Below the pieces are notes generated by a model. The model was not told the origin of the DNA, ran no database searches, and saw only the letters and a list, made by a program, of their open reading frames with translations. The position numbers were made by a program, and so were the translations under genes. From positions 1,062 through 65,061 of the forward strand of contig CAUZIB010000003.1 in assembly GCA_963579735.1 (NCBI GenBank): a stretch of DNA of 64,000 bases, read 5' to 3'. Source of the DNA: Vicinamibacteria bacterium. Its GTDB lineage: Bacteria > Acidobacteriota > Vicinamibacteria > Vicinamibacterales > UBA8438. Positions 1 to 64,000 of the stretch are shown piece by piece (positions within the stretch are counted from its first letter, which is position 1; the number at the start of each line of letters is the position of its first letter).

Positions 1-384
1 ATTTTTCTGACGAGTCGACCGGGCAGCGAGGGGTATTCCACGCAGCTGCAGAGTCAGCGGTGGTTGAGCGAGAAAGGCTTCCATCTCCCCTCTGTCTTTG
101 TCACGAACGGTTCGCGCGGTAAGATCGCGAGTGCCCTGGATCTGGACGTCGTGCTCGGTGACAATCCAGGGAACTGTATCGATATCGTCTCGGATTCCCG
201 CGCCCGGGCGATTCTCATTTGGCGCGGAACAAGCGATGGCGTCCCGAGAGGTATCAAAAAACTCGGGGTGGGCGCGGTCTCGACCATGACGGAATGCTTC
301 GCCCTACTCCAACGGCTTGACGAGGGCCGCGGGACCGGAGGCATTCGGGGGGTGTTTCGATGTCTCTTCGGGCTTCAGTCATAA
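1..384 (+). CDS. 5'-truncated hypothetical protein, possibly HAD-like
   Basis: Frame is open from base 1 (IFLTSRPGSEGYSTQLQSQRWL...) to TAA at 384; IFLTSRP and the later LGDNP resemble HAD/5'-nucleotidase-like motifs. Confidence 0.6.
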   Translation: MFLTSRPGSEGYSTQLQSQRWLSEKGFHLPSVFVTNGSRGKIASALDLDVVLGDNPGNCIDIVSDSRARAILIWRGTSDGVPRGIKKLGVGAVSTMTECFALLQRLDEGRGTGGIRGVFRCLFGLQS

Positions 385-385
385 C

Positions 386-1129
386 GTGTCGTCATCTGCA
401 TTCTTTGACCCGCCGACGGAATCGAGTATTCCGGTCGAGCTGGCTAGCGACCGGAAATTTCGCTTAAGGAACAAAGCGTACTACCGGTTCCTGCACTGGC
501 CAATCTGGATCTGGGTGTTCTTTCTCGCGCCTGGTCCGCTGACGTTCGATCTCTTCGCACAGGGGTTCGACCGACGTATGGCAGCGTGGTTAGGCGCCGT
601 GTTGCTCGCGACCGGCGTAGCCGGTCTTCGCGGTCGTCTGCCCGGGGTTGAGCCTCGGCCTTATATCATTCGGTTTACAGAGGACCGGCCGAATCCCCTC
701 TATCGACGTGTCTGCTACACGTTTGCCTGGAGCGCCGTTTTGACATTCGCCCTGCTCAATCTGAGCGGGTTGGTTGTTGCGATAGCGACCGGCACATGGC
801 TCTTGAGGGAAGCTTACGACGTCGCGTACTTCCCGATGGCCGTCACAATCTGGGCGCTCGGAGCGCTCGGCCAGTTGCCTCGCGTCAAGGCGTCCACAAA
901 GGGCGAAGGACACGAGCGACGGTATTTCTATGGTTCCGTGTGGGCCGTCTCTATCGCGCAGCCGGTGCTGTGGTTCCTATGGGCGGTGATGCCGCAGACT
1001 TTGGCAGCCGACGTGACAAAGCTCCTGGTCTTCGTTGCCATCCTCGTCTACGTTGGGTGGTTGTCCTATCGAGGACAGCTTCCGCGCACGCGCCCGATCG
1101 TGCCGGGAGAGCTCGCCGTAAGCGATTGA
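386..1129 (+). CDS. conserved hypothetical integral membrane protein
   Basis: ORF 317..1129 has about 6 hydrophobic segments; GTG at 386, just after the upstream stop, is the likely start. Confidence 0.75.
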   Translation: MSSSAFFDPPTESSIPVELASDRKFRLRNKAYYRFLHWPIWIWVFFLAPGPLTFDLFAQGFDRRMAAWLGAVLLATGVAGLRGRLPGVEPRPYIIRFTEDRPNPLYRRVCYTFAWSAVLTFALLNLSGLVVAIATGTWLLREAYDVAYFPMAVTIWALGALGQLPRVKASTKGEGHERRYFYGSVWAVSIAQPVLWFLWAVMPQTLAADVTKLLVFVAILVYVGWLSYRGQLPRTRPIVPGELAVSD

Positions 1130-1284
1130 TGGTCTCGCGCGGAAAGTTCCGCATGGACCGGCCGGGACGCTCGCGTCGGCGGCGTTGCTCTACAATCGCC
1201 TGTACCCGACATGCTCACGCCCTTCCCTCGAAATTAGGCCCGACTATCCCCCCGTCGGGCCTGTGGGGAAGGTCACTCCGGCGG

Positions 1285-2059
1285 CTATCTTTCCGACGAT
1301 GTGTCCGGAGGATGATGGGGTGTTGCGAGCGAGCGGATCGACCCGAGGTGTTGGCCCACCTGCTCCAGACTGCCGTAACGCAACGAGACGGCCGGTATGG
1401 AGTGCGCCAGACGCGTGATCTCTGAAAACCCGTGATCGGGCAGGTTCCGTGCGTTTAGGAGACACTCCATCAAGGTCAGGCCAGCGTGAGCCGGAGTGAC
1501 CGCGTTCAGTTGAAACGGGACTCCGTATGCATACTCCGGGAAGACAATCGCGGTAGCGGGAATCTCCGAAGGCAGACGTTGCCCGTGGGCTGCGAACAGC
1601 AGTGCACCATCATTTCTGAGGGTTCGAGCTTCGCTGTCGCCAAAGCTGAGATAGCGGTCGAGCACCTTGACGCCCGAGGAATCCACTGAGCGTCGTTCTT
1701 CCCGAGCCTGACCGACCGGGAAAGAGCACGGCGCAGCCTTCGCACATGAGTGCGGCAGCATGGAGGACAACCCCCGTCGTGCTTGCGCCAGCCAGATGGA
1801 AGCACGTCGCTTCTAGAATCTCGTGGGCGATGATTCCCGCCGATTGGTGCTTTCTCTGTAGCTCGCCGGCGCAGTGGAGCTCCAACTCCCCATCGTCCGT
1901 GTTTTCGTGAATCCGCATCCTCAGGTGTGGATCGGCGGAGCGGTCGTCCACCCGGTTCGGGAACAGGAATTCGACAATCTCCGTCGCTCGCGTTCCAGCG
2001 AACTCAAGCTCGATCGCAGCCCCGCCAAAACTTATGAGCCGACTGTCGACACGCACCAT
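1285..2059 (-). pseudogene. HPr-kinase-related P-loop protein, split by frameshift or internal deletion
   Basis: ORF 1610..2059 has LHAAAL...LFPGRSGSGRTTL; the C-terminal half (AIVFPEY...LMECLLNARNL...LRYGSL) is in another frame (1285..1770); junction near 1680. Confidence 0.6.
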
Positions 2060-2260
2060 AGATTACGTCTTTCGCTCCGCGAGAGTCCGTCGGCAGCCAT
2101 TCAATGATACGCAGTCGTCCGGGGCGCCCTGCAATCGCCGGGTCCGACTGCGCGTGGGTTGGCAGAGGTGTGGGGTGACGTTCCACTGAGAGCCCGCGGA
2201 TACGGTGGGCAGATTTTGTCCTCCGCAGACTTGACCATCGGCGACGATACAATACGTCAC

Positions 2261-3718
2261 ATGAGATGCGCGATAGTGTCCGGTTCCGTGACGTGTGTCG
2301 CCATGGTTGTCGTTCTGGCAGTGGCTACTGGGATGGCGCGACAGACGCCGGTCGCAGCAGATTTCGACCGGCTCTTTGTCGACAAGACCATGCGTCTCGA
2401 CTATTTCCACTCGGGCGGTCTCGGCACCGAAACCATCGCCCTGGACCAGATCGTCTCCGATGGGTCTTGGGCGGGAAGCCGAACCCGTCTTGTCGATGAC
2501 CTTAACCTGGGCAAGTACTTGTTCGACGTCATCGATCGACAAACGAACCGGGTCATTTACTCTCGCGGCTTCGCGTCCATCTACGGCGAATGGGAAACCA
2601 CGCCGGAATCGCGCGAGGTCTACCGGACGTTTCACGAATCGCTTCGTTTTCCCTGGCCGCAGCGCCCGGTGCAAGTTGTGCTCAAGGTGCGGGATCGAGA
2701 GTCGAGCTTTCGTCAGATCTGGTCGACGGTCGTTGACCCGAATTCCCGATTTGTCAATCCGGCCGACCGCGAACCCGCCGGTGACGTCTGGCCGATCATC
2801 GAGAGCGGCGCGCCCACCGAGAAAGTCGATCTGCTCGTGATCGGTGAAGGCTACACGGAGGCCGAGCTCCCAAAGTTTCACGCCGACGCGCGCCGCTTGG
2901 TCGAAGCGCTCTTTGAGGAAGAGCCTTTTCTGAGCCGTCGAGACGACTTCAACGTTTGGGGGTTGGACCTTCCTTCTGTCGAATCCGGCGTCAGTCGGCC
3001 CCGGGCCGGTGAATTTCGGCGAACACCGCTCTCGGCGCAATACAACATTTTTGACTCCGAACGGTATCTGCTGACCTACGACAACCGCGCGCTGCGGGAC
3101 GCTGCGTCGGCGGCGCCCTACGAGTTTCTCGAGATTCTCGTCAATGAAGAGCAGTATGGCGGGGGCGGAATTTTTAATTTTCAAGCCACCGCCGCCGCCG
3201 ATACCGGATTTGCCGAGTATGTGTTTGTCCACGAGTTTGGTCACCATTTTGCCGGTCTGGCGGACGAGTACTACACGTCCGATGTTGCCTATGACACCGG
3301 GGCCGCCACGCATCCGGAGCCCTGGGAACCCAATGTGACGGCGCTTCACGCCCCAGAGAACCTGAAATGGGGCGACCTCGCCGACCCTGCGACTCCGCTC
3401 CCGACGCCTTGGGACAAGAGCATGTTCGAGAACGGGAGCACTGCCGCGCAATCCGAGCGGCGTGAGTTGCGCAGCGAAGGCGCGCCCGAAGCTCGGATGG
3501 ACCAACTCTTTACCGACCAGATGGAGCGAGAAACGGCGCTTCTCGCCTCCATGGAACACGCCGGGAAGGTCGGCGCGTTTGAAGGCGCCTCGTATGAGCC
3601 AGTCGGCCTGTATCGACCGGAGATCGACTGCATCATGTTTACTAGAAACCCGGTCGGGTTCTGCCGTGTCTGTCAGCGTGCGATCACGCGCGTGATAGAC
3701 CAGTACTCGAGAAGGTAG
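2261..3718 (+). CDS. secreted M64 family (IgA peptidase-like) zinc metallopeptidase
   Basis: Signal-like N-terminus, KTMRLDYFHSG N-domain, DLLVIGEGYT, HEFGHHFAGLADEY zinc motif, C-terminal CIM...FCRVC. Confidence 0.9.
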   Translation: MRCAIVSGSVTCVAMVVVLAVATGMARQTPVAADFDRLFVDKTMRLDYFHSGGLGTETIALDQIVSDGSWAGSRTRLVDDLNLGKYLFDVIDRQTNRVIYSRGFASIYGEWETTPESREVYRTFHESLRFPWPQRPVQVVLKVRDRESSFRQIWSTVVDPNSRFVNPADREPAGDVWPIIESGAPTEKVDLLVIGEGYTEAELPKFHADARRLVEALFEEEPFLSRRDDFNVWGLDLPSVESGVSRPRAGEFRRTPLSAQYNIFDSERYLLTYDNRALRDAASAAPYEFLEILVNEEQYGGGGIFNFQATAAADTGFAEYVFVHEFGHHFAGLADEYYTSDVAYDTGAATHPEPWEPNVTALHAPENLKWGDLADPATPLPTPWDKSMFENGSTAAQSERRELRSEGAPEARMDQLFTDQMERETALLASMEHAGKVGAFEGASYEPVGLYRPEIDCIMFTRNPVGFCRVCQRAITRVIDQYSRR

Positions 3719-3727
3719 ACGCGCCTT

Positions 3728-5176
3728 ATGGACTCTGCATTCCTGTCGGCCTTGACCCAGATCGTCGGTCCCGACCACGTCGTTGATTCGCCGGCCGAGC
3801 GTGCAACGTATGAGTCAGACGGCCTGGCAAAATTGCGCGCGACACCCGGGGTTGTCGTCCTCCCGGGCACGGCGGCTGAGGTGCAACGAGTGGTGCAGCG
3901 ATGTCACGCCGCGAATGTCCCGTTTGTAGCCAGGGGGCAGGGAACCGGTCTGTCCGGCGGTGCGATGCCACACCCCGATGGGGTCTTGATTGTGTTGACG
4001 CGTCTCAACCGCGTCCTCGACATCGATATTCCCAATCAGCGAATAACGGTCGAGCCCGGGATCATGAACCTGGAGGTCACAAAGGCCGTGGCCAAAGACG
4101 GGTGTTACTACGCGCCCGATCCATCAAGTCAGGTTATCTGTTCGATCGGTGGCAATGTCGCCGAAAACTCGGGGGGCGCTCATTGTTTGAAATACGGCTT
4201 CACGGTCCACCATGTGCTCGGGGTCGAAGCCGTGCTGCCCAACGGCGAAATGGTCACCATCGGAGGTGCCGCGCTCGATCCACCCGGGCTCGACCTCCTC
4301 GGTGTGCTGGTCGGCTCGGAAGGCACGCTCGCCGTCGTCACCAAGGTGACCCTTCGCTTACTGCGAAAGCCGGCCGCGGTCCAAACGCTGCTCGCGGCAT
4401 TTGACTCCACCGAGGGCGCCGGCAATGCCGTTAGCGGCATTATCAGCGCGGGCATCATCCCGGCTGCGGTCGAGATGATGGACCGAACGACAATTGAAGC
4501 GTCGGAAGCGGCGGTCCATCCGAATTTCCCAGTGGCTGAGGCGATCTTGATCGTGGAGCTGGACGGTGCCGAGGCGGAGGTGACCGCGTTGTTCGCGGAG
4601 GTCGAGCGTGTCTGCCGAGACGCCGACGCCCGCGAGATTCAGATTGCCCAGTCAGACGCCGCAAGGGCGCGGTTTTGGATGGGGCGAAAGGCCGCCTTTG
4701 CAGCCATGGGACGGGTGTCTCCGAGTTACTACGTCCAGGACGGCGTCATCCCGCGCACAAAGTTGCCAGAAGTCTTGCGGCGCATCCGCGCACTTGAGAC
4801 CGAGTCTGGCCTGCGGATCGGGAATGTGTTCCACGCGGGTGACGGAAACCTCCATCCCCTCGTGTGTTATGACGACCGGGTACCCGGCCAGGCCGACCTC
4901 GCCCAGCGGGTGGCATCACAGATCCTGACGTTCTGCCTCGACGTCGGCGGATCGATCACTGGCGAGCACGGTGTCGGCGCCGACAAGGCGGAGCATATGC
5001 CAAAGATGTTTTCTGAAACTGACCTCGACACGATGCAGCTGGTTCGATGTGGCTTCGACCCGAAGAATTTGTGCAATCCGGGCAAAGTGTTTCCGACGCC
5101 GCGGCTGTGTGGCGAAGTGCCTGGTCCGTATCGAGCGCATCCGGCAGAGACCGCTGGTCTGGCGGAACGGGCGTAG
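3728..5176 (+). CDS. glcD: glycolate oxidase FAD-linked subunit GlcD
   Basis: ARGQGTGLSGG, APDPSSQ.ICSIGGNVAENSGG, FHAGDGNLHP, GEHGVG. Confidence 0.92.
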   Translation: MDSAFLSALTQIVGPDHVVDSPAERATYESDGLAKLRATPGVVVLPGTAAEVQRVVQRCHAANVPFVARGQGTGLSGGAMPHPDGVLIVLTRLNRVLDIDIPNQRITVEPGIMNLEVTKAVAKDGCYYAPDPSSQVICSIGGNVAENSGGAHCLKYGFTVHHVLGVEAVLPNGEMVTIGGAALDPPGLDLLGVLVGSEGTLAVVTKVTLRLLRKPAAVQTLLAAFDSTEGAGNAVSGIISAGIIPAAVEMMDRTTIEASEAAVHPNFPVAEAILIVELDGAEAEVTALFAEVERVCRDADAREIQIAQSDAARARFWMGRKAAFAAMGRVSPSYYVQDGVIPRTKLPEVLRRIRALETESGLRIGNVFHAGDGNLHPLVCYDDRVPGQADLAQRVASQILTFCLDVGGSITGEHGVGADKAEHMPKMFSETDLDTMQLVRCGFDPKNLCNPGKVFPTPRLCGEVPGPYRAHPAETAGLAERA

Positions 5177-5182
5177 CGCGTC

Positions 5183-6457
5183 GTGACCATCGAGACCACC
5201 ACGTTGCACGAACAGGCGACGTCGCACGCGGGGCGCGACGCTGTTCGATTTGGCAACGACCAGGACGTCCACGACGGTGTGCAGCCTCGTATCGTTGTGA
5301 CGCCGACGACCCGCGGCGGCCTCGCGTCCACGCTGACCTGGGCGTTTGCCCAAGGTCTTTCTGTCTCGGTGCGTGGAGGTGGCACAAAGCAATCGTGGGG
5401 AGGCAGTTGGAAAGCTGTGGACGTGCTCCTGTGCATGACGCACTTTGACCGTGTGATCGCGCATCGTCACGGTGATTTGACCGCGACAGTCGAAGCCGGT
5501 GCCACCTTGGCCGCGGTTAACCACGAATTGGCGGCCGAGGGTCAATGGTTACCGCTTGATCCGCCGTGGCCGGAGCGCGCAACCATCGGCGGCATTGTCA
5601 GCACGAATGACAGTGGCCCCGCCCGACAGACGCACGGTGCGCCTCGCGATCTCATCATTGGCGTGACTGTCGCCCGACCCGACGGCGCGGTCGCGAAGGC
5701 CGGTGGGATCGTCGTCAAGAACGTGGCCGGCTACGATGTGTCTCGGCTTGTCACGGGCGCCTTTGGGTCGCTCGCGGTCGTCATCGATGCGACGTTCAAA
5801 CTGGCACCACGGCCCAGGGCGTCACGCACAGTGACGGTCGCATCGAACTCCCTTGAGGAGCTCGAGACGGTGATTGCGGCCGTCTCGACGTCCTCACTGA
5901 CACCCTCGGCCGTAGAGCTCGAGTGGGCACCGGCGCGCGTGATTGTTCGCTTTGACTCGGTCCAAACGGCGGTCGACCAGCAGGCAGACGAGCTTGCCCG
6001 TCTCGTCGCAGCCGTGTCTGCGGCGGCCGTCGCCACCTCGCTCGACGAAGCCGTCGCCGAGACAGAGGTGTGGGGTCCTTACCGCCAACGTTGGGATGAG
6101 CACGGGACGCTTGTCAAAGTGAGCACGGTGCCGCGCAGACTTGTGCCGACGCTGGCGTGGCTGCGCGACGCTGCCGACGCCGACGGTGTGCGGATGGCGG
6201 CGCAGGGACGTGCTGCGCTTGGTGTGGTCGATGTGCTGCTGGACGGTCCGTTCGATGCCCAGGCGCGAGTTATTACCGCGCTCCGAGCGCGGTGTGCCCC
6301 CGGTGACGGCTCGGCGGTGGTCCGTCGGGGCGCCCTGGCCCTCCGGCACGCGATCGATCCCTGGGGGCCTATCGGCGACGCCCTGCCAGTGATGCGGGCC
6401 ATCAAGCAGCGATTTGACCCCGACGGCATTCTCAACGCCGGCCGCGGGCCCGCGTAG
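5183..6457 (+). CDS. glcE: glycolate oxidase FAD-binding subunit GlcE
   Basis: RGGGTK, ATIGG, GGIVVKNVAGYD, FDPDGILNAGR; directly follows glcD. Confidence 0.88.
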   Translation: MTIETTTLHEQATSHAGRDAVRFGNDQDVHDGVQPRIVVTPTTRGGLASTLTWAFAQGLSVSVRGGGTKQSWGGSWKAVDVLLCMTHFDRVIAHRHGDLTATVEAGATLAAVNHELAAEGQWLPLDPPWPERATIGGIVSTNDSGPARQTHGAPRDLIIGVTVARPDGAVAKAGGIVVKNVAGYDVSRLVTGAFGSLAVVIDATFKLAPRPRASRTVTVASNSLEELETVIAAVSTSSLTPSAVELEWAPARVIVRFDSVQTAVDQQADELARLVAAVSAAAVATSLDEAVAETEVWGPYRQRWDEHGTLVKVSTVPRRLVPTLAWLRDAADADGVRMAAQGRAALGVVDVLLDGPFDAQARVITALRARCAPGDGSAVVRRGALALRHAIDPWGPIGDALPVMRAIKQRFDPDGILNAGRGPA

Positions 6458-6577
6458 ACGATCGTCATTCGTCAACACGTCACGGGCTTGCTAACGGAAT
6501 ATGGGGGTCACCCCACCGGCAGCCGTCTACCCGTGCTCGCTCTGCTCCCGCCCAGTCGGTTTGGATACTGGCGACAA

Positions 6578-7126
6578 CTACGGCGCGATGAAGCGATCGG
6601 TAAACAGGAGACGCTTGGCAATCCGCCAGCCCTCGGCGGTCTTCTTCCACGTGTTCCGATACACGCCAGAGCCACTGATGAACGGCACCCGGTCCTCTGC
6701 GGTCTGGTGAGTGATCAACGCCATGTTTTCCGTCACGGCGGCTTCGGGTGACAGTTCGAGGAATACGAGACCCGAGAAATGATGTCGCGTTTGCCTATCG
6801 GCCAACCGCCCCTCATGAGAGGTCTTCGCATAGCCGAGAATCGCTTGACGCCCGACCACTTGTGAGCCATCCACGCGCTTGCCGCCACGCCATCGCTCCA
6901 TGATGCCGTCGTCAGTGAAGAGTCTGGCGAAACCGACGGAATCCTTGGAGTCCCAACGATACGAATACTGGGTCAAGTGGTCCGCGATCGCAAGCCGATC
7001 CTGAATGGTGCTGAGATCCTGCGCGGTCGCGACGGTGACGACACACGCACAGAAAAGGAATGGCGCCAGAATGCGTGCTCTCGTGCAGCCTCTTCGTCTT
7101 GGTGTGACGTTGTCCGGGCGGGACAT
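6578..7126 (-). CDS. secreted SnoaL-like (NTF2 family) protein
   Basis: DRLAIADHLTQYSYRWD...FTDDG...TRHHFS...GVYRNTW.KT..GWRIAKR; signal-peptide-like RILAPFLFCACVVTVATA; start codon uncertain. Confidence 0.75.
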   Translation of the reverse strand: MSRPDNVTPRRRGCTRARILAPFLFCACVVTVATAQDLSTIQDRLAIADHLTQYSYRWDSKDSVGFARLFTDDGIMERWRGGKRVDGSQVVGRQAILGYAKTSHEGRLADRQTRHHFSGLVFLELSPEAAVTENMALITHQTAEDRVPFISGSGVYRNTWKKTAEGWRIAKRLLFTDRFIAP

Positions 7127-7228
7127 CCCGCCGGGTGGCGTGACTCCTCCGTCAGCTATGCCCACTACGCTCCCTCGTCGCGCCTGGGCAGACGGGTGCC
7201 GCGCTCCGAACACATAAGACGGTGACAG
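7090..7228. repeat. palindromic intergenic element, copy A
   Basis: Core CATCCCGCCGGGTGGCGTGACTCCTCCGTC...TCGTCGCGCCTGGGCAGACGGGTGCCGCGC (7124-7204) aligns by eye with 22910-22989; imperfect inverted arms. Confidence 0.65.
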
Positions 7229-7239
7229 TCCGTCGGTTG

Positions 7240-8562
7240 TCATAGACCGGTTCCTCGAATTGACGCGTCCACCATTTCCACCAGGTGATACATCGGCGGT
7301 ATCGGCGCGGACCCCTCGCGATTTTCACGCATACTGCTTTGCAGCTGTAGTAAACACCCGGGGTTGCTCGACACGATTGCTGCCGCCCCCGTCGATTGCA
7401 CATTCTTCGCTTTTCGAGCGCCCAGCTGGCTGGCGGCTTCCGGTTCGACCAAGTTGTAAATCCCCGCCGAGCCGCAGCAAAGACCCGACTCTGGAATCTC
7501 TCGTACCTCAAGCCCTGGAATCGTGCTCAGCACCTGTCGGGGCTCGGCGCTTACCTGTTGGGCATGCTGCAGGTGACAGGCATCGTGATACGCAACCGCC
7601 AGTGGGATCGGGTGCCGTGGCGCGCGAGGTGAAAGCTCGGCGAGCACTTCTGAAATATCTCGACATTTCGCGGCAAGGCTGGCCGCACGCGCAGCGTAAT
7701 CTGGCTCATCGCGAAGGAGGTGGCCGTATTCCTTGAGCGTCGACCCGCAGCCGGCCGCGTTGGTCACGATGGTGTCGACCTCGACGTCGGCAAAGGCGTC
7801 AATCAATCGCTTGGCCATGCCAATCGCGTCGTCCTCGAGCCCCGCGTGCACCATCAGCGCACCGCAGCAGCCTTGCCCGGGTGGTATCACAACGTCGCAG
7901 CCTTCGGCGGCGAGGACTCGCGTCGTCGCCTCGTTCACGTCCGGAAAGAAGGTCCGCTGTACGCAGCCCAGAAGCAGGGCCACGCGTCTTCTGGGCTGGC
8001 CAACTGCCGGGATGTGCGTCGGGAGAGTTCCGAAGGCCGACTTCAGGGTCACTGGCGGCGTGATGGCCTCCATCGCGCCGAGCTGCGCTGGCAGCATTTT
8101 CAAGAGCCCGCTTGCCCGGACCAGCCACTGCAGCCCGAGTTTCTGGTACACCCAGAGCTGGAGCGCTGCGAATCGCAGCCGCCTGGGATAGGGGAAGAGC
8201 GAGAAGATCAATTGCCGAAAGCATCGGTCAAATAGTGAGCGCGTCGCGTGACGTTCCACCTGGGACCGTGTGGCCTCAATCAGCTGGTCGTATTTGACAC
8301 CTGACGGGCACGCGGTCACACACGCCATGCAACCAAGACAGGTGTCAATATGTTTCGTGAAATGTTCATCGAGCGGGGCCCGGTCTTCTAGGCCAACCCG
8401 CATCAAGTACAGACGCCCACGGGGCGAGTCCATTTCGTTGGACCAGAGCGTATAGGTTGGGCAAGCGGGCAGGCAAAATCCGCAGTGCACGCAATCCGCC
8501 AGCAACTCGCTCGAGGGCGGGTGACGATCGTCAAAACTTCCGTTCGTGGTGGCCACACGCAC
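7240..8562 (-). CDS. glcF: glycolate oxidase iron-sulfur subunit GlcF
   Basis: CVHCGFCLPACP and CLGCMACVTACP ferredoxin motifs, two CCG domains (QGCCG, LCCGSAG), YHDACHL. Confidence 0.92.
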   Translation of the reverse strand: MRVATTNGSFDDRHPPSSELLADCVHCGFCLPACPTYTLWSNEMDSPRGRLYLMRVGLEDRAPLDEHFTKHIDTCLGCMACVTACPSGVKYDQLIEATRSQVERHATRSLFDRCFRQLIFSLFPYPRRLRFAALQLWVYQKLGLQWLVRASGLLKMLPAQLGAMEAITPPVTLKSAFGTLPTHIPAVGQPRRRVALLLGCVQRTFFPDVNEATTRVLAAEGCDVVIPPGQGCCGALMVHAGLEDDAIGMAKRLIDAFADVEVDTIVTNAAGCGSTLKEYGHLLRDEPDYAARAASLAAKCRDISEVLAELSPRAPRHPIPLAVAYHDACHLQHAQQVSAEPRQVLSTIPGLEVREIPESGLCCGSAGIYNLVEPEAASQLGARKAKNVQSTGAAAIVSSNPGCLLQLQSSMRENREGSAPIPPMYHLVEMVDASIRGTGL

Positions 8563-8790
8563 AGTCTGGCGCAGTTACCCGGTGTTGTCACGTCGGGCTG
8601 GCAGGACGGGTTGAGAGTGACGAGCACCCGATGCCGAGCCTGGGTCAAGACCGACGCGCGGCTCCGACGTCGACCAACGTCTGGGCGCGACCTGGCCGAG
8701 CGACAACTCGCCGGTTGAAAGTTCAAGAGCCGCTCGTGTAGCGTCTCCGTCACTAGGTCTCGGCGGCGAGCCAGGGTTAAGATCGCGGCC

Positions 8791-9774
8791 ATGACAGCGA
8801 CACGTGCGATTCGTATCCACAAAATCGGTGGCCCGGACCAGCTGCAATGGGAGCCTGTCGAAGTGCCGTCCCCGGGGCCGGGCCAAGCCGTCGTCGCCCA
8901 GACCGCAGCGGGTCTCAACTTCATCGACGTGTATCACCGGACGGGTCTGTATCCGGTGGGTTCGTTTCCTGCCATCTTGGGCAACGAGGGCGCCGGATTC
9001 GTGGAAGCGGTAGGTGACGGCGTGACCGAGGTCTCGGTCGGCGACCGCGTGGCGTACTGCATGAAAATCGGCAGTTACACGGAGCGCCGCGTCATCTCAT
9101 CGCGACTCCTGGTCAGGGTGCCTGACGCGGTTTCTGACCACCAGGCGGCGGCCATGATGCTGAAGGGGTCGACGGTCCAATATCTGATCCGTCAGATTCA
9201 TCCGGTCGCGAAGGGCGAGACCATCTTGTTCCACGCGGCGGCCGGCGGGTGTGGGTTGATCGCGTGCCAATGGGCGAAGCATCTGGGCGCCACAGTGATC
9301 GGCACGGTCGGGTCACACGAGAAAGCCGCGGTGGCCCGGGCGCACGGATGCGACCACGCGATCGTCTATACCGAGGAGGATTTCACCGAGCGTGTCAAAG
9401 AAATCACCGACGGCAAGGGAGTGCCCGTCGTGTTTGATTCGGTAGGGAAAGATACGTTTATGGGGTCGCTCGATTGTCTCCAGCCGCGGGGCTTGATGGT
9501 GACGTTTGGAAATGCGTCCGGCGCGGTCGAACCGGTGAGTCCGGCCGCGCTGGCCACGAGGGGATCGCTCTTCTTGACCCGGCCGACGCTCGCGACATTC
9601 ACGAGCACCCGAGAGCAACTGGAGGCCGTGACGACCGACCTGTTCTCCGTCGTCGCAAGTGGTGCGGTGAAGATTGCGGTCAATCAAACGTATCCGTTGG
9701 CGGAGGCAGCGCAAGCCCACCGAGATCTGGAAGGTCGCCGCACGACTGGCTCGACAGTCCTTACGGTTGACTAA
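8791..9774 (+). CDS. qor: NADPH:quinone oxidoreductase (zeta-crystallin/MDR family)
   Basis: GLNFIDVYHRTGLY, HAAAGG.G, FGNASG, GSLFLTRP, TTGS. Confidence 0.9.
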   Translation: MTATRAIRIHKIGGPDQLQWEPVEVPSPGPGQAVVAQTAAGLNFIDVYHRTGLYPVGSFPAILGNEGAGFVEAVGDGVTEVSVGDRVAYCMKIGSYTERRVISSRLLVRVPDAVSDHQAAAMMLKGSTVQYLIRQIHPVAKGETILFHAAAGGCGLIACQWAKHLGATVIGTVGSHEKAAVARAHGCDHAIVYTEEDFTERVKEITDGKGVPVVFDSVGKDTFMGSLDCLQPRGLMVTFGNASGAVEPVSPAALATRGSLFLTRPTLATFTSTREQLEAVTTDLFSVVASGAVKIAVNQTYPLAEAAQAHRDLEGRRTTGSTVLTVD

Positions 9775-9830
9775 TCGCACCGGATACTGGGGCGGCTCAC
9801 GTTCGCAACGCTTGTCTACTGGAGGTTCAG

Positions 9831-10295
9831 ATGCTTGGAATACGCAAAGGATTTGTAGTTGGTCTCTCGCTGGGTCTGGTGGCAGCGGCGGCAGTGGCTG
9901 TTTTGAGCGCGCGCGTGCAAACGGACGGTGATGTCCGCGCGATCAATCTGCCGGGCCGAACCACGAACTTGTTTAGCGACTCCGTTCTGGTCGGTGACAC
10001 GTTGTATCTCGCCGGACGACTTGGTCTCGAGGACGGTCAGCCGCCAGCGACCGCGACAGAAGAGGCGCGCATCGTGCTGGACAGTATCCGGAGCGTGTTG
10101 TCCGAGGCAGGGATGACAATGGACAACCTCGTCCAGATTCAGGTCTTTTGCTCTGATGTGTCGCTCTACGGCGAGTTCAATGCCGTCTATCAGGAGTACT
10201 TCGGCGAGCGACCACCCGCCAGGGCTTTTTTGGGGGCTGGTGACCTGCTCTTTGGGGCGCGCTTTGAAGTGATGGGAATAGCGGTGAAGGAATAG
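9831..10295 (+). CDS. RidA/YjgF family protein with N-terminal signal peptide
   Basis: TLYLAG, FNAVY..YF, PPARAF, FEV..IA; GGAGG RBS upstream. Confidence 0.85.
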   Translation: MLGIRKGFVVGLSLGLVAAAAVAVLSARVQTDGDVRAINLPGRTTNLFSDSVLVGDTLYLAGRLGLEDGQPPATATEEARIVLDSIRSVLSEAGMTMDNLVQIQVFCSDVSLYGEFNAVYQEYFGERPPARAFLGAGDLLFGARFEVMGIAVKE

Positions 10296-10310
10296 CCGAG
10301 GAGACGCATT

Positions 10311-11102
10311 GTGACGCAAGTTTGCTGCGTCTTGTCGGTGACGCTCACGGTCTCAGCTGCCACGGTCAGTGCGCAGTCGCCGCCCGAGATGGACTGGGTG
10401 ACTATTCCGGCCGGCACGTTCAATATCGGTTGCGTGCCCGCCGACCAAGATTGTCTCGACGCGGAGCGGCCGTATCACGAGGTCACGCTCTCCCGGCCGT
10501 TTGATGTGATGCCGACCGAAGTCACGGTCGCGCAATACCTGGCATTCAGTCGCCGATCGGGCCATCCGCTGCCGCCGCAACCGAGTTTTCTCCAGAATGG
10601 CGACCACCCGATCGTCCACGTCGACTGGAACGACGCGTTCGCGTTCTGTGACTGGGCGGGCGGACGCCTTCTCACCGAGGCCGAGTGGGAGTATGCCGCC
10701 CGAGGTGGTTCCGCCGACCAGATCTACTGGTGGGGCGACGAGTTCGAGACCGACCGGGCGAACTACAACGAGGAGTGTTGCGGCGATGTGGCCACGGGCG
10801 ACCCCTGGGTCAGCACCGCGCCGGTCAAGTCGTTTCCTGCCAATGGTTTCGGCCTTTACGATATGACGGGCAACGTGTGGGAGTGGGTGGTCGACTGGTT
10901 CAGCGACTACGCGCCTGGGCCCGTGACCGACCCGATCGTGACCGACATCGGTGTGTTTCGTCTGGCTCGGGGTGGCTCGTGGTTCAATCCTCCGACTGTG
11001 CTCCGGCTCTCGGTTCGGTTGATGTTTGACCAGGCCGGTCAGACGAGTAACGTTGGAATCCGTTGTGGGCGCGATACGCCAACGTCGGTGTTTGCAGAAT
11101 AA
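10311..11102 (+). CDS. secreted SUMF1/FGE-sulfatase domain protein
   Basis: RLLTEAEWEYAARGG, NGFGLYDMTGNVWEW, RGGSW; the catalytic Cys pair of true FGE is absent. Confidence 0.88.
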   Translation: MTQVCCVLSVTLTVSAATVSAQSPPEMDWVTIPAGTFNIGCVPADQDCLDAERPYHEVTLSRPFDVMPTEVTVAQYLAFSRRSGHPLPPQPSFLQNGDHPIVHVDWNDAFAFCDWAGGRLLTEAEWEYAARGGSADQIYWWGDEFETDRANYNEECCGDVATGDPWVSTAPVKSFPANGFGLYDMTGNVWEWVVDWFSDYAPGPVTDPIVTDIGVFRLARGGSWFNPPTVLRLSVRLMFDQAGQTSNVGIRCGRDTPTSVFAE

Positions 11103-11136
11103 CGGAGGTCTTCACGAATGCCCCCCTCAATCGCCA

Positions 11137-11484
11137 GTGTCGAAGCTGGTAAAATTCCCACCGGAGGGATCTGATGCGGAAGAGCAGGCGCTCACAAACC
11201 CCGTGGAGGCGACCCGGGAATCAATTGGAACGGGCCGTACGCGATATGTGTATGCGTGTCGTCAATGCCACGGCAATCGTGGACAGGGGGACGGCGACAT
11301 GTCGCACGCCGGTGGGGTCCCGTCAGATTTCACGGACGACATCTGGCAGCACGGCGAGACGGATGGCGAGATCTATCTCGTGATTCGAGATGGAGTGTCT
11401 GCCGATATGCAGCCTTATCAGAACCAAATACCCGAAGAGGACATCTGGCACCTCGTGAACTATCTCAAGAGCTTGTCGAAGTAG
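11137..11484 (+). CDS. monoheme c-type cytochrome, N-terminus apparently truncated
   Basis: NPV...CRQCHG..G.GDG...DGEIY..IRDG...M...DIWHLVNYL; no in-frame signal peptide. Confidence 0.75.
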   Translation: MSKLVKFPPEGSDAEEQALTNPVEATRESIGTGRTRYVYACRQCHGNRGQGDGDMSHAGGVPSDFTDDIWQHGETDGEIYLVIRDGVSADMQPYQNQIPEEDIWHLVNYLKSLSK

Positions 11485-11506
11485 TCGGTGCCTCGCCGCA
11501 GAGTCT

Positions 11507-11992
11507 ATGGCCGAGATTCACTATCGCGGGATGAAGCCGGGCGAAGAACCTACCGTCTCGACGCTCATTTTGGCTGCCTTCGATGAGTATATTGCGCACG
11601 AGTACAGCCCGGAAGGGGTCGCCGAATTTCGCCGTTATGTTGCCGTAGAGGCGCTCCGCGAGAGGGTCGAGAAGGGCAACCTCGTCTGGGTTGCGGCGAC
11701 GGGTGACGGTGTGGCCGGCATGATTGAAATCCGTGAGCACAACCACGTGGCGCTCTTGTTCGTGAACAAGGCGTATCAGCGGAAGGGTATCGCTCGCGGG
11801 TTGCTAGATCAGGGGCTAGCAGCCGCCAGAGCGCACGAGCCCAGCCTGGAACGGGTTACCGTGAACTCCACCACATACGGTGTTCCGGCGTACGAAAGAC
11901 TTGGGTTTCGTCAGACCGGACCTGAGCGTACCGTCAACAACATCACCTTTATTCCGATGGCGATGAAGTTCTCGTCGACCGGATCTGTTTAG
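11507..11992 (+). CDS. GNAT family N-acetyltransferase
   Basis: LLFV..AYQRKGIAR, VNST.Y.VPAYERLGF. Confidence 0.9.
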   Translation: MAEIHYRGMKPGEEPTVSTLILAAFDEYIAHEYSPEGVAEFRRYVAVEALRERVEKGNLVWVAATGDGVAGMIEIREHNHVALLFVNKAYQRKGIARGLLDQGLAAARAHEPSLERVTVNSTTYGVPAYERLGFRQTGPERTVNNITFIPMAMKFSSTGSV

Positions 11993-12034
11993 TGCACCGC
12001 AGTCGAGATGAGGTCCACTAGAGGTCCGAACAGG

Positions 12035-12802
12035 ATGGAGGGATGGCATGGCTGGGACACCTACGCACAGTTCTATGATTGGGAGAACCGCCGGACGATC
12101 GGCCGTCGAGACGAGCGGTTCTGGCGCGATCTGGCCACGCGCGCGGGTGGGGCTGTCCTCGAACTGGGGTGTGGAACTGGCCGACTCTCACTGCCAGTGG
12201 CAAAAGTCGCCGAGCGGTTCGTGGGTATCGATCGCTCCGCGCCGATGTTGGAGCGTCTGCGGCGACGGCTGAATCGCGCACGCCTAGGGGCTCGTGCGGC
12301 GGCTGTGCGCGGGGACATTCGCGCGCTACCGTTTCGAAAACGTATGCGCTTCTCGCTCGTCATGGCGCCCTACGGCATGCTCCAGTCCTTGCTGAGTGAT
12401 GCCGACGTCGATGCGACACTCGAGGCAGTGGCCGCCGCGACCGCGCGGCGCGGCATGATCGCGGTCGACCTTGTGCCCGACCTTCCGCGCTGGAAAGAGT
12501 ACGAGCGCAAGGTCGTGCTGCGCGGAGAACGGCCACGAGGCGGTCGATTGACGCTCTACGAAACCGTTACCCAGGACTATGAAGGCGGGTTCACCACATT
12601 TGACCAAGAGTTCGTCGAGCGCGTTGGTCGTCGGCGTACACGACACCATTTCTCCATCGCGTTTCGAACGTTGACCGTGCCCCAGATGTGCGGTCGGCTA
12701 GAGAAGGCCGGATTTCGTGTCGATTCGGTACTTGGTGACTATCGAAACCGCGAATGGACCCCGGATGCGGATGTGTGGGTCATTCTGGCCCGAAAGCAGT
12801 AG
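12035..12802 (+). CDS. class I SAM-dependent methyltransferase
   Basis: VLELGCGTGR, GIDRS..ML, GDIR; ATG at 12035 follows AGG. Confidence 0.88.
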   Translation: MEGWHGWDTYAQFYDWENRRTIGRRDERFWRDLATRAGGAVLELGCGTGRLSLPVAKVAERFVGIDRSAPMLERLRRRLNRARLGARAAAVRGDIRALPFRKRMRFSLVMAPYGMLQSLLSDADVDATLEAVAAATARRGMIAVDLVPDLPRWKEYERKVVLRGERPRGGRLTLYETVTQDYEGGFTTFDQEFVERVGRRRTRHHFSIAFRTLTVPQMCGRLEKAGFRVDSVLGDYRNREWTPDADVWVILARKQ

Positions 12803-12836
12803 TGAGCGCCGGGATACGAAAATGTCGCGGCGCTCA
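12803..12836 (+). terminator. GC-rich hairpin after the methyltransferase stop, possible terminator
   Basis: TGAGCGCCG...CGGCGCTCA 9-bp stem; no clear U tract. Confidence 0.35.
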
Positions 12837-12920
12837 GTAAGACGAGAACCATTTCTGCGATAATCTGACGGGTTCGTTTGCGAACGAGCGGACGCAACTA
12901 CAAGTCCTGGAGCTGCACGT

Positions 12921-13670
12921 ATGTCTGGCCATTCCAAGTGGGCTTCCATCAAACACAAGAAGGGCGCGGCTGATGCGAAACGCGGCAAGCTGTTTACCCG
13001 CATCATCAAAGAGCTGACCGTCGCGGCGCGGGCGGGCGGTGGCGACCCGGATATGAATCCTCGGTTGCGGACGGTTGTCGCCGATGCCAAGGCCGCGAAC
13101 ATGCCGGCTGACAACATCAAGCGGGCAATTCGACGCGGTACCGGCGAAGAGCCAGGTGTCAGCTATGAGGAGATTACCTACGAGGGTTATGGCCCCGGGG
13201 GGGCGGCATTGCTCATCGAAGTACTCACCGACAATACCAACCGGGCCGTCGGAGAGATCCGCCACCTCCTAGCCAAGCACGGGGGCAATCTCGGGACCAC
13301 CAACAGCGTGGCGTGGATGTTCGACAAGCGGAGCTACATCCTTGTCGAGCGTAGTGCGGCGGATGAGGAGGCGTTGATGACGGCCGCCATTGACGCCGGG
13401 GCCGACGACTTTCGAGAGGACGACGAAAACTGGGAGGTGGTGAGTGCGCCCGAGGCACATCACCAGGTCTTGGAGGCGGTAAAGGCGGCTGGTGTCGAGC
13501 CGGTGACCGCCGAGATCGCGATGCTGCCGCAAAACCTTGTAAAGGTCGAGGGCAAGCCAGCCCAGCAACTTCTCAAACTGATGGATCTGCTCGACGATCA
13601 GGACGACGTGCAACACGTGTGGTCGAACTTCGATATTGAGGCAAAGGAGATCGAGGCCTCGTTGGCGTGA
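12921..13670 (+). CDS. yebC: YebC/PmpR family protein
   Basis: MSGHSKWASIKHKK, YEGYGPGG, DVQHVWSNF. Confidence 0.97.
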   Translation: MSGHSKWASIKHKKGAADAKRGKLFTRIIKELTVAARAGGGDPDMNPRLRTVVADAKAANMPADNIKRAIRRGTGEEPGVSYEEITYEGYGPGGAALLIEVLTDNTNRAVGEIRHLLAKHGGNLGTTNSVAWMFDKRSYILVERSAADEEALMTAAIDAGADDFREDDENWEVVSAPEAHHQVLEAVKAAGVEPVTAEIAMLPQNLVKVEGKPAQQLLKLMDLLDDQDDVQHVWSNFDIEAKEIEASLA

Positions 13671-14230
13671 GAATCTTCGGGGTCGACCCCGGCTCCGCGA
13701 GCACGGGATACGGTTGTATCGAGACCGACGGTACTCGTCACTGGGTGATGGCCTCTGGCGCCCTGCGTGTGCCGGCGCGGGCTGCCTTCCCAGACAAGCT
13801 CCACTCTATCCACACTCGACTGTCCGTTCTTTTGGCGCAGCACCGACCTGACTCCGTCGCGGTGGAAGATCTTTTTCACGCCAAGAACGCGCGCAGCGCG
13901 CTCAAGCTTGGGCATGTCCGTGGTGTGATTCTTCTAGCCGCCAGACAGGCAGGTATCAGAGTCGTCGAATATACCCCCGCGGAAGTAAAGCTGGCGGTGG
14001 TGGGATACGGTCGCGCCGAGAAGCTGCAAGTGCAAGAAATGGTGACGTTGCTTCTCGGCCTCACCGCGCCGCCATCGTCGTTCGACGTGTCCGACGCCCT
14101 GGCGGTGGCCGTGTGTCACGCGCATCGGCAGGACTTCGACGATCGAACTGGAAAGCAGCCGGGCCCACCGTCGACCACCCCGAGAAGCTGGCGCAACTTT
14201 CGAACTGCGAGCCGAGAGGCTGACGGATGA
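13667..14230 (+). CDS. ruvC: Holliday junction resolvase RuvC
   Basis: GVDPG, AVE..F, G.G.AEK.QV, D.SDALAVAVCH. Confidence 0.96.
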   Translation: MRIFGVDPGSASTGYGCIETDGTRHWVMASGALRVPARAAFPDKLHSIHTRLSVLLAQHRPDSVAVEDLFHAKNARSALKLGHVRGVILLAARQAGIRVVEYTPAEVKLAVVGYGRAEKLQVQEMVTLLLGLTAPPSSFDVSDALAVAVCHAHRQDFDDRTGKQPGPPSTTPRSWRNFRTASREADG

Positions 14231-14835
14231 TCAGGTCATTGCGGGGGCGGTTGGCTGACAAGCAGCCCAATCGCTTGGTGATCGATGTTGGCGGCGTGGG
14301 CTATGACGTACAGGTGCCACTGTCGACGTTCTATGGGTTAGGTGATGTCGGAGCCGACATCTCGTTGCGGATACACACGCAGGTGCGTGAGGATGCACTC
14401 GCGTTGTTTGGTTTTTCCACCCGTCTCGAGCTGGATGTCTTTGAGAAGCTCATCGGTATCAGCGGCGTCGGTCCACGGCTTGCGTTGTCCGTCCTGTCTG
14501 GTATTGAGACACCCGAGCTCATCCGCGCCGTCCGGGTCGGCGACATTGTGCGGCTCACCCGGATCCCAGGCGTGGGAAAAAAAACGGCCGAGCGGATGGG
14601 TTTGGAGCTAAAGGACCGGCTCCCGGAGAGTCTCGTCGCAGAGGTGGTGTCCGATGCAGACGAACCCCTGCCGGGTGAGGCAAGGGTGAGGGCCGATGTG
14701 TTGTCAGCCCTGCTAAACCTTGGATACCATGCCCCGCTGGCCGAACGAGCCGTCGACGCCGCGCTCGCGACGCCAGACGGTGTTTCGGATTTTGAAGAAG
14801 CGCTCAGACAGGCTCTTCGAGAGCTCGCCAAGTAA
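14227..14835 (+). CDS. ruvA: Holliday junction branch migration protein RuvA
   Basis: GGVGY, VREDA..LFGF, SGVGPRLAL, PGVGKKTAER. Confidence 0.97.
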   Translation: MIRSLRGRLADKQPNRLVIDVGGVGYDVQVPLSTFYGLGDVGADISLRIHTQVREDALALFGFSTRLELDVFEKLIGISGVGPRLALSVLSGIETPELIRAVRVGDIVRLTRIPGVGKKTAERMGLELKDRLPESLVAEVVSDADEPLPGEARVRADVLSALLNLGYHAPLAERAVDAALATPDGVSDFEEALRQALRELAK

Positions 14836-14838
14836 GTC

Positions 14839-15876
14839 GTGGACCCTTCGCAGGTGACCCCACCGGACCGCGTCGTGGCCACCTCGCGGGCCGATGAGGA
14901 GGTCCGCTATGAAGCGGGGCTGCGACCGCGGACCCTGGACGACTATATCGGTCAAGACAAGGTTCGAGAGAACTTGTCCATTTCGATAACTGCGGCCCGC
15001 AACCGGAAGGAAGCCCTTGACCATGCGCTGCTTTACGGGCCACCGGGACTGGGCAAAACGACCCTTGCCTATGTCATTGCACAGGAGCTCGGAGTGCAGG
15101 TGCGGGCGACTGCGGGTCCGGTGCTTGAGAAGCCGGGCGATCTGGCCGCGCTCCTGACCAATCTCAAAGAGCACGAGGTTCTCTTTATCGACGAGATCCA
15201 TCGGTTGAGTCCGAGCATTGAAGAGATTCTGTATCCCGCGATGGAGGATTACGAGCTCGACATCATGATTGGGCAAGGGCCGGGTGCCCGGTCGGTCAAA
15301 GTGCCGTTACAGCCGTTCACGTTGGTTGGGGCGACGACCCGGGCCGGGCTCCTCACCGCTCCGCTTCGGGCTCGGTTCGGGATTGTGCAGCGGCTCGATT
15401 TCTATACGGTCGACGACATCAGCGAAATCGTCACCCGCTCAGCTCGTATTCTCGGCGTGTCGATCGCTAGCGCGGCGACAACAGAGCTCGCGGGGCGAGC
15501 GCGCGGGACGCCCCGGATTGCCAATCGTCTTCTCCGGCGGGTGCGAGACTACGCTGAAGTGAAGGCCGACGGCCGTCTCGACCTGCCGGTCGCCAGACGA
15601 GCACTCGAGATGCTCGAAGTCGACGCCAACGGATTTGACGAAGCAGACCGTCGACTCCTTCGCACAATTATCGATAAGTTTGGCGGTGGCCCCGTAGGAC
15701 TCAATAGCCTGGCGGCTGCGATCAGTGAAGAGCGCGAGGCGATCGAAGATATTTACGAGCCGTTCCTTATCCAGGAAGGGTTTCTCGACCGCACGCCTCG
15801 TGGGCGCGTGGCGACCCAGCGCGCCTACGACTACTTCGGCGTCGCGCCCCCGGCCCGTGACCCACGGCTCTGGTGA
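14839..15876 (+). CDS. ruvB: Holliday junction branch migration helicase RuvB
   Basis: [37 protein letters not shown]. Confidence 0.98.
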
Positions 15877-15945
15877 GTCGGAGTATCATGCTCTTTCGCT
15901 GGGCAGACCGGCCGGTTGGCCAGGACGAGACGCACAGGGGGAAAT

Positions 15946-16989
15946 GTGTTGGCGACGATCGGGAAGGGTGGACGTTTACAAGGTGGCAGGGCCACTCGCA
16001 GTGCCCATATCGCGTCGCTTTCGACGTTTGTTCCTCCACGCGTACTCACGAACGCAGATCTTGAAAAGCTGGTCGACACCTCCGACGCGTGGATTCTGAA
16101 GCGCACAGGTATCCGTGAGCGCCATGTCGTCGACCCCGGTACGGCGACGTCCGATCTGGCGAAAGAAGCTTCATTGGCCGCTATCGCGCAGGCCGGTCTG
16201 ACCCCCGAAGACATCGGGTTCATCGTGGTCGCAACGACGACGCCGGACATGTTTTTTCCCAGCACCACCTGTCTTCTGCAAAAGAAAATCGGGGCGGTCA
16301 ACGCGTGGGGCTTCGATTTGGGGGCGGCCTGCTCTGGATTCACCTACGCGCTCACCACGGCCGCCCAGATGGTCGTGACTGGGGTGCACGAACACGCGTT
16401 GGTGGTGGGCGCCGATGTGATGTCGTCGATCGTCGACTACAAAGACCGGGCGACGTGCGTGATTTTTGGCGATGGCGCGGGAGCCGTCGTGGTCTCGCCG
16501 ACGCCCGCCGATGAGAGCGGTTTCGAGATTCTTGATTTTGCCCACGAGATCGACGGCCATGGCGGGGACGCGTTGCGTATGCCGGCGGGTGGGAGCCTGA
16601 GGCCGGCGTCTCAAGAAACGATTGATCAGCGTCTGCACTACGTTCAGCAAGATGGTGCCGCGGTCTTCAAGTTTGCGGTGCGAAAAACGGTAGAGATCTG
16701 TCAACGAGTTCTTCGGCAGAACAACATCACCGCCGACGACGTTGACCTGTTCGTGTCTCACCAGGCCAATCGACGGATCATCGAGGGTGCCGCCCGGCGG
16801 TTGGGTCTCGCCCCCAACAAGATCGTCATCAACATCGAGCGGTTCGGCAATACGACCGGAGCCACAATCCCTCTCGCTCTTGCTGACGCAATCAACAGCG
16901 GGCGTCTCAAGAAGGGGCACCGCGTGTTGTTGACGTCCGTGGGCGCCGGCTTTACGGTCGGAGCGGTGTTGCTGCGGTGGTCGTTCTAG
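15946..16989 (+). CDS. fabH: 3-oxoacyl-ACP synthase III
   Basis: DTSD.WI..RTGIRER, AACSGF, HQAN.RI, GNT. Confidence 0.95.
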   Translation: MLATIGKGGRLQGGRATRSAHIASLSTFVPPRVLTNADLEKLVDTSDAWILKRTGIRERHVVDPGTATSDLAKEASLAAIAQAGLTPEDIGFIVVATTTPDMFFPSTTCLLQKKIGAVNAWGFDLGAACSGFTYALTTAAQMVVTGVHEHALVVGADVMSSIVDYKDRATCVIFGDGAGAVVVSPTPADESGFEILDFAHEIDGHGGDALRMPAGGSLRPASQETIDQRLHYVQQDGAAVFKFAVRKTVEICQRVLRQNNITADDVDLFVSHQANRRIIEGAARRLGLAPNKIVINIERFGNTTGATIPLALADAINSGRLKKGHRVLLTSVGAGFTVGAVLLRWSF

Positions 16990-17140
16990 GGGACCGTGTG
17001 ACTCCTTCGGTCCGCAAATTCGTAGCGTGTCGTCGCGCCTGGCCGCGTTGGTGGTCGGCTGCACTGGCCGAATGGCCTCGCTCCTCACGCCTTGCCAGCC
17101 GGGCGCCGCGCCACACCGTCCAATAGCAATGCCGTTCACA
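16990..17140. repeat. palindromic intergenic element, copy C
   Basis: CGCCTTGCCAGCCGGGCGCCGCGC (about 17087-17110) matches the family 3' core; begins right after the fabH TAG; imperfect inverted arms. Confidence 0.55.
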
Positions 17141-17141
17141 C

Positions 17142-18215
17142 GTGGCGACTCCTGTCTCAGATTTCGATTTTGAGCTCCCCTCCGAGCTCATCGCTCAATC
17201 TCCCGCCGCGGTCCGCGATCAATCGCGGCTGATGCACCTCGACACTGCGACGGGTGTTCGGCTGCACCGGCGCTTCGCCGACCTGCCGGACCTGCTTGAA
17301 CCAGGCGATCTGCTGATAGTCAACAACACCCGAGTGTTTCCAGCGCGCTTGAGAGGGCACCGGCATCCCTCAGGTGGTCGGGTCGAGTGCCTGGTGCTGA
17401 CCAGGCTCGAAGAAGATCGCTGGGATGTGCTCGTTCATCCGGGTCAAAAGTTCCGAGAAGGGTCGCAGGCGGTATTTGCACATGCGGGCGCGGACGGGGA
17501 GACCTCCAGTCCTCGCCTCGTCATGGAGGTGCTCGTGCGACGGTTCCATGGCCGTCGCATCGTGCGCTTCCTCACGGATGGGACCGACGATGTTGATACG
17601 GTGATCGATGCGATTGGGGAGACTCCACTTCCGCCATATATCAAGCGCCCGGCCGAATCTGCGGACCAGAATCGCTACCAAACGATGTTTGCGCGGGTCC
17701 GCGGCTCGGTGGCCGCGCCGACCGCGGGTCTGCACTTTACGCCGAGTGTCATGAGCGCGCTTTCGGCTCGCGGTATCGAGATCGCTGAGGTCACCCTGCA
17801 CGTGGGTTATGGGACGTTCCAGCCGATTCGGGCCGCCGATATCGAGACCCATAGCGTGGGTACAGAGCGGTATGAGGTTGCGCCCGATTCCGCGAACCGC
17901 ATCAATGCCGCGCTCGACAGCGGTCGTCGCGTGGTCGCTGTTGGCACCACGACGACGCGCGCGGTGGAGAGTGCCGCGAAGGCCGGCGGCGGCAGGCTTC
18001 GGCCGGGCGCAGGTGAAACGGAACTCTACATCCGGCCGGGGCATCCGTTCTTGGTGGTGGGCGGCCTGGTGACGAATTTCCATTTGCCAAGATCGTCACT
18101 CCTCATTCTCGTGTCGGCGTTGGCGGGTCGCGAGCCAGTGCTCGCCGCGTATCGAGAAGCCGTGGTGCAAAGGTATCGTTTCTACAGCTATGGCGATGCC
18201 ATGTTGATCACATAA
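17142..18215 (+). CDS. queA: S-adenosylmethionine:tRNA ribosyltransferase-isomerase
   Basis: DFDFELP.ELIAQ, PLPPYI, AAPTAGLHF, TNFHLP.S, YRFYSYGDAM. Confidence 0.97.
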   Translation: MATPVSDFDFELPSELIAQSPAAVRDQSRLMHLDTATGVRLHRRFADLPDLLEPGDLLIVNNTRVFPARLRGHRHPSGGRVECLVLTRLEEDRWDVLVHPGQKFREGSQAVFAHAGADGETSSPRLVMEVLVRRFHGRRIVRFLTDGTDDVDTVIDAIGETPLPPYIKRPAESADQNRYQTMFARVRGSVAAPTAGLHFTPSVMSALSARGIEIAEVTLHVGYGTFQPIRAADIETHSVGTERYEVAPDSANRINAALDSGRRVVAVGTTTTRAVESAAKAGGGRLRPGAGETELYIRPGHPFLVVGGLVTNFHLPRSSLLILVSALAGREPVLAAYREAVVQRYRFYSYGDAMLIT

Positions 18216-18259
18216 CGGCGCGCCTGGGGCGCTCACGGCAGGCGCTCGCTTCGCCGCGC

Positions 18260-18265
18260 TATAAT
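18260..18265 (+). promoter_or_regulatory. consensus -10 box upstream of the tRNA
   Basis: TATAAT 26 bp upstream of the tRNA in a GC-rich background. Confidence 0.55.
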
Positions 18266-18291
18266 CAGGGTTTCGGTGATGTGCACCTGCT

Positions 18292-18368
18292 GCCGGTGTA
18301 GCTCAGCTGGTTAGAGCGAGCGGCTCATATCCGCTAGGTCCGGGGTTCAAGTCCCTGCACCGGCACCA
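18292..18368 (+). tRNA. tRNA with CAT anticodon (elongator Met; Ile2 not excluded)
   Basis: GCCGGTG/CACCGGC acceptor stem, TAGCTCAG D arm, AGCGG-CTCATAT-CCGCT anticodon arm, GGTTCAAGTCC T arm, encoded CCA; lacks initiator hallmarks. Confidence 0.95.
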
Positions 18369-18703
18369 CTTACAACTGTTCTCCCGCGTCACCGCAACGG
18401 TCGCGCCCTCCTCGGTTCACCGCCTGTTTCTACGAGTCGAGACAGGTGTTCCCTCACTGGATTCCGAATCGTCTTTTCAGTCCTCCCACGGACCGCGTGA
18501 GGCTCTGGCTCGGTGCTCCCGGAATTACCGGCTGTTCCGTAGGAGTGCCGCTGCGCAAGACGTCCGCCGAGACGCAGCGGGCCATGGCCGCGTTCGGTTT
18601 GCCTCAAACGGACGTTGTCCTGAGTGGAAGGGACACGTGACCGCCAGTTGGGCCTATCGGAAAGCAGGAAGCAGAATTAATCACCAACCAAGTCGTTCAA
18701 AGG

Positions 18704-18994
18704 TTGCGGAGTCAGAAACGAGTCGTCGGCGCTGGCGTGTCCGGTGATGAGGATCTCGGTCCGCTGAGGCTGTTGCCAGGAGAGTGGAGGAATGACTCGG
18801 GCTCGCCCGAGCGCGGCTGGAACATGATTGCCCTTCCGTGTCGGGGAGGAACATCGAGTATTGGTCCGGGTCGCGACGCGGCGTGCCGACCTGAGGATGC
18901 TGAACGTTTCTCTGCGACAGTTCACAGGGTTGCCACACCTCGGCATATGATGCATCGGCCCGTCGAGCGGCCCTCCTTCAACCAGGCCGACTGA
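18704..18994 (+). pseudogene. gene fragment resembling the N-terminus of a bacterial heme-binding (FMP-type peroxidase-like) protein
   Basis: DLGPLRLLPGEW...RGWNMIALP motif recalled from that family; similarity seems to end after about 18840. Confidence 0.4.
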
Positions 18995-19068
18995 ATGTCG
19001 AGCTTGTGAAAGAGATGAAGCGGCAGGCACAAAATAGAGCTACCAGCGACGCGCCACGAACTGGACAG

Positions 19069-19129
19069 CGCGAAGAACCGGCGTGTCCGGAGCATCCCCT
19101 CACGCATCCCGGCGGCCCGGTTCTTCGCG
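19069..19129. repeat. perfect 13-bp inverted repeat
   Basis: CGCGAAGAACCGG (19069-19081) and CCGGTTCTTCGCG (19117-19129). Confidence 0.7.
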
Positions 19130-19284
19130 TGGTGCCATGCCGTCCGGAGCTGCGGGGCCAAGACGCAGGGGTTTCCGTGATGTATCGTGACGCGAGCTTC
19201 CCAAGCGTCGCTGTGTTCCGCTACCCGATGTGATTGCTCGGACTAGCACATACGACGCGTGCGGAGAAAAGAGGACGGTAGGAC

Positions 19285-19554
19285 ATGAAGATAATCGTCA
19301 ACAAGACCCGGCGGCCGCTCCAGGTGAAATTGGCCCGAGGACGGGTTTTACGGCTGGGACCGGCCAAGGAAGGTCAGATCACGACGCAGGATGCGGAGCG
19401 CGAATCGGTAAAGAAACAGATCGAAGCCGGCGACGTCGAGATATTTGATGGCTCCGGACAATCTGGCTCACAGGCACGGGGCGCCTCCGCCGGGAGTGCC
19501 GAGTCGCAGGGCGAGCACCGGCGGTTTTCTGGGGCCAAGAGCGGCGACCGCTAG
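19285..19554 (+). CDS. small hypothetical protein
   Basis: AGGA RBS, ATG, protein-like MKIIVNKTRRPLQVKL.RGRVLRLGP. Confidence 0.65.
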   Translation: MKIIVNKTRRPLQVKLARGRVLRLGPAKEGQITTQDAERESVKKQIEAGDVEIFDGSGQSGSQARGASAGSAESQGEHRRFSGAKSGDR

Positions 19555-19650
19555 CGTTCCGTCATCCCCCGCGGAACCGTCCCCGCTCGGCTCTCGTCCA
19601 ACCAAGACAGAACGGAGGGAGCATCGACCAAGGGCGGCGGCTGGAAGCGC

Positions 19651-20629
19651 GTGTTGGTGTATGTCGCGCTAGGATGCGCGTCGTGTGTGGTGCTGTTGGC
19701 CGGTGGCGCGGTCACGACTTTTTGGTGGGCGAGTTTCGGCCGCAGAGCGGCTAGGGGACCCGACCCCCGTGCCTGTGGTGCGCAGGGTCTCTTTGACGGG
19801 ACTAGCGGCGCTTTCATCTCCTTCAACGCCGACTCCTTCAGCGCCGATTGGTGACGTCCGCTCCGCACCGACTCGGTTGGACATCGCGCTTGAGGACGGA
19901 TCGTTCGAGATCCGCTCGGGGCCTCCCGGGAGCGACGTCCGGGTCGACGGGGAATACGCGGACAACTACTACGAATTGGTGGAAGAGTACGAACCGGCGG
20001 GCGACGAGGCGGGCCCCGTCATATCCATCCGACTCCGTCCCATCAGCTCCTTCCTGGTCCGTATGATGGCGGCGATGCGCGAGGACGATTCGTCACGACA
20101 GCCGAATGAGCTCACCGTGACGATTCCCACGGACCTTCCGATTGCCTTGACCCTCGATGTGACCAGGGGACAGTCGGATATTGATCTGGGTGGATTGACT
20201 CTCACTGAATTCGCGGTGGACTTGTCAATGGGTGACCACCGACTGGACTTTTCTGAGCCTTTGACGCGGGAGATCGACCGCGCGTCGGTCACGAGTCGCT
20301 ACGGAAACGTCGAACTCGATCATCTGGGCGACTCTCGCGCCCGAGCCTTTCACACATCGAGCAGCATGGGAAATTTCTCCGTCGACTTGGGAGGCCAGTG
20401 GGTTACCGACCAGGCGGCCGAACTTTCGCTCGAGCACTCGATGGGAGATTTGCAACTGAATATTCCGGATTCGGTCCGAATCGCCGACGATTCTCAGACC
20501 TCTGTCCGCTTTGGAGAAGTAGGGGTACTCCCAACTGAAGAGAATGGCGTGTCGACCCATGCCGGAGCGCCGCTGGTTCGACTGGACTTGTCAACGACCA
20601 TGGGCGGCACTCGAGTGACCCGCTACTAA
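19651..20629 (+). pseudogene. membrane-anchored LiaF/DUF2154/toast-rack-like beta protein with a frameshift
   Basis: TM helix in ORF 19651..19854, beta-repeat body (DL.MG repeats) in ORF 19685..20629; removing one T at 19734-19736 joins them as WWASSAAERLGDP. Confidence 0.6.
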
Positions 20630-20693
20630 ACCGCGGATCGGCCGAGCGTCCGGTTTTTCCTGTCCAGCGATACCGCCGGGACTTCGAAGCGTT

Positions 20694-21755
20694 TTACGGG
20701 TGCTGGCTTTCTTGGTTTTCGATGTTGCGATAGATCTCAAGGATGTGACGAATGTCATAGTTGCCTTCGTGACAGGCAAACTCGAACATCGGACCCTCAG
20801 TTTTTATCATGGGTATTTCCACACTCCAAGGGCGCGTCCACGTAGTCGGGTCGTCCACGGTGAACTCGTATCGGATCGTGTCGGCGTCCACGCGCGTGAA
20901 GCGTTCGACGACACGCAGGGCATCGGTGGCACCCTGAAAGCGCGTGCGACCGTTGAAGTTCGTCGACTCGACGACCAGAGTGTCGCCTTCCCAATGGCCC
21001 CGGGAGTGTCCTGGAAATAAACGGATCCCGTCCGGCAGAGTGGGGCCTCCCGCCAGAGAGATGATGCGCGGGGCGTTGTTACTGAGTTCGGTGAAGACAA
21101 CGACATTGTCCGGAGTCTGAAAGATCTGATGAATGTCGTTGTAGGCCGGCGGCAGCATTGGTGGGCCATTGTGGGGCCACGCGTAACATCGCTCTGACAG
21201 CGGCCGGGTGTGATACCCGTCAAAGTCGCCCCGCTGGCGTCGCGCGGCGCTCGCGGCAGCGGCTCGGGCCGTGGCCGCTGCGGTGCGCGGTGGTATGCGC
21301 CCATTGGGCGGGTCGGTGATGAGCGAGGTGCGGCGAGTCGACAGGCCTTTTGGCACGTCCGTGCGCAGCCACACGGAATTATCGTAGTGCACGTAGGACG
21401 GGTCACGATTGTCTTGATACAGACGTTGACTCCGCTCCTCGGTGTCATCAATGTTGATCGCGCTTCCGGCGAGCGGGTCGACACCCACAGCCGTGAGTTG
21501 CGCGTGAAGTTCGGCAGCTTCTTCCTCGGTATAGAACGCCTTGTCTGCCAGGTGCTCCGGGCGTTGCAGCGGCGTAAACGTCTGGGTGGTCCAATATCCT
21601 TGCAGGTCTGGTTTGCCGTCTGTGGTGCGTTCGGGGGTCCATGGCTGCTGAGCGGTCGTTCCGTCTGCGGCCCGAGTTTGGGCGTCTACGGCCACCGGCG
21701 CAAACAACAGCACCGTCATCGCGGTCATCACAGCGACGATTATCTGTCGGCTCAT
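20694..21755 (-). CDS. secreted conserved hypothetical protein
   Basis: GGAG RBS, signal peptide, DGKPDLQGYW...SRGHWEGDTLVV...EFACHEGN pattern typical of an expanded acidobacterial family. Confidence 0.85.
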   Translation of the reverse strand: MSRQIIVAVMTAMTVLLFAPVAVDAQTRAADGTTAQQPWTPERTTDGKPDLQGYWTTQTFTPLQRPEHLADKAFYTEEEAAELHAQLTAVGVDPLAGSAINIDDTEERSQRLYQDNRDPSYVHYDNSVWLRTDVPKGLSTRRTSLITDPPNGRIPPRTAAATARAAAASAARRQRGDFDGYHTRPLSERCYAWPHNGPPMLPPAYNDIHQIFQTPDNVVVFTELSNNAPRIISLAGGPTLPDGIRLFPGHSRGHWEGDTLVVESTNFNGRTRFQGATDALRVVERFTRVDADTIRYEFTVDDPTTWTRPWSVEIPMIKTEGPMFEFACHEGNYDIRHILEIYRNIENQESQHP

Positions 21756-21965
21756 GAGCTCTGTCTCCCACGTGCCCAACTGTACATTGAGCATTCGTAT
21801 GATGGCTCAACAATGAGCTTTCCCGCAACTCTTTGATAGTGGCTCGTCAGGTCACGAGCGCGGTCCAGTCTTCCAGAAACCGAAAATTGTCTTGAAGCAG
21901 GACTGCTACACTCGAGGATGCGTGCCGATCGGCGGCCGTCCAACGGCTGGGAGCCCAGAAGCGAG

Positions 21966-22868
21966 ATGAGAAATTGGGCGACTCTCGGGTTGGCGGTCCT
22001 CATTGGTGCTGTGGCCGCGGGAGGATTGACCTACAGGTTTTCGATACCGGCGCTTTCCGACGAGTTGTTCTACCGCGCGCGGACCGGCTGGACGTTATCG
22101 GTGCGCACCGCCGAGTCGCGTCTAGGCATTCTCGCCGGTGGACGTCTTTCCGGGCTGACGGCTCGAGTCGCGGCGCCGGACTTTTCTCTCGATGTCGAAG
22201 CCGACGCATTGCTATTTCCCCAGGTGTGGATCCCCGGGCGGGCGCTGACGGTCGACCGCGTGCAGCTCGTTGGGTCACGTCTCACGGTGGGTGTGGGCGG
22301 GCCGCTGGAGCCGCGTGCCCAGCCCGGCCTTCTTCGTTCTGAGCCTGTCTCCGAGACCGTAGACGCTGATTCAGAGGAGGCCCCGGTCCCGCCACCAGCT
22401 AGCATCGCCGGAGGTTCTCCATGGCTTGTTTTTCAGAGCCCGGTTATAGAGATGAGTGAGGCAGCCTTGACTGTTCGGTCTCCCGACGGCGTTCCCATTC
22501 TGGAAGCGAGTGGGCTTGACGCGCGGTTCACTGACCTGGAGCGACGGTCAGCGGACGAACGCGTCTACACGGCGCTGTCGGCTGCCGGCATCTTTCACAC
22601 CGACGGGTTTCGGGCCGGACGGATCCATGCTGACGAGACACAGGGCCGCATACGGATTGCCGACGGCCACGTCCTCGTGACGGAGATGACCTTGATATGC
22701 GCAGAGACTCGTCTGCGGCTGCCCGACCTCGACCTCGACCTCTTGGCCGACCCGATCTCGGTCACGACGAGAAGCAACCCCATGCGTCAAGTCCGGTCCG
22801 GCCCGGGTACTGACCCGGTCTGGGAGTCGCTCTCGTCTCCGGCCGACCTCGCCGATATCTGTCAGTAG
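21966..22868 (+). CDS. hypothetical membrane-anchored protein, AsmA-like
   Basis: Long ORF with N-terminal TM helix followed by a beta-rich region. Confidence 0.6.
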   Translation: MRNWATLGLAVLIGAVAAGGLTYRFSIPALSDELFYRARTGWTLSVRTAESRLGILAGGRLSGLTARVAAPDFSLDVEADALLFPQVWIPGRALTVDRVQLVGSRLTVGVGGPLEPRAQPGLLRSEPVSETVDADSEEAPVPPPASIAGGSPWLVFQSPVIEMSEAALTVRSPDGVPILEASGLDARFTDLERRSADERVYTALSAAGIFHTDGFRAGRIHADETQGRIRIADGHVLVTEMTLICAETRLRLPDLDLDLLADPISVTTRSNPMRQVRSGPGTDPVWESLSSPADLADICQ

Positions 22869-23027
22869 TGTCCCGCCTCAGTGATTCGTTGCATAAGTGT
22901 CGGGCGGGGCATCGCGGCTGGCGGCATTGCTTCTCAGTCGAATATGCCCAACTTTTTCGTCGTCGCGCCTGGTCGGCCGGGCGCCGCGCGCCGCGACCTA
23001 CGCACCGGATCACTGACGCGGAACACT
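22867..23027. repeat. palindromic intergenic element, copy B (161 bp)
   Basis: Arm AGTGTCCCGCCTCAGTGATTCGTTGCATAAGT versus reverse complement of the right arm AGTGTTCCGCGTCAGTGATCCGGTGCGTAGGT (26/32); family core inside; starts in the upstream TAG stop. Confidence 0.75.
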
Positions 23028-23325
23028 CGTAAACAGTACTGCCGTCAACTCGAACAACTTGCCCCTCGGGTCTTGTCGCGGCACTGGTGCGCTGTATTAT
23101 GAGAGGACTTACCTGACTCAGCGAATCGCCCGGCGCGATTCGGGGCGCGGGCTGTTGACCGACCCGAGTTTGGCTGGCGACACCGGTCGCGAAGCCGGTG
23201 TGGCGTGGCGACATGTGGGTCCGTATGGCTATCGGCCGCGGCTCGTTTGAGCGGAGAGTGACATGAATACGCATGTCACGACGGGAAACACAGGATGACC
23301 GGCATCTTGCCGGGCACAGGCGCCG

Positions 23326-24810
23326 ATGAGTGGGCGATCGCCGGTGAGCGGCGGTAGCGTGCAGCAGGGGCGCGGGCTACACGCACGGGTACGAGAGCAG
23401 ATTCGCCGGGAGGAGCTGATTCCACCCCACGGGCGGGTGGTCATCGCCCTGTCTGGTGGTTCAGACTCAGTGGCCCTGACCCTTCTGCTGGGTGAAGTGG
23501 CGTCAGATCTTGGCTTCACCATAGCGGGTGTCGCTCACCTGAACCACTGGTTGCGAGGGTCGGCCCGAGAGGACGAGCGCTTTTGTCGCGGGTTTGCCCA
23601 GGAGTTGTCGTTACCAATCGTCACGGAGACCGTCGATGTGTCCGCGTCGGCACGGCTCGCGCGGATTTCGCTCGAGGATGCCGGGCATCGCGAGCGGTAC
23701 CAGTTTTTCAACAGAACGCTCGAATCGTTTGGGGCTGATCGTGTTGCAACGGCGCACACGCGCGACGATCAAGCCGAAACCGTTCTGATGCGTTTGTTGC
23801 GGGGGGCCGGTCCGGGGGGCCTGGGCGGGATCTATCCGCAGTCAGGCCGCGTCATTCGGCCTTTGCTCGGGGTCGGGAAAAACGAGCTAAGGTCATTTCT
23901 TGCGGAACGGGGTCAGACGTATCACGAGGATGAGACCAACGCGGATGTCAATGTCACGCGGAACCGCGTCAGGCACGAGCTGATCCCGCTTCTCGAGCGG
24001 CGCTTCTCGCCGTCGGTAATGGAGGCATTGGCGCGCGATGCGAATATTGCCCGTCACGACTCGGCGTGGCTTGAGTCCGTGGCGAACGTGGCGCACACCA
24101 AGTGCGTCATATATAGAGACGGTACGGCGAGGCTGGAGGGCGAGCCCGTGGCGGGTCTTCCGACCGCGGTCGCGCGGCGCGTTGTGAAGCAGGCCCTCGA
24201 GCGTATTGCGGGGGCGACAGCGGGATTCGACCAGGTCGAGCGCGTTCTGACTCTGTCCAGGTCCCAGTCGCGCCGGGCGGATGCTGACCTGCCGGGCTGT
24301 CGGGTGAGCCTTCGCGATGGACTGCTGACGATTCGCCCACCTCGTCTGCGTCGGTTGTCCACGCCCGGCGGGCCGGAGGCCACGGGGTTTGAGTATCGTT
24401 TGCCAGTCCCCGGTCAGGTGTGCGTGGTTGAAGCCGGGGTCGTTCTGTCAAGCGAAGAGGTGTCTGGTGGGCAGGTGCCGGCGGAAATGAGGGCGGCGGT
24501 GGCCGCCGGCCAGGTGGCCTACGTGGACGGGCGCAGGCTGTTGGACGGCCTGGTCGTGAGAAGCCGTAAACCGGGAGACGCGTTGCGGCCTTTGGGGCTT
24601 GGAGGGCGCAAGAAGCTGCAGGATGTGTTTGTGGACCGGAAAGTGCCTCGGGCTGAGCGGAAGTTGATACCGGTGGTGACGGACACGACGGACGGGATTG
24701 TCTGGGTCGTTGGCCACGGAATCGCCGAAGACTTTCGTGTGACGTCGGCCAGCGAAGGCATGCTAATCTTGAAGGCACGGAGCCTTAAAGAAGTTGGAGG
24801 AGCTGGGTGA
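23326..24810 (+). CDS. tilS: tRNA(Ile)-lysidine synthetase
   Basis: [24 protein letters not shown], TilS C-terminal domain. Confidence 0.96.
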
Positions 24811-26726
24811 ACTCGACCCTGCGAAGTCTCGTTTTTTGGATGGTCCTGGTCGTTGTCGTATTTCTGATTTGGAATGTGTCCACACAGTTCCAAACGGCCG
24901 ACGACTCGGTTGCCTTCAGTGATTTCTTGCGCCAGGTCGACGGCGGTGATGTACAAAGCGTCGAAATGACCGGTAATGAGGTGACCGGTGTCCGCTCCGG
25001 CGGCGGGCGGTTCCGCACGTACGCGCCTCCCCAATACGAGGGGTTGGTCAACCGTCTTGTCGAACGAGACGTGGCCGTCACCGCGAAAGAGGCAACCTCC
25101 AGCCCGTGGGCAACACTCCTGTATTCATGGGCGCCGATTCTGCTGATTATCGGGTTCTGGATCTTCTTTATGCGACAGATGCAGAGTGGCGGCAACAAGG
25201 CGCTGTCATTCGGCAAGAGTCGTGCGAAGCTCTCGTCGAGTACCCAGAAGAAGGTGACGTTCAAGGACGTCGCGGGTGTCGAGGAACCAAAAGAAGAACT
25301 CGAGGAGATCATCGATTTTCTCAAAGAGCCGCAGAAATTTCAGAAACTCGGCGGCCGTATTCCCAAAGGCGTTTTGTTGATGGGCGCTCCGGGAACCGGC
25401 AAGACCTTGCTGGCCCGCGCGGTGGCCGGCGAAGCAAATGTGCCGTTCTTCTCGATCAGTGGCTCGGACTTTGTCGAAATGTTTGTCGGGGTTGGGGCGT
25501 CCCGGGTGCGCGACCTCTTTGAACAGGGCAAGAAGAACGCCCCCTGCATTGTCTTTATCGACGAAATCGACGCGGTGGGACGCCACCGGGGTGCTGGCTT
25601 GGGTGGCGGGCACGACGAGCGCGAGCAGACTCTCAACCAGCTGTTGGTCGAAATGGACGGCTTCGAGTCAAACGAAGGTGTCATCCTGGTCGCCGCCACG
25701 AATCGACCTGACGTGCTCGATCCTGCCTTGCTACGGCCGGGCCGCTTCGACCGGCGGATCGTCGTCAACCAACCGGATGTCAATGGTCGTGAGGGGATCC
25801 TCGCGGTGCATACCCGCAAGATCCCCTTGTCTGACGACGTCGATTCCCACGTGCTCGCACGCGGCACGTCCGGCTTCTCGGGAGCAGACCTCGCGAATCT
25901 GGTGAACGAAGCAGCGCTCAATGCCGCTCGCTACAACCAGAAGGTCGTTCGGATGGAGGACTTCGAATTCGCCAAAGACAAGGTGCTGATGGGGTCGGAG
26001 CGTCGCTCGATGATCATCAGCGACGAAGAAAAGAAGGTCACGGCTGTCCACGAGGCAGGGCACGCGTTGCTCACCGTCTTACTGCCACACGCGGACCCCA
26101 TTCACAAGGTCACCATCATCCCGCGGGGCATGGCGCTCGGTCTCACGCAGCAGCTCCCGATGGACGACAAACACAACTATTCGCGCGACTATCTCGAGGA
26201 CCAAATCGCGATCTTGCTTGGCGGGCGTATTGCTGAGGAGCTCACCCAGGACGACATCACGACCGGTGCCGGCAACGACCTCGACCGGGCGACCGACCTG
26301 TCGCGAAAAATGGTCTGCGAATGGGGCATGAGTGATGCCATGGGACCGCTGACGTTTGGGAAAAAGGAAGAGCAGATTTTCCTCGGTCGAGATCTTGCCC
26401 AGAAGGCAGAATATAGCCCAGAGACGGCCGTGCGAATCGACCAGGAGCAGAAAGCGATCGTGACTCGCAATTATGACCGAGCCCGCGAGACGTTGGCGAC
26501 TCACAAGCGCGAGTTGACAAACATCGCAGAGGAGCTTCTGATTCGAGAAGTGCTCGATGCGGACCAAGTGCGACGGATGGCGCGAGGCGAGAAACTGACC
26601 GAACCTGTGCCGGTGCCAAAGTCATCGTCGACACCGCCTCTGGGCGACGCCGACCCCGCGGAGGCAAAACAGCCGCCGGTCGTCTCGCCAGTGCCGTCGC
26701 TGGACGGGGCCGTGCCCCAGGAGTAA
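24807..26726 (+). CDS. ftsH: ATP-dependent zinc metalloprotease FtsH
   Basis: Two TM helices, [25 protein letters not shown]. Confidence 0.99.
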
Positions 26727-26820
26727 TCCGCTTCAGACCTCGGAGCGTCCGAGCCGATCTCTGGCGCTCTGCAGCAGGGCTGCTCTGCCACAGTTCACAA
26801 CCGATCGGCGATGTTATTCG

Positions 26821-27669
26821 TTGCGGCTTCCGGACGGCCGGTCGCTGGATCTTGGGCGACATACGTTGCTCATGGGCATCCTCAACGTGACCCCCGATTC
26901 GTTTGCCGATGGCGGGAGATACCTCGACCCTGATCGCGCCGCCGAGATGGCCGCGAGCCTTGAAGCCGATGGCGCGGACATCATCGATATCGGAGGAGAA
27001 TCGACCCGCCCGGGCGCGGACCCAGTCAGCGAAGAAGACGAGCTCGCGCGCGTAATCCCGGTGCTTGACAAGGTCGTGTCTCAGGTCAGCATCCCGGTGT
27101 CGGTCGATACATACAAGGGCGCTGTCGCGCAACACGCAATCGATCATGGCGCGTCGATTGTCAACGACATCTCAGCACTCGGCTATGATCCGCGTCTGGT
27201 CGATGTCTTGGTCGCCACGGACGTGCCTATCGTACTGATGCACAACCGCGGCCGGCCCCGCGAGATGTATCACGACGCCCACTACGAGAATACGCCGGGC
27301 GAGATTTCCGGCGAGCTCGCCCGGGTCGTCGAGCGGGCGACGGACGCTGGCGTTTCGCCGGAGCAGATCATCGTTGATCCCGGGCTTGGGTTCGCGAAAC
27401 AGGCGGCGCACAGCTTTCGAGCACTCGCCAGCGTGACGGCGCTCCGCGAGCTGGACCACCCGATACTGGTTGGCCCGTCGCGAAAGTCGTTTTTGACCCG
27501 GGTGCTCGGGGAACGTCTGCCGTCGGATCGGGAGTGGGGGACCGCCGCCGCCGTTACGGCAGCGGTGCTGGGGGGGGCGCACATCGTGAGGGTGCACGGC
27601 GTGGGGGCGATGGCCGACGTGGTCAAAGTGGCGGACGAGCTGGTGGCATCGTCCGAGCCGATGTCATGA
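26821..27669 (+). CDS. folP: dihydropteroate synthase
   Basis: MGILNVTPDSF.DGG, GGESTRPG, DPGLGFAK, SRKSF, RVH. Confidence 0.97.
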   Translation: MRLPDGRSLDLGRHTLLMGILNVTPDSFADGGRYLDPDRAAEMAASLEADGADIIDIGGESTRPGADPVSEEDELARVIPVLDKVVSQVSIPVSVDTYKGAVAQHAIDHGASIVNDISALGYDPRLVDVLVATDVPIVLMHNRGRPREMYHDAHYENTPGEISGELARVVERATDAGVSPEQIIVDPGLGFAKQAAHSFRALASVTALRELDHPILVGPSRKSFLTRVLGERLPSDREWGTAAAVTAAVLGGAHIVRVHGVGAMADVVKVADELVASSEPMS

Positions 27670-28481
27670 CGAGCTCATTCCTCAGCGTCTGGCCTCGGGC
27701 GGGTCTCGATTGGCTCGACCTGGTTGATATTGCCGTCGTCGCGTTTCTGGTCTACGAGTTTCTGAAGCTCATCCGTCGCACCCGTGCCGTCCAGATGGTG
27801 CTGGGCGTCTTGCTGGTCGTGGGGTTGTATTACGTGTCGGAACGGGCGCCGCTGCCAACAGTGAATTGGCTCGTCCGCGGCATGTTCGGCTATGTCGTGT
27901 TCATCGCGATCGTGCTGTTTCAGGCGGACATCCGGCGGGCGTTGTCCAGTCTGGGGCGCGCTCCGTTTTTTCGACTCTTCGGGCGGTCGGCGACGAGTGA
28001 CGAGACGATTGAAGAAGTGGTGACGGCGGCATCCATGCTGGCGAACAAGAAGGTAGGCGCTATTGTCGTCATCGAGCGCGACATCGGACTGCGGAATTTC
28101 GTGGAGAGCGGGATTCCTTTGGACTCGACAGTGACCTACGACCTGCTGGTCAGCGTGTTTCAGACCGAGTCGCCGCTCCACGATGGCGCGGTCATCATCC
28201 AGGAGAATCGGATCGCTGCCGCTGCGTGCTTTCTCCCACTCACAGTGAATCCTCGGTTGAGCAGAGCTCTCGGGTCGCGGCATCGCGCGGCGATCGGTCT
28301 CAGTGAGGAATGCGATGCCGTCGCCATCATCGTCTCAGAGGAGAGCGGGTCTCTCTCGGTCTCTCTCGATGGTCAGATAGAGCGAGACCTGTCTGTCGAG
28401 CAACTTCAGGAGCGGCTGGAAACGCTGGTGCGGCCTCGACCGACGCGCGCACCCTCGGACCGCTACGGTTTGGAGCGCTAG
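27666..28481 (+). CDS. cdaA: membrane-bound diadenylate cyclase CdaA/DacA
   Basis: Three TM helices, PLHDGA, G.RHRAA, VSEE; ATGA overlap with folP. Confidence 0.95.
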   Translation: MTSSFLSVWPRAGLDWLDLVDIAVVAFLVYEFLKLIRRTRAVQMVLGVLLVVGLYYVSERAPLPTVNWLVRGMFGYVVFIAIVLFQADIRRALSSLGRAPFFRLFGRSATSDETIEEVVTAASMLANKKVGAIVVIERDIGLRNFVESGIPLDSTVTYDLLVSVFQTESPLHDGAVIIQENRIAAAACFLPLTVNPRLSRALGSRHRAAIGLSEECDAVAIIVSEESGSLSVSLDGQIERDLSVEQLQERLETLVRPRPTRAPSDRYGLER

Positions 28482-28524
28482 TGCACCTTCAACTGGCGCA
28501 CCGGCAACTGGTGGACCGCGCACG

Positions 28525-29196
28525 ATGAACTTTCACCCGCTTCGCGATTCGTGGCTCAAAGCAGTGTCACTTGTGCTTGCGGTCTCGCTGTGGATGGTTG
28601 TTGCCGGCGAGCCGGTAGTGGAGCGCGGTCTCGATGTTCCCCTTGAGTTCGAGAATGTGCCGCGGGGCCTGGCGGTCTTGGGGGACGAGACGGATTCGGT
28701 CCGGGTGCGGGTTCGCGGGCTCGCCAGCGCCCTCGCCCGGATCGCTCCGGGGACGGTCGTGGCGCGGCTCGACCTCTCAGGAGAGCGACCGGGACGGAAG
28801 CTTTACGACCTGTTCCCCGGCGCTATCGAAGCACCGCCCGGAGTGGAGGTCACGAGCGTCATACCGGCGACTGTTACGCTAACGCTCGAGCGCACCGGCA
28901 CTACACGGATGGAGCCCATTGTTCCCGATAGTGACAGGATGGCGCCAAACGGGCTCCGGTCCGGTCGAACGGCCCCCGGGTCTCGAGCCCGCGAGAGGCG
29001 CGTATCGCACCGGTCTCCGGCTATGATGGCGGAGATACTACGCCGCTTGCGGCGGTCGTCGGCATCAGTAGTCTTGCTGAGCTCTCGCACCGCCGATACA
29101 ATCTGCCCGTCGCGGTGGAGTCGGAGCCGTCGGTGCAGCTCGACCCTTGGTAACCAGAGTACACATCATCTGGCCGCGGTCTATGTTTGGCACTGA
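28525..29196 (+). CDS. cdaR: CdaR/YbbR-domain regulator with degenerate C-terminal part
   Basis: LKAVSLVLAVSLW anchor and one intact YbbR domain; reads as non-protein after about 28930; a YbbR-like remnant (RRYNLPVAVE) lies in another frame. Confidence 0.75.
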   Translation: MNFHPLRDSWLKAVSLVLAVSLWMVVAGEPVVERGLDVPLEFENVPRGLAVLGDETDSVRVRVRGLASALARIAPGTVVARLDLSGERPGRKLYDLFPGAIEAPPGVEVTSVIPATVTLTLERTGTTRMEPIVPDSDRMAPNGLRSGRTAPGSRARERRVSHRSPAMMAEILRRLRRSSASVVLLSSRTADTICPSRWSRSRRCSSTLGNQSTHHLAAVYVWH

Positions 29197-30511
29197 CGGA
29201 GTCAGGGGGACCCCTGGTCGTTACCCGCTTGATGCTGAAACCGTGGAGCGTCTCGGCGCGGCGACGATACAGGAGCTCGCGGTGGAGCGGCCACGATTGC
29301 TGGTCGCACGCGATACCCGAGAGTCTGGACCCACGATCGAGCAACAGTTGGCCCGCGGAGTGTTTGCTCAGCAGGGCTCGCTGGTCAGCGTAGGCGTCTT
29401 GCCCACGCCCGCGGCAGCTTGGTTGGCCTCGTCTGCGGACTTCGATGGGGCGTTTGTCATTTCCGCCTCTCACAATCCATTTCCAGACAACGGGATCAAG
29501 TTGTTGACCGGCGATGGTGAGAAAGCCTCGCCGGCTCTTGAGTCGCGTATCGCCGACCGTGTCGGCGACCCGTCGTGGGCCCCCGACCTCTCGTCTGGGC
29601 CACCGCTAGAAACACGCGACATGATCCCGGACTATGAGGGGTTCTTGAAAACCATCCTTCCATCCGACACACCGGGGGCGTCGACGCGTATCGCTATCGA
29701 CTGCGCCAACGGCGCGACCAGTACCGTCGCTCCTCACCTTTTTCGTGAGCTGGGCTTTGACGCGGTGGTGTGTCACGCGGCTCCCGACGGCCGCAACATC
29801 AACGATGGGTGTGGCTCTACTCACCCCGAGTCGTTGGCCGCCGTTGTGCGGAGGCAGGCGTGTCGTCTGGGGGTGGCGTTCGATGGCGATGGCGACCGCG
29901 TCATTCTTGTTGATGCCGCCGGAACGGTCGTCGACGGCGACGCCATGTTGTTTATTTGCGCATCGCATTTCGCGTCCACGGGTCGATTGCCAGGCGACAG
30001 TATCGTTGCGACCGTCATGAGCAATATTGGTCTCGAGGTCTCACTTCGAGCCGTCGGGGTTGGAATGTATCGATGTCCCGTCGGAGACCGGTCGGTGCGA
30101 GAGGCTATGGACGAGCACGGTGTGTCGCTCGGCGGTGAACAGTCCGGGCACATCATTTTCTCGGATCGACTGCCGACCGGTGACGGTTTGGCGACCGCGT
30201 TGTCGGTGATCCAAGTGATGCACGAGACTGGTCGTGAGCTTGCCGATCTCCGTCGTGGGCTCACTGTCTATCCTCAAGTTCTTCTCAATGTGACGGTTCA
30301 GCGCAAACCCGATCTGGCTGCCGAGCCGAAGATTATGGCTGCGACGACGGAGGCTGAACGCACGCTCGGCGATCAAGGGCGGGTGCTGGTTCGCTATTCC
30401 GGAACCGAGCCGATTCTGCGGATCATGATCGAGGGGCCAGACGACGAGTTGATTCAGAGATTGGCCGAGTCCATCGCTCACTGCGTGCGCCAGCGACTGG
30501 GCCGGGGATAA
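29183..30511 (+). CDS. glmM: phosphoglucosamine mutase
   Basis: [36 protein letters not shown]. Confidence 0.97.
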
Positions 30512-30512
30512 C

Positions 30513-31241
30513 GTGATGAGTTCCGGATTTATCCGTCTCGGCGTGAATATCGATCACGTGGCGACTGTTCGCCAAGCGCGGCGTGCGCCCGAGCCCGAGC
30601 CTGTCGCGGCGGCGGTGCTGGCGGAACTCGCCGGCGCGGATGGCATCACCGTGCACCTCCGTGGCGATCGCCGGCACATCCGAGAGCGTGACGTCGATCT
30701 GCTCCGGCAGGTGCTGTCGACCCGGTTGAACGTGGAGATGGCTGCAACACCGGAGATGATCGCCATCGTCAAACGGATCGGTCCCGCTCAAGTGACCCTG
30801 GTCCCAGAACGTCCGAATGAGCTGACCACGACCGGCGGTCTGAATATCACGCGTCACAAGGCCGGGTTGAAGAAGGCGGTTGCCCGACTCCAACGCGCGG
30901 GGATCGCGGTGAGTGTCTTTGTCGATCCGAGCCCGAGGCAGGTTGCCGGTGCCGTCGCGATCGGCGCCACCGCGGTCGAGATCAACACCGGCCCGTATGC
31001 AGACGCGCTCGGGGTTCTGCGGGACGCGGAGCGCGAAAAAGTGGCGCGGACCGCGGGGGGCGCGGTCGAAGCCGGGCTGGAGGTGCTGGCGGGGCACGGA
31101 TTGACATACCGCAACGTCCGGCCGGTGGCGGCCATTACGGACATCGCAGAGTTGAATATTGGCCACAGCATTGTGTCTCGAGCGGTGCTCGTGGGGATGG
31201 AGCGCGCGGTTCGGGAGATGCTCACGCTGGTTCAACGTTGA
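30513..31241 (+). CDS. pdxJ: pyridoxine 5'-phosphate synthase
   Basis: [33 protein letters not shown]. Confidence 0.97.
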
Positions 31242-31290
31242 TCTATCATGCAACTTGGGTAAACTCCGGCCGCTGGCCGAACGACTCACT

Positions 31291-31908
31291 ATGAAACGCG
31301 AACCGATCGTGCTGGCGGTATCCATCTGTTGTTCTCTGGCGATCATGTCGTGGATTGTGTGGAGCGAGCGACCCGTACCCGCCGCCGCTGCGGCAGCAAC
31401 CGCCATGGGAGTTGGCGCGACAGGCGATGCCTCCACTGCGCCCAGCGCTGGTGTGCCGGCCGACCCACCTCCAGTAGACCCCGCTCAGGCCGCGGCGCTC
31501 GAGGCCGCCGCCCTCGCTGACACGGGGGATCCGGCCCCACGCGTGGCTCTCGGAAACCTCTACTACCATGCTCAGACGTTTGAAGCCGCTATCCCGTGGT
31601 TCGAAGAGGCTCTCGCGCTGCAGCCAGATGATCTTGATTCGAGCACAAACCTTGGTGTGTGCTATTTCTATGCCGGTCGCGCGGAACGTGCTATCGAGCA
31701 ACTCGAACGGTCCCTTGAGATCGAGCCGGACCATCCGCAGACTCTCCTGAACGTCGGTATCGTTCGGGCGTTTGCTCTTGATGACATCGAGGGCGCCAAG
31801 GTCGCCTGGGAACGGGTCATCGAAGTCGCACCCGATGGTCGCGAGGCTCGCGCGGCCGGCGAGGCGCTCGGCCGAGTGGACGAGATGCGGGCCGGGACCT
31901 CCCGGTAG
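31291..31908 (+). CDS. membrane-anchored tetratricopeptide repeat protein
   Basis: N-terminal TM helix, Ala/Pro linker, three TPR-like repeats (LGNLYY, NLGVCYF, LNVGIV). Confidence 0.85.
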   Translation: MKREPIVLAVSICCSLAIMSWIVWSERPVPAAAAAATAMGVGATGDASTAPSAGVPADPPPVDPAQAAALEAAALADTGDPAPRVALGNLYYHAQTFEAAIPWFEEALALQPDDLDSSTNLGVCYFYAGRAERAIEQLERSLEIEPDHPQTLLNVGIVRAFALDDIEGAKVAWERVIEVAPDGREARAAGEALGRVDEMRAGTSR

Positions 31909-31926
31909 AAACGAGGAACGTCGAAG

Positions 31927-32202
31927 ATGCTGGGCTGGCTGGTGCGGCTTCTGCTCGTGGCCGTGTTGTTTCGAATCGTCATCAAGGCCCTAGCGAGGGT
32001 CTTACCGCGGCAGATGGGGCACGCGTCTCGGTCGTCCGGTCCGACGGGCAGGGTCCGTTCTCAAAAGCAGGGAGCGTTAGTCAGAGATCCGATGTGCGGC
32101 ACGTATGTCGAGCCGTCGCACTCGGTCTCAACTCGGTCTGGAGACGTGATGCGCTATTTCTGTTCCGAGAACTGTCGCGAGGCGTTTCTGAAGAGCGTCT
32201 AA
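31927..32202 (+). CDS. YHS/TRASH metal-binding domain protein with N-terminal TM helix
   Basis: RDPMCGTYV...YFCSENC. Confidence 0.85.
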   Translation: MLGWLVRLLLVAVLFRIVIKALARVLPRQMGHASRSSGPTGRVRSQKQGALVRDPMCGTYVEPSHSVSTRSGDVMRYFCSENCREAFLKSV

Positions 32203-32238
32203 CCACATCGCACCACGCTGTCCCCAGGACCCCCAGCC

Positions 32239-33129
32239 ATGCATCCCGAGGAACGGTTCCGAGCCGATATTGTGGAAGTCGGTCGTCGCCTCCACGCACG
32301 ATCGTATGTGGCTTCCAATGATGGGAACATCAGTATCAGGGTCGATAACGACCGACTTCTGACGACGCCAAAGGGGGTGTCGAAGGGTTTTATGACCCCG
32401 GATATGATGGTCGTAACGGATCTCGAGGGCACCAAGGTGGCGGGTGACCGCGACCCGTCGTCAGAGCTGCCTATGCACTTGGCGGTCTATCACAACCGAC
32501 CCGAGGTCAAGTCGGTGGTGCATGCGCATCCGCCGACGGCCACTGGCTTTGCGGTCGCCGGGATCCCGCTTGACCGCGCGGTCTTGGCCGAAGTGGTCAC
32601 CACGCTTGGCAGCATTCCCATCGCCGAATACGGCACGCCGTCCACGCCGGAGCTTGCCGAGGCTGTGCGGAAATTCATCAAGGCGCACGACGGACTGCTG
32701 CTCGCGAACCACGGCGCATTGACCATCGCCGGCGACGTCTTCGCCGCCTATTATAAGATGGAGACCATCGAACACTTTGCCCGGATCAGTGTCGTCGCAC
32801 GTCTTCTCGGTGGCGAGCGGTTGTTGTCTCGCGAGGAAGTGATGCGTCTGCAAGATCTGCGCGGTATGTATGGGATTGCCGCACCGGCACCGATCTGCGC
32901 GGATGACGACCACGCTCCGCGGCCCGCCGAGGATGACGCGACATGCCAGGTGCTGCACGCACCCTCGTCGCCTGACAAGCGTCTTGTTCGCGCGGACGGC
33001 GCGCGTCCGGCTCTCCCGGATGTCTCGTCGGACGAGCCCACACCCGCGCTGGCTCCAGATCGTGAGATTCGACTAACATACCGTGAGCTGACGGCCCTGA
33101 TAGAAGATGCCGTGAAACAGCTGCGCTAA
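32239..33129 (+). CDS. class II aldolase/adducin family protein (FucA-like) with C-terminal encapsulation-peptide-like helix
   Basis: DGNIS.R, PSSE..MH, VVHAHPP, LANHGA; about 60 aa linker then LTYRELTALIEDAVKQLR. Confidence 0.92.
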   Translation: MHPEERFRADIVEVGRRLHARSYVASNDGNISIRVDNDRLLTTPKGVSKGFMTPDMMVVTDLEGTKVAGDRDPSSELPMHLAVYHNRPEVKSVVHAHPPTATGFAVAGIPLDRAVLAEVVTTLGSIPIAEYGTPSTPELAEAVRKFIKAHDGLLLANHGALTIAGDVFAAYYKMETIEHFARISVVARLLGGERLLSREEVMRLQDLRGMYGIAAPAPICADDDHAPRPAEDDATCQVLHAPSSPDKRLVRADGARPALPDVSSDEPTPALAPDREIRLTYRELTALIEDAVKQLR

Positions 33130-33178
33130 TGTGGCGGATGTCCTACAGTAGCCGCGGGCTCCGTGAGGGGAAGATGGT

Positions 33179-33469
33179 ATGGGTGAGGCGTTGGGGATGG
33201 TTGAGACCAAGGGTCTCGTGGCAATGATCGAAGCCGCGGATACGATGGTCAAGACCGCGAACGTGTCTCTCGTCGGGCGAGAGAAAATTGGCGCCGGCTA
33301 CGTGACGGCTATCGTCCGAGGTGATGTGGCGGCCGTCAAAGCGGCGACTGACGCTGGCGCGGCTGCGGCGCGCCGCCTGGGAGAGCTGGTCTCGGTCCAT
33401 GTGATTCCTCGTCCGCACACGAATGTAGAGGACGCACTGCCGGTCGGCAAGTCCGGTAGCAAGGGCTAG
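33179..33469 (+). CDS. BMC hexamer shell protein (BMC-H, EutM/PduA-like)
   Basis: ALGMVETKG...EAAD.MVK.ANV...KIGAG...[10 protein letters not shown]...HVIPRP. Confidence 0.97.
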
Positions 33470-33623
33470 ACCAGCATTTCTGAACTTCGAGTCGCATGCC
33501 CGGCTCATACTGCTCACCGGCGTCGTCGTGCCGTATCGATATACGCCCGATATGCCTGCCTCGCTCCGACAGTCTGCGGGTCAGCTGGTGCCGAACCCCA
33601 TACGCTGCCCCGAGACCGGTTCC

Positions 33624-33698
33624 GCGCCCGGCCGACAAGGCGCGACGCGAGAGAACTAGATATGTGTGACCGAGGAGCAGTGCAGTCGACCGGGATGC
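33624..33698 (-). repeat. palindromic intergenic element, copy E (reverse orientation)
   Basis: Reverse complement reads GCATCCCGGTCGACTGCACTGCTCCTCGGTCA...CGTCGCGCCTTGTCGGCCGGGCGC, matching copies A and B. Confidence 0.7.
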
Positions 33699-33802
33699 AG
33701 CTCTGGGCGAATACCCCGAGGCTTTCGCCACGGACTGCTCGTGCCGGCCACCCGGACTCTCCGCCCGACCTGGTTCTAGGCAATGCGGTTACAGAAGGCT
33801 AG

Positions 33803-34072
33803 ATGATCCTCGCCAAGGTGGTCGGGACGGTCGTCGCAACCCGAAAGGACGAGCGACTCGTGAGCACCAAACTTCTGGTGGCCCAACCCGTGGATCCTGA
33901 TGGTGAGGTCGTGGGAAATCAGCTTGTTGCCGTCGATACGGTCGACGCCGGGTTTGGCGAGACAGTGCTGATCGTGAGCGGGAGCTCCGCTCGGATGGCG
34001 GCCGGTCTGACCGACACCCCGGTCGATGCGGCGATCATCGGTATCGTCGACACAGTGTCAGTGGCGAAGTAA
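33803..34072 (+). CDS. BMC vertex protein (BMC-P, EutN/CcmL family) 1
   Basis: MILAKVVGTVVATRK...VAVDTVDAG.GE.VL.VSGSSAR...DAAIIGIVD. Confidence 0.96.
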   Translation: MILAKVVGTVVATRKDERLVSTKLLVAQPVDPDGEVVGNQLVAVDTVDAGFGETVLIVSGSSARMAAGLTDTPVDAAIIGIVDTVSVAK

Positions 34073-34079
34073 GTCTTCT

Positions 34080-34391
34080 ATGCAACTGGCTCGGGTCATA
34101 GGGACGGTGGTGGCGACCCAGAAAGATCCGAGGCTGAACGGTTTGAAGCTCCTAGTCCTCCAGCCTCTGACCGCGACGGGAGAGCCGGCGGGGCGGTCGA
34201 TTGTCGGTGTCGATTCGGTCGGAGCCGGTATTGGCGAGGACGTCTTCTTTGTGCGGGGACGTGAGGCGAGTTTGCCATTTCTGTCGCGCCATGTGCCGAC
34301 GGATGCCAGTGTGGTTGGGATTGTCGATCATTGGTCGCTGGAGGCCGAGCACTCGAAGGGGATTGGTGTCTCAGCGTCGAAAAAAATCTAA
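34080..34391 (+). CDS. BMC vertex protein (BMC-P) 2
   Basis: MQLARVIGTVVATQK...DSVGAG.GE.VFFVRGREAS...DASVVGIVD. Confidence 0.95.
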   Translation: MQLARVIGTVVATQKDPRLNGLKLLVLQPLTATGEPAGRSIVGVDSVGAGIGEDVFFVRGREASLPFLSRHVPTDASVVGIVDHWSLEAEHSKGIGVSASKKI

Positions 34392-34525
34392 AGGCCTGGG
34401 GTGGCGCAGTGCTCTCGTCCCAGAGGTAGCAGCACCGCCTGCGCGCTCTCAGGTGAGAGGTGACCGCGCGGCCGGGGGGCTGGCGGCTACACGAAACCAT
34501 TCTCTTTCGATGGTGGGGCGCTAGG

Positions 34526-34864
34526 ATGCGCGTTTGTCGGGTGGTCGGCACCGTTGTCGCCACCGAGAAGAGCGCAAAACTCGAAGGGGCCAAACTGCTG
34601 CTTGTACGGCCAACCGAGCCGCTGCCCACCGGACGAGATGAGCCGGCTCCGATGGGACCGGCGATCATCGCCGTGGATGCTGCGCAAGCCGGGGTCGGAG
34701 ATACGGTACTCGTGGTGACCGAGGGGCGTGCTGCGGCTTCTGCGCTTGGCCGTCGGGGCGCGCCCGTTGATGCCGCAATTGTCGGTATCGTTGATCACAT
34801 AGACAGCGGCGAGCGTGAGACGGCCCAACGGGCGGACAAGAGGCCAGATCATGCCGTCGTCTGA
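34526..34864 (+). CDS. BMC vertex protein (BMC-P) 3
   Basis: MRVCRVVGTVVATEK...AVDAAQAGVGD.VLVVTEGRAA...DAAIVGIVD. Confidence 0.95.
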   Translation: MRVCRVVGTVVATEKSAKLEGAKLLLVRPTEPLPTGRDEPAPMGPAIIAVDAAQAGVGDTVLVVTEGRAAASALGRRGAPVDAAIVGIVDHIDSGERETAQRADKRPDHAVV

Positions 34865-35060
34865 CGAGCGCGTCAAGGCAGCGGTTGACGCGGCCTTACA
34901 ACGGCATCTGTTGGGAACCACCACGACCGAGCGGCCCCCGGAGCACGTGAGCCACGCTCGCTTTTCTCTGCCGAGGGGTGCCGACGGAACGCCGGCCTGT
35001 GTGATCGAGCCAGCCGTGCCATGCACCCACTGTGGCTATTGTCTCTCCTTGGGCCACTAG
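34851..35060 (+). CDS. small Cys/His-rich protein of the BMC locus
   Basis: AGAGG RBS; amphipathic ERVKAAVDAALQRHL; C-terminal C-x7-C-x2-C-x2-C...GH. Confidence 0.75.
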   Translation: MPSSDERVKAAVDAALQRHLLGTTTTERPPEHVSHARFSLPRGADGTPACVIEPAVPCTHCGYCLSLGH

Positions 35061-35102
35061 CGCACCGCCGACTTCATCTCGACAGTCCACCAGGAAAGCT
35101 CA

Positions 35103-36089
35103 ATGGCTGCTCCAAAGGTCCTCGTTACTCGTCGACTCCCGTCCTCAGCGCTCGACAAGCTCGGTCTCGCGTGCAATGTAGACCTTCATCAGTCTCGCGA
35201 TGATTTGACCCATGACGAGTTGAGAGATCGCGTCCGTGACAAGGTTGGGATGGTCTGCACTGCGACCGATACGGTCGACGCGTCGGTACTGGTCGCGGGT
35301 AGCCATCTTCAAGTCGTGGCGACCGTCGCGGTCGGATTCGACAATATCGACGTGGTGGCCGCGACCGCGCGCGGGATTGTCGTCACAAACACGCCCGATG
35401 TTCTTACGGCGGCAGTCGCGGAGTACACCTGCGGGTTAATCTTGTCGGTGACGCGACGAATCGCGGAGGGGGACCGTCTGATTCGGGCGAACGCGTGGAA
35501 CGGGTGGTCTCTCGATTTCATGCTGGGGACACAGCTCCACGGGAAGCAGCTTGGTATCGTTGGAGCCGGCCGGATTGGCACCGCGGTGGCCACGCTTGCC
35601 GAGGGTTTCGGCATGACCGTTGTCTTTTCGGAGCGTGTCGGTGGTGGTAGAACCCCCTCGGCCCCATTGTTCGCGTCTCGGCCACCCCGGGTGTCATTCG
35701 ACGAAATGCTCGTGTCATCAGATGTCATTTCGCTTCATGTCCCGCTGACCGACGCGACCCGGCATCTCATCGACCGACGAACGCTGGCGCGGATGAAACG
35801 GTCGGCGTTTCTCATCAACATGTCGAGGGGGGCGGTCGTCAGCGAGACCGCGCTGGCGTGGGCGCTACAAGAGCGTCTGATCGCCGGTGCCGCGCTTGAC
35901 GTTTATGAGGACGAGCCAAACGTGCATTCAGATTTACGAGGGCTCGACAACGTGGTGCTGTCTCCGCATATTGGGAGCGCGACGCGAGAGACGCGAGTCG
36001 CGATGGCCGGGCTCGCGGTGGACAATGTCGTCGCGGTGCTGGGCGGGCGCCCCGCGCTGACACCGGTCGGGCCACCGGCGGTGCATTAG
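35103..36089 (+). CDS. D-isomer-specific 2-hydroxyacid dehydrogenase (glyoxylate/hydroxypyruvate reductase-like)
   Basis: VGFDNIDV, TNTPDVLT, G.GRIG, IN.SRG, LDVYEDEP, PHIGSA. Confidence 0.93.
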   Translation: MAAPKVLVTRRLPSSALDKLGLACNVDLHQSRDDLTHDELRDRVRDKVGMVCTATDTVDASVLVAGSHLQVVATVAVGFDNIDVVAATARGIVVTNTPDVLTAAVAEYTCGLILSVTRRIAEGDRLIRANAWNGWSLDFMLGTQLHGKQLGIVGAGRIGTAVATLAEGFGMTVVFSERVGGGRTPSAPLFASRPPRVSFDEMLVSSDVISLHVPLTDATRHLIDRRTLARMKRSAFLINMSRGAVVSETALAWALQERLIAGAALDVYEDEPNVHSDLRGLDNVVLSPHIGSATRETRVAMAGLAVDNVVAVLGGRPALTPVGPPAVH

Positions 36090-36250
36090 TAGCGTGTCGC
36101 CTTTGATTCAGGTGGCTGTCGGTGAGTCATCGTCGCCCCCGCTACGTTGCTCGTCGCTTACAATTGGCCCACATTGCGCGCTCTTCCCGTCTGGCCGGGA
36201 ACAACGATGACTCACCGACAGCCACCTGAATCAAAGGTGACACGCTCCTA
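36087..36250. mobile_element. MITE/REPIN-like element with 43-bp terminal inverted repeats
   Basis: 36091-36133 and 36204-36246 are reverse complements with one mismatch, 70-bp spacer, flanked by TAG and CTA; no ORF. Confidence 0.75.
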
Positions 36251-36255
36251 GGCTC

Positions 36256-36948
36256 GTGGGCGGAAGAACATCCACGTCCTACGCGTCGGTCAGTTCGATT
36301 GGTCGCGTCATGCGTCGTCTCGGTCCAGCACTCGACAGTCTCGAGGACCCAGCGATCGAGAAGATCGCGGACGACCAGAAGGCAGACCCTTTTCAAGTGT
36401 TGATCGCGACACTGCTGTCGGCGCAAACCAAGGACGCGGTCACTCTGGAGGCGTCCACGCGTCTGTTTCGACGTGCATCTACCCCGCGGGCCCTGAGGGA
36501 CCTCTCCGTAGCCGACATCGAACGGCTGATCTATCCCGTCAGCTTTTACCGGACCAAAGCGAAGCATGTGAAGAACACGTGTCGGTTGTTGCTGGACCGA
36601 TACGACGGCCACGTCCCGGACACCATGGAGGCGCTTGTGTCGTTGCCCGGGGTCGGGCGAAAGACGGCGAATCTGGTCCTGATCGTCGCGCTTCACAGTC
36701 AGTCAAATATTTGCGTGGACACGCACGTCCATCGGATCGCGAACCGTTTGGGGTGGGTCGAGACGACAACTGCGGAGCGGACCGAGCTGGCGCTGTATGA
36801 AGTCGTTCCCCGTCGGTGGTGGCCTCTGATCAATCGGTATCTGGTGACGTGGGGACAGAACGTATGTCGCCCGGTGTATCCACGCTGCGCTCGGTGTGGA
36901 ATCCGGACTTTGTGTCCTCGGCTCGGTGTGACTCGCACCGGGCGCTAG
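36256..36948 (+). CDS. nth: endonuclease III
   Basis: LIATLLSAQT.D, LPGVGRKTAN, VDTHVHR, C-x6-C-x2-C-x5-C. Confidence 0.95.
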   Translation: MGGRTSTSYASVSSIGRVMRRLGPALDSLEDPAIEKIADDQKADPFQVLIATLLSAQTKDAVTLEASTRLFRRASTPRALRDLSVADIERLIYPVSFYRTKAKHVKNTCRLLLDRYDGHVPDTMEALVSLPGVGRKTANLVLIVALHSQSNICVDTHVHRIANRLGWVETTTAERTELALYEVVPRRWWPLINRYLVTWGQNVCRPVYPRCARCGIRTLCPRLGVTRTGR

Positions 36949-37085
36949 TGGACAGTCGTAGAGATAGGGTCGGCCACGTATGGCTCGTGACTCACTTTGT
37001 CACTCGGGCGCCTCGAATCGTCGGGCGGTAAGCCAATTGCGGGATACATCACTAAAATAGAACGTGGGTTCCCCGCGACAACATT

Positions 37086-37727
37086 GTGCTGACCATCAAC
37101 GAAATCTTCTTTTCGATCCAGGGCGAGTCTAGTTACACGGGCCGGCCTTGTGTCTTTGTGCGGCTTGCGGGCTGCGACCTGCGCTGCGCGTGGTGCGACA
37201 CGCCCTACGCGTTTGACGAGGGGGGGCGGTCATCGGTGGATGACGTCGTGCAGCGTGTTGGGGCCTACGACTGCTCCCTGGTTGAGGTTACGGGTGGCGA
37301 ACCCTTGTTGCAGGCGGATGTGTATCCCTTGATGGCGCGGCTGCTTGCCGAAGGAAAAACGGTGCTTCTCGAGACGGGTGGGCATATTGATATCTCGAGC
37401 GTGCCGGAGGCGGTGGTCAAAGTGGTCGATGTGAAGTGCCCGGGAAGCCGCGAGGCGGGTCGGATGGACACCGGCAACTTTGAGCGGCTGCAGCCGCATG
37501 ACGAAGTCAAGTTTGTCATTCGGGACCGCGCAGACTACGAGTTTGCCCGAGCCATTGTCGAAAAGTACACGCTGGTCGATCGTTGCGGAGGGGTGCTCTT
37601 GTCACCTGTCCATCGCGTGCTTGAACCGCGCCAGCTTGCGGAGTGGGCCCTGGCCGACCGGATGCCGGTTCGCGTGCAGGTGCAGCTGCACAAGTATCTG
37701 TGGGGCGATGACACCCGAGGGGTCTAG
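37086..37727 (+). CDS. queE: 7-carboxy-7-deazaguanine synthase (radical SAM)
   Basis: [27 protein letters not shown]. Confidence 0.95.
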
Positions 37728-38448
37728 CGCACTGAGGGTCGCGGCTTCGCGGGCTGTTCCCGCAGTCGTCCTGCTCAGTGGCGGGCTGGATTCGTACACG
37801 GCCGCCGCAATCGCTCGCGCCGACGGCTATGCGCTGTATGCGCTCACAGTTCGATACGGACAGCTTCATTCGTGCGAGCTTGAAGCGGCGGCACGAGTGG
37901 CAGAAGCCCTTGGAGTTCGCGAACGATTGGAAATCGCGGTGGATCTGGCCGCTATCGGAGGGTCTTCACTCACCGCGCCGACGGCCGAGACGGCCGTCCC
38001 AAAAAACCGGCCGCTCGATGCGACCGACATCCCCAATACCTATGTGCCCGCGCGGAATACGGTCTTGTTGTCGCTTGCGCTCGCGTGGGCCGAAGTGGTC
38101 GGCGCCGCCGACATCGTGATTGGGGTCAACGCCCTCGACTATTCAGGGTATCCGGATTGTCGCCCGGAGTTCGTCGCGGCTTTTGAGCGTCTCGCGACGC
38201 TGGCTACAAAGGCTGGCGTGGAGGGCCGTTCGCTCCGTATTCACACCCCCCTGATCGACTTGACAAAGGGGCAGATCATTGGCCGCGGTGTTGAGCTTGG
38301 TCTTGACTACGGCCTTACTCACAGCTGCTACGACCCGCCCCCGGGCGGCGGACCTTGCAGACGGTGTGATAGCTGTCGGCTCCGCGCGCGGGGCTTTCAA
38401 GACGCGGGCGTCTCCGACCCGGTCCTTGCGGGAGCCTCGCCAGACTAG
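37708..38448 (+). CDS. queC: 7-cyano-7-deazaguanine synthase
   Basis: [25 protein letters not shown]...C..CDSC; start uncertain. Confidence 0.95.
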
Positions 38449-39902
38449 GGCTCGTCGCTCTTCTGGACCAGCTGGCGCACTTGCTGCAGCGAGTCGTTGG
38501 CGTCATCCACACTGCGGCTGTTGACGACACCGGCGCCGGGTTCGTCGCCATGGACCGCGTGGGTGTCCTCACCGCGGCGCCAAAAGACGACATGCTCTTC
38601 TATGTCGCTGTCGTCGTCGCGGTAGGTGACCTGGATGGTGGAGAGGATTGAATCTTCGGTCAAGCCGCCGTCGGCTCGTGACTCGATAAATGAGTCGGCC
38701 CGCAGGTTCGAGACTTTCGAGAGTAGGTCGTCCATGTCGCTGGGTTCGACGACCAACCGTTCTGGTGCCGTTTGAACCCAGACCTCGTCCCCGGCGTCTG
38801 CTCCGCTGACCGAATTGTCGTCGGCGTCACCGTCGGCGGCGGTCGCTTCTTTCTCAAAGACGATTGCTTCACCGGATTGCTCGATCTCGAGACGGGTGGC
38901 GTTGAACGACCGAAACGAAAACAGATCTTTTCGACGAAAAGCCCCGGGCTCCTGTTGGAGGTCGGTCACCAGCGCTTCGTCGATCGTGAAGACGACGGCA
39001 CGTGACGCGTCGCGTGCATGACGACCACCGTTCTCGGCGGAGTTTCCCACGAGCAGCGACGCCGACACCGCGTCCCCGCCCAAGGTCACCGTCACCGACG
39101 GTGTATCCAGCCCGTAAGCGTCAGCCTGGGCACCGCCGTCGGGGCCGGGAGCATCGGCATCTTCTGCCGTGAAGGACAATATTTCGCCGGTGCCCAGTCG
39201 CCCGACCAGACTCTCGACGGCACTGAAGTCGGCGCGGGCTTCCCACGGCTCGATGAGTTGCCATTCGTTGTCGACTTTTGAGAACCCGACCGCGCTCTCG
39301 GCGGTCTCTACCCGAAGCGTTTCGACTCCGGTGATGTTGATGTCAAGAATACTCTTGTCGCGCAACCGAAATGTCGACTTGTCAAAACTACTTTGGAGCC
39401 CTTCCTCAACCAGAAAGATCCGGTCGTCGTCCGCCAGTTTCGCATAGCGGTCCGCCCCGGTGGGGCTCGCATCCCCGAGGAGAAGCGTCTGCATCGATTC
39501 GTCTCCGTCCACGGAAAACGAGACCTCCACGGCGGGAGAGGCGAGACCGAACGGTTCGAGGTCGGTTGCCGAGCCCTCCTCCACGACCCGCCGAATCTCG
39601 ACCGACGACAGACTCGATGTGACGGTCGAGACCTCCACCTCATCCGCCCGTGTTTCGACCGGCGCCGTCAGGTGCCAGGCCACGCCCAACGTATCGTTCC
39701 CGGGCCGTCGCTCCAGTGAGGTGTTCCCCTCTGACCCCCGAATGATCAGCGACTGGATGTCATCGGGTTCGAACGCGGCAAAAAGCCGCTCGTTGGGTGG
39801 CGTTTCCGAGGCCGGGAGTCGGTCGAGCTCGACGAAATATACATACGCGCCAAGCGCGAGCAACACGAGCAACATCACGAGCGTCGAGCGGGTGCCCTTC
39901 AT
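38445..39902 (-). CDS. DUF4340 domain protein
   Basis: N-terminal TM helix and three repeated W...P..RAD/YGL..P units; last gene of the Gld-like ABC operon. Confidence 0.85.
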
Positions 39903-41582
39903 CTACCGTCTCCGCCACCAGGTGAAGACGCCGCTTCCGAGGACCGCGCCGGGGATAATAAGAAACGATAGCCAGAAAATATTTCGTTGTTGCATCGCAG
40001 TGATGGTGATCCGTCGGTCTTCTGGCTCGCGTGGCCGGATGGCGATCAGGTTTTCCTGTTGGGCTAACCAGTTGATCGTATTCAGGGCGAGGTCTCGGTT
40101 TCCCTGCGTCCCCAGTGCCGCGTTTGATGCGAAATCTGAGTCTCCAACGACCGCGACCCGCGCCTCCGTGGCTTCGTCGCTCCCCGCGGTGTCTCCGGCA
40201 AGGTCGGTCCCTGCGATGTCTGCGGTGTCCGGTTCAGTGTCCGCCGCCGATGTTCCGGTAGCGCCGGTTGGGTCGACCTCGATCTGGATCGCCACGGCTG
40301 CCGCAATCGAAATAGGGCCGGGCAGGTCATCGTCTCCCGCGCTGACCTCACCGCCTGCGAGCTCATCGAGGCTTGTTTCTGCCCAGCTCTGGGGCGATGT
40401 CTCGGCAAAGCTTTCCGCAATCCGACCATCGACGCCACCCGAGACCGGTGTCACCGAACGCGCCAACGGAAACGCGGTGAGGAGCTCGAAGTCGTCCGTA
40501 ATCGGATGCGGAGGGTATTGGGACGCAAGAGGTACGGTTGGCCCGGTTCCCAGCAGCTGACCCACGCCGCTGACGTCTACGATCACGTTTGACCCGACAT
40601 CGATGGCCCACTCGGCCAGCAGCGCAATCAGGTTGCTCTGGTCTTGCTCCACGGCCGCGGCGCTGTCTGCGGGATCGATAAGGAAGAGAGCCTTGCCGCC
40701 AGCTTCGAGATACTCCCTGAGGATCGTGATCTCGCCGGGTAGATAGTCGGTCGTCGGACCCGCGACCACGAGCACGGACGCGTCCGTGGGTATGGTCCCT
40801 GTCTGCGCGATCACCACCGTGTCGACCGAGAGATTGTCGCGACGAAGTGCGTCCCGAAAGCCGCTATACCCCGTGCGCTCGCTATCGTCCGGCGACCGCT
40901 CGCCGTGTCCTTGCACGAAATACACGTGCTGTTCTTCACCCTCGATCACCTTGATGAGCGCGTTGGTCACATCTTGTTCATCGTCCGAGCCGACGCGCTC
41001 CACGCGTCCCTCATACTCGATGACGACGGTTCCATACGCCTGCACCTCATATTGACGTGCAACGCTGGGATTCTTGTCGATGTCGACGTATTCGAGCTCC
41101 ACTTGCGATGAGGTGTACGCATATTCTTGGAGTCGGTCGCGGTAGCCAGGAAAGTCGATCTCCTGGGCAAACACCATCATCCGTATGGGGGAGTCCAAGG
41201 ATTCGAGGAGCCGGATTGTTTGCGGCGCCAGCGAGTACTGCCGCGCCGCGGTCAGGTCCCAACGGACGTTTTGTCGTGCCAACACGAAGTTGGCAAGCAG
41301 CAAGATGCCCAGCGCGATGAAGATGCTCGAGAAGGCTAGCGCGCCGGAACGGATCTGTCGCCGGCCGAGGCTGTCAGCGATCTGGCGCCACTGGGTAACG
41401 CCGTAGAGCAGGATGAGGACGATGCCTGCGATGAGTGCCCAGAACGACAGTTGTTCGCGCGCAGGCATTACAAATCGAACGATGACGCCGCCGGCCACAC
41501 ACGCCATCCCCGCCCAACCGAGAATGTCCGAGAGTTGACCAAGTTTTCCCGTGTCGCTGCCTGCCATGTCCTTATCGCTCAT
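39903..41582 (-). CDS. GldG-family ABC-type auxiliary component
   Basis: RWDLT....SL, YF.QGHGE, VVGDSDF, N.DL.LN.INWL, C-terminal TM plus WWRRR. Confidence 0.9.
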   Translation of the reverse strand: MSDKDMAGSDTGKLGQLSDILGWAGMACVAGGVIVRFVMPAREQLSFWALIAGIVLILLYGVTQWRQIADSLGRRQIRSGALAFSSIFIALGILLLANFVLARQNVRWDLTAARQYSLAPQTIRLLESLDSPIRMMVFAQEIDFPGYRDRLQEYAYTSSQVELEYVDIDKNPSVARQYEVQAYGTVVIEYEGRVERVGSDDEQDVTNALIKVIEGEEQHVYFVQGHGERSPDDSERTGYSGFRDALRRDNLSVDTVVIAQTGTIPTDASVLVVAGPTTDYLPGEITILREYLEAGGKALFLIDPADSAAAVEQDQSNLIALLAEWAIDVGSNVIVDVSGVGQLLGTGPTVPLASQYPPHPITDDFELLTAFPLARSVTPVSGGVDGRIAESFAETSPQSWAETSLDELAGGEVSAGDDDLPGPISIAAAVAIQIEVDPTGATGTSAADTEPDTADIAGTDLAGDTAGSDEATEARVAVVGDSDFASNAALGTQGNRDLALNTINWLAQQENLIAIRPREPEDRRITITAMQQRNIFWLSFLIIPGAVLGSGVFTWWRRR

Positions 41583-42349
41583 CCTCGCCACCGCTCGCTA
41601 TCAACGGACTTTGCCGTGAGGAACAACCCAAACGTGATGAAGCTGACGTAGTACATCAGGTGGCTCGTGTCGATCACACCCTTTGAGAAGTCATCGAAAT
41701 GGTCGAGCACAGACAGATAGGCCAAGACCTGGCTGGTGGTTGAGCCGCTGGTCGGATCGGCAAGCCAGCTGATGACCCAGAACATTAGGAGTACCGCGAA
41801 GGTGACCATCGCCGCGACAGCCTGATTCTTTGTTGCGCTCGAGATGAGCAGACCGATGGAGATAAACGACGCGCCCATGAGAAAGAGTCCCAGATACCCC
41901 GTGAGCACCGGCCACAGCTCGGGTTCGCCATAAAGAAACACGACACTCATGTGGATGGCGGTGACCCCAAGCATGAGCGCAAACAGAGCCAGCGCCCCCA
42001 GAAACTTGCCGCCAATGATCTGCACATCGGTCAGAGGTGAGGACCGCAACAGCTCCATCGTGCCCGAACGCTTTTCCTCGGCATAGGACCGCATCGTGAT
42101 GATCGGGAGGACAAACAACATAATCACCGCCGTATTTCCAAACAGCGGCCGAATCATGAACTCGTTGATATTGATGGGCGGGGCGCCCTGCATCATTCCG
42201 GCTTGGAGGCTGATTCTGAGCACAAAGCCCAGAGAGCTGTAAAAGAACACGCCAAAGAGCAGCGCGAACAGCCCCACTACAACGTAGGCAATCGGCGACA
42301 CGAAGAACGACCGCAGCTCCTTCTGGGCGATCACAAAGACATGACTCAT
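41579..42349 (-). CDS. GldF-like ABC-2 permease
   Basis: KELRSFF.SPIAY, TMR..AEEKRSGT.ELL, NQ.VAA. Confidence 0.92.
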   Translation of the reverse strand: MSHVFVIAQKELRSFFVSPIAYVVVGLFALLFGVFFYSSLGFVLRISLQAGMMQGAPPININEFMIRPLFGNTAVIMLFVLPIITMRSYAEEKRSGTMELLRSSPLTDVQIIGGKFLGALALFALMLGVTAIHMSVVFLYGEPELWPVLTGYLGLFLMGASFISIGLLISSATKNQAVAAMVTFAVLLMFWVISWLADPTSGSTTSQVLAYLSVLDHFDDFSKGVIDTSHLMYYVSFITFGLFLTAKSVDSERWRG

Positions 42350-43371
42350 ACGGGACCTCCATCAGTCGACGAGGTGGCCGGGGTTTCGGGAGCGGGCGCC
42401 TCGCCCTCGTCACGGTGCGTGTCGGCGTCAGCGTTCGCTTCATCCACCGTAGTGAGCTCGAGGAAAATGTCCTCCAGGCTCATTTTTAGTGGTCGGAGCT
42501 CCAGTAAACCCCAGCCACTGGTCACGACCGCGTTGGCGACGTCTCGTCTCACATCAGAGCCGATGGCGGTTTGAATGTCGAATACGCGGCTTCCGACAAG
42601 CTCGGTCTTCAGGGACACCTGGGTCACGCCCGCTACCTCGGCAAGCACCGGCATCGCATCCGACCCGGCCGTGTCGACCTCAAGGCGAATCGTCTCCGAG
42701 CCACCCAATCGCTCGGTCAGATTGTTCGGGGTGTCGACGGCTACCACGCGTCCCTTGTTGATAATCACAACCTGCTCGCAGGTCTGCGACACCTCGGGGA
42801 GGATGTGCGTGCTCAGGATGATCGTGTGATCCCCAGCTAGATCGCGGATAAGCTGTCTGGTCTCGATAATCTGCTTCGGGTCGAGCCCGGCGGTCGGCTC
42901 ATCGAGGATGAGCACGTCGGGGTTGTGAAGAATAGCCTGGGAAAGACCGACCCGCTGACGATAGCCTTTCGAGAGTCTGCCGCAATGGCGGTCGGCCACA
43001 TCCGTAATATTCGTCCGCTCCATGGCGGTGGCGATTCGGGACGCGCGGTCCGTGGCGCGCACGCCACTGATTTTGGACGCAAACGTCAGGTATTCGCGGA
43101 CGGTCATATCCGGATAGAGTGGCGGCGTTTCCGGGAGATAGCCCGTTCGACGCTTTGCCTCGACCGGCTGTTCAAAGACATCGTATCCAGCGACCAGTGC
43201 TTTCCCGTCGGTGGGGGGGATGCACCCGGTCAGGATGCGCATGGTGGTTGTCTTGCCCGCACCGTTCGGCCCCAAGAATCCCAGAATCTGTCCGGAATCA
43301 ACCCGAAAGCTCACGTCGTCGACGGCCTTGAACGGACCGTAGCGCTTTGTAACGTTTTGGACCTCGATCAC
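42346..43371 (-). CDS. GldA-like ABC transporter ATP-binding protein
   Basis: GPNGAGKTT, LSKGYRQR, ILDEPT, STHIL. Confidence 0.95.
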   Translation of the reverse strand: MIEVQNVTKRYGPFKAVDDVSFRVDSGQILGFLGPNGAGKTTTMRILTGCIPPTDGKALVAGYDVFEQPVEAKRRTGYLPETPPLYPDMTVREYLTFASKISGVRATDRASRIATAMERTNITDVADRHCGRLSKGYRQRVGLSQAILHNPDVLILDEPTAGLDPKQIIETRQLIRDLAGDHTIILSTHILPEVSQTCEQVVIINKGRVVAVDTPNNLTERLGGSETIRLEVDTAGSDAMPVLAEVAGVTQVSLKTELVGSRVFDIQTAIGSDVRRDVANAVVTSGWGLLELRPLKMSLEDIFLELTTVDEANADADTHRDEGEAPAPETPATSSTDGGPV

Positions 43372-43656
43372 GAGGCTGCTCCTTCACAGACGCTGTGAAT
43401 TGATTGCGGAGGAACGCTCCGCCGATAGCTAATTTGACGCTCGATACGCCGAAACGGGTCGTTGACGTACCCGACGCCACGGAAATCCGAAGGATGTAGC
43501 GCAAAGTCTAAAAGATCCGCCGCTAAACTCGACAACTGTTCATGGTAGACAGTCGGCCGAAAAAGTGTCAAACACGAGCCCACTGCGTTGCGCTTTTTCT
43601 CCACGACCGTTCCCGAGCGACGGGGGACTCCTTTTGCTGACCGCCGGACTATCGGG

Positions 43657-44373
43657 TCAGCTGCGGTCACCGTCGATGACGAAGTGTTGGTCAACAAACT
43701 CATCGATGGCCGATTGGTCGACGGCATCGACGTCTTCAAACTGGAGTCCCATACCCGTCCGATGGTCGCTCCAAGCTACTCGACACGCAGCGCCTACCTC
43801 GTGCTGTGACCCGGGGAGCCGAAAACGAGCGGCGACCTTGGTTCCCGGTTCGAGCGGGGTCATCGTTCGCACTCCAAGCCCACCCTTGCTCAGGTTGAGA
43901 GATAGCGCGGTTGTAATGGTCTCGTTGTAACGATACGAGATGGGGATGTCCAGCGTGACCCGTAGGCTGGTCCGCCGATTGAAGTTCTCTGGAAAAAGGA
44001 GCGGGGCCAACGCGGGCAAGATGTGATGGACGGCGCTGTGCTCGCTGATGTAAGCGGTGACACCACGCTTCTGAAGCGCTCGGACGTCTTGCGCGCCATT
44101 GACCGACCCGGCGAAGACGACGATAGGCACTTGTGGGTCGACGCGTCGAATCGTTTCGACTCCGGCAACACCCTTGCCGCCTACCCGGAGGTCGAGAACG
44201 ACCAGATCCACGGCGTCGGCCGCCGAGCGGAGGTGGGTGAGGAGCTCGTCTTCGGTAGCCGCTTCCACGACCCGGTGCCCGGTGGGCTGAAGTGCAACTC
44301 TGAAGCGGTCACGAACCTCGGTCGCGGTGCTTGTCACCGCGACGACCTTTGGGGCGCCAGGAGGCAGGGTCAT
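43657..44373 (-). CDS. atypical receiver domain fused to a PilZ domain
   Basis: REC-like VVLDL region; PilZ RRTSLR and NLSKGG motifs, GMGLQF. Confidence 0.85.
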   Translation of the reverse strand: MTLPPGAPKVVAVTSTATEVRDRFRVALQPTGHRVVEAATEDELLTHLRSAADAVDLVVLDLRVGGKGVAGVETIRRVDPQVPIVVFAGSVNGAQDVRALQKRGVTAYISEHSAVHHILPALAPLLFPENFNRRTSLRVTLDIPISYRYNETITTALSLNLSKGGLGVRTMTPLEPGTKVAARFRLPGSQHEVGAACRVAWSDHRTGMGLQFEDVDAVDQSAIDEFVDQHFVIDGDRS

Positions 44374-44429
44374 TGGCGAGTCTAATATGGAACGGGTGAG
44401 GCTAGAAGGAAATGCCTCAGGAAGAACAA

Positions 44430-44458
44430 TTGACAGGATTTGGGCAAGTTTGTAAGCT
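44430..44458 (+). promoter_or_regulatory. sigma70-type promoter upstream of pal
   Basis: TTGACA - 17 bp - TAAGCT. Confidence 0.65.
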
Positions 44459-44552
44459 CAGCCGCGAGCGGGCGTACGATAGCATCCCGCGTTTCTCGCG
44501 CCGCGTCGCGACTGTTAGCTAACGTGTCTCACGTCTCTGAACGGAGAGGATT

Positions 44553-45122
44553 ATGACATCCGCATGGCGTAAGTTGCTGGCGTTTTCGATGTGCGCCATT
44601 TTTGTAGGTGCTGCTGCTTGCTCGTCGAACCCACCACCCGAGCCGCCGCCGCCGCCGCCCCCCGACGTCCCACCACCCCCGCCCCCGCCCCCGCCGCCGC
44701 CGCCGCCGCCTCCCCCCCCGCCGCCGCCTCCACCGACCGAACAAGAGCTGTTCGACCGAAAGAGCCTGGACGAACTCAACAGTGAGTCGCCGTTGGACGA
44801 GGTCCACTTCGACTACGACGAGGCGGTCCTTCGGCCAGACGCGCTGGCAGCGCTTCAGCGTGATGCGCGGTGGTTACTCCAGTGGACATCGACCGAAGTG
44901 CGAATCGCTGGGCACTGCGACGAGCGCGGGACAAACGAATACAACCTGTCGCTTGGCAATGAGCGGGCGACAGCGGTGAGTGACTACCTCGTGAGTCTCG
45001 GTGTCGACGCCAGTCGTATCACGACGATCAGCATGGGAGAGGAACAGCCGTTCTGTCAGGAAGAGACGGAAGCATGCTGGCAGCAGAACCGAAGCGGCCA
45101 CTTCTTGGTCACTGCAAAATAG
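44553..45122 (+). CDS. pal: peptidoglycan-associated lipoprotein (OmpA C domain) with polyproline linker
   Basis: GGAGAGG RBS, lipobox AAAC, FDYD, GHCDERGT.EYN.SLG..RA, QNR. Confidence 0.92.
   Translation: MTSAWRKLLAFSMCAIFVGAAACSSNPPPEPPPPPPPDVPPPPPPPPPPPPPPPPPPPPPPTEQELFDRKSLDELNSESPLDEVHFDYDEAVLRPDALAALQRDARWLLQWTSTEVRIAGHCDERGTNEYNLSLGNERATAVSDYLVSLGVDASRITTISMGEEQPFCQEETEACWQQNRSGHFLVTAK
44631..44735 (+). repeat. CCN codon tract (32 Pro in 35 codons)
   Basis: Counted from the sequence; includes 22 consecutive Pro codons at 44670-44735. Confidence 0.9.
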
Positions 45123-45140
45123 CGAAGCGTCGATTCTGAG

Positions 45141-45857
45141 CTACTGTCCTCGTTCACGGACGTCGCGCTCGATTGCGAGCGCGGCGGCCTTGGGGTCGGC
45201 CGCCGCCACGACGGGCCGACCAACCACGAGATAGTGGGCGCCGGCGCGCATCGCGTCGCCGGCGCTCATCGTTCGAATCTGGTCCTCTCCTGGGATACGG
45301 CCTTTCTGTGGTTGCACCGCCTGGCGAATACCCGGTGTCACGATCGTAAAATCTCCACCGCACTGCCGCGTCACCAGTTCTATCTCGAGCGGCGACGCAA
45401 CCACGCCATCCACTCCCGCTTCCTGTGCCAGCGAGGCAAGTCTTGTCACCTGTCCGGAGATGGGCGGCGGGACGCCGATTTCTTGCAGGCGCGAATCGCC
45501 AAAACTGGTAAGCACTGTTACGGCGACGACGAGCGGTGCGTGAAGGTGTCGGGCTGCCGCTTCGTGCGCAGCAGCTAACATCTCTGTCCCGCCCGCGGCG
45601 TGTACCGTGAGCATCCATACCCCAAGGTCGGCTGCGACCCGGACGGCGTGACTGACGGTGTTGGGGATGTCGTGATACTTGAGGTCAAGAAACACTCGAT
45701 GACCGTCTTCCACCACTCGCCGCACGATGGACGGGCCCTCGCCCGTAAAGAGCTGGCTTCCGATCTTGAATCCACCGGCGACAGCGCCTAGCTGGTCGGT
45801 GAGTTCACACGCACGGTCGGCGGTGTCGACATCTAGGGCAATGAGAAGTTCACGCAT
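45141..45857 (-). CDS. pyrF: orotidine-5'-phosphate decarboxylase
   Basis: IALD, FLDLKYHDIPNT, VTPGIR, VVGRP. Confidence 0.97.
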   Translation of the reverse strand: MRELLIALDVDTADRACELTDQLGAVAGGFKIGSQLFTGEGPSIVRRVVEDGHRVFLDLKYHDIPNTVSHAVRVAADLGVWMLTVHAAGGTEMLAAAHEAAARHLHAPLVVAVTVLTSFGDSRLQEIGVPPPISGQVTRLASLAQEAGVDGVVASPLEIELVTRQCGGDFTIVTPGIRQAVQPQKGRIPGEDQIRTMSAGDAMRAGAHYLVVGRPVVAAADPKAAALAIERDVRERGQ

Positions 45858-46777
45858 CAGTTGAGGTCAACCGCGCCAACGATACTCCCGGCGGATGGAT
45901 AGTGGTGACGTGTCAGGTAGGCCTCGAGCCCCGAGAGGAGCTTCCCCCAAATAAACGGATCTACAAAGTTTGCCGTACCGACTTGAACGGCGGTGGCGCC
46001 CGCGAGCATAAACTCAACGACGTCGTCGGCCGTCATGATCCCACCCATCCCCATGATCGGGATCGAGACCGCTTGTCGGACCTCATGAACCATACGTACG
46101 GCAATGGGTCGGATTGCGGGACCGCTCAGTCCCCCCATGCCGTTTGACAGTCTTGGTCGTTTTGTCTCGATGTCAATGGCCATGGCGAGGAAGGTGTTGA
46201 CCAGGGCAACGCCGTCTGCCCCGGCGTTTTCGGCCGCTTTTGCGAACGCCGCGATACTGGTGACGTTGGGAGTGAGCTTTGGCACGATCGGTAGTGTCGT
46301 GGCGCGCCTGACCGCCGATACGACGGCGTCGGTGCCGCCGAGGTCACATCCAAAGGTGATCCCGCCTTCTTTGATGTTTGGGCAAGAAATGTTGAGCTCC
46401 AGCGCTGCTACGCCATCCGCGTCAGACAAGACGCGCGCGAGCTCCGCATATTCGTCCACCGTTGTCCCGCAAATATTGACGATGACCGTCGCGTTTCGCG
46501 CCCTGAGCTCCGGCAATTTGTCGGAGACGAAACGCCGCACGCCGATACCTTGGAGCCCGATGGCATTGAGCATGCCGCTCGGCGTTTCGACGATTCGTTC
46601 CGGTGGGTGCCCTTCGCGCTCATCGACAAAGAGCCCTTTGACTGCGATTCCACCGAGCGACGCGAGATCGACGATTTCCGCGTACTCGAGCCCGTAGCCG
46701 AAGCAACCGCTGGCCGCCACCAGTGGGTTCTTGAGCGATAGCGAACCGAATTGGACCGACAGATCAGGAGATGACAT
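45857..46777 (-). CDS. pyrD: dihydroorotate dehydrogenase 1B catalytic subunit
   Basis: KNP...ASG.FG, MLNAIGLQ, ELNISCPN, KLTPN, GGLSGPAI. Confidence 0.96.
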   Translation of the reverse strand: MSSPDLSVQFGSLSLKNPLVAASGCFGYGLEYAEIVDLASLGGIAVKGLFVDEREGHPPERIVETPSGMLNAIGLQGIGVRRFVSDKLPELRARNATVIVNICGTTVDEYAELARVLSDADGVAALELNISCPNIKEGGITFGCDLGGTDAVVSAVRRATTLPIVPKLTPNVTSIAAFAKAAENAGADGVALVNTFLAMAIDIETKRPRLSNGMGGLSGPAIRPIAVRMVHEVRQAVSIPIMGMGGIMTADDVVEFMLAGATAVQVGTANFVDPFIWGKLLSGLEAYLTRHHYPSAGSIVGAVDLN

Positions 46778-46790
46778 GTTGCTGCAGGGG

Positions 46791-47624
46791 CTACGGAAGG
46801 GTGCTCCAGGATATTCGGTCACCGGGGAAGACGGGGCCCTCAAGGCAGGAGCGGACAAGACGCGTTGGCCCGTTGTCGGAAAGAACCGGGACGACGCAGC
46901 TGTAGCATCCGCCCAGCCCGCATCCCATCGTCTGTTCGAGCGATACCTCACACTGTCGTCCGTGCTGTGTCGCCAAGCCGGCGACAGCCCTCATCATTCC
47001 GGTCGGTCCGCACGCATACACAGTGACGTCACGTTCAGGGGGTTTGTTCTCGAGCGCTTGTGCCAGTGGCGCCGTGATGAACCCTCGGTGGCCGCGACTG
47101 CCGTCCTCGGTGGCCACGACTGTCCGGACGCCGATTTCTTCAAAGCGCTCAAGAAAATAGAGCTCGGCGGCCGAACGGGCGCCATAGAAGAGCGTGGTCC
47201 GAACCCCGCGTCGACAGAGGATTTCGGCGTGCGTCAGAAACGGGGCCAAGCCGACACCACCGGCGACCATCCATGCATCCCCGGACAGAGGTGGCTGGGA
47301 GAATGGCCGACCCAACGGTCCAAGACACTGAAGATGCTGACCGGACTCGAGGGCGTAGAGGGCGCTCGTCACGACCCCGACGGTTTTGTTGAGCAAGGAC
47401 AATCCGTGGACCTCTCCAGTGTCGGAGCTCCGGGTGACCTCGAAGACCGAGAACGGGCGACGAAGCAGCGGCGCACAGGTCGCAGCCGGCGTTGTCGTCT
47501 TGACCATGACGAATTGTCCTGGGCGGCTGGACGCTGCGATGGCAGACGCCGCAATCGTGAGGACGTTGTAGGCGGCCGAAAGCCGATCGTTCGACAATAC
47601 GACCGCATCGATATCGACCGGCAT
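46791..47624 (-). CDS. pyrK: dihydroorotate dehydrogenase electron transfer subunit
   Basis: PGQFVM, LRRPFS, GGVG.AP, CGP..M, MGCG.GGC.SC...C.EGPVF. Confidence 0.95.
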   Translation of the reverse strand: MPVDIDAVVLSNDRLSAAYNVLTIAASAIAASSRPGQFVMVKTTTPAATCAPLLRRPFSVFEVTRSSDTGEVHGLSLLNKTVGVVTSALYALESGQHLQCLGPLGRPFSQPPLSGDAWMVAGGVGLAPFLTHAEILCRRGVRTTLFYGARSAAELYFLERFEEIGVRTVVATEDGSRGHRGFITAPLAQALENKPPERDVTVYACGPTGMMRAVAGLATQHGRQCEVSLEQTMGCGLGGCYSCVVPVLSDNGPTRLVRSCLEGPVFPGDRISWSTLP

Positions 47625-47701
47625 GGAGAAAGTCGGTGACAGTATACCCAATGCTTTTTTTCCCGCGCTTCATGCGCCCGTCGTTTCTGGCATGATGCGA
47701 C

Positions 47702-49441
47702 GTGCGCTATCTTCGGATGCTGTCGAACGCCGTCGTGGCCGGAGTCTTCGCGGCGGCGTATATCGCGCTGGTCTTTCTTCAAGTCAACCCGCATCTTCCG
47801 CTGGATGTCGCCATGTTGTGGCCGCTCCTGGCGATTGTCGTCGGGTTCTACGCGGTGAACGCAACCGCCATCTTCTATGTCGCCATCGTCCTTCGACACC
47901 TTGTCGTTCAACGGTCGTTCGTACCCGGATGGCTGAGTTTGCGTCTTCTCTCGTGGTCAAGCGCGGCGTCGGCGACCGCTGCCGCGGCCCTCATGTGGTG
48001 GAACCTCCAGGGGCTTCGCACGGCACTCGAGGCCGAAGCGGCGCGTCGCCTCGGGGTCGGTGCGGTAGCAATGGGACTCTGTGCGACGGCGCTGTTGGCG
48101 ATCGCCGTGGTGCACTATTCATTCGGCCGACGCGGGAGCGCCGTCGGCGTCTCCTTGTATGTTTTGGCGGTCATGGCGTCGGTCACGTTGCCACTCGCGG
48201 CCCGCGGGGCGGGACAGCCTCGCCCTCTCAGCGCCTATCCGCTCGACCTGTCGCTGCGAAGCGCGCCGGGGCCTGGTTCGGCCAGGGTGGCGATGTTGCT
48301 GCTCGATGGAGCCTCGCTGGATTATGTGACGCTTGCGACAACCGCCGGTCGGCTGCCAAATTTTGGGAGGGTGCTCGACGCGGGCGCCGCCATGCACTTG
48401 GCGACGCTGAGCCCCACGCAACCTGGTCCAGTGTGGACCACAGTCGCGACCGGCCAGTATCCACCTCGTCATGGTGTGATTTCGGCGTCGACCTACCTGT
48501 ATGGAATCGGTCGACCGGCGTTGAGTCTGCTTCCTGACCATTGTTTTGCACAGGCATTGGTCTATCTGGGATTCTTGGATCAAGCGCCCGCGTCGTCGGT
48601 AGAGCTTCGTAGCCGTCCCCTCTGGAGTGTGTTGAGCGCGCAGGGCGTCGCGGTTGGTGTGGTGGGATGGCCGCTCACCCATCCAGCCCAACCGGTACGG
48701 GGGTTTCTTGTCAGCGACCAGTTTCATCTGACCCCAGACCCAGGCGTGGCCCGCGCCACCTATCCACCCGACATCGCGGCGGTCGGGGCCGCGACGATTC
48801 GCGAGGTCTCGAGGGGCCGCGAGGACAGCGTGCGACGCCCCGGAGAAGAAGGCGCGCTCGCCCCACCGGCGGCCGCAGCGCCGATCTGGCGAGACCGCGT
48901 ATATGGACGGATTGCAGACACGCTCCGGCGTCAATTTGCCGACGTCCAGTTCCTCGCCGTCCGCTATCGGGGGCTCGACTTGGCGGGTCACCGCTTTTTT
49001 CCGGCAGGGACACCCATTCCATTCCTTGGGCTCGCCGACACCCGGGGCGACCAGCAGAGCCTCGAGACCTACTATCAGTATGTCGACGTGGAGGTCGGCG
49101 CCATGCTCGGTCGGCTCCGTCCGAATGATCTCCTCTTGGTTGTCTCTGGTTTTGGGATGGAAGCCGTGAGCGTGTCAAAGCGCGTCCTGGCTCATCTCAC
49201 TGGCGACCCCGCCGCTACCGGGACGCACGAAAACGCCCCAGACGGGTTTTTGCTGGCATACGGGGCCCAAGTCGAGCCGGGGCGGCGACCGCGTGGCTCA
49301 GTCGTCGACGTGGCGCCGACGGTGCTGTATTTCATGGGCGTTCCAGTCGCGCGGGACTCCGATGGCGTGGTCCGGACGGATATCTTTACCGCCAGCTTTT
49401 CGGAAAGCCACCCGATCGCGTTTGTGCCGTCTCACGACTAG
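47702..49441 (+). CDS. membrane-anchored alkaline phosphatase superfamily (nucleotide pyrophosphatase-like) protein
   Basis: About 5 TM helices, LLDGA, WTTVATG..P..HG, DVAPTVLY.MG. Confidence 0.85.
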   Translation: MRYLRMLSNAVVAGVFAAAYIALVFLQVNPHLPLDVAMLWPLLAIVVGFYAVNATAIFYVAIVLRHLVVQRSFVPGWLSLRLLSWSSAASATAAAALMWWNLQGLRTALEAEAARRLGVGAVAMGLCATALLAIAVVHYSFGRRGSAVGVSLYVLAVMASVTLPLAARGAGQPRPLSAYPLDLSLRSAPGPGSARVAMLLLDGASLDYVTLATTAGRLPNFGRVLDAGAAMHLATLSPTQPGPVWTTVATGQYPPRHGVISASTYLYGIGRPALSLLPDHCFAQALVYLGFLDQAPASSVELRSRPLWSVLSAQGVAVGVVGWPLTHPAQPVRGFLVSDQFHLTPDPGVARATYPPDIAAVGAATIREVSRGREDSVRRPGEEGALAPPAAAAPIWRDRVYGRIADTLRRQFADVQFLAVRYRGLDLAGHRFFPAGTPIPFLGLADTRGDQQSLETYYQYVDVEVGAMLGRLRPNDLLLVVSGFGMEAVSVSKRVLAHLTGDPAATGTHENAPDGFLLAYGAQVEPGRRPRGSVVDVAPTVLYFMGVPVARDSDGVVRTDIFTASFSESHPIAFVPSHD

Positions 49442-49552
49442 TGGACTGAGTCTAGGCCTCGGCCGATGACGTATCGCCAAGAGAGCAAGGTTTTTGGAAC
49501 GTTTGGCTGCTATGCTCCCGGTAGCGTCGCCTCAACGACGACACTGCGGCTC

Positions 49553-50596
49553 ATGCGTTCAACGTTTGTCTTCGTCATCGCCCTACTAGTCGGCGGGAGT
49601 CCCTCCGCTCGTGCCGAAGACCTTGTCTTGGACACCCTTGGCGCTTACTTGGAAGCTCTAAGGGCCCAAGCCGGAATCCCCGGATTGTCGGCCGCGATTG
49701 TCGGGGCGAACGGTATTGTCTGGGAGCGGGCGTTTGGTTACCAGGATCAAGAGCTGGCGATACCAATTACTCTGGATACGGCGTTCCACCTGGACGGAGT
49801 TACGCAGGTGGTCGTCGCATCTTTGGTCTTGCGCTGCGTCGAAGATGGTCGACTTCGGCTCGATGACGCCATCGGACATTTCGACCCGGATAGTCCAGAC
49901 GCCGACGCAACACTTCGCGACATTCTCACTCACACCACGGCCAGTGCCGAAGGTAGGATGTTTGACTACCGACTGGAGCGACTCGATTCGCTTCGGTTAC
50001 CGGTGGAAGCGTGCACAGCCGTCTCGTTTCACGAGGCGATCGCAAGCTGGCTCAACGCTTTGGGAATGGCGGATTCGGTGCCCGGTCCGGACGCCGTTGC
50101 TCAGATGCCCTATCCGGACGCCGCTGTCGAGCTGCGGTATCAAAACGTATTGAGCCGGCTGACCATCCCGTATCTTGTCCACGAGCGGCGCCGTGCCGTG
50201 CCGTCGCAGTACAACGTGTTCACACTGACACCGGCCGCCGGGCTTGTCTCGACGGTCCGCGACTACGCCCGTTTCGATCTCGCGCTTCGAGTCGGCTTGC
50301 TCCTTTCGTGGCCGACTCGAACGCTTACCTGGAGTGCGCCGATAGGCCGAGACGGGCATCTGTTGCCACATGCCCACGGTTGGTTCGTTGGGACCCATGC
50401 CGACGGTCCTGTTATCTGGCAATATGGAGTTGGAGCGGATGCCTCGTCGTCTCTCGTGGTCACGGCGTTGACCCAGGGGTTGACCTTGGTCCTGTTCGCC
50501 AATAGCGACGAGCTGGCCAGCCCATTTCTGGAGTCGGTGGCCGACGTTAGATCGTCGCCATTCGCACGGCTGTTTCTCGAGCTGGTCGCGCCGTAA
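49553..50596 (+). CDS. secreted beta-lactamase-fold (serine hydrolase family) protein with degenerate active site
   Basis: IPGLSAAIV, LRDILTHT, AGLVSTVRDYARF; SxxK position reads GVTQ. Confidence 0.8.
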   Translation: MRSTFVFVIALLVGGSPSARAEDLVLDTLGAYLEALRAQAGIPGLSAAIVGANGIVWERAFGYQDQELAIPITLDTAFHLDGVTQVVVASLVLRCVEDGRLRLDDAIGHFDPDSPDADATLRDILTHTTASAEGRMFDYRLERLDSLRLPVEACTAVSFHEAIASWLNALGMADSVPGPDAVAQMPYPDAAVELRYQNVLSRLTIPYLVHERRRAVPSQYNVFTLTPAAGLVSTVRDYARFDLALRVGLLLSWPTRTLTWSAPIGRDGHLLPHAHGWFVGTHADGPVIWQYGVGADASSSLVVTALTQGLTLVLFANSDELASPFLESVADVRSSPFARLFLELVAP

Positions 50597-51294
50597 TGGA
50601 TTTTGGTCGAGACGCCACGTGCTTACTCCCAGGATGCGCGCTCTTCGCGCCGGGCCGGCGAGGCGTGGCGACGTCGCAGGATGGCACCCATGTTCTGACC
50701 AGGGTTCTAAGAGTCGGGCTGGTCGCGGCGGCGTGTCTGGCGGGCAATCCGGGGGAGGCGGCGGCGGAGCGGCAGATAAAGCCGTTTGTCGGCATCGCAT
50801 TTGGAGGCAACACGACCTTTGTTGACGTTGAGGACGCCGTGGGCATGCCCCACCCAATGCTTGGCGTCAACGCGGTGCTCTTGGGGAGGGTTTTCGGGCT
50901 TGACGCAGATTTTGGCTACGGACCGGGCTTCTTCGAGTCGGGGAGCCGCCACTTGGTCCTGTCCAGTCGGGTGATGACCCTCACCGGCAACATCATCGTC
51001 GCGGTGCCCCGTCACCTGGCCGAAGTCGGACTCCGACCCTATTTTGTCGGTGGCGGTGGTCTGATGCGAGTGGAGAGTAACCACGCGCTTGATGTGTTGC
51101 AGGTGGCGGATACGCTCCCGACAGTGAGTCTTGGCGGGGGCGTTACCGGATTCTTGACCGACCAGCTCGGCGTGAGTTGGGAGGTGCGGCACTTCCGAAC
51201 GATCAGTAGCGCTTCTGAATCGACAGGGGTAAGTTTTGGACCCGAGCGACTGTCGTTCTGGCGAGGGACGATGGCAATCGCGATACGCTATTGA
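50596..51294 (+). CDS. outer membrane beta-barrel protein
   Basis: Alternating beta pattern, RPYFVGGGG, C-terminal aromatic (AIRY); start uncertain. Confidence 0.75.
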   Translation: MDFGRDATCLLPGCALFAPGRRGVATSQDGTHVLTRVLRVGLVAAACLAGNPGEAAAERQIKPFVGIAFGGNTTFVDVEDAVGMPHPMLGVNAVLLGRVFGLDADFGYGPGFFESGSRHLVLSSRVMTLTGNIIVAVPRHLAEVGLRPYFVGGGGLMRVESNHALDVLQVADTLPTVSLGGGVTGFLTDQLGVSWEVRHFRTISSASESTGVSFGPERLSFWRGTMAIAIRY

Positions 51295-51310
51295 GACGGA
51301 TACCGCTGTG

Positions 51311-51841
51311 ATGTTGAGAAGAGCGTTTTGGTGCACTGTTGGAATCGTGGGCCTCTCGGGTATCGTTTTCGCGGCCGAGAGCCTGCGCATTATGCCGGTC
51401 GTCCGCGGGCACGAGGTTCTCGTGTCGTTCGAGTTGGTCGACGCTTATACGGATGACGTTCGTCAGGCCGTCTTGAGCGGGCTGCGGACGACGTTCGACT
51501 ACGAGGTGGATCTCCGCATGGACGTCCGGTTTTGGGTTGACCGGACGGTCGCCACTGCCCTCGTGAGCATTTCGGACGAATACGACAGCCTCACAGGACG
51601 GCACAGCCTGGCGCGACGGGTCGACGGCCGCGTCGTCGAGGCCCTTGTTACGCAGGACGAGAACCTCGTCGAGGAGTGGTTTACAAACGTCGAGCGGCAG
51701 CCATTGTGCGATACGTCGCGTCTCGAAGCGAACAGGGATTACTACGTGCGCGTGAGTGCCCGTAGCCGGCCGCATATGGGCTCACTCCTGAGTTGGGCCA
51801 GTGCCATCCGTGGCCAGGCCGCATTCAGGTTCTCTCCTTAG
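51311..51841 (+). CDS. secreted DUF4390-like protein
   Basis: Signal peptide, ..SGL.TTFDY.V.L....FW.D...YD.LT pattern. Confidence 0.7.
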   Translation: MLRRAFWCTVGIVGLSGIVFAAESLRIMPVVRGHEVLVSFELVDAYTDDVRQAVLSGLRTTFDYEVDLRMDVRFWVDRTVATALVSISDEYDSLTGRHSLARRVDGRVVEALVTQDENLVEEWFTNVERQPLCDTSRLEANRDYYVRVSARSRPHMGSLLSWASAIRGQAAFRFSP

Positions 51842-51957
51842 GGTCTTAGCCCCATTAACGCCGCGGTGAGGGTGCTCTGGCCCACCGTGTGCACGTTGAA
51901 GGGATCCCGGAAAGTCGCGCTACCGCATTTGCACAAATCACGATAGAATTCGGACGG

Positions 51958-51991
51958 CTCTTTAAGGGCGGCCCTGAGAGGTCGCAAAGAG
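51958..51991 (+). promoter_or_regulatory. PyrR-binding RNA hairpin in the pyrR leader
   Basis: CTCTTT-AAGG-GCGGCC-CTGAGA-GGTCGC-AAAGAG resembles the CUUUAA and CCNGNGAGG PyrR operator motifs; TAGAAT -10-like box at 51944. Confidence 0.85.
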
Positions 51992-52079
51992 AAAACGTGC
52001 GCACGATCTACGACGACACCTGCCGTTCGCCCGGAGTTACTTCCCCCGTTCCTGTTCCGTATCGCGCCGGAGGTCTGTC

Positions 52080-52661
52080 ATGGCTATCGTGATGGAGGCC
52101 GACCGCATCGCTCGGGCGCTCATGCGTATCTCCCACGAGATTGTCGAGCGCAATCGGGTGCTCGACAATCTTGCCCTGGTTGGAGTGCGCACGCGCGGCG
52201 TGCCGATTGCCGATCGGATTGCCCGCAACGTCAAAGAGATTTCTGGGCTGACCCTGCCGACTGGGACGTTGGACATCACGCTGTATCGCGACGATCTGAT
52301 GCGACATCCGATCGGCCCCCAGCCGATCTTGCGTGAGACCGAGATCTCATTCTCCATTGACGATAGACGTATTTTGCTCGTCGATGACGTGCTCTACACG
52401 GGGCGTACGGTCCGTGCCGCGCTCGATGCGCTGGTGGACTTTGGTCGGCCGAGATCGATCCAGCTAGTCGTTCTGGTGGACCGCGGGCATCGTGAACTTC
52501 CCATCAAAGCGGACTATGTGGGCAAGAATTTGCCGACGTCGCCCGAGCAAAGCGTGCAGGTCAGTCTGGCTGAAATCGACGGTCGCGATGAAGTCGAGGT
52601 CGACGTCCCGGGTGATCGTCCGAGCGAGACGGACGACGTTGGCGGGGAGGGGCTGTCGTGA
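52080..52661 (+). CDS. pyrR: pyrimidine operon regulator / uracil phosphoribosyltransferase
   Basis: [37 protein letters not shown]. Confidence 0.97.
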
Positions 52662-53641
52662 GGCTCCCGACGCAGCCCGAGACCGTCCGCGACCGGGACG
52701 CTCCGACGATGCAGTCCCGTCTCAGGGCTCGACATTTGCTCAGTATCGCCGACCTCGAGCGGGAAGAGATTCTCCTTGTCCTCGACACTGCGCAAGCGAT
52801 GAAGGAGATTGGGACCCGGCCGATCAAGAAGGTTCCGACACTGCGAGGCAAGACTGTCGTCAACTTGTTTGTCGAGCCGAGCACGCGGACCCGGACGTCG
52901 TTCGAGATCGCCGAGAAACGGTTGAGCGCCGACACAATCAACATCGCCGCCTCCGAGTCGAGTCTGAGCAAAGGGGAGACACTCCTGGACACCGCGCGTA
53001 CCCTCGAAGCCATGGCGCCGGACATGATTGTTCTTCGGCACCCGCGCTCCGGCGCGTGTCACCAACTGGTGCCGATCGCACACACTCGGATAATCAATGC
53101 CGGCGACGGCATTCACGAGCATCCGACCCAGGCGCTGCTCGACGCGATGACGATCCGCGAGCACAAAGCGTCGTTCGAGGGGCTGAAGGTAGCCATTGTC
53201 GGGGACTTGGCCCACAGCCGGGTGCTGCGGTCCAACATCTTGCTGTTGCGGGCTCTGGGCGCGGATGTCTGGGTGTGTGGTCCTCGCACGATGTGGCCAC
53301 GCGGGATCGAACGCTTCGACGTGACCCCGACGACTTCGATCGACGAGGCGGTCGCCGACGCCGACGTGGTCATGATGCTCCGGATCCAACTCGAGCGTAT
53401 GCGGGGGCACTTCTTTCCGTCCCGCCGGGAATACTTCAAGCTGTTTGGGTTGACCCGCGAGCGGCTTGACCGAGCCAAAGACGATGTCATGGTTATGCAT
53501 CCCGGCCCGATGAATCGTGGTGTCGAGATCGCGTCAGATGTTGCGGATGGCGTGGGCTCGGTCATTCTCGAGCAAGTGTCAAATGGTGTAGCGGTCAGAA
53601 TGGCGGTGCTCTACTTGCTCGCCGGGGGCACGGAAGGCTGA
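52658..53641 (+). CDS. pyrB: aspartate carbamoyltransferase catalytic subunit
   Basis: [30 protein letters not shown]; alternative start ATG at 52709. Confidence 0.97.
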
Positions 53642-53669
53642 TGTGGGACGCACGAAGAGTGACAATGCA

Positions 53670-54989
53670 ATGAAGACATTGCTCAGAGGGGGGCGTGTCG
53701 TTGACCCCAAGCACGGGCGAGATGGCGTGTTCGATGTCGAGATCGACGATAACGGTGCGATCGCCCGCGTCGACAAAGACCTTCCGACCGACGGCGCCGT
53801 CGTGGTCGACGTTCCTTCGGACCACGTCGTGTGTCCCGGGTTCATCGACATGCACGTGCATCTACGGGAGCCGGGTCAGGAGCACAAAGAAACCGTTGCC
53901 ACCGGGGTCGCATCCGCAGTGGCCGGAGGGTTTTCGAGCGTCGCCTGTATGCCCAACACCGTACCGGTCAACGACCATAGCGGTGTGACAGAACTGATTC
54001 TCACCAAGGCGTCGGACGCTGAACTGGCGCGGGTGTATCCCGTGGGAGCCGTGTCTATCGGGTCGCGCGGCGAGGCGCTGGCGGAGATTGGTGAGCTTCA
54101 GGCCGCCGGGTGCGTGGGGATTTCTGACGATGGGCACCCCGTGGCCGACGCACTCATGATGCGGCGGGCGCTCGAGTATTCTTCGATGTTCAATTTGCCC
54201 GTCATCAATCACTGCGAGGAGCCGTCGCTCAAGGGCGACGGCTCTGCGCACGAAGGGTACTACGCGTCGGTACTTGGCCTACGCGGCATTCCCGGCGCCG
54301 CAGAATCGGTCATGGTCGATCGAGACGTGGCGCTCAGTGAGCTGACGGGCGGACATGTGCATATCGCACATATGAGCGTCCGCGGCTCTCTCCGGGCGGT
54401 CCAGTCGGGCAAGGAGCGTGCGGTGCGGGTGACCTGCGAGGTGACTCCCCACCATTTCATTCTGACAGACGAAGATCTGAGTTACGACACGAACTACAAG
54501 ATGAATCCGCCGCTCAGAGAAGGTGTCGACCGAGACTCGATGATCGCCGGGCTCGTCGATGGCAGTATCGACGTGATCGCCACCGACCATGCGCCTCATC
54601 ATGCCGATGAGAAAGCCGTTGAGTTCGACGCTGCGCCCTTTGGTATCGTGGGCCTCGAGACGGCGGTGCCGTTGGTACTGGATCGGTTGCTCCATACCGG
54701 GAAGGTCTCGCTACGACGGATTGTCGAGCTGCTCGCCGTGAATCCTGCCGATGTGCTTCGCCTGGATGCGGGCGGTCTCACGGTTGGTGGCCCCGCGGAC
54801 ATCACCGTTCTGGCACCCACGACGACGACCGACGTCGACGCCGCGTCGTTCAGATCGCTCTCTCGTAATACTCCATTCGACGGATGGAGTTTGCAGGGGA
54901 GCGTGGCCGCCACGTTTGTGGGGGGGCGCCCCGTGTTTGTGAACCCCGACGTCCCGCGGGCGGTCGTGTTCTCGCCCTCTGATCGCTAA
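53670..54989 (+). CDS. pyrC: dihydroorotase (type I)
   Basis: DMHVHLREPG, MPNT, KMNPPLR, ATDHAPH. Confidence 0.96.
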   Translation: MKTLLRGGRVVDPKHGRDGVFDVEIDDNGAIARVDKDLPTDGAVVVDVPSDHVVCPGFIDMHVHLREPGQEHKETVATGVASAVAGGFSSVACMPNTVPVNDHSGVTELILTKASDAELARVYPVGAVSIGSRGEALAEIGELQAAGCVGISDDGHPVADALMMRRALEYSSMFNLPVINHCEEPSLKGDGSAHEGYYASVLGLRGIPGAAESVMVDRDVALSELTGGHVHIAHMSVRGSLRAVQSGKERAVRVTCEVTPHHFILTDEDLSYDTNYKMNPPLREGVDRDSMIAGLVDGSIDVIATDHAPHHADEKAVEFDAAPFGIVGLETAVPLVLDRLLHTGKVSLRRIVELLAVNPADVLRLDAGGLTVGGPADITVLAPTTTTDVDAASFRSLSRNTPFDGWSLQGSVAATFVGGRPVFVNPDVPRAVVFSPSDR

Positions 54990-55012
54990 TCGCTGGTGTC
55001 TCTCTTCTCGCC

Positions 55013-55987
55013 TTGCGCGGCCGGCCGGGCGATGATGGTCTCAGTGCCAAGCGGGAATCTTGCCACAGGCTAGGTCAATCGCTGGTGCCTACACGCTCGT
55101 TCACGGCGGCGCGTTCGACGCTCGATGAGCTCTACGCCCAGTTCGACGAACCGTCCGGGGTGGCCGACCCGGTGCACCTCGTTCGACGCTATCGCGAGTC
55201 TGCAGACATCGAGATCGCCGGTTTTTGCGCCGCCGGTTTGGCATTTGGCCGAGTAGCCAGCGTCATCGACTCGGTCACGGAGTTGCTGGCGCTCATGGGG
55301 CCATCGCCCGCCGCGTTTGTCCGACGATTTTCTCCCGAGCGGGACGGCCCCGCGCTTCGTCATCTCCGGCACCGTTGGATCAGCGGCGACGACCTCGTCG
55401 CGTTGGTGTGGATCTTGCGGCGCCTGCTGGAGACCTCCGGGTCACTCGAACAGGTCTTTTTGCGTGGGTATGCGTTGGACGCGGTCGACGTGGGGCCCGC
55501 GTTGGACGCGTTCTGTACAGCGGCCCGGGATATCGACTTGCGGCCGCTTCGTCTCCTCGGTGTCGCGCCCGAGCGGGTGTCCTATTTCTTTCCCCGGCCT
55601 TCGGATGGCAGCGCGTGCAAACGGCTCAATCTGTATCTGCGATGGATGGTCAGGAAGGACCGAGTCGACTTTGGCGTGTGGACACGGGTCGACCGCGCCC
55701 ACCTGGTCGTGCCGCTTGACACTCATGTCATTCGGCTTGGCCAGTGTCTGCGGCTGACGCACTATCGTGCGCCCGGCTGGGCGATGGCTCGAGAGATCAC
55801 GATGGCGCTCCGACGGGTGGACCCGCACGACCCAGTCAAGTATGACTTCTCGCTATGTCACATCGGGATGCAGAACCGTTGCGGATTCAATCAGCCCCAA
55901 CGGGATGCCCAGTGTCCGTTGCGGGGGGTGTGCCAACCAGTTGTTCGTAGGTCGCGAGCGTCTCGTCAACCATCCGTTCGGCGCTGA
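55013..55987 (+). CDS. TIGR02757/DUF2400 family protein
   Basis: DPV, LAFGRV, SACKRLNLYLRWMVR, PLDTH, DPVKYDF; start uncertain. Confidence 0.88.
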   Translation: MRGRPGDDGLSAKRESCHRLGQSLVPTRSFTAARSTLDELYAQFDEPSGVADPVHLVRRYRESADIEIAGFCAAGLAFGRVASVIDSVTELLALMGPSPAAFVRRFSPERDGPALRHLRHRWISGDDLVALVWILRRLLETSGSLEQVFLRGYALDAVDVGPALDAFCTAARDIDLRPLRLLGVAPERVSYFFPRPSDGSACKRLNLYLRWMVRKDRVDFGVWTRVDRAHLVVPLDTHVIRLGQCLRLTHYRAPGWAMAREITMALRRVDPHDPVKYDFSLCHIGMQNRCGFNQPQRDAQCPLRGVCQPVVRRSRASRQPSVRR

Positions 55988-57017
55988 ATCGGCGTCGCGC
56001 TTGCTGGAGTGCGTTGTGGGCGCACGTCTGCCGAAATGTCTCGTCCGAGAGTAGCCGCACGATGGCGGCAGCCAGGGCCGGTGGATCTCGGGTGGGGACC
56101 AGCAGCCCCGTGTGGCCGTCGTCGACGACCTCGGAGAGCCCTCCCGCTCGGGTCGCAACGACGGCGCGACCCGCGGCCATCGCGTCGAGCGCAGACGTGC
56201 CCAGCCCTTCGGTTACCGAGCTCATGACAAACAGATCGAAGGCCTTATGGAGTGACAGCACATCGGGGCGAAAACCTGCGAAGACGATGTGCTTGCCGAG
56301 TTTGCATCTCGCCACGTGTCGGGCGAGGTCGTGCTCAAGCTCACCTTCGCCAGCGATGATGAATCGCGCGTCGTGGACCTCACGTATCACCCGGACGGCG
56401 GCGTCGATGAGATACCGCTGACCCTTGTGGGGAACCAGCGCGGCCACGTTGCCGACCAGCGGCGCTCCCCGGGGCAGCCAAAGCTCTTTGCGCAAATCGA
56501 TCGTTGGGGCGCGCTCCACCCGTCTGAGGTCAATGCCCTCATACACGACAGAGGTCTTGGCGGCCGGGATGCCGTCATGTATCAACATTGACTGAATGAA
56601 CTGCGACGCACAGACAAAACGGTCCACCTGCCGATACTTCCACCGCGAGAACGCGTTTCTGCCGATGTGGAAATCGACTCGACGGGACGCCACGAACAGA
56701 GGTCGGAATCGCTCGCCACACATCGAGCAGGCCAGAGCGGTCATCGCGACCCCGTGTGCGTCATGAGCGTGCACGATGTCCGGTCGGAGGTCTCGGAGCA
56801 GCCGAGACAGTTGCCAGCCAGCGCGGACAGCCATTTCCGTGCGAGGGGCCAGCGGAAAAAGGTCCGGTCCTTCGGCGGCGCGACGTCTCAGCTCGCCGTG
56901 GGGATGGGCGACCAGCGCGGCCCGATGCCCACGCATGCGGAGCCCGAGGACGGTGAGTAGTACCTGGTTCTGTCCGCCGCGCCACGTGCGCGCCGTGTCT
57001 ACGTGCAGCGAAAACAT
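55887..57017 (-). CDS. GT4 family glycosyltransferase
   Basis: WRGGQ.Q, HKGQ..LI, EGLGTS.LDAM; real start MFSLHVDT at 57017. Confidence 0.92.
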   Translation of the reverse strand: MFSLHVDTARTWRGGQNQVLLTVLGLRMRGHRAALVAHPHGELRRRAAEGPDLFPLAPRTEMAVRAGWQLSRLLRDLRPDIVHAHDAHGVAMTALACSMCGERFRPLFVASRRVDFHIGRNAFSRWKYRQVDRFVCASQFIQSMLIHDGIPAAKTSVVYEGIDLRRVERAPTIDLRKELWLPRGAPLVGNVAALVPHKGQRYLIDAAVRVIREVHDARFIIAGEGELEHDLARHVARCKLGKHIVFAGFRPDVLSLHKAFDLFVMSSVTEGLGTSALDAMAAGRAVVATRAGGLSEVVDDGHTGLLVPTRDPPALAAAIVRLLSDETFRQTCAHNALQQARRRFSAERMVDETLATYEQLVGTPPATDTGHPVGAD

Positions 57018-57772
57018 CAGGGACTTTCCCGATGCTGACGCTCCCAAAGCTTGGCCAGCTTGAGGAGGACGTAATACGAGTTCATCAGTGAGACGATCAA
57101 CCCTGGCACACCATCGCGAAACCCGCCCCGCAGGATGTAATTGCGCATGAACGCCAAGGGTGGGCGCGCGATGAGATCGACGGCGTGGGCGCGTTGTTTG
57201 TCCGCTGTCATCTGCTCGACCGCCAGCGTCGTGTAGCGCTCGATGGTCGAGAGGTGATGCGACACATCGCGATACGCGTGATGCAGGATCTCTGAACGTA
57301 GCCGACCCACCCGACCGGTCGTCCTGACTGACTCGTGGACCGGGCGCTCGTTCCATCGTGAGACGCGGCGGTCATACAGCCTCAGCTGATAGTCCGGATA
57401 CCAATCCGTCGAGCGGATCCAGCGTCCCAGATAGCGAGTGGTGCGGGGAATGCGATAGCCCTGTTTTGGCGGCGATGGACTGAAGAGCGCGTCCAACTCG
57501 ACGGCCAGCGCGGGCGACACCCGTTCGTCTGCGTCGAGTGAAAGCACCCAGTCGTGGGCGGCGAGGCTGGTGGCGTGGTTCTTCTGGTCTCCGTAGCCGC
57601 GCCAGGCCCTCGTGATGACACGGTCCGTGTAGCGCTTTGCGATCTCGACGGTCGCGTCGGTGCTTCCGCTGTCGACCACCACGATGTCGTCGGCCCATCG
57701 CACCGAGTCGAGCGCCTCACCGATCTTGTCCGCCTCGTCTTTGGCAATGACGACAACCGAGACGTCCAGCAC
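57017..57772 (-). CDS. GT2 family glycosyltransferase (WaaE/KdtX-like)
   Basis: VVDSGSTD.T, WVLSLDADE, VHE, GFRDG..G. Confidence 0.92.
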   Translation of the reverse strand: MLDVSVVVIAKDEADKIGEALDSVRWADDIVVVDSGSTDATVEIAKRYTDRVITRAWRGYGDQKNHATSLAAHDWVLSLDADERVSPALAVELDALFSPSPPKQGYRIPRTTRYLGRWIRSTDWYPDYQLRLYDRRVSRWNERPVHESVRTTGRVGRLRSEILHHAYRDVSHHLSTIERYTTLAVEQMTADKQRAHAVDLIARPPLAFMRNYILRGGFRDGVPGLIVSLMNSYYVLLKLAKLWERQHRESP

Positions 57773-57795
57773 GCGCCAGTGTACACTTCTTACCC

Positions 57796-58371
57796 ATGCA
57801 ATCAGGTCGCGTTCTCGACCTGTTCAGGCAATGCGGTGCACTTCTTGAAGGACACTTTCAGCTGTCCTCAGGTCTGCACAGCCCCGGGTATTTGCAGTGT
57901 GCCTTGGTCCTCCAGCATCCGGAGCACGCTGCCGGGCTGGGTGCCGCGATTGCCGAACGGGTCTCGTCACTACAGCCTCGGTTGGTGCTTTCACCCGCGC
58001 TCGGAGGGGTGGTCATTGGTCACGAAGTCGCGCGGGCACTGGGGGTGCGGGCGCAGTTTGCCGAGCGTCGAGAGGGCGTGCTGACCTTACGACGGGGCTT
58101 TCGAATTGAACCCGATGAACCAGTGCTGATCGTCGAGGACGTGATTACGACCGGCGGGTCGACACGGGAAACCGCCAAGGTGGCTGCCCTCGCCGGAGGT
58201 CGGGTGGTGGGCGCAGCGGCAGTGATCAACCGAGGGGGCCCAGACGTCGACGTAGGCGCGCCACTACACGCACTCGCAGATGTGTCGTGGCCGACGTATC
58301 TCCCAGAAGATTGTCTCCTCTGCGGTCAACACGCGGAGCTGACAAAGCCCGGGTCAAACCCCGGGTCCTAG
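57796..58371 (+). CDS. pyrE: orotate phosphoribosyltransferase
   Basis: GHF.LSSG.HS..Y.QC, IVEDVITTGGS. Confidence 0.95.
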   Translation: MQSGRVLDLFRQCGALLEGHFQLSSGLHSPGYLQCALVLQHPEHAAGLGAAIAERVSSLQPRLVLSPALGGVVIGHEVARALGVRAQFAERREGVLTLRRGFRIEPDEPVLIVEDVITTGGSTRETAKVAALAGGRVVGAAAVINRGGPDVDVGAPLHALADVSWPTYLPEDCLLCGQHAELTKPGSNPGS

Positions 58372-59120
58372 TGCGGACATTTCGCCTGATCGTTGCCTAT
58401 GACGGCACGGCCTACGCAGGGTGGCAGCGTCAACACAATGCGACCGGCGTTCAGGCGCTGGTCGAGGCAGCGCTCGCCGACATTGAAGGCCGACGCGTCG
58501 TAGTACACGGCGCCGGTCGCACTGACTCCGGCGTCCATGCGCTGGGTCAGGCCGCCAGTTTCGAGATGGCTCACTCGATCCCGGCAAAGTCTCTCCAGCG
58601 GGCGCTCAATACCGCGTTGCCTCGCGATATTCGCGTGACAGAGGTCGGAGAAGCGAGCCCCGGGTTTCACGCGCGATATTCGGCCGTTCGCAAATGCTAC
58701 CGCTATCGGATCGATCGCGGCGAGGTCGCTCAACCTCTGGAGAATCGATACGCCTGGCATGTGCCGGGCGCCCTTGATCTCGGAGCGGTGAGGCGGGCCG
58801 GCGCGGCGTTCGTGGGTCGTCACGACTTCGCCGCCTTCCAGACAGCAGCCGCCCAGTCGGCAGTGACCTCGACGGTTCGAACGATCTACGCGCTGCGGGT
58901 CGAAACGGAAGGGCAGATGCTCTCTATCGATGTAGAGGGTAATGGATTTCTGCGTCACATGGTCAGAACGATTGTGGGAACCCTGGTCGACGTGGGATTT
59001 GGTCGTCGCAGAGCATCGGATATGGCCCCGCTTCTCGCGTCCAGAAGTCGCCAAAAAGCCGGACCGACGGCCCCCGCGCGCGGCCTGTATCTCTTGCGTG
59101 TGGAGTTCCGCGACCCTTGA
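58371..59120 (+). CDS. truA: tRNA pseudouridine(38-40) synthase
   Basis: AYDGT.Y.GWQ, AGRTDSGVHA, FHARY, FLRHMVR. Confidence 0.97.
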   Translation: MRTFRLIVAYDGTAYAGWQRQHNATGVQALVEAALADIEGRRVVVHGAGRTDSGVHALGQAASFEMAHSIPAKSLQRALNTALPRDIRVTEVGEASPGFHARYSAVRKCYRYRIDRGEVAQPLENRYAWHVPGALDLGAVRRAGAAFVGRHDFAAFQTAAAQSAVTSTVRTIYALRVETEGQMLSIDVEGNGFLRHMVRTIVGTLVDVGFGRRRASDMAPLLASRSRQKAGPTAPARGLYLLRVEFRDP

Positions 59121-59157
59121 ATGGGTGGCTAACTCCTCGTATTATCAGTAGCTACCG

Positions 59158-59943
59158 ATGAGCCTCGATGACATACTCGCCTCGGTGGCCCCGGGCTCGG
59201 TCGAGGAAGATCTCGCTAACCAGGTAGATTTTTTGCGTCTCCCCGTTCACATAGCGGTAATCATGGATGGGAATGGGCGGTGGGCAGCCCAGCGCCGTTT
59301 GCCCCGGGTCGAGGGACACCGAGCGGGTATCGAGGCGGTCCGTACCGCCGTCGAGCTGTCGGCGCGGCTGGGGGTCGAGGTCCTGACGCTGTACGCCTTT
59401 TCGGTTGAGAACTGGAAGCGACCGGCGGCCGAGGTGTCGGTCCTTATGGGGCTCCTCAAACGCTATCTACGGCTCGAGTTGCGGACGCTACTTCGAAACA
59501 ACATCCGGTTCCGAGTCATCGGTGGTGATGACGGGCTTCCCCCTGATGTACAACGTGAGCTGGCCGCGGCGGTGGAGCGAACACGCACGCAAAATGGGAT
59601 GGTCTTTAACATCGCGCTCAACTATGGCGGGCGGGCCGAGATCGTCCAGGCCGCGCGACGGGCCATTGAGGCGGGCGTGACACCGCACGAGCTCGATGAC
59701 GAATGCTTTGAACGATTCCTCTACACCGCCGGTCAACCCGATCCCGACCTGCTCATTCGCACCAGCGGAGAAATGCGCGTGAGCAATTTCTTGCTGTGGC
59801 AGATCGCGTACTCCGAAATCTGGGTAACGGAGACACTGTGGCCTGATTTCCGCGCCAGACACCTCCTCGAAGGCATTCTTGCTTACCAAAAACGCGAACG
59901 TCGATACGGCGGTATCACGCAAGAGCCAGCGGTTGTCGGGTAG
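59158..59943 (+). CDS. uppS: undecaprenyl diphosphate synthase
   Basis: IMDGNGRWA, FS.ENWKRP, RTSGE.R.SNFLLWQ. Confidence 0.97.
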   Translation: MSLDDILASVAPGSVEEDLANQVDFLRLPVHIAVIMDGNGRWAAQRRLPRVEGHRAGIEAVRTAVELSARLGVEVLTLYAFSVENWKRPAAEVSVLMGLLKRYLRLELRTLLRNNIRFRVIGGDDGLPPDVQRELAAAVERTRTQNGMVFNIALNYGGRAEIVQAARRAIEAGVTPHELDDECFERFLYTAGQPDPDLLIRTSGEMRVSNFLLWQIAYSEIWVTETLWPDFRARHLLEGILAYQKRERRYGGITQEPAVVG

Positions 59944-59976
59944 CCTCCCTCTGGTCACCGGCGGCGCCGGTTGTCG

Positions 59977-60759
59977 ATGACGCGTGTGCTGAGCGCGCTG
60001 GCGCTGCTTCCGATCGTCGTCGGCATCATTTGGTTCCTGGCGCCTATCTGGACGCTAGTCCTGGTCGAAGCGCTTCTCGTTATCGCGCTTCTCGAGTATG
60101 CCAACCTGGTAAGCCACGTCGGATGCCCGATTTCCCGAGCCCCCACCATCATCGGCGCGATCGTGACCTGTGCGGCCGTGGCGCTCGCTCCCATGGCACT
60201 CCCGGCGGTGCTGATGTTGTCGTTCACCCTGGTTGGAGGCTCCGAGCTCATACGCGGTCGTCCCCCGAGCCTCCTTGCGTCGGTAGCCGCGTCGGTGATG
60301 GCGGTCGTCTATCTTGCAATTCCGTGCGGCGCCGTTGTCGCCCTGGGATACGCGAATGGCCGCGAAACGGTCCTCATGTTTGTGCTGACGGTCATGGCCA
60401 GCGATACCGTCCAGTACTACGGAGGAAGAGCCTTTGGACGCCGCCGTCTGGCACCGTCTTTGAGTCCGGGTAAGACCGTAGAAGGCGCGCTCTCTGGTGT
60501 CGTGGCGGCGACCGTGGTGATGCTGGTGGTTGGAGAGTGGTGGTTCACCTCGATGCACCCGGCCGGTCGCGCGTTGCTCGGTCTCACTATGGCCGTCTTT
60601 GGCATCGCCGGTGACCTGTTCGAGTCAGGTCTCAAGCGTGCGGCGAGTCTCAAAGACGCGTCGGCGCTCATCCCTGGACATGGCGGGGTGCTGGACCGTA
60701 TTGACGCGTTCATCTTTGCCGTCCCGGTCTACTATGTGGCGGTCCTTTGGTTCCTATGA
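59977..60759 (+). CDS. cdsA: phosphatidate cytidylyltransferase
   Basis: SPGKT.EG, GDLFES.LKR, PGHGGVLDR.D. Confidence 0.96.
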   Translation: MTRVLSALALLPIVVGIIWFLAPIWTLVLVEALLVIALLEYANLVSHVGCPISRAPTIIGAIVTCAAVALAPMALPAVLMLSFTLVGGSELIRGRPPSLLASVAASVMAVVYLAIPCGAVVALGYANGRETVLMFVLTVMASDTVQYYGGRAFGRRRLAPSLSPGKTVEGALSGVVAATVVMLVVGEWWFTSMHPAGRALLGLTMAVFGIAGDLFESGLKRAASLKDASALIPGHGGVLDRIDAFIFAVPVYYVAVLWFL

Positions 60760-61940
60760 AGATCGCGATTCTCGGCTCGACAGGCTCGATCGGTCAGAGC
60801 GCATTGTCCGTCGTCCAGACACACCGAGATCGACTCGAGGTCGTCGCGCTGGCCGCTGGGCGCAATGTGACGCGCATGAGCGAGCAAGCGCGGGCCCATC
60901 GTCCCTCCCTGGTGACCATGGCCACCGAAGTCGATGCTGCGGGGGTCCGCGATTCGCTTGGGTCCGCGTCGGTCGGCATCGAAATTGGCCCCCCCGGCGG
61001 GGATGGTCTGTATGCGGCAGCCACCCATCCGGACGTTGACCTCGTCTTGTGCGCCACATCGGGTACCGCCGGCTTGGACGCCGTGCTGGGAGCGATCGAG
61101 GCCGGGAAAACGGTCGCGCTGGCAAACAAGGAAGTGCTGGTTATGGCGGGTCGGCTGATGATGGATGCGGCCGAGCGTCATGGTGCGACTCTGATCCCGG
61201 TCGATAGTGAGCACAACGCGATCCACCAGTGTCTCCACGGTCGAGACCGGGCGGAGGTCGCGAAGCTCATCCTTACGGCCTCCGGTGGACCGTTTCGAGA
61301 GTGGCCGGCGGACCGGCTCCAATCGGTCACCGCGGCGGAAGCTCTTGACCATCCAACCTGGGAGATGGGCCAAAAGATCACGATCGATTCCGCCACTCTC
61401 ATGAACAAGGGGCTCGAGGTCATCGAAGCGCGTTGGCTCTTTGACACGCCGGCTGAGCAGATCGACGTGGTCATCCATCCGCAGTCGGTCGTTCACTCGT
61501 TGGTTGCGTTGTGCGATGGATCCGTGATTGCCCAGATGGGTGTGACGGACATGCGACTGCCTATTCAGTATGCGTTCTCGTATCCCCAGCGGTGGGACAC
61601 TTCGTTGCCGGCCCTCGACTTGACCACACGGGGCCGACTCGACTTCGAGCCGCCAGACCTGGACCGGTTTCCGTGCTTGCGACTTGCCTATCAGGCGCTC
61701 GCCGGCCGATCCGAACTTCCCGTCGTGCTCAACGCTGCGAATGAGGTCGCGGTGCATGCGTTTCTCCAAGAACGGGTGGCGTTTTGCGCTATTCCGCAGC
61801 TCATTGGCGATGCGATGGAGGCCGTTGAGGTGCGCGGAATCGGTTCAGCCGACACCCTTGCGGCCGTGCGCGAAGTCGACGCCTGGGCACGTGGGTTTTC
61901 GACAGAAGCCATTCGAAGAGTAGAATCGAGTAAGAGGTAA
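60756..61940 (+). CDS. dxr: 1-deoxy-D-xylulose 5-phosphate reductoisomerase
   Basis: LGSTGSIG, LANKE, PVDSEH, NKGLE.IEA, NAANE. Confidence 0.98.
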   Translation: MKIAILGSTGSIGQSALSVVQTHRDRLEVVALAAGRNVTRMSEQARAHRPSLVTMATEVDAAGVRDSLGSASVGIEIGPPGGDGLYAAATHPDVDLVLCATSGTAGLDAVLGAIEAGKTVALANKEVLVMAGRLMMDAAERHGATLIPVDSEHNAIHQCLHGRDRAEVAKLILTASGGPFREWPADRLQSVTAAEALDHPTWEMGQKITIDSATLMNKGLEVIEARWLFDTPAEQIDVVIHPQSVVHSLVALCDGSVIAQMGVTDMRLPIQYAFSYPQRWDTSLPALDLTTRGRLDFEPPDLDRFPCLRLAYQALAGRSELPVVLNAANEVAVHAFLQERVAFCAIPQLIGDAMEAVEVRGIGSADTLAAVREVDAWARGFSTEAIRRVESSKR

Positions 61941-61967
61941 TAACCATGCAGGTTTCTCTTTAACTAG

Positions 61968-63287
61968 ATGCAGAGCATTCTTGCCTTCGTTTTCGTTATT
62001 GGCGTCCTCGTGTTTGTTCACGAGCTCGGCCATTTCCTCGCGGCACGTCGGGTCGGGATCCGGGTGCTCACTTTTTCTTTGGGCTTTGGTCCGAAACTTC
62101 TCAAGTATCAGCGCGGCGATACCGAGTACTGCGTGTGCGCTCTGCCCCTTGGTGGCTACGTCAAGATGGCGGGCGAAAGCCTCGAAGACAAGCGTACCGG
62201 GGCCGACGACGAGTTCATGTCCAAGACGAAGTGGGAGCGCTTTCAAGTGCTCATCATGGGGCCGGTCATGAACCTCGTCCTCGCAGTGGTCGTGATGACG
62301 TTCGTGCTGTATCAGGGCGCTGAAGTGCCGGACTACGAGGATGCTCCGCCGGTCATTGGGACCGTCGTGGACGGGTCGGCGGCAGATGGAGCCGGTGTCG
62401 AGGTCGGTGATCGGATCGTCAGTGTCGACGGCAGTGCGGTGGCTACGTGGCGGCAGGTTCTTGTCGAGGCGTTGCCCCAGGCGAACCAGGCATTGTCAGT
62501 CGAGATACGGAGCGAGACCGGGCAGCTGCGGACCGTGATGATGACACCCGACTCCGAGGCGACATCGATGGCTGCGGTCTTGGGCGTCGGGCCGGCCATG
62601 GAGCCTCAAATTCGCTCCGTGACCCCCGGACAGCCCGCCGCCGTCGCCGGGGTTCTTGCTGGCGATGTGATCGAGGCCCTGGAAGGTACGCCGGTCTCCA
62701 GCGAAGAGTTGGTCGCTTTCATCAACGGCAGCGCGGGGGAATCGATCGAGATCACAGTTCGCCGAGACGGCGTTCGGCACTCTATCGAGGTCGTCCCGGC
62801 CCTCGTGGGTGACGTGGGATTGATCGGGGTGGCGCTCCATCCGTTCGTCACGCGGATGATAGAACCAGGATTCGGCGAAGCGTTCACCCTGAGTCTCGAG
62901 CGGAACTACGAGCAGGCATCCGCGATTTTTCAGACCCTTGCCGGGTTGTTTACCGCGCGGACGTCGCCTCGTCAATTGGCGGGTCCGATTGGAATCGCTC
63001 AGATGTCTGCAGGCGCTGCCGCGCTCGGGGCGAGCGAGCTGTTTGCTTTCATGTCGTTCCTGTCGCTCAATTTAGGAATTCTCAACCTGCTGCCGGTCCC
63101 GGTCCTCGACGGAGGGCATATCGCCATCATGGCGCTCGAGGGGGTCTCGCGCCGGGACTTCAGCGCGCGGATGAAGGAGCGGATGCTGCTTGTCGGCTTT
63201 GCGCTGCTGATGACGCTGATGGTCACCGTCATTTATAACGACCTGACCCGTGTCTCTTGGATCGAGCGTCTGATGTTCTGGCGATAA
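61968..63287 (+). CDS. rseP: RIP metalloprotease RseP
   Basis: HELGH, two PDZ domains, NLLPVPVLDGG. Confidence 0.96.
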   Translation: MQSILAFVFVIGVLVFVHELGHFLAARRVGIRVLTFSLGFGPKLLKYQRGDTEYCVCALPLGGYVKMAGESLEDKRTGADDEFMSKTKWERFQVLIMGPVMNLVLAVVVMTFVLYQGAEVPDYEDAPPVIGTVVDGSAADGAGVEVGDRIVSVDGSAVATWRQVLVEALPQANQALSVEIRSETGQLRTVMMTPDSEATSMAAVLGVGPAMEPQIRSVTPGQPAAVAGVLAGDVIEALEGTPVSSEELVAFINGSAGESIEITVRRDGVRHSIEVVPALVGDVGLIGVALHPFVTRMIEPGFGEAFTLSLERNYEQASAIFQTLAGLFTARTSPRQLAGPIGIAQMSAGAAALGASELFAFMSFLSLNLGILNLLPVPVLDGGHIAIMALEGVSRRDFSARMKERMLLVGFALLMTLMVTVIYNDLTRVSWIERLMFWR

Positions 63288-63424
63288 GCTTCCCCTCGCG
63301 GACGAGGGCCTACGCGTTTCACCGGCGGTGCCCCACGGTCCAATTCGGCCCGCCGCCGAGATAGCGGCGCTCACCATCTCGTCCGACCTGGATACGTTTG
63401 TGACGTATCCACACCTTGTGAGTC

Positions 63425-64000
63425 ATGCCCAGTTACACCGTACGCGCGGTCTCCCGGGAGCTTTCGCCGATGCTGTCGCTGGCGTTTCCGGTGGTCATCG
63501 CCGAGGTGGGATGGATGGCGATGCAAATCGTCGACATCGGCATGGTGGGACGACTCGGACCCGAAGCGATCGGCGCGGTCGGGGTTGGGAGCGCACTGTT
63601 TCTGGCCTTGTCCGTGTTCGCCATGGGGTTGTTGCTCGGGCTCGATACCCTCATATCTCAGGCGGCTGGGGCGCATCAACCCCAAGAGTGTGCGGTGTGG
63701 CTTCGTCATGGCCTGCTCCTCGCGGCGACGCTGACCGTCCCCCTGACTCTCGCCGCGCGTCTGGTTGCGAGTTCACTGCAGGTGTGGGGACTCACCCCTA
63801 CCGTGTTCGAGCTGACGACCGGTTACTTTGGTGTCGTGACCTGGAGCATGCTTCCCCTCTTGCTCTACTTCGCCCTACGACGCTATCTCCAAGCGATGAA
63901 TTGCGCGCGGCCGGTGATGCTCACCTTGTTGAGCGCAAACCTCATCAACGCGGGGGCCAACTGGTTACTCGTCTTTGGAAATTGGGGTCTTCCGCGGCTC
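63425..64000 (+). CDS. MATE family efflux transporter (NorM-like), runs off the window end
   Basis: Own translation from ATG 63425: ...LSLAFPVVIAEVGWMAMQIVDIGMVGRLGPEAIGAVG...; absent from the ORF track because it has no stop in the window. Confidence 0.9.
   Translation, partial: MPSYTVRAVSRELSPMLSLAFPVVIAEVGWMAMQIVDIGMVGRLGPEAIGAVGVGSALFLALSVFAMGLLLGLDTLISQAAGAHQPQECAVWLRHGLLLAATLTVPLTLAARLVASSLQVWGLTPTVFELTTGYFGVVTWSMLPLLLYFALRRYLQAMNCARPVMLTLLSANLINAGANWLLVFGNWGLPRL

Follow-up and report, generated by a model that had tools for sequence, protein, structure and literature searches.

Bacterial microcompartment (BMC) loci of the PVM type carry genes for an aldehyde dehydrogenase (AldDh) and a phosphotransacylase (PTAC) alongside their shell genes, together with further shell types. 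The ACI type was catalogued in Acidobacteria by Sutter, Melnicki, Schulz, Woyke and Kerfeld (2021, Nat Commun 12:3809, PMC8217296), whose description of the locus names a class II aldolase (PF00596) with a C-terminal encapsulation peptide (EP), a hydroxyacid dehydrogenase (HDH; PF00389/PF02826), a BMC-P triplet, at least one BMC-H, proteins of unknown function and an AldDh at a satellite locus. The same description gives subdivision 6 as one of the two Acidobacteria subdivisions named for ACI, with an emphasis on soil (PMC8217296). Our literature search found the type described only in the catalogue paper and its preprint, and enzyme activity, shell assembly and encapsulation shown for no ACI locus.

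The window (the whole 64,000-nucleotide stretch of DNA analysed here) contains the main BMC locus of a marine bacterium from the order Vicinamibacterales (Acidobacteriota); subdivision 6 is presumably the Vicinamibacteria. Every ACI feature named in PMC8217296 is present in this genome and no type-defining feature given there differs, and the window locus is therefore assigned to ACI, an already catalogued type. This is the acidobacterial BMC type of no demonstrated function to which, as the initial annotation of the DNA suggested, the locus may belong. We give a probability of about 85% to the joint reading of a main ACI-type locus with a satellite AldDh, an aldolase-to-AldDh mechanism, and the HDH and a small Cys4 protein as accessories. 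Relative to the catalogue's description (PMC8217296), we add that the satellite AldDh is always paired with a second BMC-H, that the HDH and the Cys4 mini-protein vary rather than being constant, and that this copy has a 333-bp repeat-derived spacer within the shell operon; the DNA also occurs in seawater metagenomes, in contrast to the emphasis on soil.

PVM and PVM-like microcompartments (Planctomycetes, Verrucomicrobia; fucose/rhamnose), as described in PMC8217296, have in common with this system a class II aldolase as aldehyde generator and an acylating AldDh. Here, however, the AldDh lies on a satellite locus, and neither PduL, Pta, BMC-T nor a fucose or rhamnose isomerase was found in the genome. 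The HO microcompartment (Haliangium ochraceum; PMC8217296) likewise has a BMC-P triplet and no assigned function, but its shells include BMC-T, which our genome lacks, and its loci are not described there with the EP-tagged class II aldolase seen in the window. The DHAP-shunt aldolase Ald2/DrdA (EC 4.1.2.62), as described in PMC10986504 and PMC6079011, shares the class II aldolase fold. Our genome has the upstream enzymes MtnP and MtnA, and the window aldolase is its sole PF00596 protein; its gene is unlinked to mtnA, mtnK and mtnP and bears an encapsulation peptide.

Layout and shell genes of the main locus

The features of the locus and of the two genes preceding it are as follows.

31159..31908, + strand: TPR-repeat protein, start uncertain (TPR families, E down to 6.7e-15)
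31927..32202, + strand: small Cys protein, YHS/TRASH-like and hydrophobic at its N-terminus; gene ends 36 nt before the aldolase
32239..33129, + strand: class II (FucA-like) aldolase, 296 aa (PF00596, E 1.5e-48)
33067..33126, + strand: C-terminal EP of the aldolase, approximately its last 20 residues
33179..33469, + strand: BMC-H1 shell hexamer protein, 96 aa (PF00936, E 1e-29)
33470..33802, no strand: spacer between BMC-H1 and BMC-P1, 333 bp, non-coding
33803..34072, + strand: BMC-P1 shell pentamer protein, 89 aa (PF03319, E 3e-31)
34080..34391, + strand: BMC-P2 shell pentamer protein, 103 aa (PF03319, E 3e-29)
34526..34864, + strand: BMC-P3 shell pentamer protein, 112 aa (PF03319, E 1.1e-25)
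34851..35060, + strand: small Cys4 protein, 69 aa (no Pfam or NCBIfam match)
35103..36089, + strand: D-2-hydroxyacid dehydrogenase (HDH), 328 aa (PF02826, E 4.5e-55; PF00389)

The start positions of BMC-P2 and BMC-P3 were refined from sequence. All seven genes from aldolase to HDH lie on the + strand, and family matches, strong except for the 69-aa Cys protein, confirm the gene content given in the initial annotation. Its account of the surroundings also stands, with pdxJ upstream and genes for Nth-like HhH-GPD, QueE-like radical SAM and QueC proteins downstream, as does its list of what is missing at the locus (PTAC, alcohol dehydrogenase (AlcDH), BMC-T, transporter and regulator); neither AldDh, AlcDH, PduL nor BMC-T is encoded within the window locus.

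Five genes encode the shell: a BMC-H in the window, another BMC-H on contig C104, and three BMC-P, without BMC-T. Genome-wide, the only shell genes are these two single-domain BMC-H and the window's three BMC-P, which are the sole PF03319 genes, and BMC-T was found neither in the locus nor in the whole genome. BMC-H1 exceeds the cut-off of the EutM model NF012018 (137.9 bits against 133). It is kept, at 81-91% identity, in 79 of the 80 close loci, defined as the best 80 of 407 confirmed aldolase relatives (some counts below are out of 70 close loci); nearly all of the 80 are labelled as Vicinamibacterales or Acidobacteriota MAGs. More widely, 208 of 401 genomes sampled from Acidobacteriota have PF03319, most of them three times, and it is present in every listed genome of the same order. 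The whole pdxJ-to-queC neighbourhood is syntenic within the order, so linkage at that level says little on function.

The satellite aldehyde dehydrogenase and the aldolase

Contig C104 carries an acylating AldDh gene immediately behind the genome's second BMC-H gene (BMC-H2). The enzyme scores 612 bits against TIGR02518 (acetylating acetaldehyde dehydrogenase; cut-off 620) and has a C-terminal extension that includes an amphipathic helix as well as a 43-aa domain conserved among relatives. The BMC-H2/AldDh pair was present in all 10 other genomes checked, always distant from the main locus: the AldDh ortholog directly follows BMC-H2 in five of five close chromosomes (identity 62-70% for AldDh, or 60-67% by tblastn, and 88-90% for BMC-H2), and the pair is found in five of five genomes from four other families (AldDh 50-57%, or 48-50% by tblastn; BMC-H2 84-89%). 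With this pair on C104 and in the other genomes, the organelle is not core-less, and the earlier proposal that it lacks the canonical metabolosome core is at least overstated. Of what a BMC locus of known type elsewhere in the genome could supply, a possibility that the initial annotation had raised against its own model, AldDh was found, and PTAC and AlcDH were not; the genome search likewise recovered the second BMC-H with its AldDh satellite and neither an extra PF03319 gene nor PduL. Neither PduL nor Pta was found in the genome, which is 93.9% complete, leaving the canonical CoA-recycling step without a candidate. No alcohol dehydrogenase is encoded in the main or satellite locus, and one Fe-ADH is encoded elsewhere in the genome.

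In the aldolase, a variable linker that contains two conserved Cys joins the catalytic domain (approximately residues 1-205) to the C-terminal EP. The enzyme reaches no NCBIfam equivalog cut-off, scoring at best 128.6 bits, with OtnC (cut-off 250), 121.5 with FucA (264) and 79.6 with MtnB (137). In the PDB it matches FucA and DrdA-type aldolases best (E ~1e-23), with 6btd, which we take to be DrdA, among the top. The genome has no other PF00596 gene, and exactly one such gene was counted in 11 of 14 rows for the own, same-family and same-order genomes. The protein may instead act as a dehydratase, an epimerase or a decarboxylase of the same fold. The EP motif, [IL]xLTxxELxxLIxDAVxxL, stands at the very end of each of the 38 sequences aligned, 21 of them from other families, and the hydrophobic moment of the protein peaks in its last 15-mer (0.67; mean 0.24, sd 0.14), in agreement with the "class II aldolase with a C-terminal EP" of the ACI description (PMC8217296).

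In the mechanism we propose, a ketose-1-phosphate would pass into the shell and be cleaved by the aldolase to DHAP and a short aldehyde, which would be held inside while AldDh oxidised it to acyl-CoA, reducing NAD+ to NADH. As no PTAC is encoded, CoA and NAD+ would be recycled via exchange across the shell or via another partner.

Possible roles of the HDH and candidate substrates

The HDH is D-isomer-specific and of the glyoxylate/hydroxypyruvate-reductase kind, its best NCBIfam match being NF009714 (glyoxylate reductase; 308.8 bits, below the cut-off of 455). Neither of its termini is extended or amphipathic (terminal hydrophobic moments 0.16 and 0.24). It is linked to the shell genes in 59 of 70 close loci and in only three of 32 distant ones, the other 29 having no HDH within ~9 kb of the shell genes. 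The 11 close loci without HDH keep the shell and aldolase genes, and in the five of these genomes that were searched no ortholog was found elsewhere, only paralogs of 37-42% identity. The HDH is a variable, lineage-specific accessory outside the defining core. Most likely it acts outside the shell, or enters untagged, in redox or product handling, with glyoxylate, hydroxypyruvate or another such 2-oxo acid. Three of the distant loci (L111, L122 and L126), which are not syntenic with the window, have an HDH gene immediately after the BMC-P triplet, and a poorly resolved tree places these HDHs nearer the window HDH than the genome's own paralogs; the window HDH may hence be tied to the organelle more closely than "accessory" implies.

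This pattern bears on two other accounts of the enzyme. The initial annotation envisaged a minimal organelle without AldDh in which an HDH handles the carbonyl product of the aldolase; in an extended form of that model, the organelle is self-contained, these two are its lumen enzymes, and the HDH could alternatively replace AlcDH in NADH recycling. The position of the HDH behind the shell genes in most close loci and behind the triplet in L111, L122 and L126, the shorter tree branches from those three to the window HDH than from the genome's own paralogs to it, and the naming of HDH as a locus component in PMC8217296 speak for such an organelle. We nevertheless consider it highly improbable, as this genome and 10/10 others checked have an AldDh accompanied by a shell gene of its own, the HDH is missing from 11/70 close loci with only paralogs left in the five genomes searched, it is missing near the shell genes of 29/32 distant loci, it bears no targeting end, and the pdxJ-to-queC block is syntenic in the order, so that the linkage there is inherited gene order. 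That same synteny (pdxJ ... HDH-nth-queE-queC), together with the missing targeting extension and the membership of PdxB and SerA in the 2-Hacid_dh family, both as weaker matches, would suit an HDH that is an unrelated housekeeping gene placed there by chance, perhaps a PdxB-like 4-phosphoerythronate dehydrogenase that works with the nearby pdxJ, or an enzyme of the SerA kind. This, too, is unlikely: HDH-less genomes retain pdxJ in place and, in the five searched, have no HDH ortholog elsewhere, indicating that the HDH is not essential to the PLP pathway, PdxB models reach 136.9 bits against 308.8 for glyoxylate reductase, the genome has separate SerA-like paralogs, and the succession of BMC-P triplet and HDH recurs in three other genomic contexts.

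For the substrate of the aldolase-to-AldDh pathway, two candidates were weighed. Marine deoxy-sugar polysaccharides would supply substrates of the fuculose-1-P/rhamnulose-1-P type, the locus is found in seawater metagenomes, and FucA models and structures are among the best matches of the aldolase. The catalogue proposes carbohydrate degradation for ACI on the grounds that the PF00596 aldolases of PVM/GRM5 use L-fuculose-1-P and L-rhamnulose-1-P (PMC8217296); 6-deoxyhexose degradation as in those types would yield DHAP and lactaldehyde, the latter converted by AldDh to lactyl-CoA. We regard this as possible but doubtful, since neither the fucose isomerase C-domain nor RhaA was found in the 93.9%-complete genome, the sole FGGY kinase is a xylulokinase beside xylose isomerase, and the FucA equivalog cut-offs are missed widely (121.5 bits against 264). 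The presence of MtnP and MtnA, the lack of a fucose/rhamnose route and the sole class II aldolase hint, speculatively, at 5-deoxy- or methylthio-ribulose-1-P. The compartment would then enclose the aldolase step of the DHAP shunt, with MtnP and MtnA converting 5'-methylthioadenosine and 5'-deoxyadenosine to 5-methylthio- and 5-deoxy-ribulose-1-P, and the aldolase releasing DHAP and 2-(methylthio)acetaldehyde or acetaldehyde for oxidation to acyl-CoA. In keeping with this, the genome encodes an MtnA equivalog (TIGR00512, 445.5 bits, cut-off 279) and an MTAP/MtnP (315 bits against 274.85), ARD/MtnD and RuBisCO-like protein were not found in it, the window aldolase is its only PF00596 protein (one copy in 11/14 rows), the best-scoring model for the AldDh is acetylating acetaldehyde dehydrogenase, and 6btd, presumably of DrdA type, is a top PDB match; PMC10986504 describes the shunt in its MtnP-MtnA-Ald2 form, with the aldehydes that it yields. 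We hold this quite unlikely, however, because MtnA occurs in 385/401 genomes of the phylum against 208/401 for BMC-P, with no specific co-occurrence, and because four genomes (G006, G011, G012, G017) have MtnA without PF00596 or BMC-P, so that MtnA does not depend on an aldolase/BMC partner. Moreover, mtnA and mtnP are unlinked to both BMC loci, the aldolase reaches only 79.6 of the 137 bits that the MtnB model requires, and SAM by-products would seem to offer a small flux for an organelle.

Upstream genes, spacer and Cys4 protein

The TPR and YHS/TRASH genes directly before the aldolase were unmentioned in the initial annotation. The TPR gene has a tblastn match in 70 of 80 close loci and in four of 40 distant ones (L097, L098, L107, L123); it is a conserved upstream neighbour and possibly a member of the operon. 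The YHS/TRASH gene, with a weak PF04945 YHS match under the cut-off (E 2.4e-4), is matched by tblastn in 61/80 close loci, and a TRASH-like ORF lies immediately 5' of the aldolase in 4/21 distant loci. Contigs from four metatranscriptome runs of three studies cover the TPR, YHS, aldolase, BMC-H and three BMC-P genes and continue from the TPR gene into the aldolase gene, a hint of expression; carried-over DNA may also account for contigs in RNA libraries.

The spacer at 33470-33802, likewise previously unremarked, consists of two dispersed repeat modules and is no conserved component of the locus. Its segments 1-95 and ~138-270 have many copies of 70-79% identity on other contigs of the genome, and among 77 relatives the BMC-H to BMC-P1 gap is 4-178 nt in 75 and ~825 nt in two. 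It has no Rfam match and an RNA fold z-score of -0.5; RNA-library contigs span all 333 bp.

The Cys4 protein, whose gene overlaps the 3' end of BMC-P3 by 14 nt, is a lineage-specific accessory outside the defining core, found in 48/70 close and 0/32 distant loci. It has no match in Pfam or NCBIfam and no PDB fold match, and its atlas clusters are confined to Acidobacteriota and annotated "hypothetical protein". An N-terminal helix (4-20, pLDDT ~90 in the AF2 model; mean 77.5) is joined through a variable linker to a C-terminal Cys4/His knuckle (C-x8-C-x2-C-x2-C, with GH as the last residues), with S34, C50, I52, E53, C58, C61, G62, C64, G68 and H69 invariant in 20 sequences. An RNA-library contig covers 34855-35065, over the Cys4 gene.

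Gene content, type and occurrence of the compartment locus

Domain searches of the window, with genes called by homology clustering, resolved seven co-oriented genes at 32239–36089, preceded by a TPR gene and a small YHS/TRASH-like gene.

Features of the compartment locus (window coordinates; the seven genes from 32239 onwards are co-oriented)
31159–32202: TPR gene and small YHS/TRASH-like gene, directly upstream of the aldolase (gaps of 18 nt and 36 nt)
32239–33129: class II aldolase (PF00596, E 1.5e-48)
33179–33469: BMC-H, here BMC-H1 (PF00936, E 1e-29)
33803–34072, 34080–34391 and 34526–34864: three BMC-P, here BMC-P1 to BMC-P3 (PF03319, E 3e-31 to 1e-25)
34851–35060: 69-aa Cys-rich mini-protein (no family match; 14-nt overlap with the end of BMC-P3)
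35103–36089: D-isomer 2-hydroxyacid dehydrogenase, HDH (PF02826 and PF00389)

PdxJ flanks the block upstream, and downstream it is followed by genes for an Nth-like HhH-GPD protein, a QueE-like radical SAM protein and QueC, so that all seven genes and both flanks described in the initial annotation were recovered. The order pdxJ–TPR–YHS–aldolase–BMC-H–three BMC-P–(mini-protein)–(HDH)–nth–queE–queC is syntenic among the 80 best aldolase-relative loci (hereafter close loci). Since the whole block is syntenic, linkage inside the order reflects inherited gene order and in itself says little about function. The TPR and YHS/TRASH-like genes may belong to the operon. A scan for promoter and terminator consensus sequences returned only weak 9-of-12 matches, within genes. 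Among loci of relatives (numbered L) from distant families, a TPR gene is also found upstream of the aldolase in L097, L098, L107 and L123, and TRASH-like ORFs precede it in L099, L103, L107 and L114.

The BMC catalogue of Sutter et al. 2021 (PMC8217296) describes an acidobacterial type, ACI, comprising 125 loci and found only in Acidobacteria. It is characterised by a PF00596 class II aldolase bearing an encapsulation peptide (EP) at its C-terminus, a PF00389/PF02826 hydroxyacid dehydrogenase, a BMC-P triplet, one or more BMC-H and a number of proteins without known function, with an aldehyde dehydrogenase (AldDh, PF00171) on a satellite locus that is phylogenetically close only to the MIC3 AldDh. 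In the window, the PF00596 aldolase ends in a conserved amphipathic motif resembling an EP, three PF03319 genes and one PF00936 gene stand at the locus, and both dehydrogenase domains are present in 35103–36089, in a gene that varies among relatives. A BMC-H–AldDh pair occurs on contig C104 of the source genome and the same pair in 10/10 other genomes, and both the titles of the relatives and the place of the source genome within the phylum sample agree with an acidobacterial occurrence. By every feature tested the window locus is a member of ACI, as typed from its gene features (PMC8217296). The acidobacterial survey type without demonstrated function to which the initial annotation tentatively assigned it is ACI; it is not a PVM-like BMC, as there is no phosphotransacylase (PTAC), AldDh lies off the main locus and a fucose/rhamnose route is absent. 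Our literature search found no experimental study of the type. The locus is real, intact, conserved and of an already-known type, and the window adds no new kind of system.

Acidobacteriota are abundant in soils. The BMC-P family PF03319 was found in 208/401 sampled genomes of the phylum, mostly as three copies, and every genome listed from the same order has it; the ACI compartment thus occurs in roughly half of this sample. The phylum tallies rest to a small extent on genomes flagged as unpublished (G157; also G054 and G029 in the MtnA count, and G054 in the PF00596 count). Among the best 80 of 407 confirmed aldolase relatives, nearly all contigs are titled as Vicinamibacterales, Vicinamibacteria or Acidobacteriota MAGs. 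Four loci with an aldolase 68–72% identical to that of the window (L045, L051, L066 and L081) are titled as Bifidobacteriaceae, Acidimicrobiia or Woeseiaceae MAGs, and are probably mis-binned acidobacterial contigs. A second BMC type occurs in other Acidobacteriota families (L102, L110, L116, L117, L124, L127, L131 and L133), in which BMC-H, BMC-P and an internal AldDh, 28–34% identical to the ACI one, are followed by two more BMC-P.

The locus also occurs in runs labelled seawater metagenome, and metatranscriptome contigs from four runs in three studies fall on the TPR, YHS, aldolase, BMC-H and BMC-P genes and on the spacer. Two of these runs match at 99% identity or more; the other two, at 95–99%, derive from a close strain. 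The contigs run across the gap between BMC-H and BMC-P1, which documents presence in RNA libraries, with DNA carry-over possible; they are thin or absent over parts of 34890–36110 (mini-protein 3' end and HDH), and cannot rank expression. The locus is probably expressed.

The satellite aldehyde dehydrogenase and targeting-like peptides

According to the initial annotation, the compartment lacks the canonical metabolosome core. A whole-genome search for satellite loci (PF00936, PF03319, AldDh, PduL) retrieved a second BMC-H (BMC-H2; PF00936, E 3.5e-28) on contig C104 (locus L006), with a 590-aa AldDh (PF00171) directly downstream; it found no extra BMC-P and no PduL. This AldDh, one of five PF00171 genes in the source genome, scores 612 bits on TIGR02518, the acetylating acetaldehyde dehydrogenase family, against a cut-off of 620. 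The pairing is conserved: in 5/5 close-relative chromosomes exactly one ortholog (62–70% identical; 60–67% by tblastn) lies directly after a BMC-H, megabases from the main locus, and 5/5 genomes from four other families again have one ortholog after a BMC-H (50–57% identical; 48–50% by tblastn). In all ten genomes the preceding BMC-H resembles the C104 copy (84–90% identity) more closely than it does BMC-H1. Housekeeping genes flank the satellite (GspF, SLT transglycosylase and a ChlI/YifB-like gene), and they too are syntenic. In one family, f40, satellites carry extra shell genes after AldDh, namely a third BMC-H in L140 (3694–3972) and a fourth BMC-P in L141 (3417–3701).

Given this conserved BMC-H2–AldDh pair, the organelle does have an aldehyde-oxidising core enzyme, and the claim of a missing core fails for AldDh. 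It stands for PTAC and alcohol dehydrogenase (AlcDH). Neither PduL (PF06130) nor Pta (PF01515) was found in the source genome, which is 93.9% complete, with controls matched in known genomes; no AlcDH is present in the window locus or on C104, and one Fe-ADH lies elsewhere in the genome, on C27. BMC-T is likewise absent from the genome, whose shell genes amount to two single-domain BMC-H and three BMC-P. The canonical core as given in the catalogue (signature enzyme, AldDh, PTAC and AlcDH; PMC8217296) is therefore shared in its shell-associated acylating AldDh, but differs in having a PTAC and a locus AlcDH, both lacking from the BMC loci of the source genome.

Both enzymes carry C-terminal peptides that resemble targeting signals. 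In 38/38 aligned aldolases (that of the window, 16 close ones taken as every fifth of 80, and 21 from other families), the motif [IL]xLTxxELxxLIxDAVxxL stands at the extreme C-terminus, and in the window's protein the helical hydrophobic moment of the last 15 residues (0.67) is the maximum of the chain (mean 0.24, sd 0.14), as would suit a conserved, targeting-like EP. In the AldDh C-terminal extension of ~130 aa (C104 10475–10900, minus strand), an EP-like amphipathic helix (L..RIDAFL..RG) is joined through a Pro/Ala-rich linker to a 43-aa domain, FVCEDDVR.A....I.I...TIITPAARDL, that is conserved down to the 48–57% identical orthologs of other families. A profile of this domain matched nothing above noise in the PDB, and in Pfam only sub-threshold E3_binding and PDU_like. 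AldDh, too, carries a conserved targeting-like peptide. When HMMs of the aldolase EP and of the mini-protein N-terminal helix were run against all six-frame ORFs of the source genome, the aldolase alone was found (E 5.6e-11; all others E >0.2), and no further cargo was therefore identified. Most sequences retain a pair of Cys (PAPIC...CQV) in the linker between the aldolase domain and the EP (32850–33060); in f40 and relatives (L101, L104, L125, L130, L134 and L136) this linker contains CQACG[YF]...C, reminiscent of the mini-protein CxxCGYC.

The dehydrogenase, the mini-protein and the intergenic spacers

The locus had been read as a minimal organelle built on aldolase and HDH, a reading that the conserved AldDh satellite and the distribution of HDH do not support. 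In 70 of the close loci the sequence extends far enough beyond BMC-P3 to be scored; of these, 40 have both mini-protein and HDH, 19 HDH only, eight mini-protein only and three neither, so that HDH is missing from 11/70. In the five of these 11 HDH-less genomes that were searched, the best HDH match is a 37–42% identical paralog, and similar paralogs are also present in the source genome; this argues that these genomes have lost the ortholog and did not relocate it, with the aldolase and shell genes retained. One of the five, G001, was checked for the satellite and keeps it.

More distant loci were sampled from BMC-P matches, one from each of 40 other genomes in the phylum. Eight have AldDh inside the shell cluster, the mark of another BMC type; the remaining 32 are not necessarily all ACI, some showing just BMC-H and one BMC-P. 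An aldolase is adjacent in 21 of these 32, but HDH lies within about 9 kb in only three (L111, L122 and L126). Linkage of HDH to the shell genes across Acidobacteriota, proposed initially as a point to compare, is hence upheld in 59/70 close loci and fails in 29/32 distant ones. In the three exceptions HDH directly follows the BMC-P triplet in non-syntenic contexts, and in a poorly resolved tree their HDHs are much nearer that of the window than are the paralogs of the source genome; on these two grounds, some functional tie is possible. Neither end of HDH is extended or amphipathic (moments 0.16 and 0.24). We regard it as an optional helper that could recycle NADH.

The mini-protein begins with a helix (consensus MxExxLRALVREAVARHLG; modelled pLDDT about 90), whose hydrophobic moment in the window's own copy is only 0.28, followed by a variable linker and an invariant C-terminal C-x8-C-x2-C-x2-C...GH knuckle. 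From its CxxCGxC spacing, the knuckle may bind zinc or an Fe-S cluster. Searches returned no Pfam or NCBIfam match, and Foldseek retrieved nothing from the PDB with E up to 10; in the Atlas the protein falls in unannotated Acidobacteriota clusters only, and a CxxCxYC mini-protein was found in 0/32 of the distant loci without internal AldDh. A role as adaptor tethering HDH was considered and rejected, because the presence of one gene is not associated with that of the other (40, 19, 8 and 3 of 70).

Insertions of 3–4 kb, unrelated to each other, separate mini-protein and HDH in L019, L031, L037 and L074. The L019 insert has a MacB-like permease and that of L074 a transketolase-like gene, both on the opposite strand; two tandem co-oriented genes of the phosphoglucomutase/phosphomannomutase (PGM/PMM) family occupy the gap in L031 (9424–12175) and L037 (9376–12213).

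The BMC-H to BMC-P1 gap of the window (33470–33802) measures 333 bp; in 75/77 other loci it is 4–178 nt, and is thus not conserved. It comprises two modules (about 1–95 and 138–270), with many 70–79% identical copies on other contigs of the source genome and copies at other positions in the related loci L024, L029, L032 and L078. It matches no Rfam family with E up to 1, contains no conserved ORF and folds no better than shuffles (z -0.5). Judged by its copies, the spacer resembles a lineage-specific family of small intergenic repeats or MITE-like elements. Between BMC-P2 and BMC-P3, 87 nt (34398–34484) are skipped by RNA-library contigs of runs X17 and X18, from the 95–99% identical strain, and the skip is a strain-level deletion.

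Candidate substrates

Comparison sharpens the conserved core of the compartment to an aldolase with a putative EP, two BMC-H, three BMC-P and an acylating AldDh on the BMC-H2 satellite; HDH and the mini-protein are optional parts, and PTAC and AlcDH are the canonical functions without a candidate. With these functions defined, the experiments that could assign a substrate are narrowed, and the metabolism of the ACI compartment is a question of interest for all members of the type. By metabolosome logic as set out in the catalogue (PMC8217296), cleavage of a ketose-1-phosphate by the aldolase inside the shell would give DHAP and a short aldehyde, which AldDh would turn into acyl-CoA; recycling of CoA and NAD+ would have to run without PTAC and AlcDH.

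The catalogue suggests fuculose or rhamnulose phosphate as the substrate (PMC8217296). The source genome, however, at 93.9% completeness, has no fucose isomerase (PF02952) and no RhaA (PF06134), and no fuculo- or rhamnulokinase, its sole FGGY kinase being XylB. Another route to a short aldehyde is the MtnP–MtnA–Ald2 DHAP shunt, which yields acetaldehyde or 2-(methylthio)acetaldehyde (PMC10986504). The ACI compartment might then enclose the aldehyde-forming step of this shunt and not be a deoxy-hexose organelle. Cytosolic MtnP and MtnA would make 5-deoxy- or 5-methylthio-ribulose-1-P for the EP-tagged aldolase, the counterpart of Ald2; the satellite AldDh would trap the resulting acetaldehyde or 2-(methylthio)acetaldehyde in acyl-CoA form; and the targeted Cys4 mini-protein (Fe-S- or Zn-binding) and the glyoxylate-reductase-like HDH would be lineage-specific helpers of Vicinamibacterales.

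The shunt fits the source genome in that MtnP (MTAP TIGR01694, 315 bits) and MtnA (TIGR00512, 445.5 bits) both score above cut-off, that no ARD and no RuBisCO-like protein were found there, and that the genome encodes no PF00596 protein besides the compartment aldolase, exactly one being present in 11/14 own, same-family and same-order rows. MtnA, though, occurs in 385/401 genomes whatever their BMC genes, so its co-occurrence cannot discriminate; both PF00596 and BMC-P are absent from several MtnA genomes (G006, G011, G012 and G017 among them), and the genes are unlinked, with mtnA on contig C37, mtnP on C4 and the aldolase on C3. For these reasons we treat an encapsulated shunt step as only a lead, and an unlikely one. 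The literature search found no paper joining 'DHAP shunt' with 'microcompartment'. In a PDB search, the aldolase is equally similar to DrdA-type and FucA structures (E about 1e-23).
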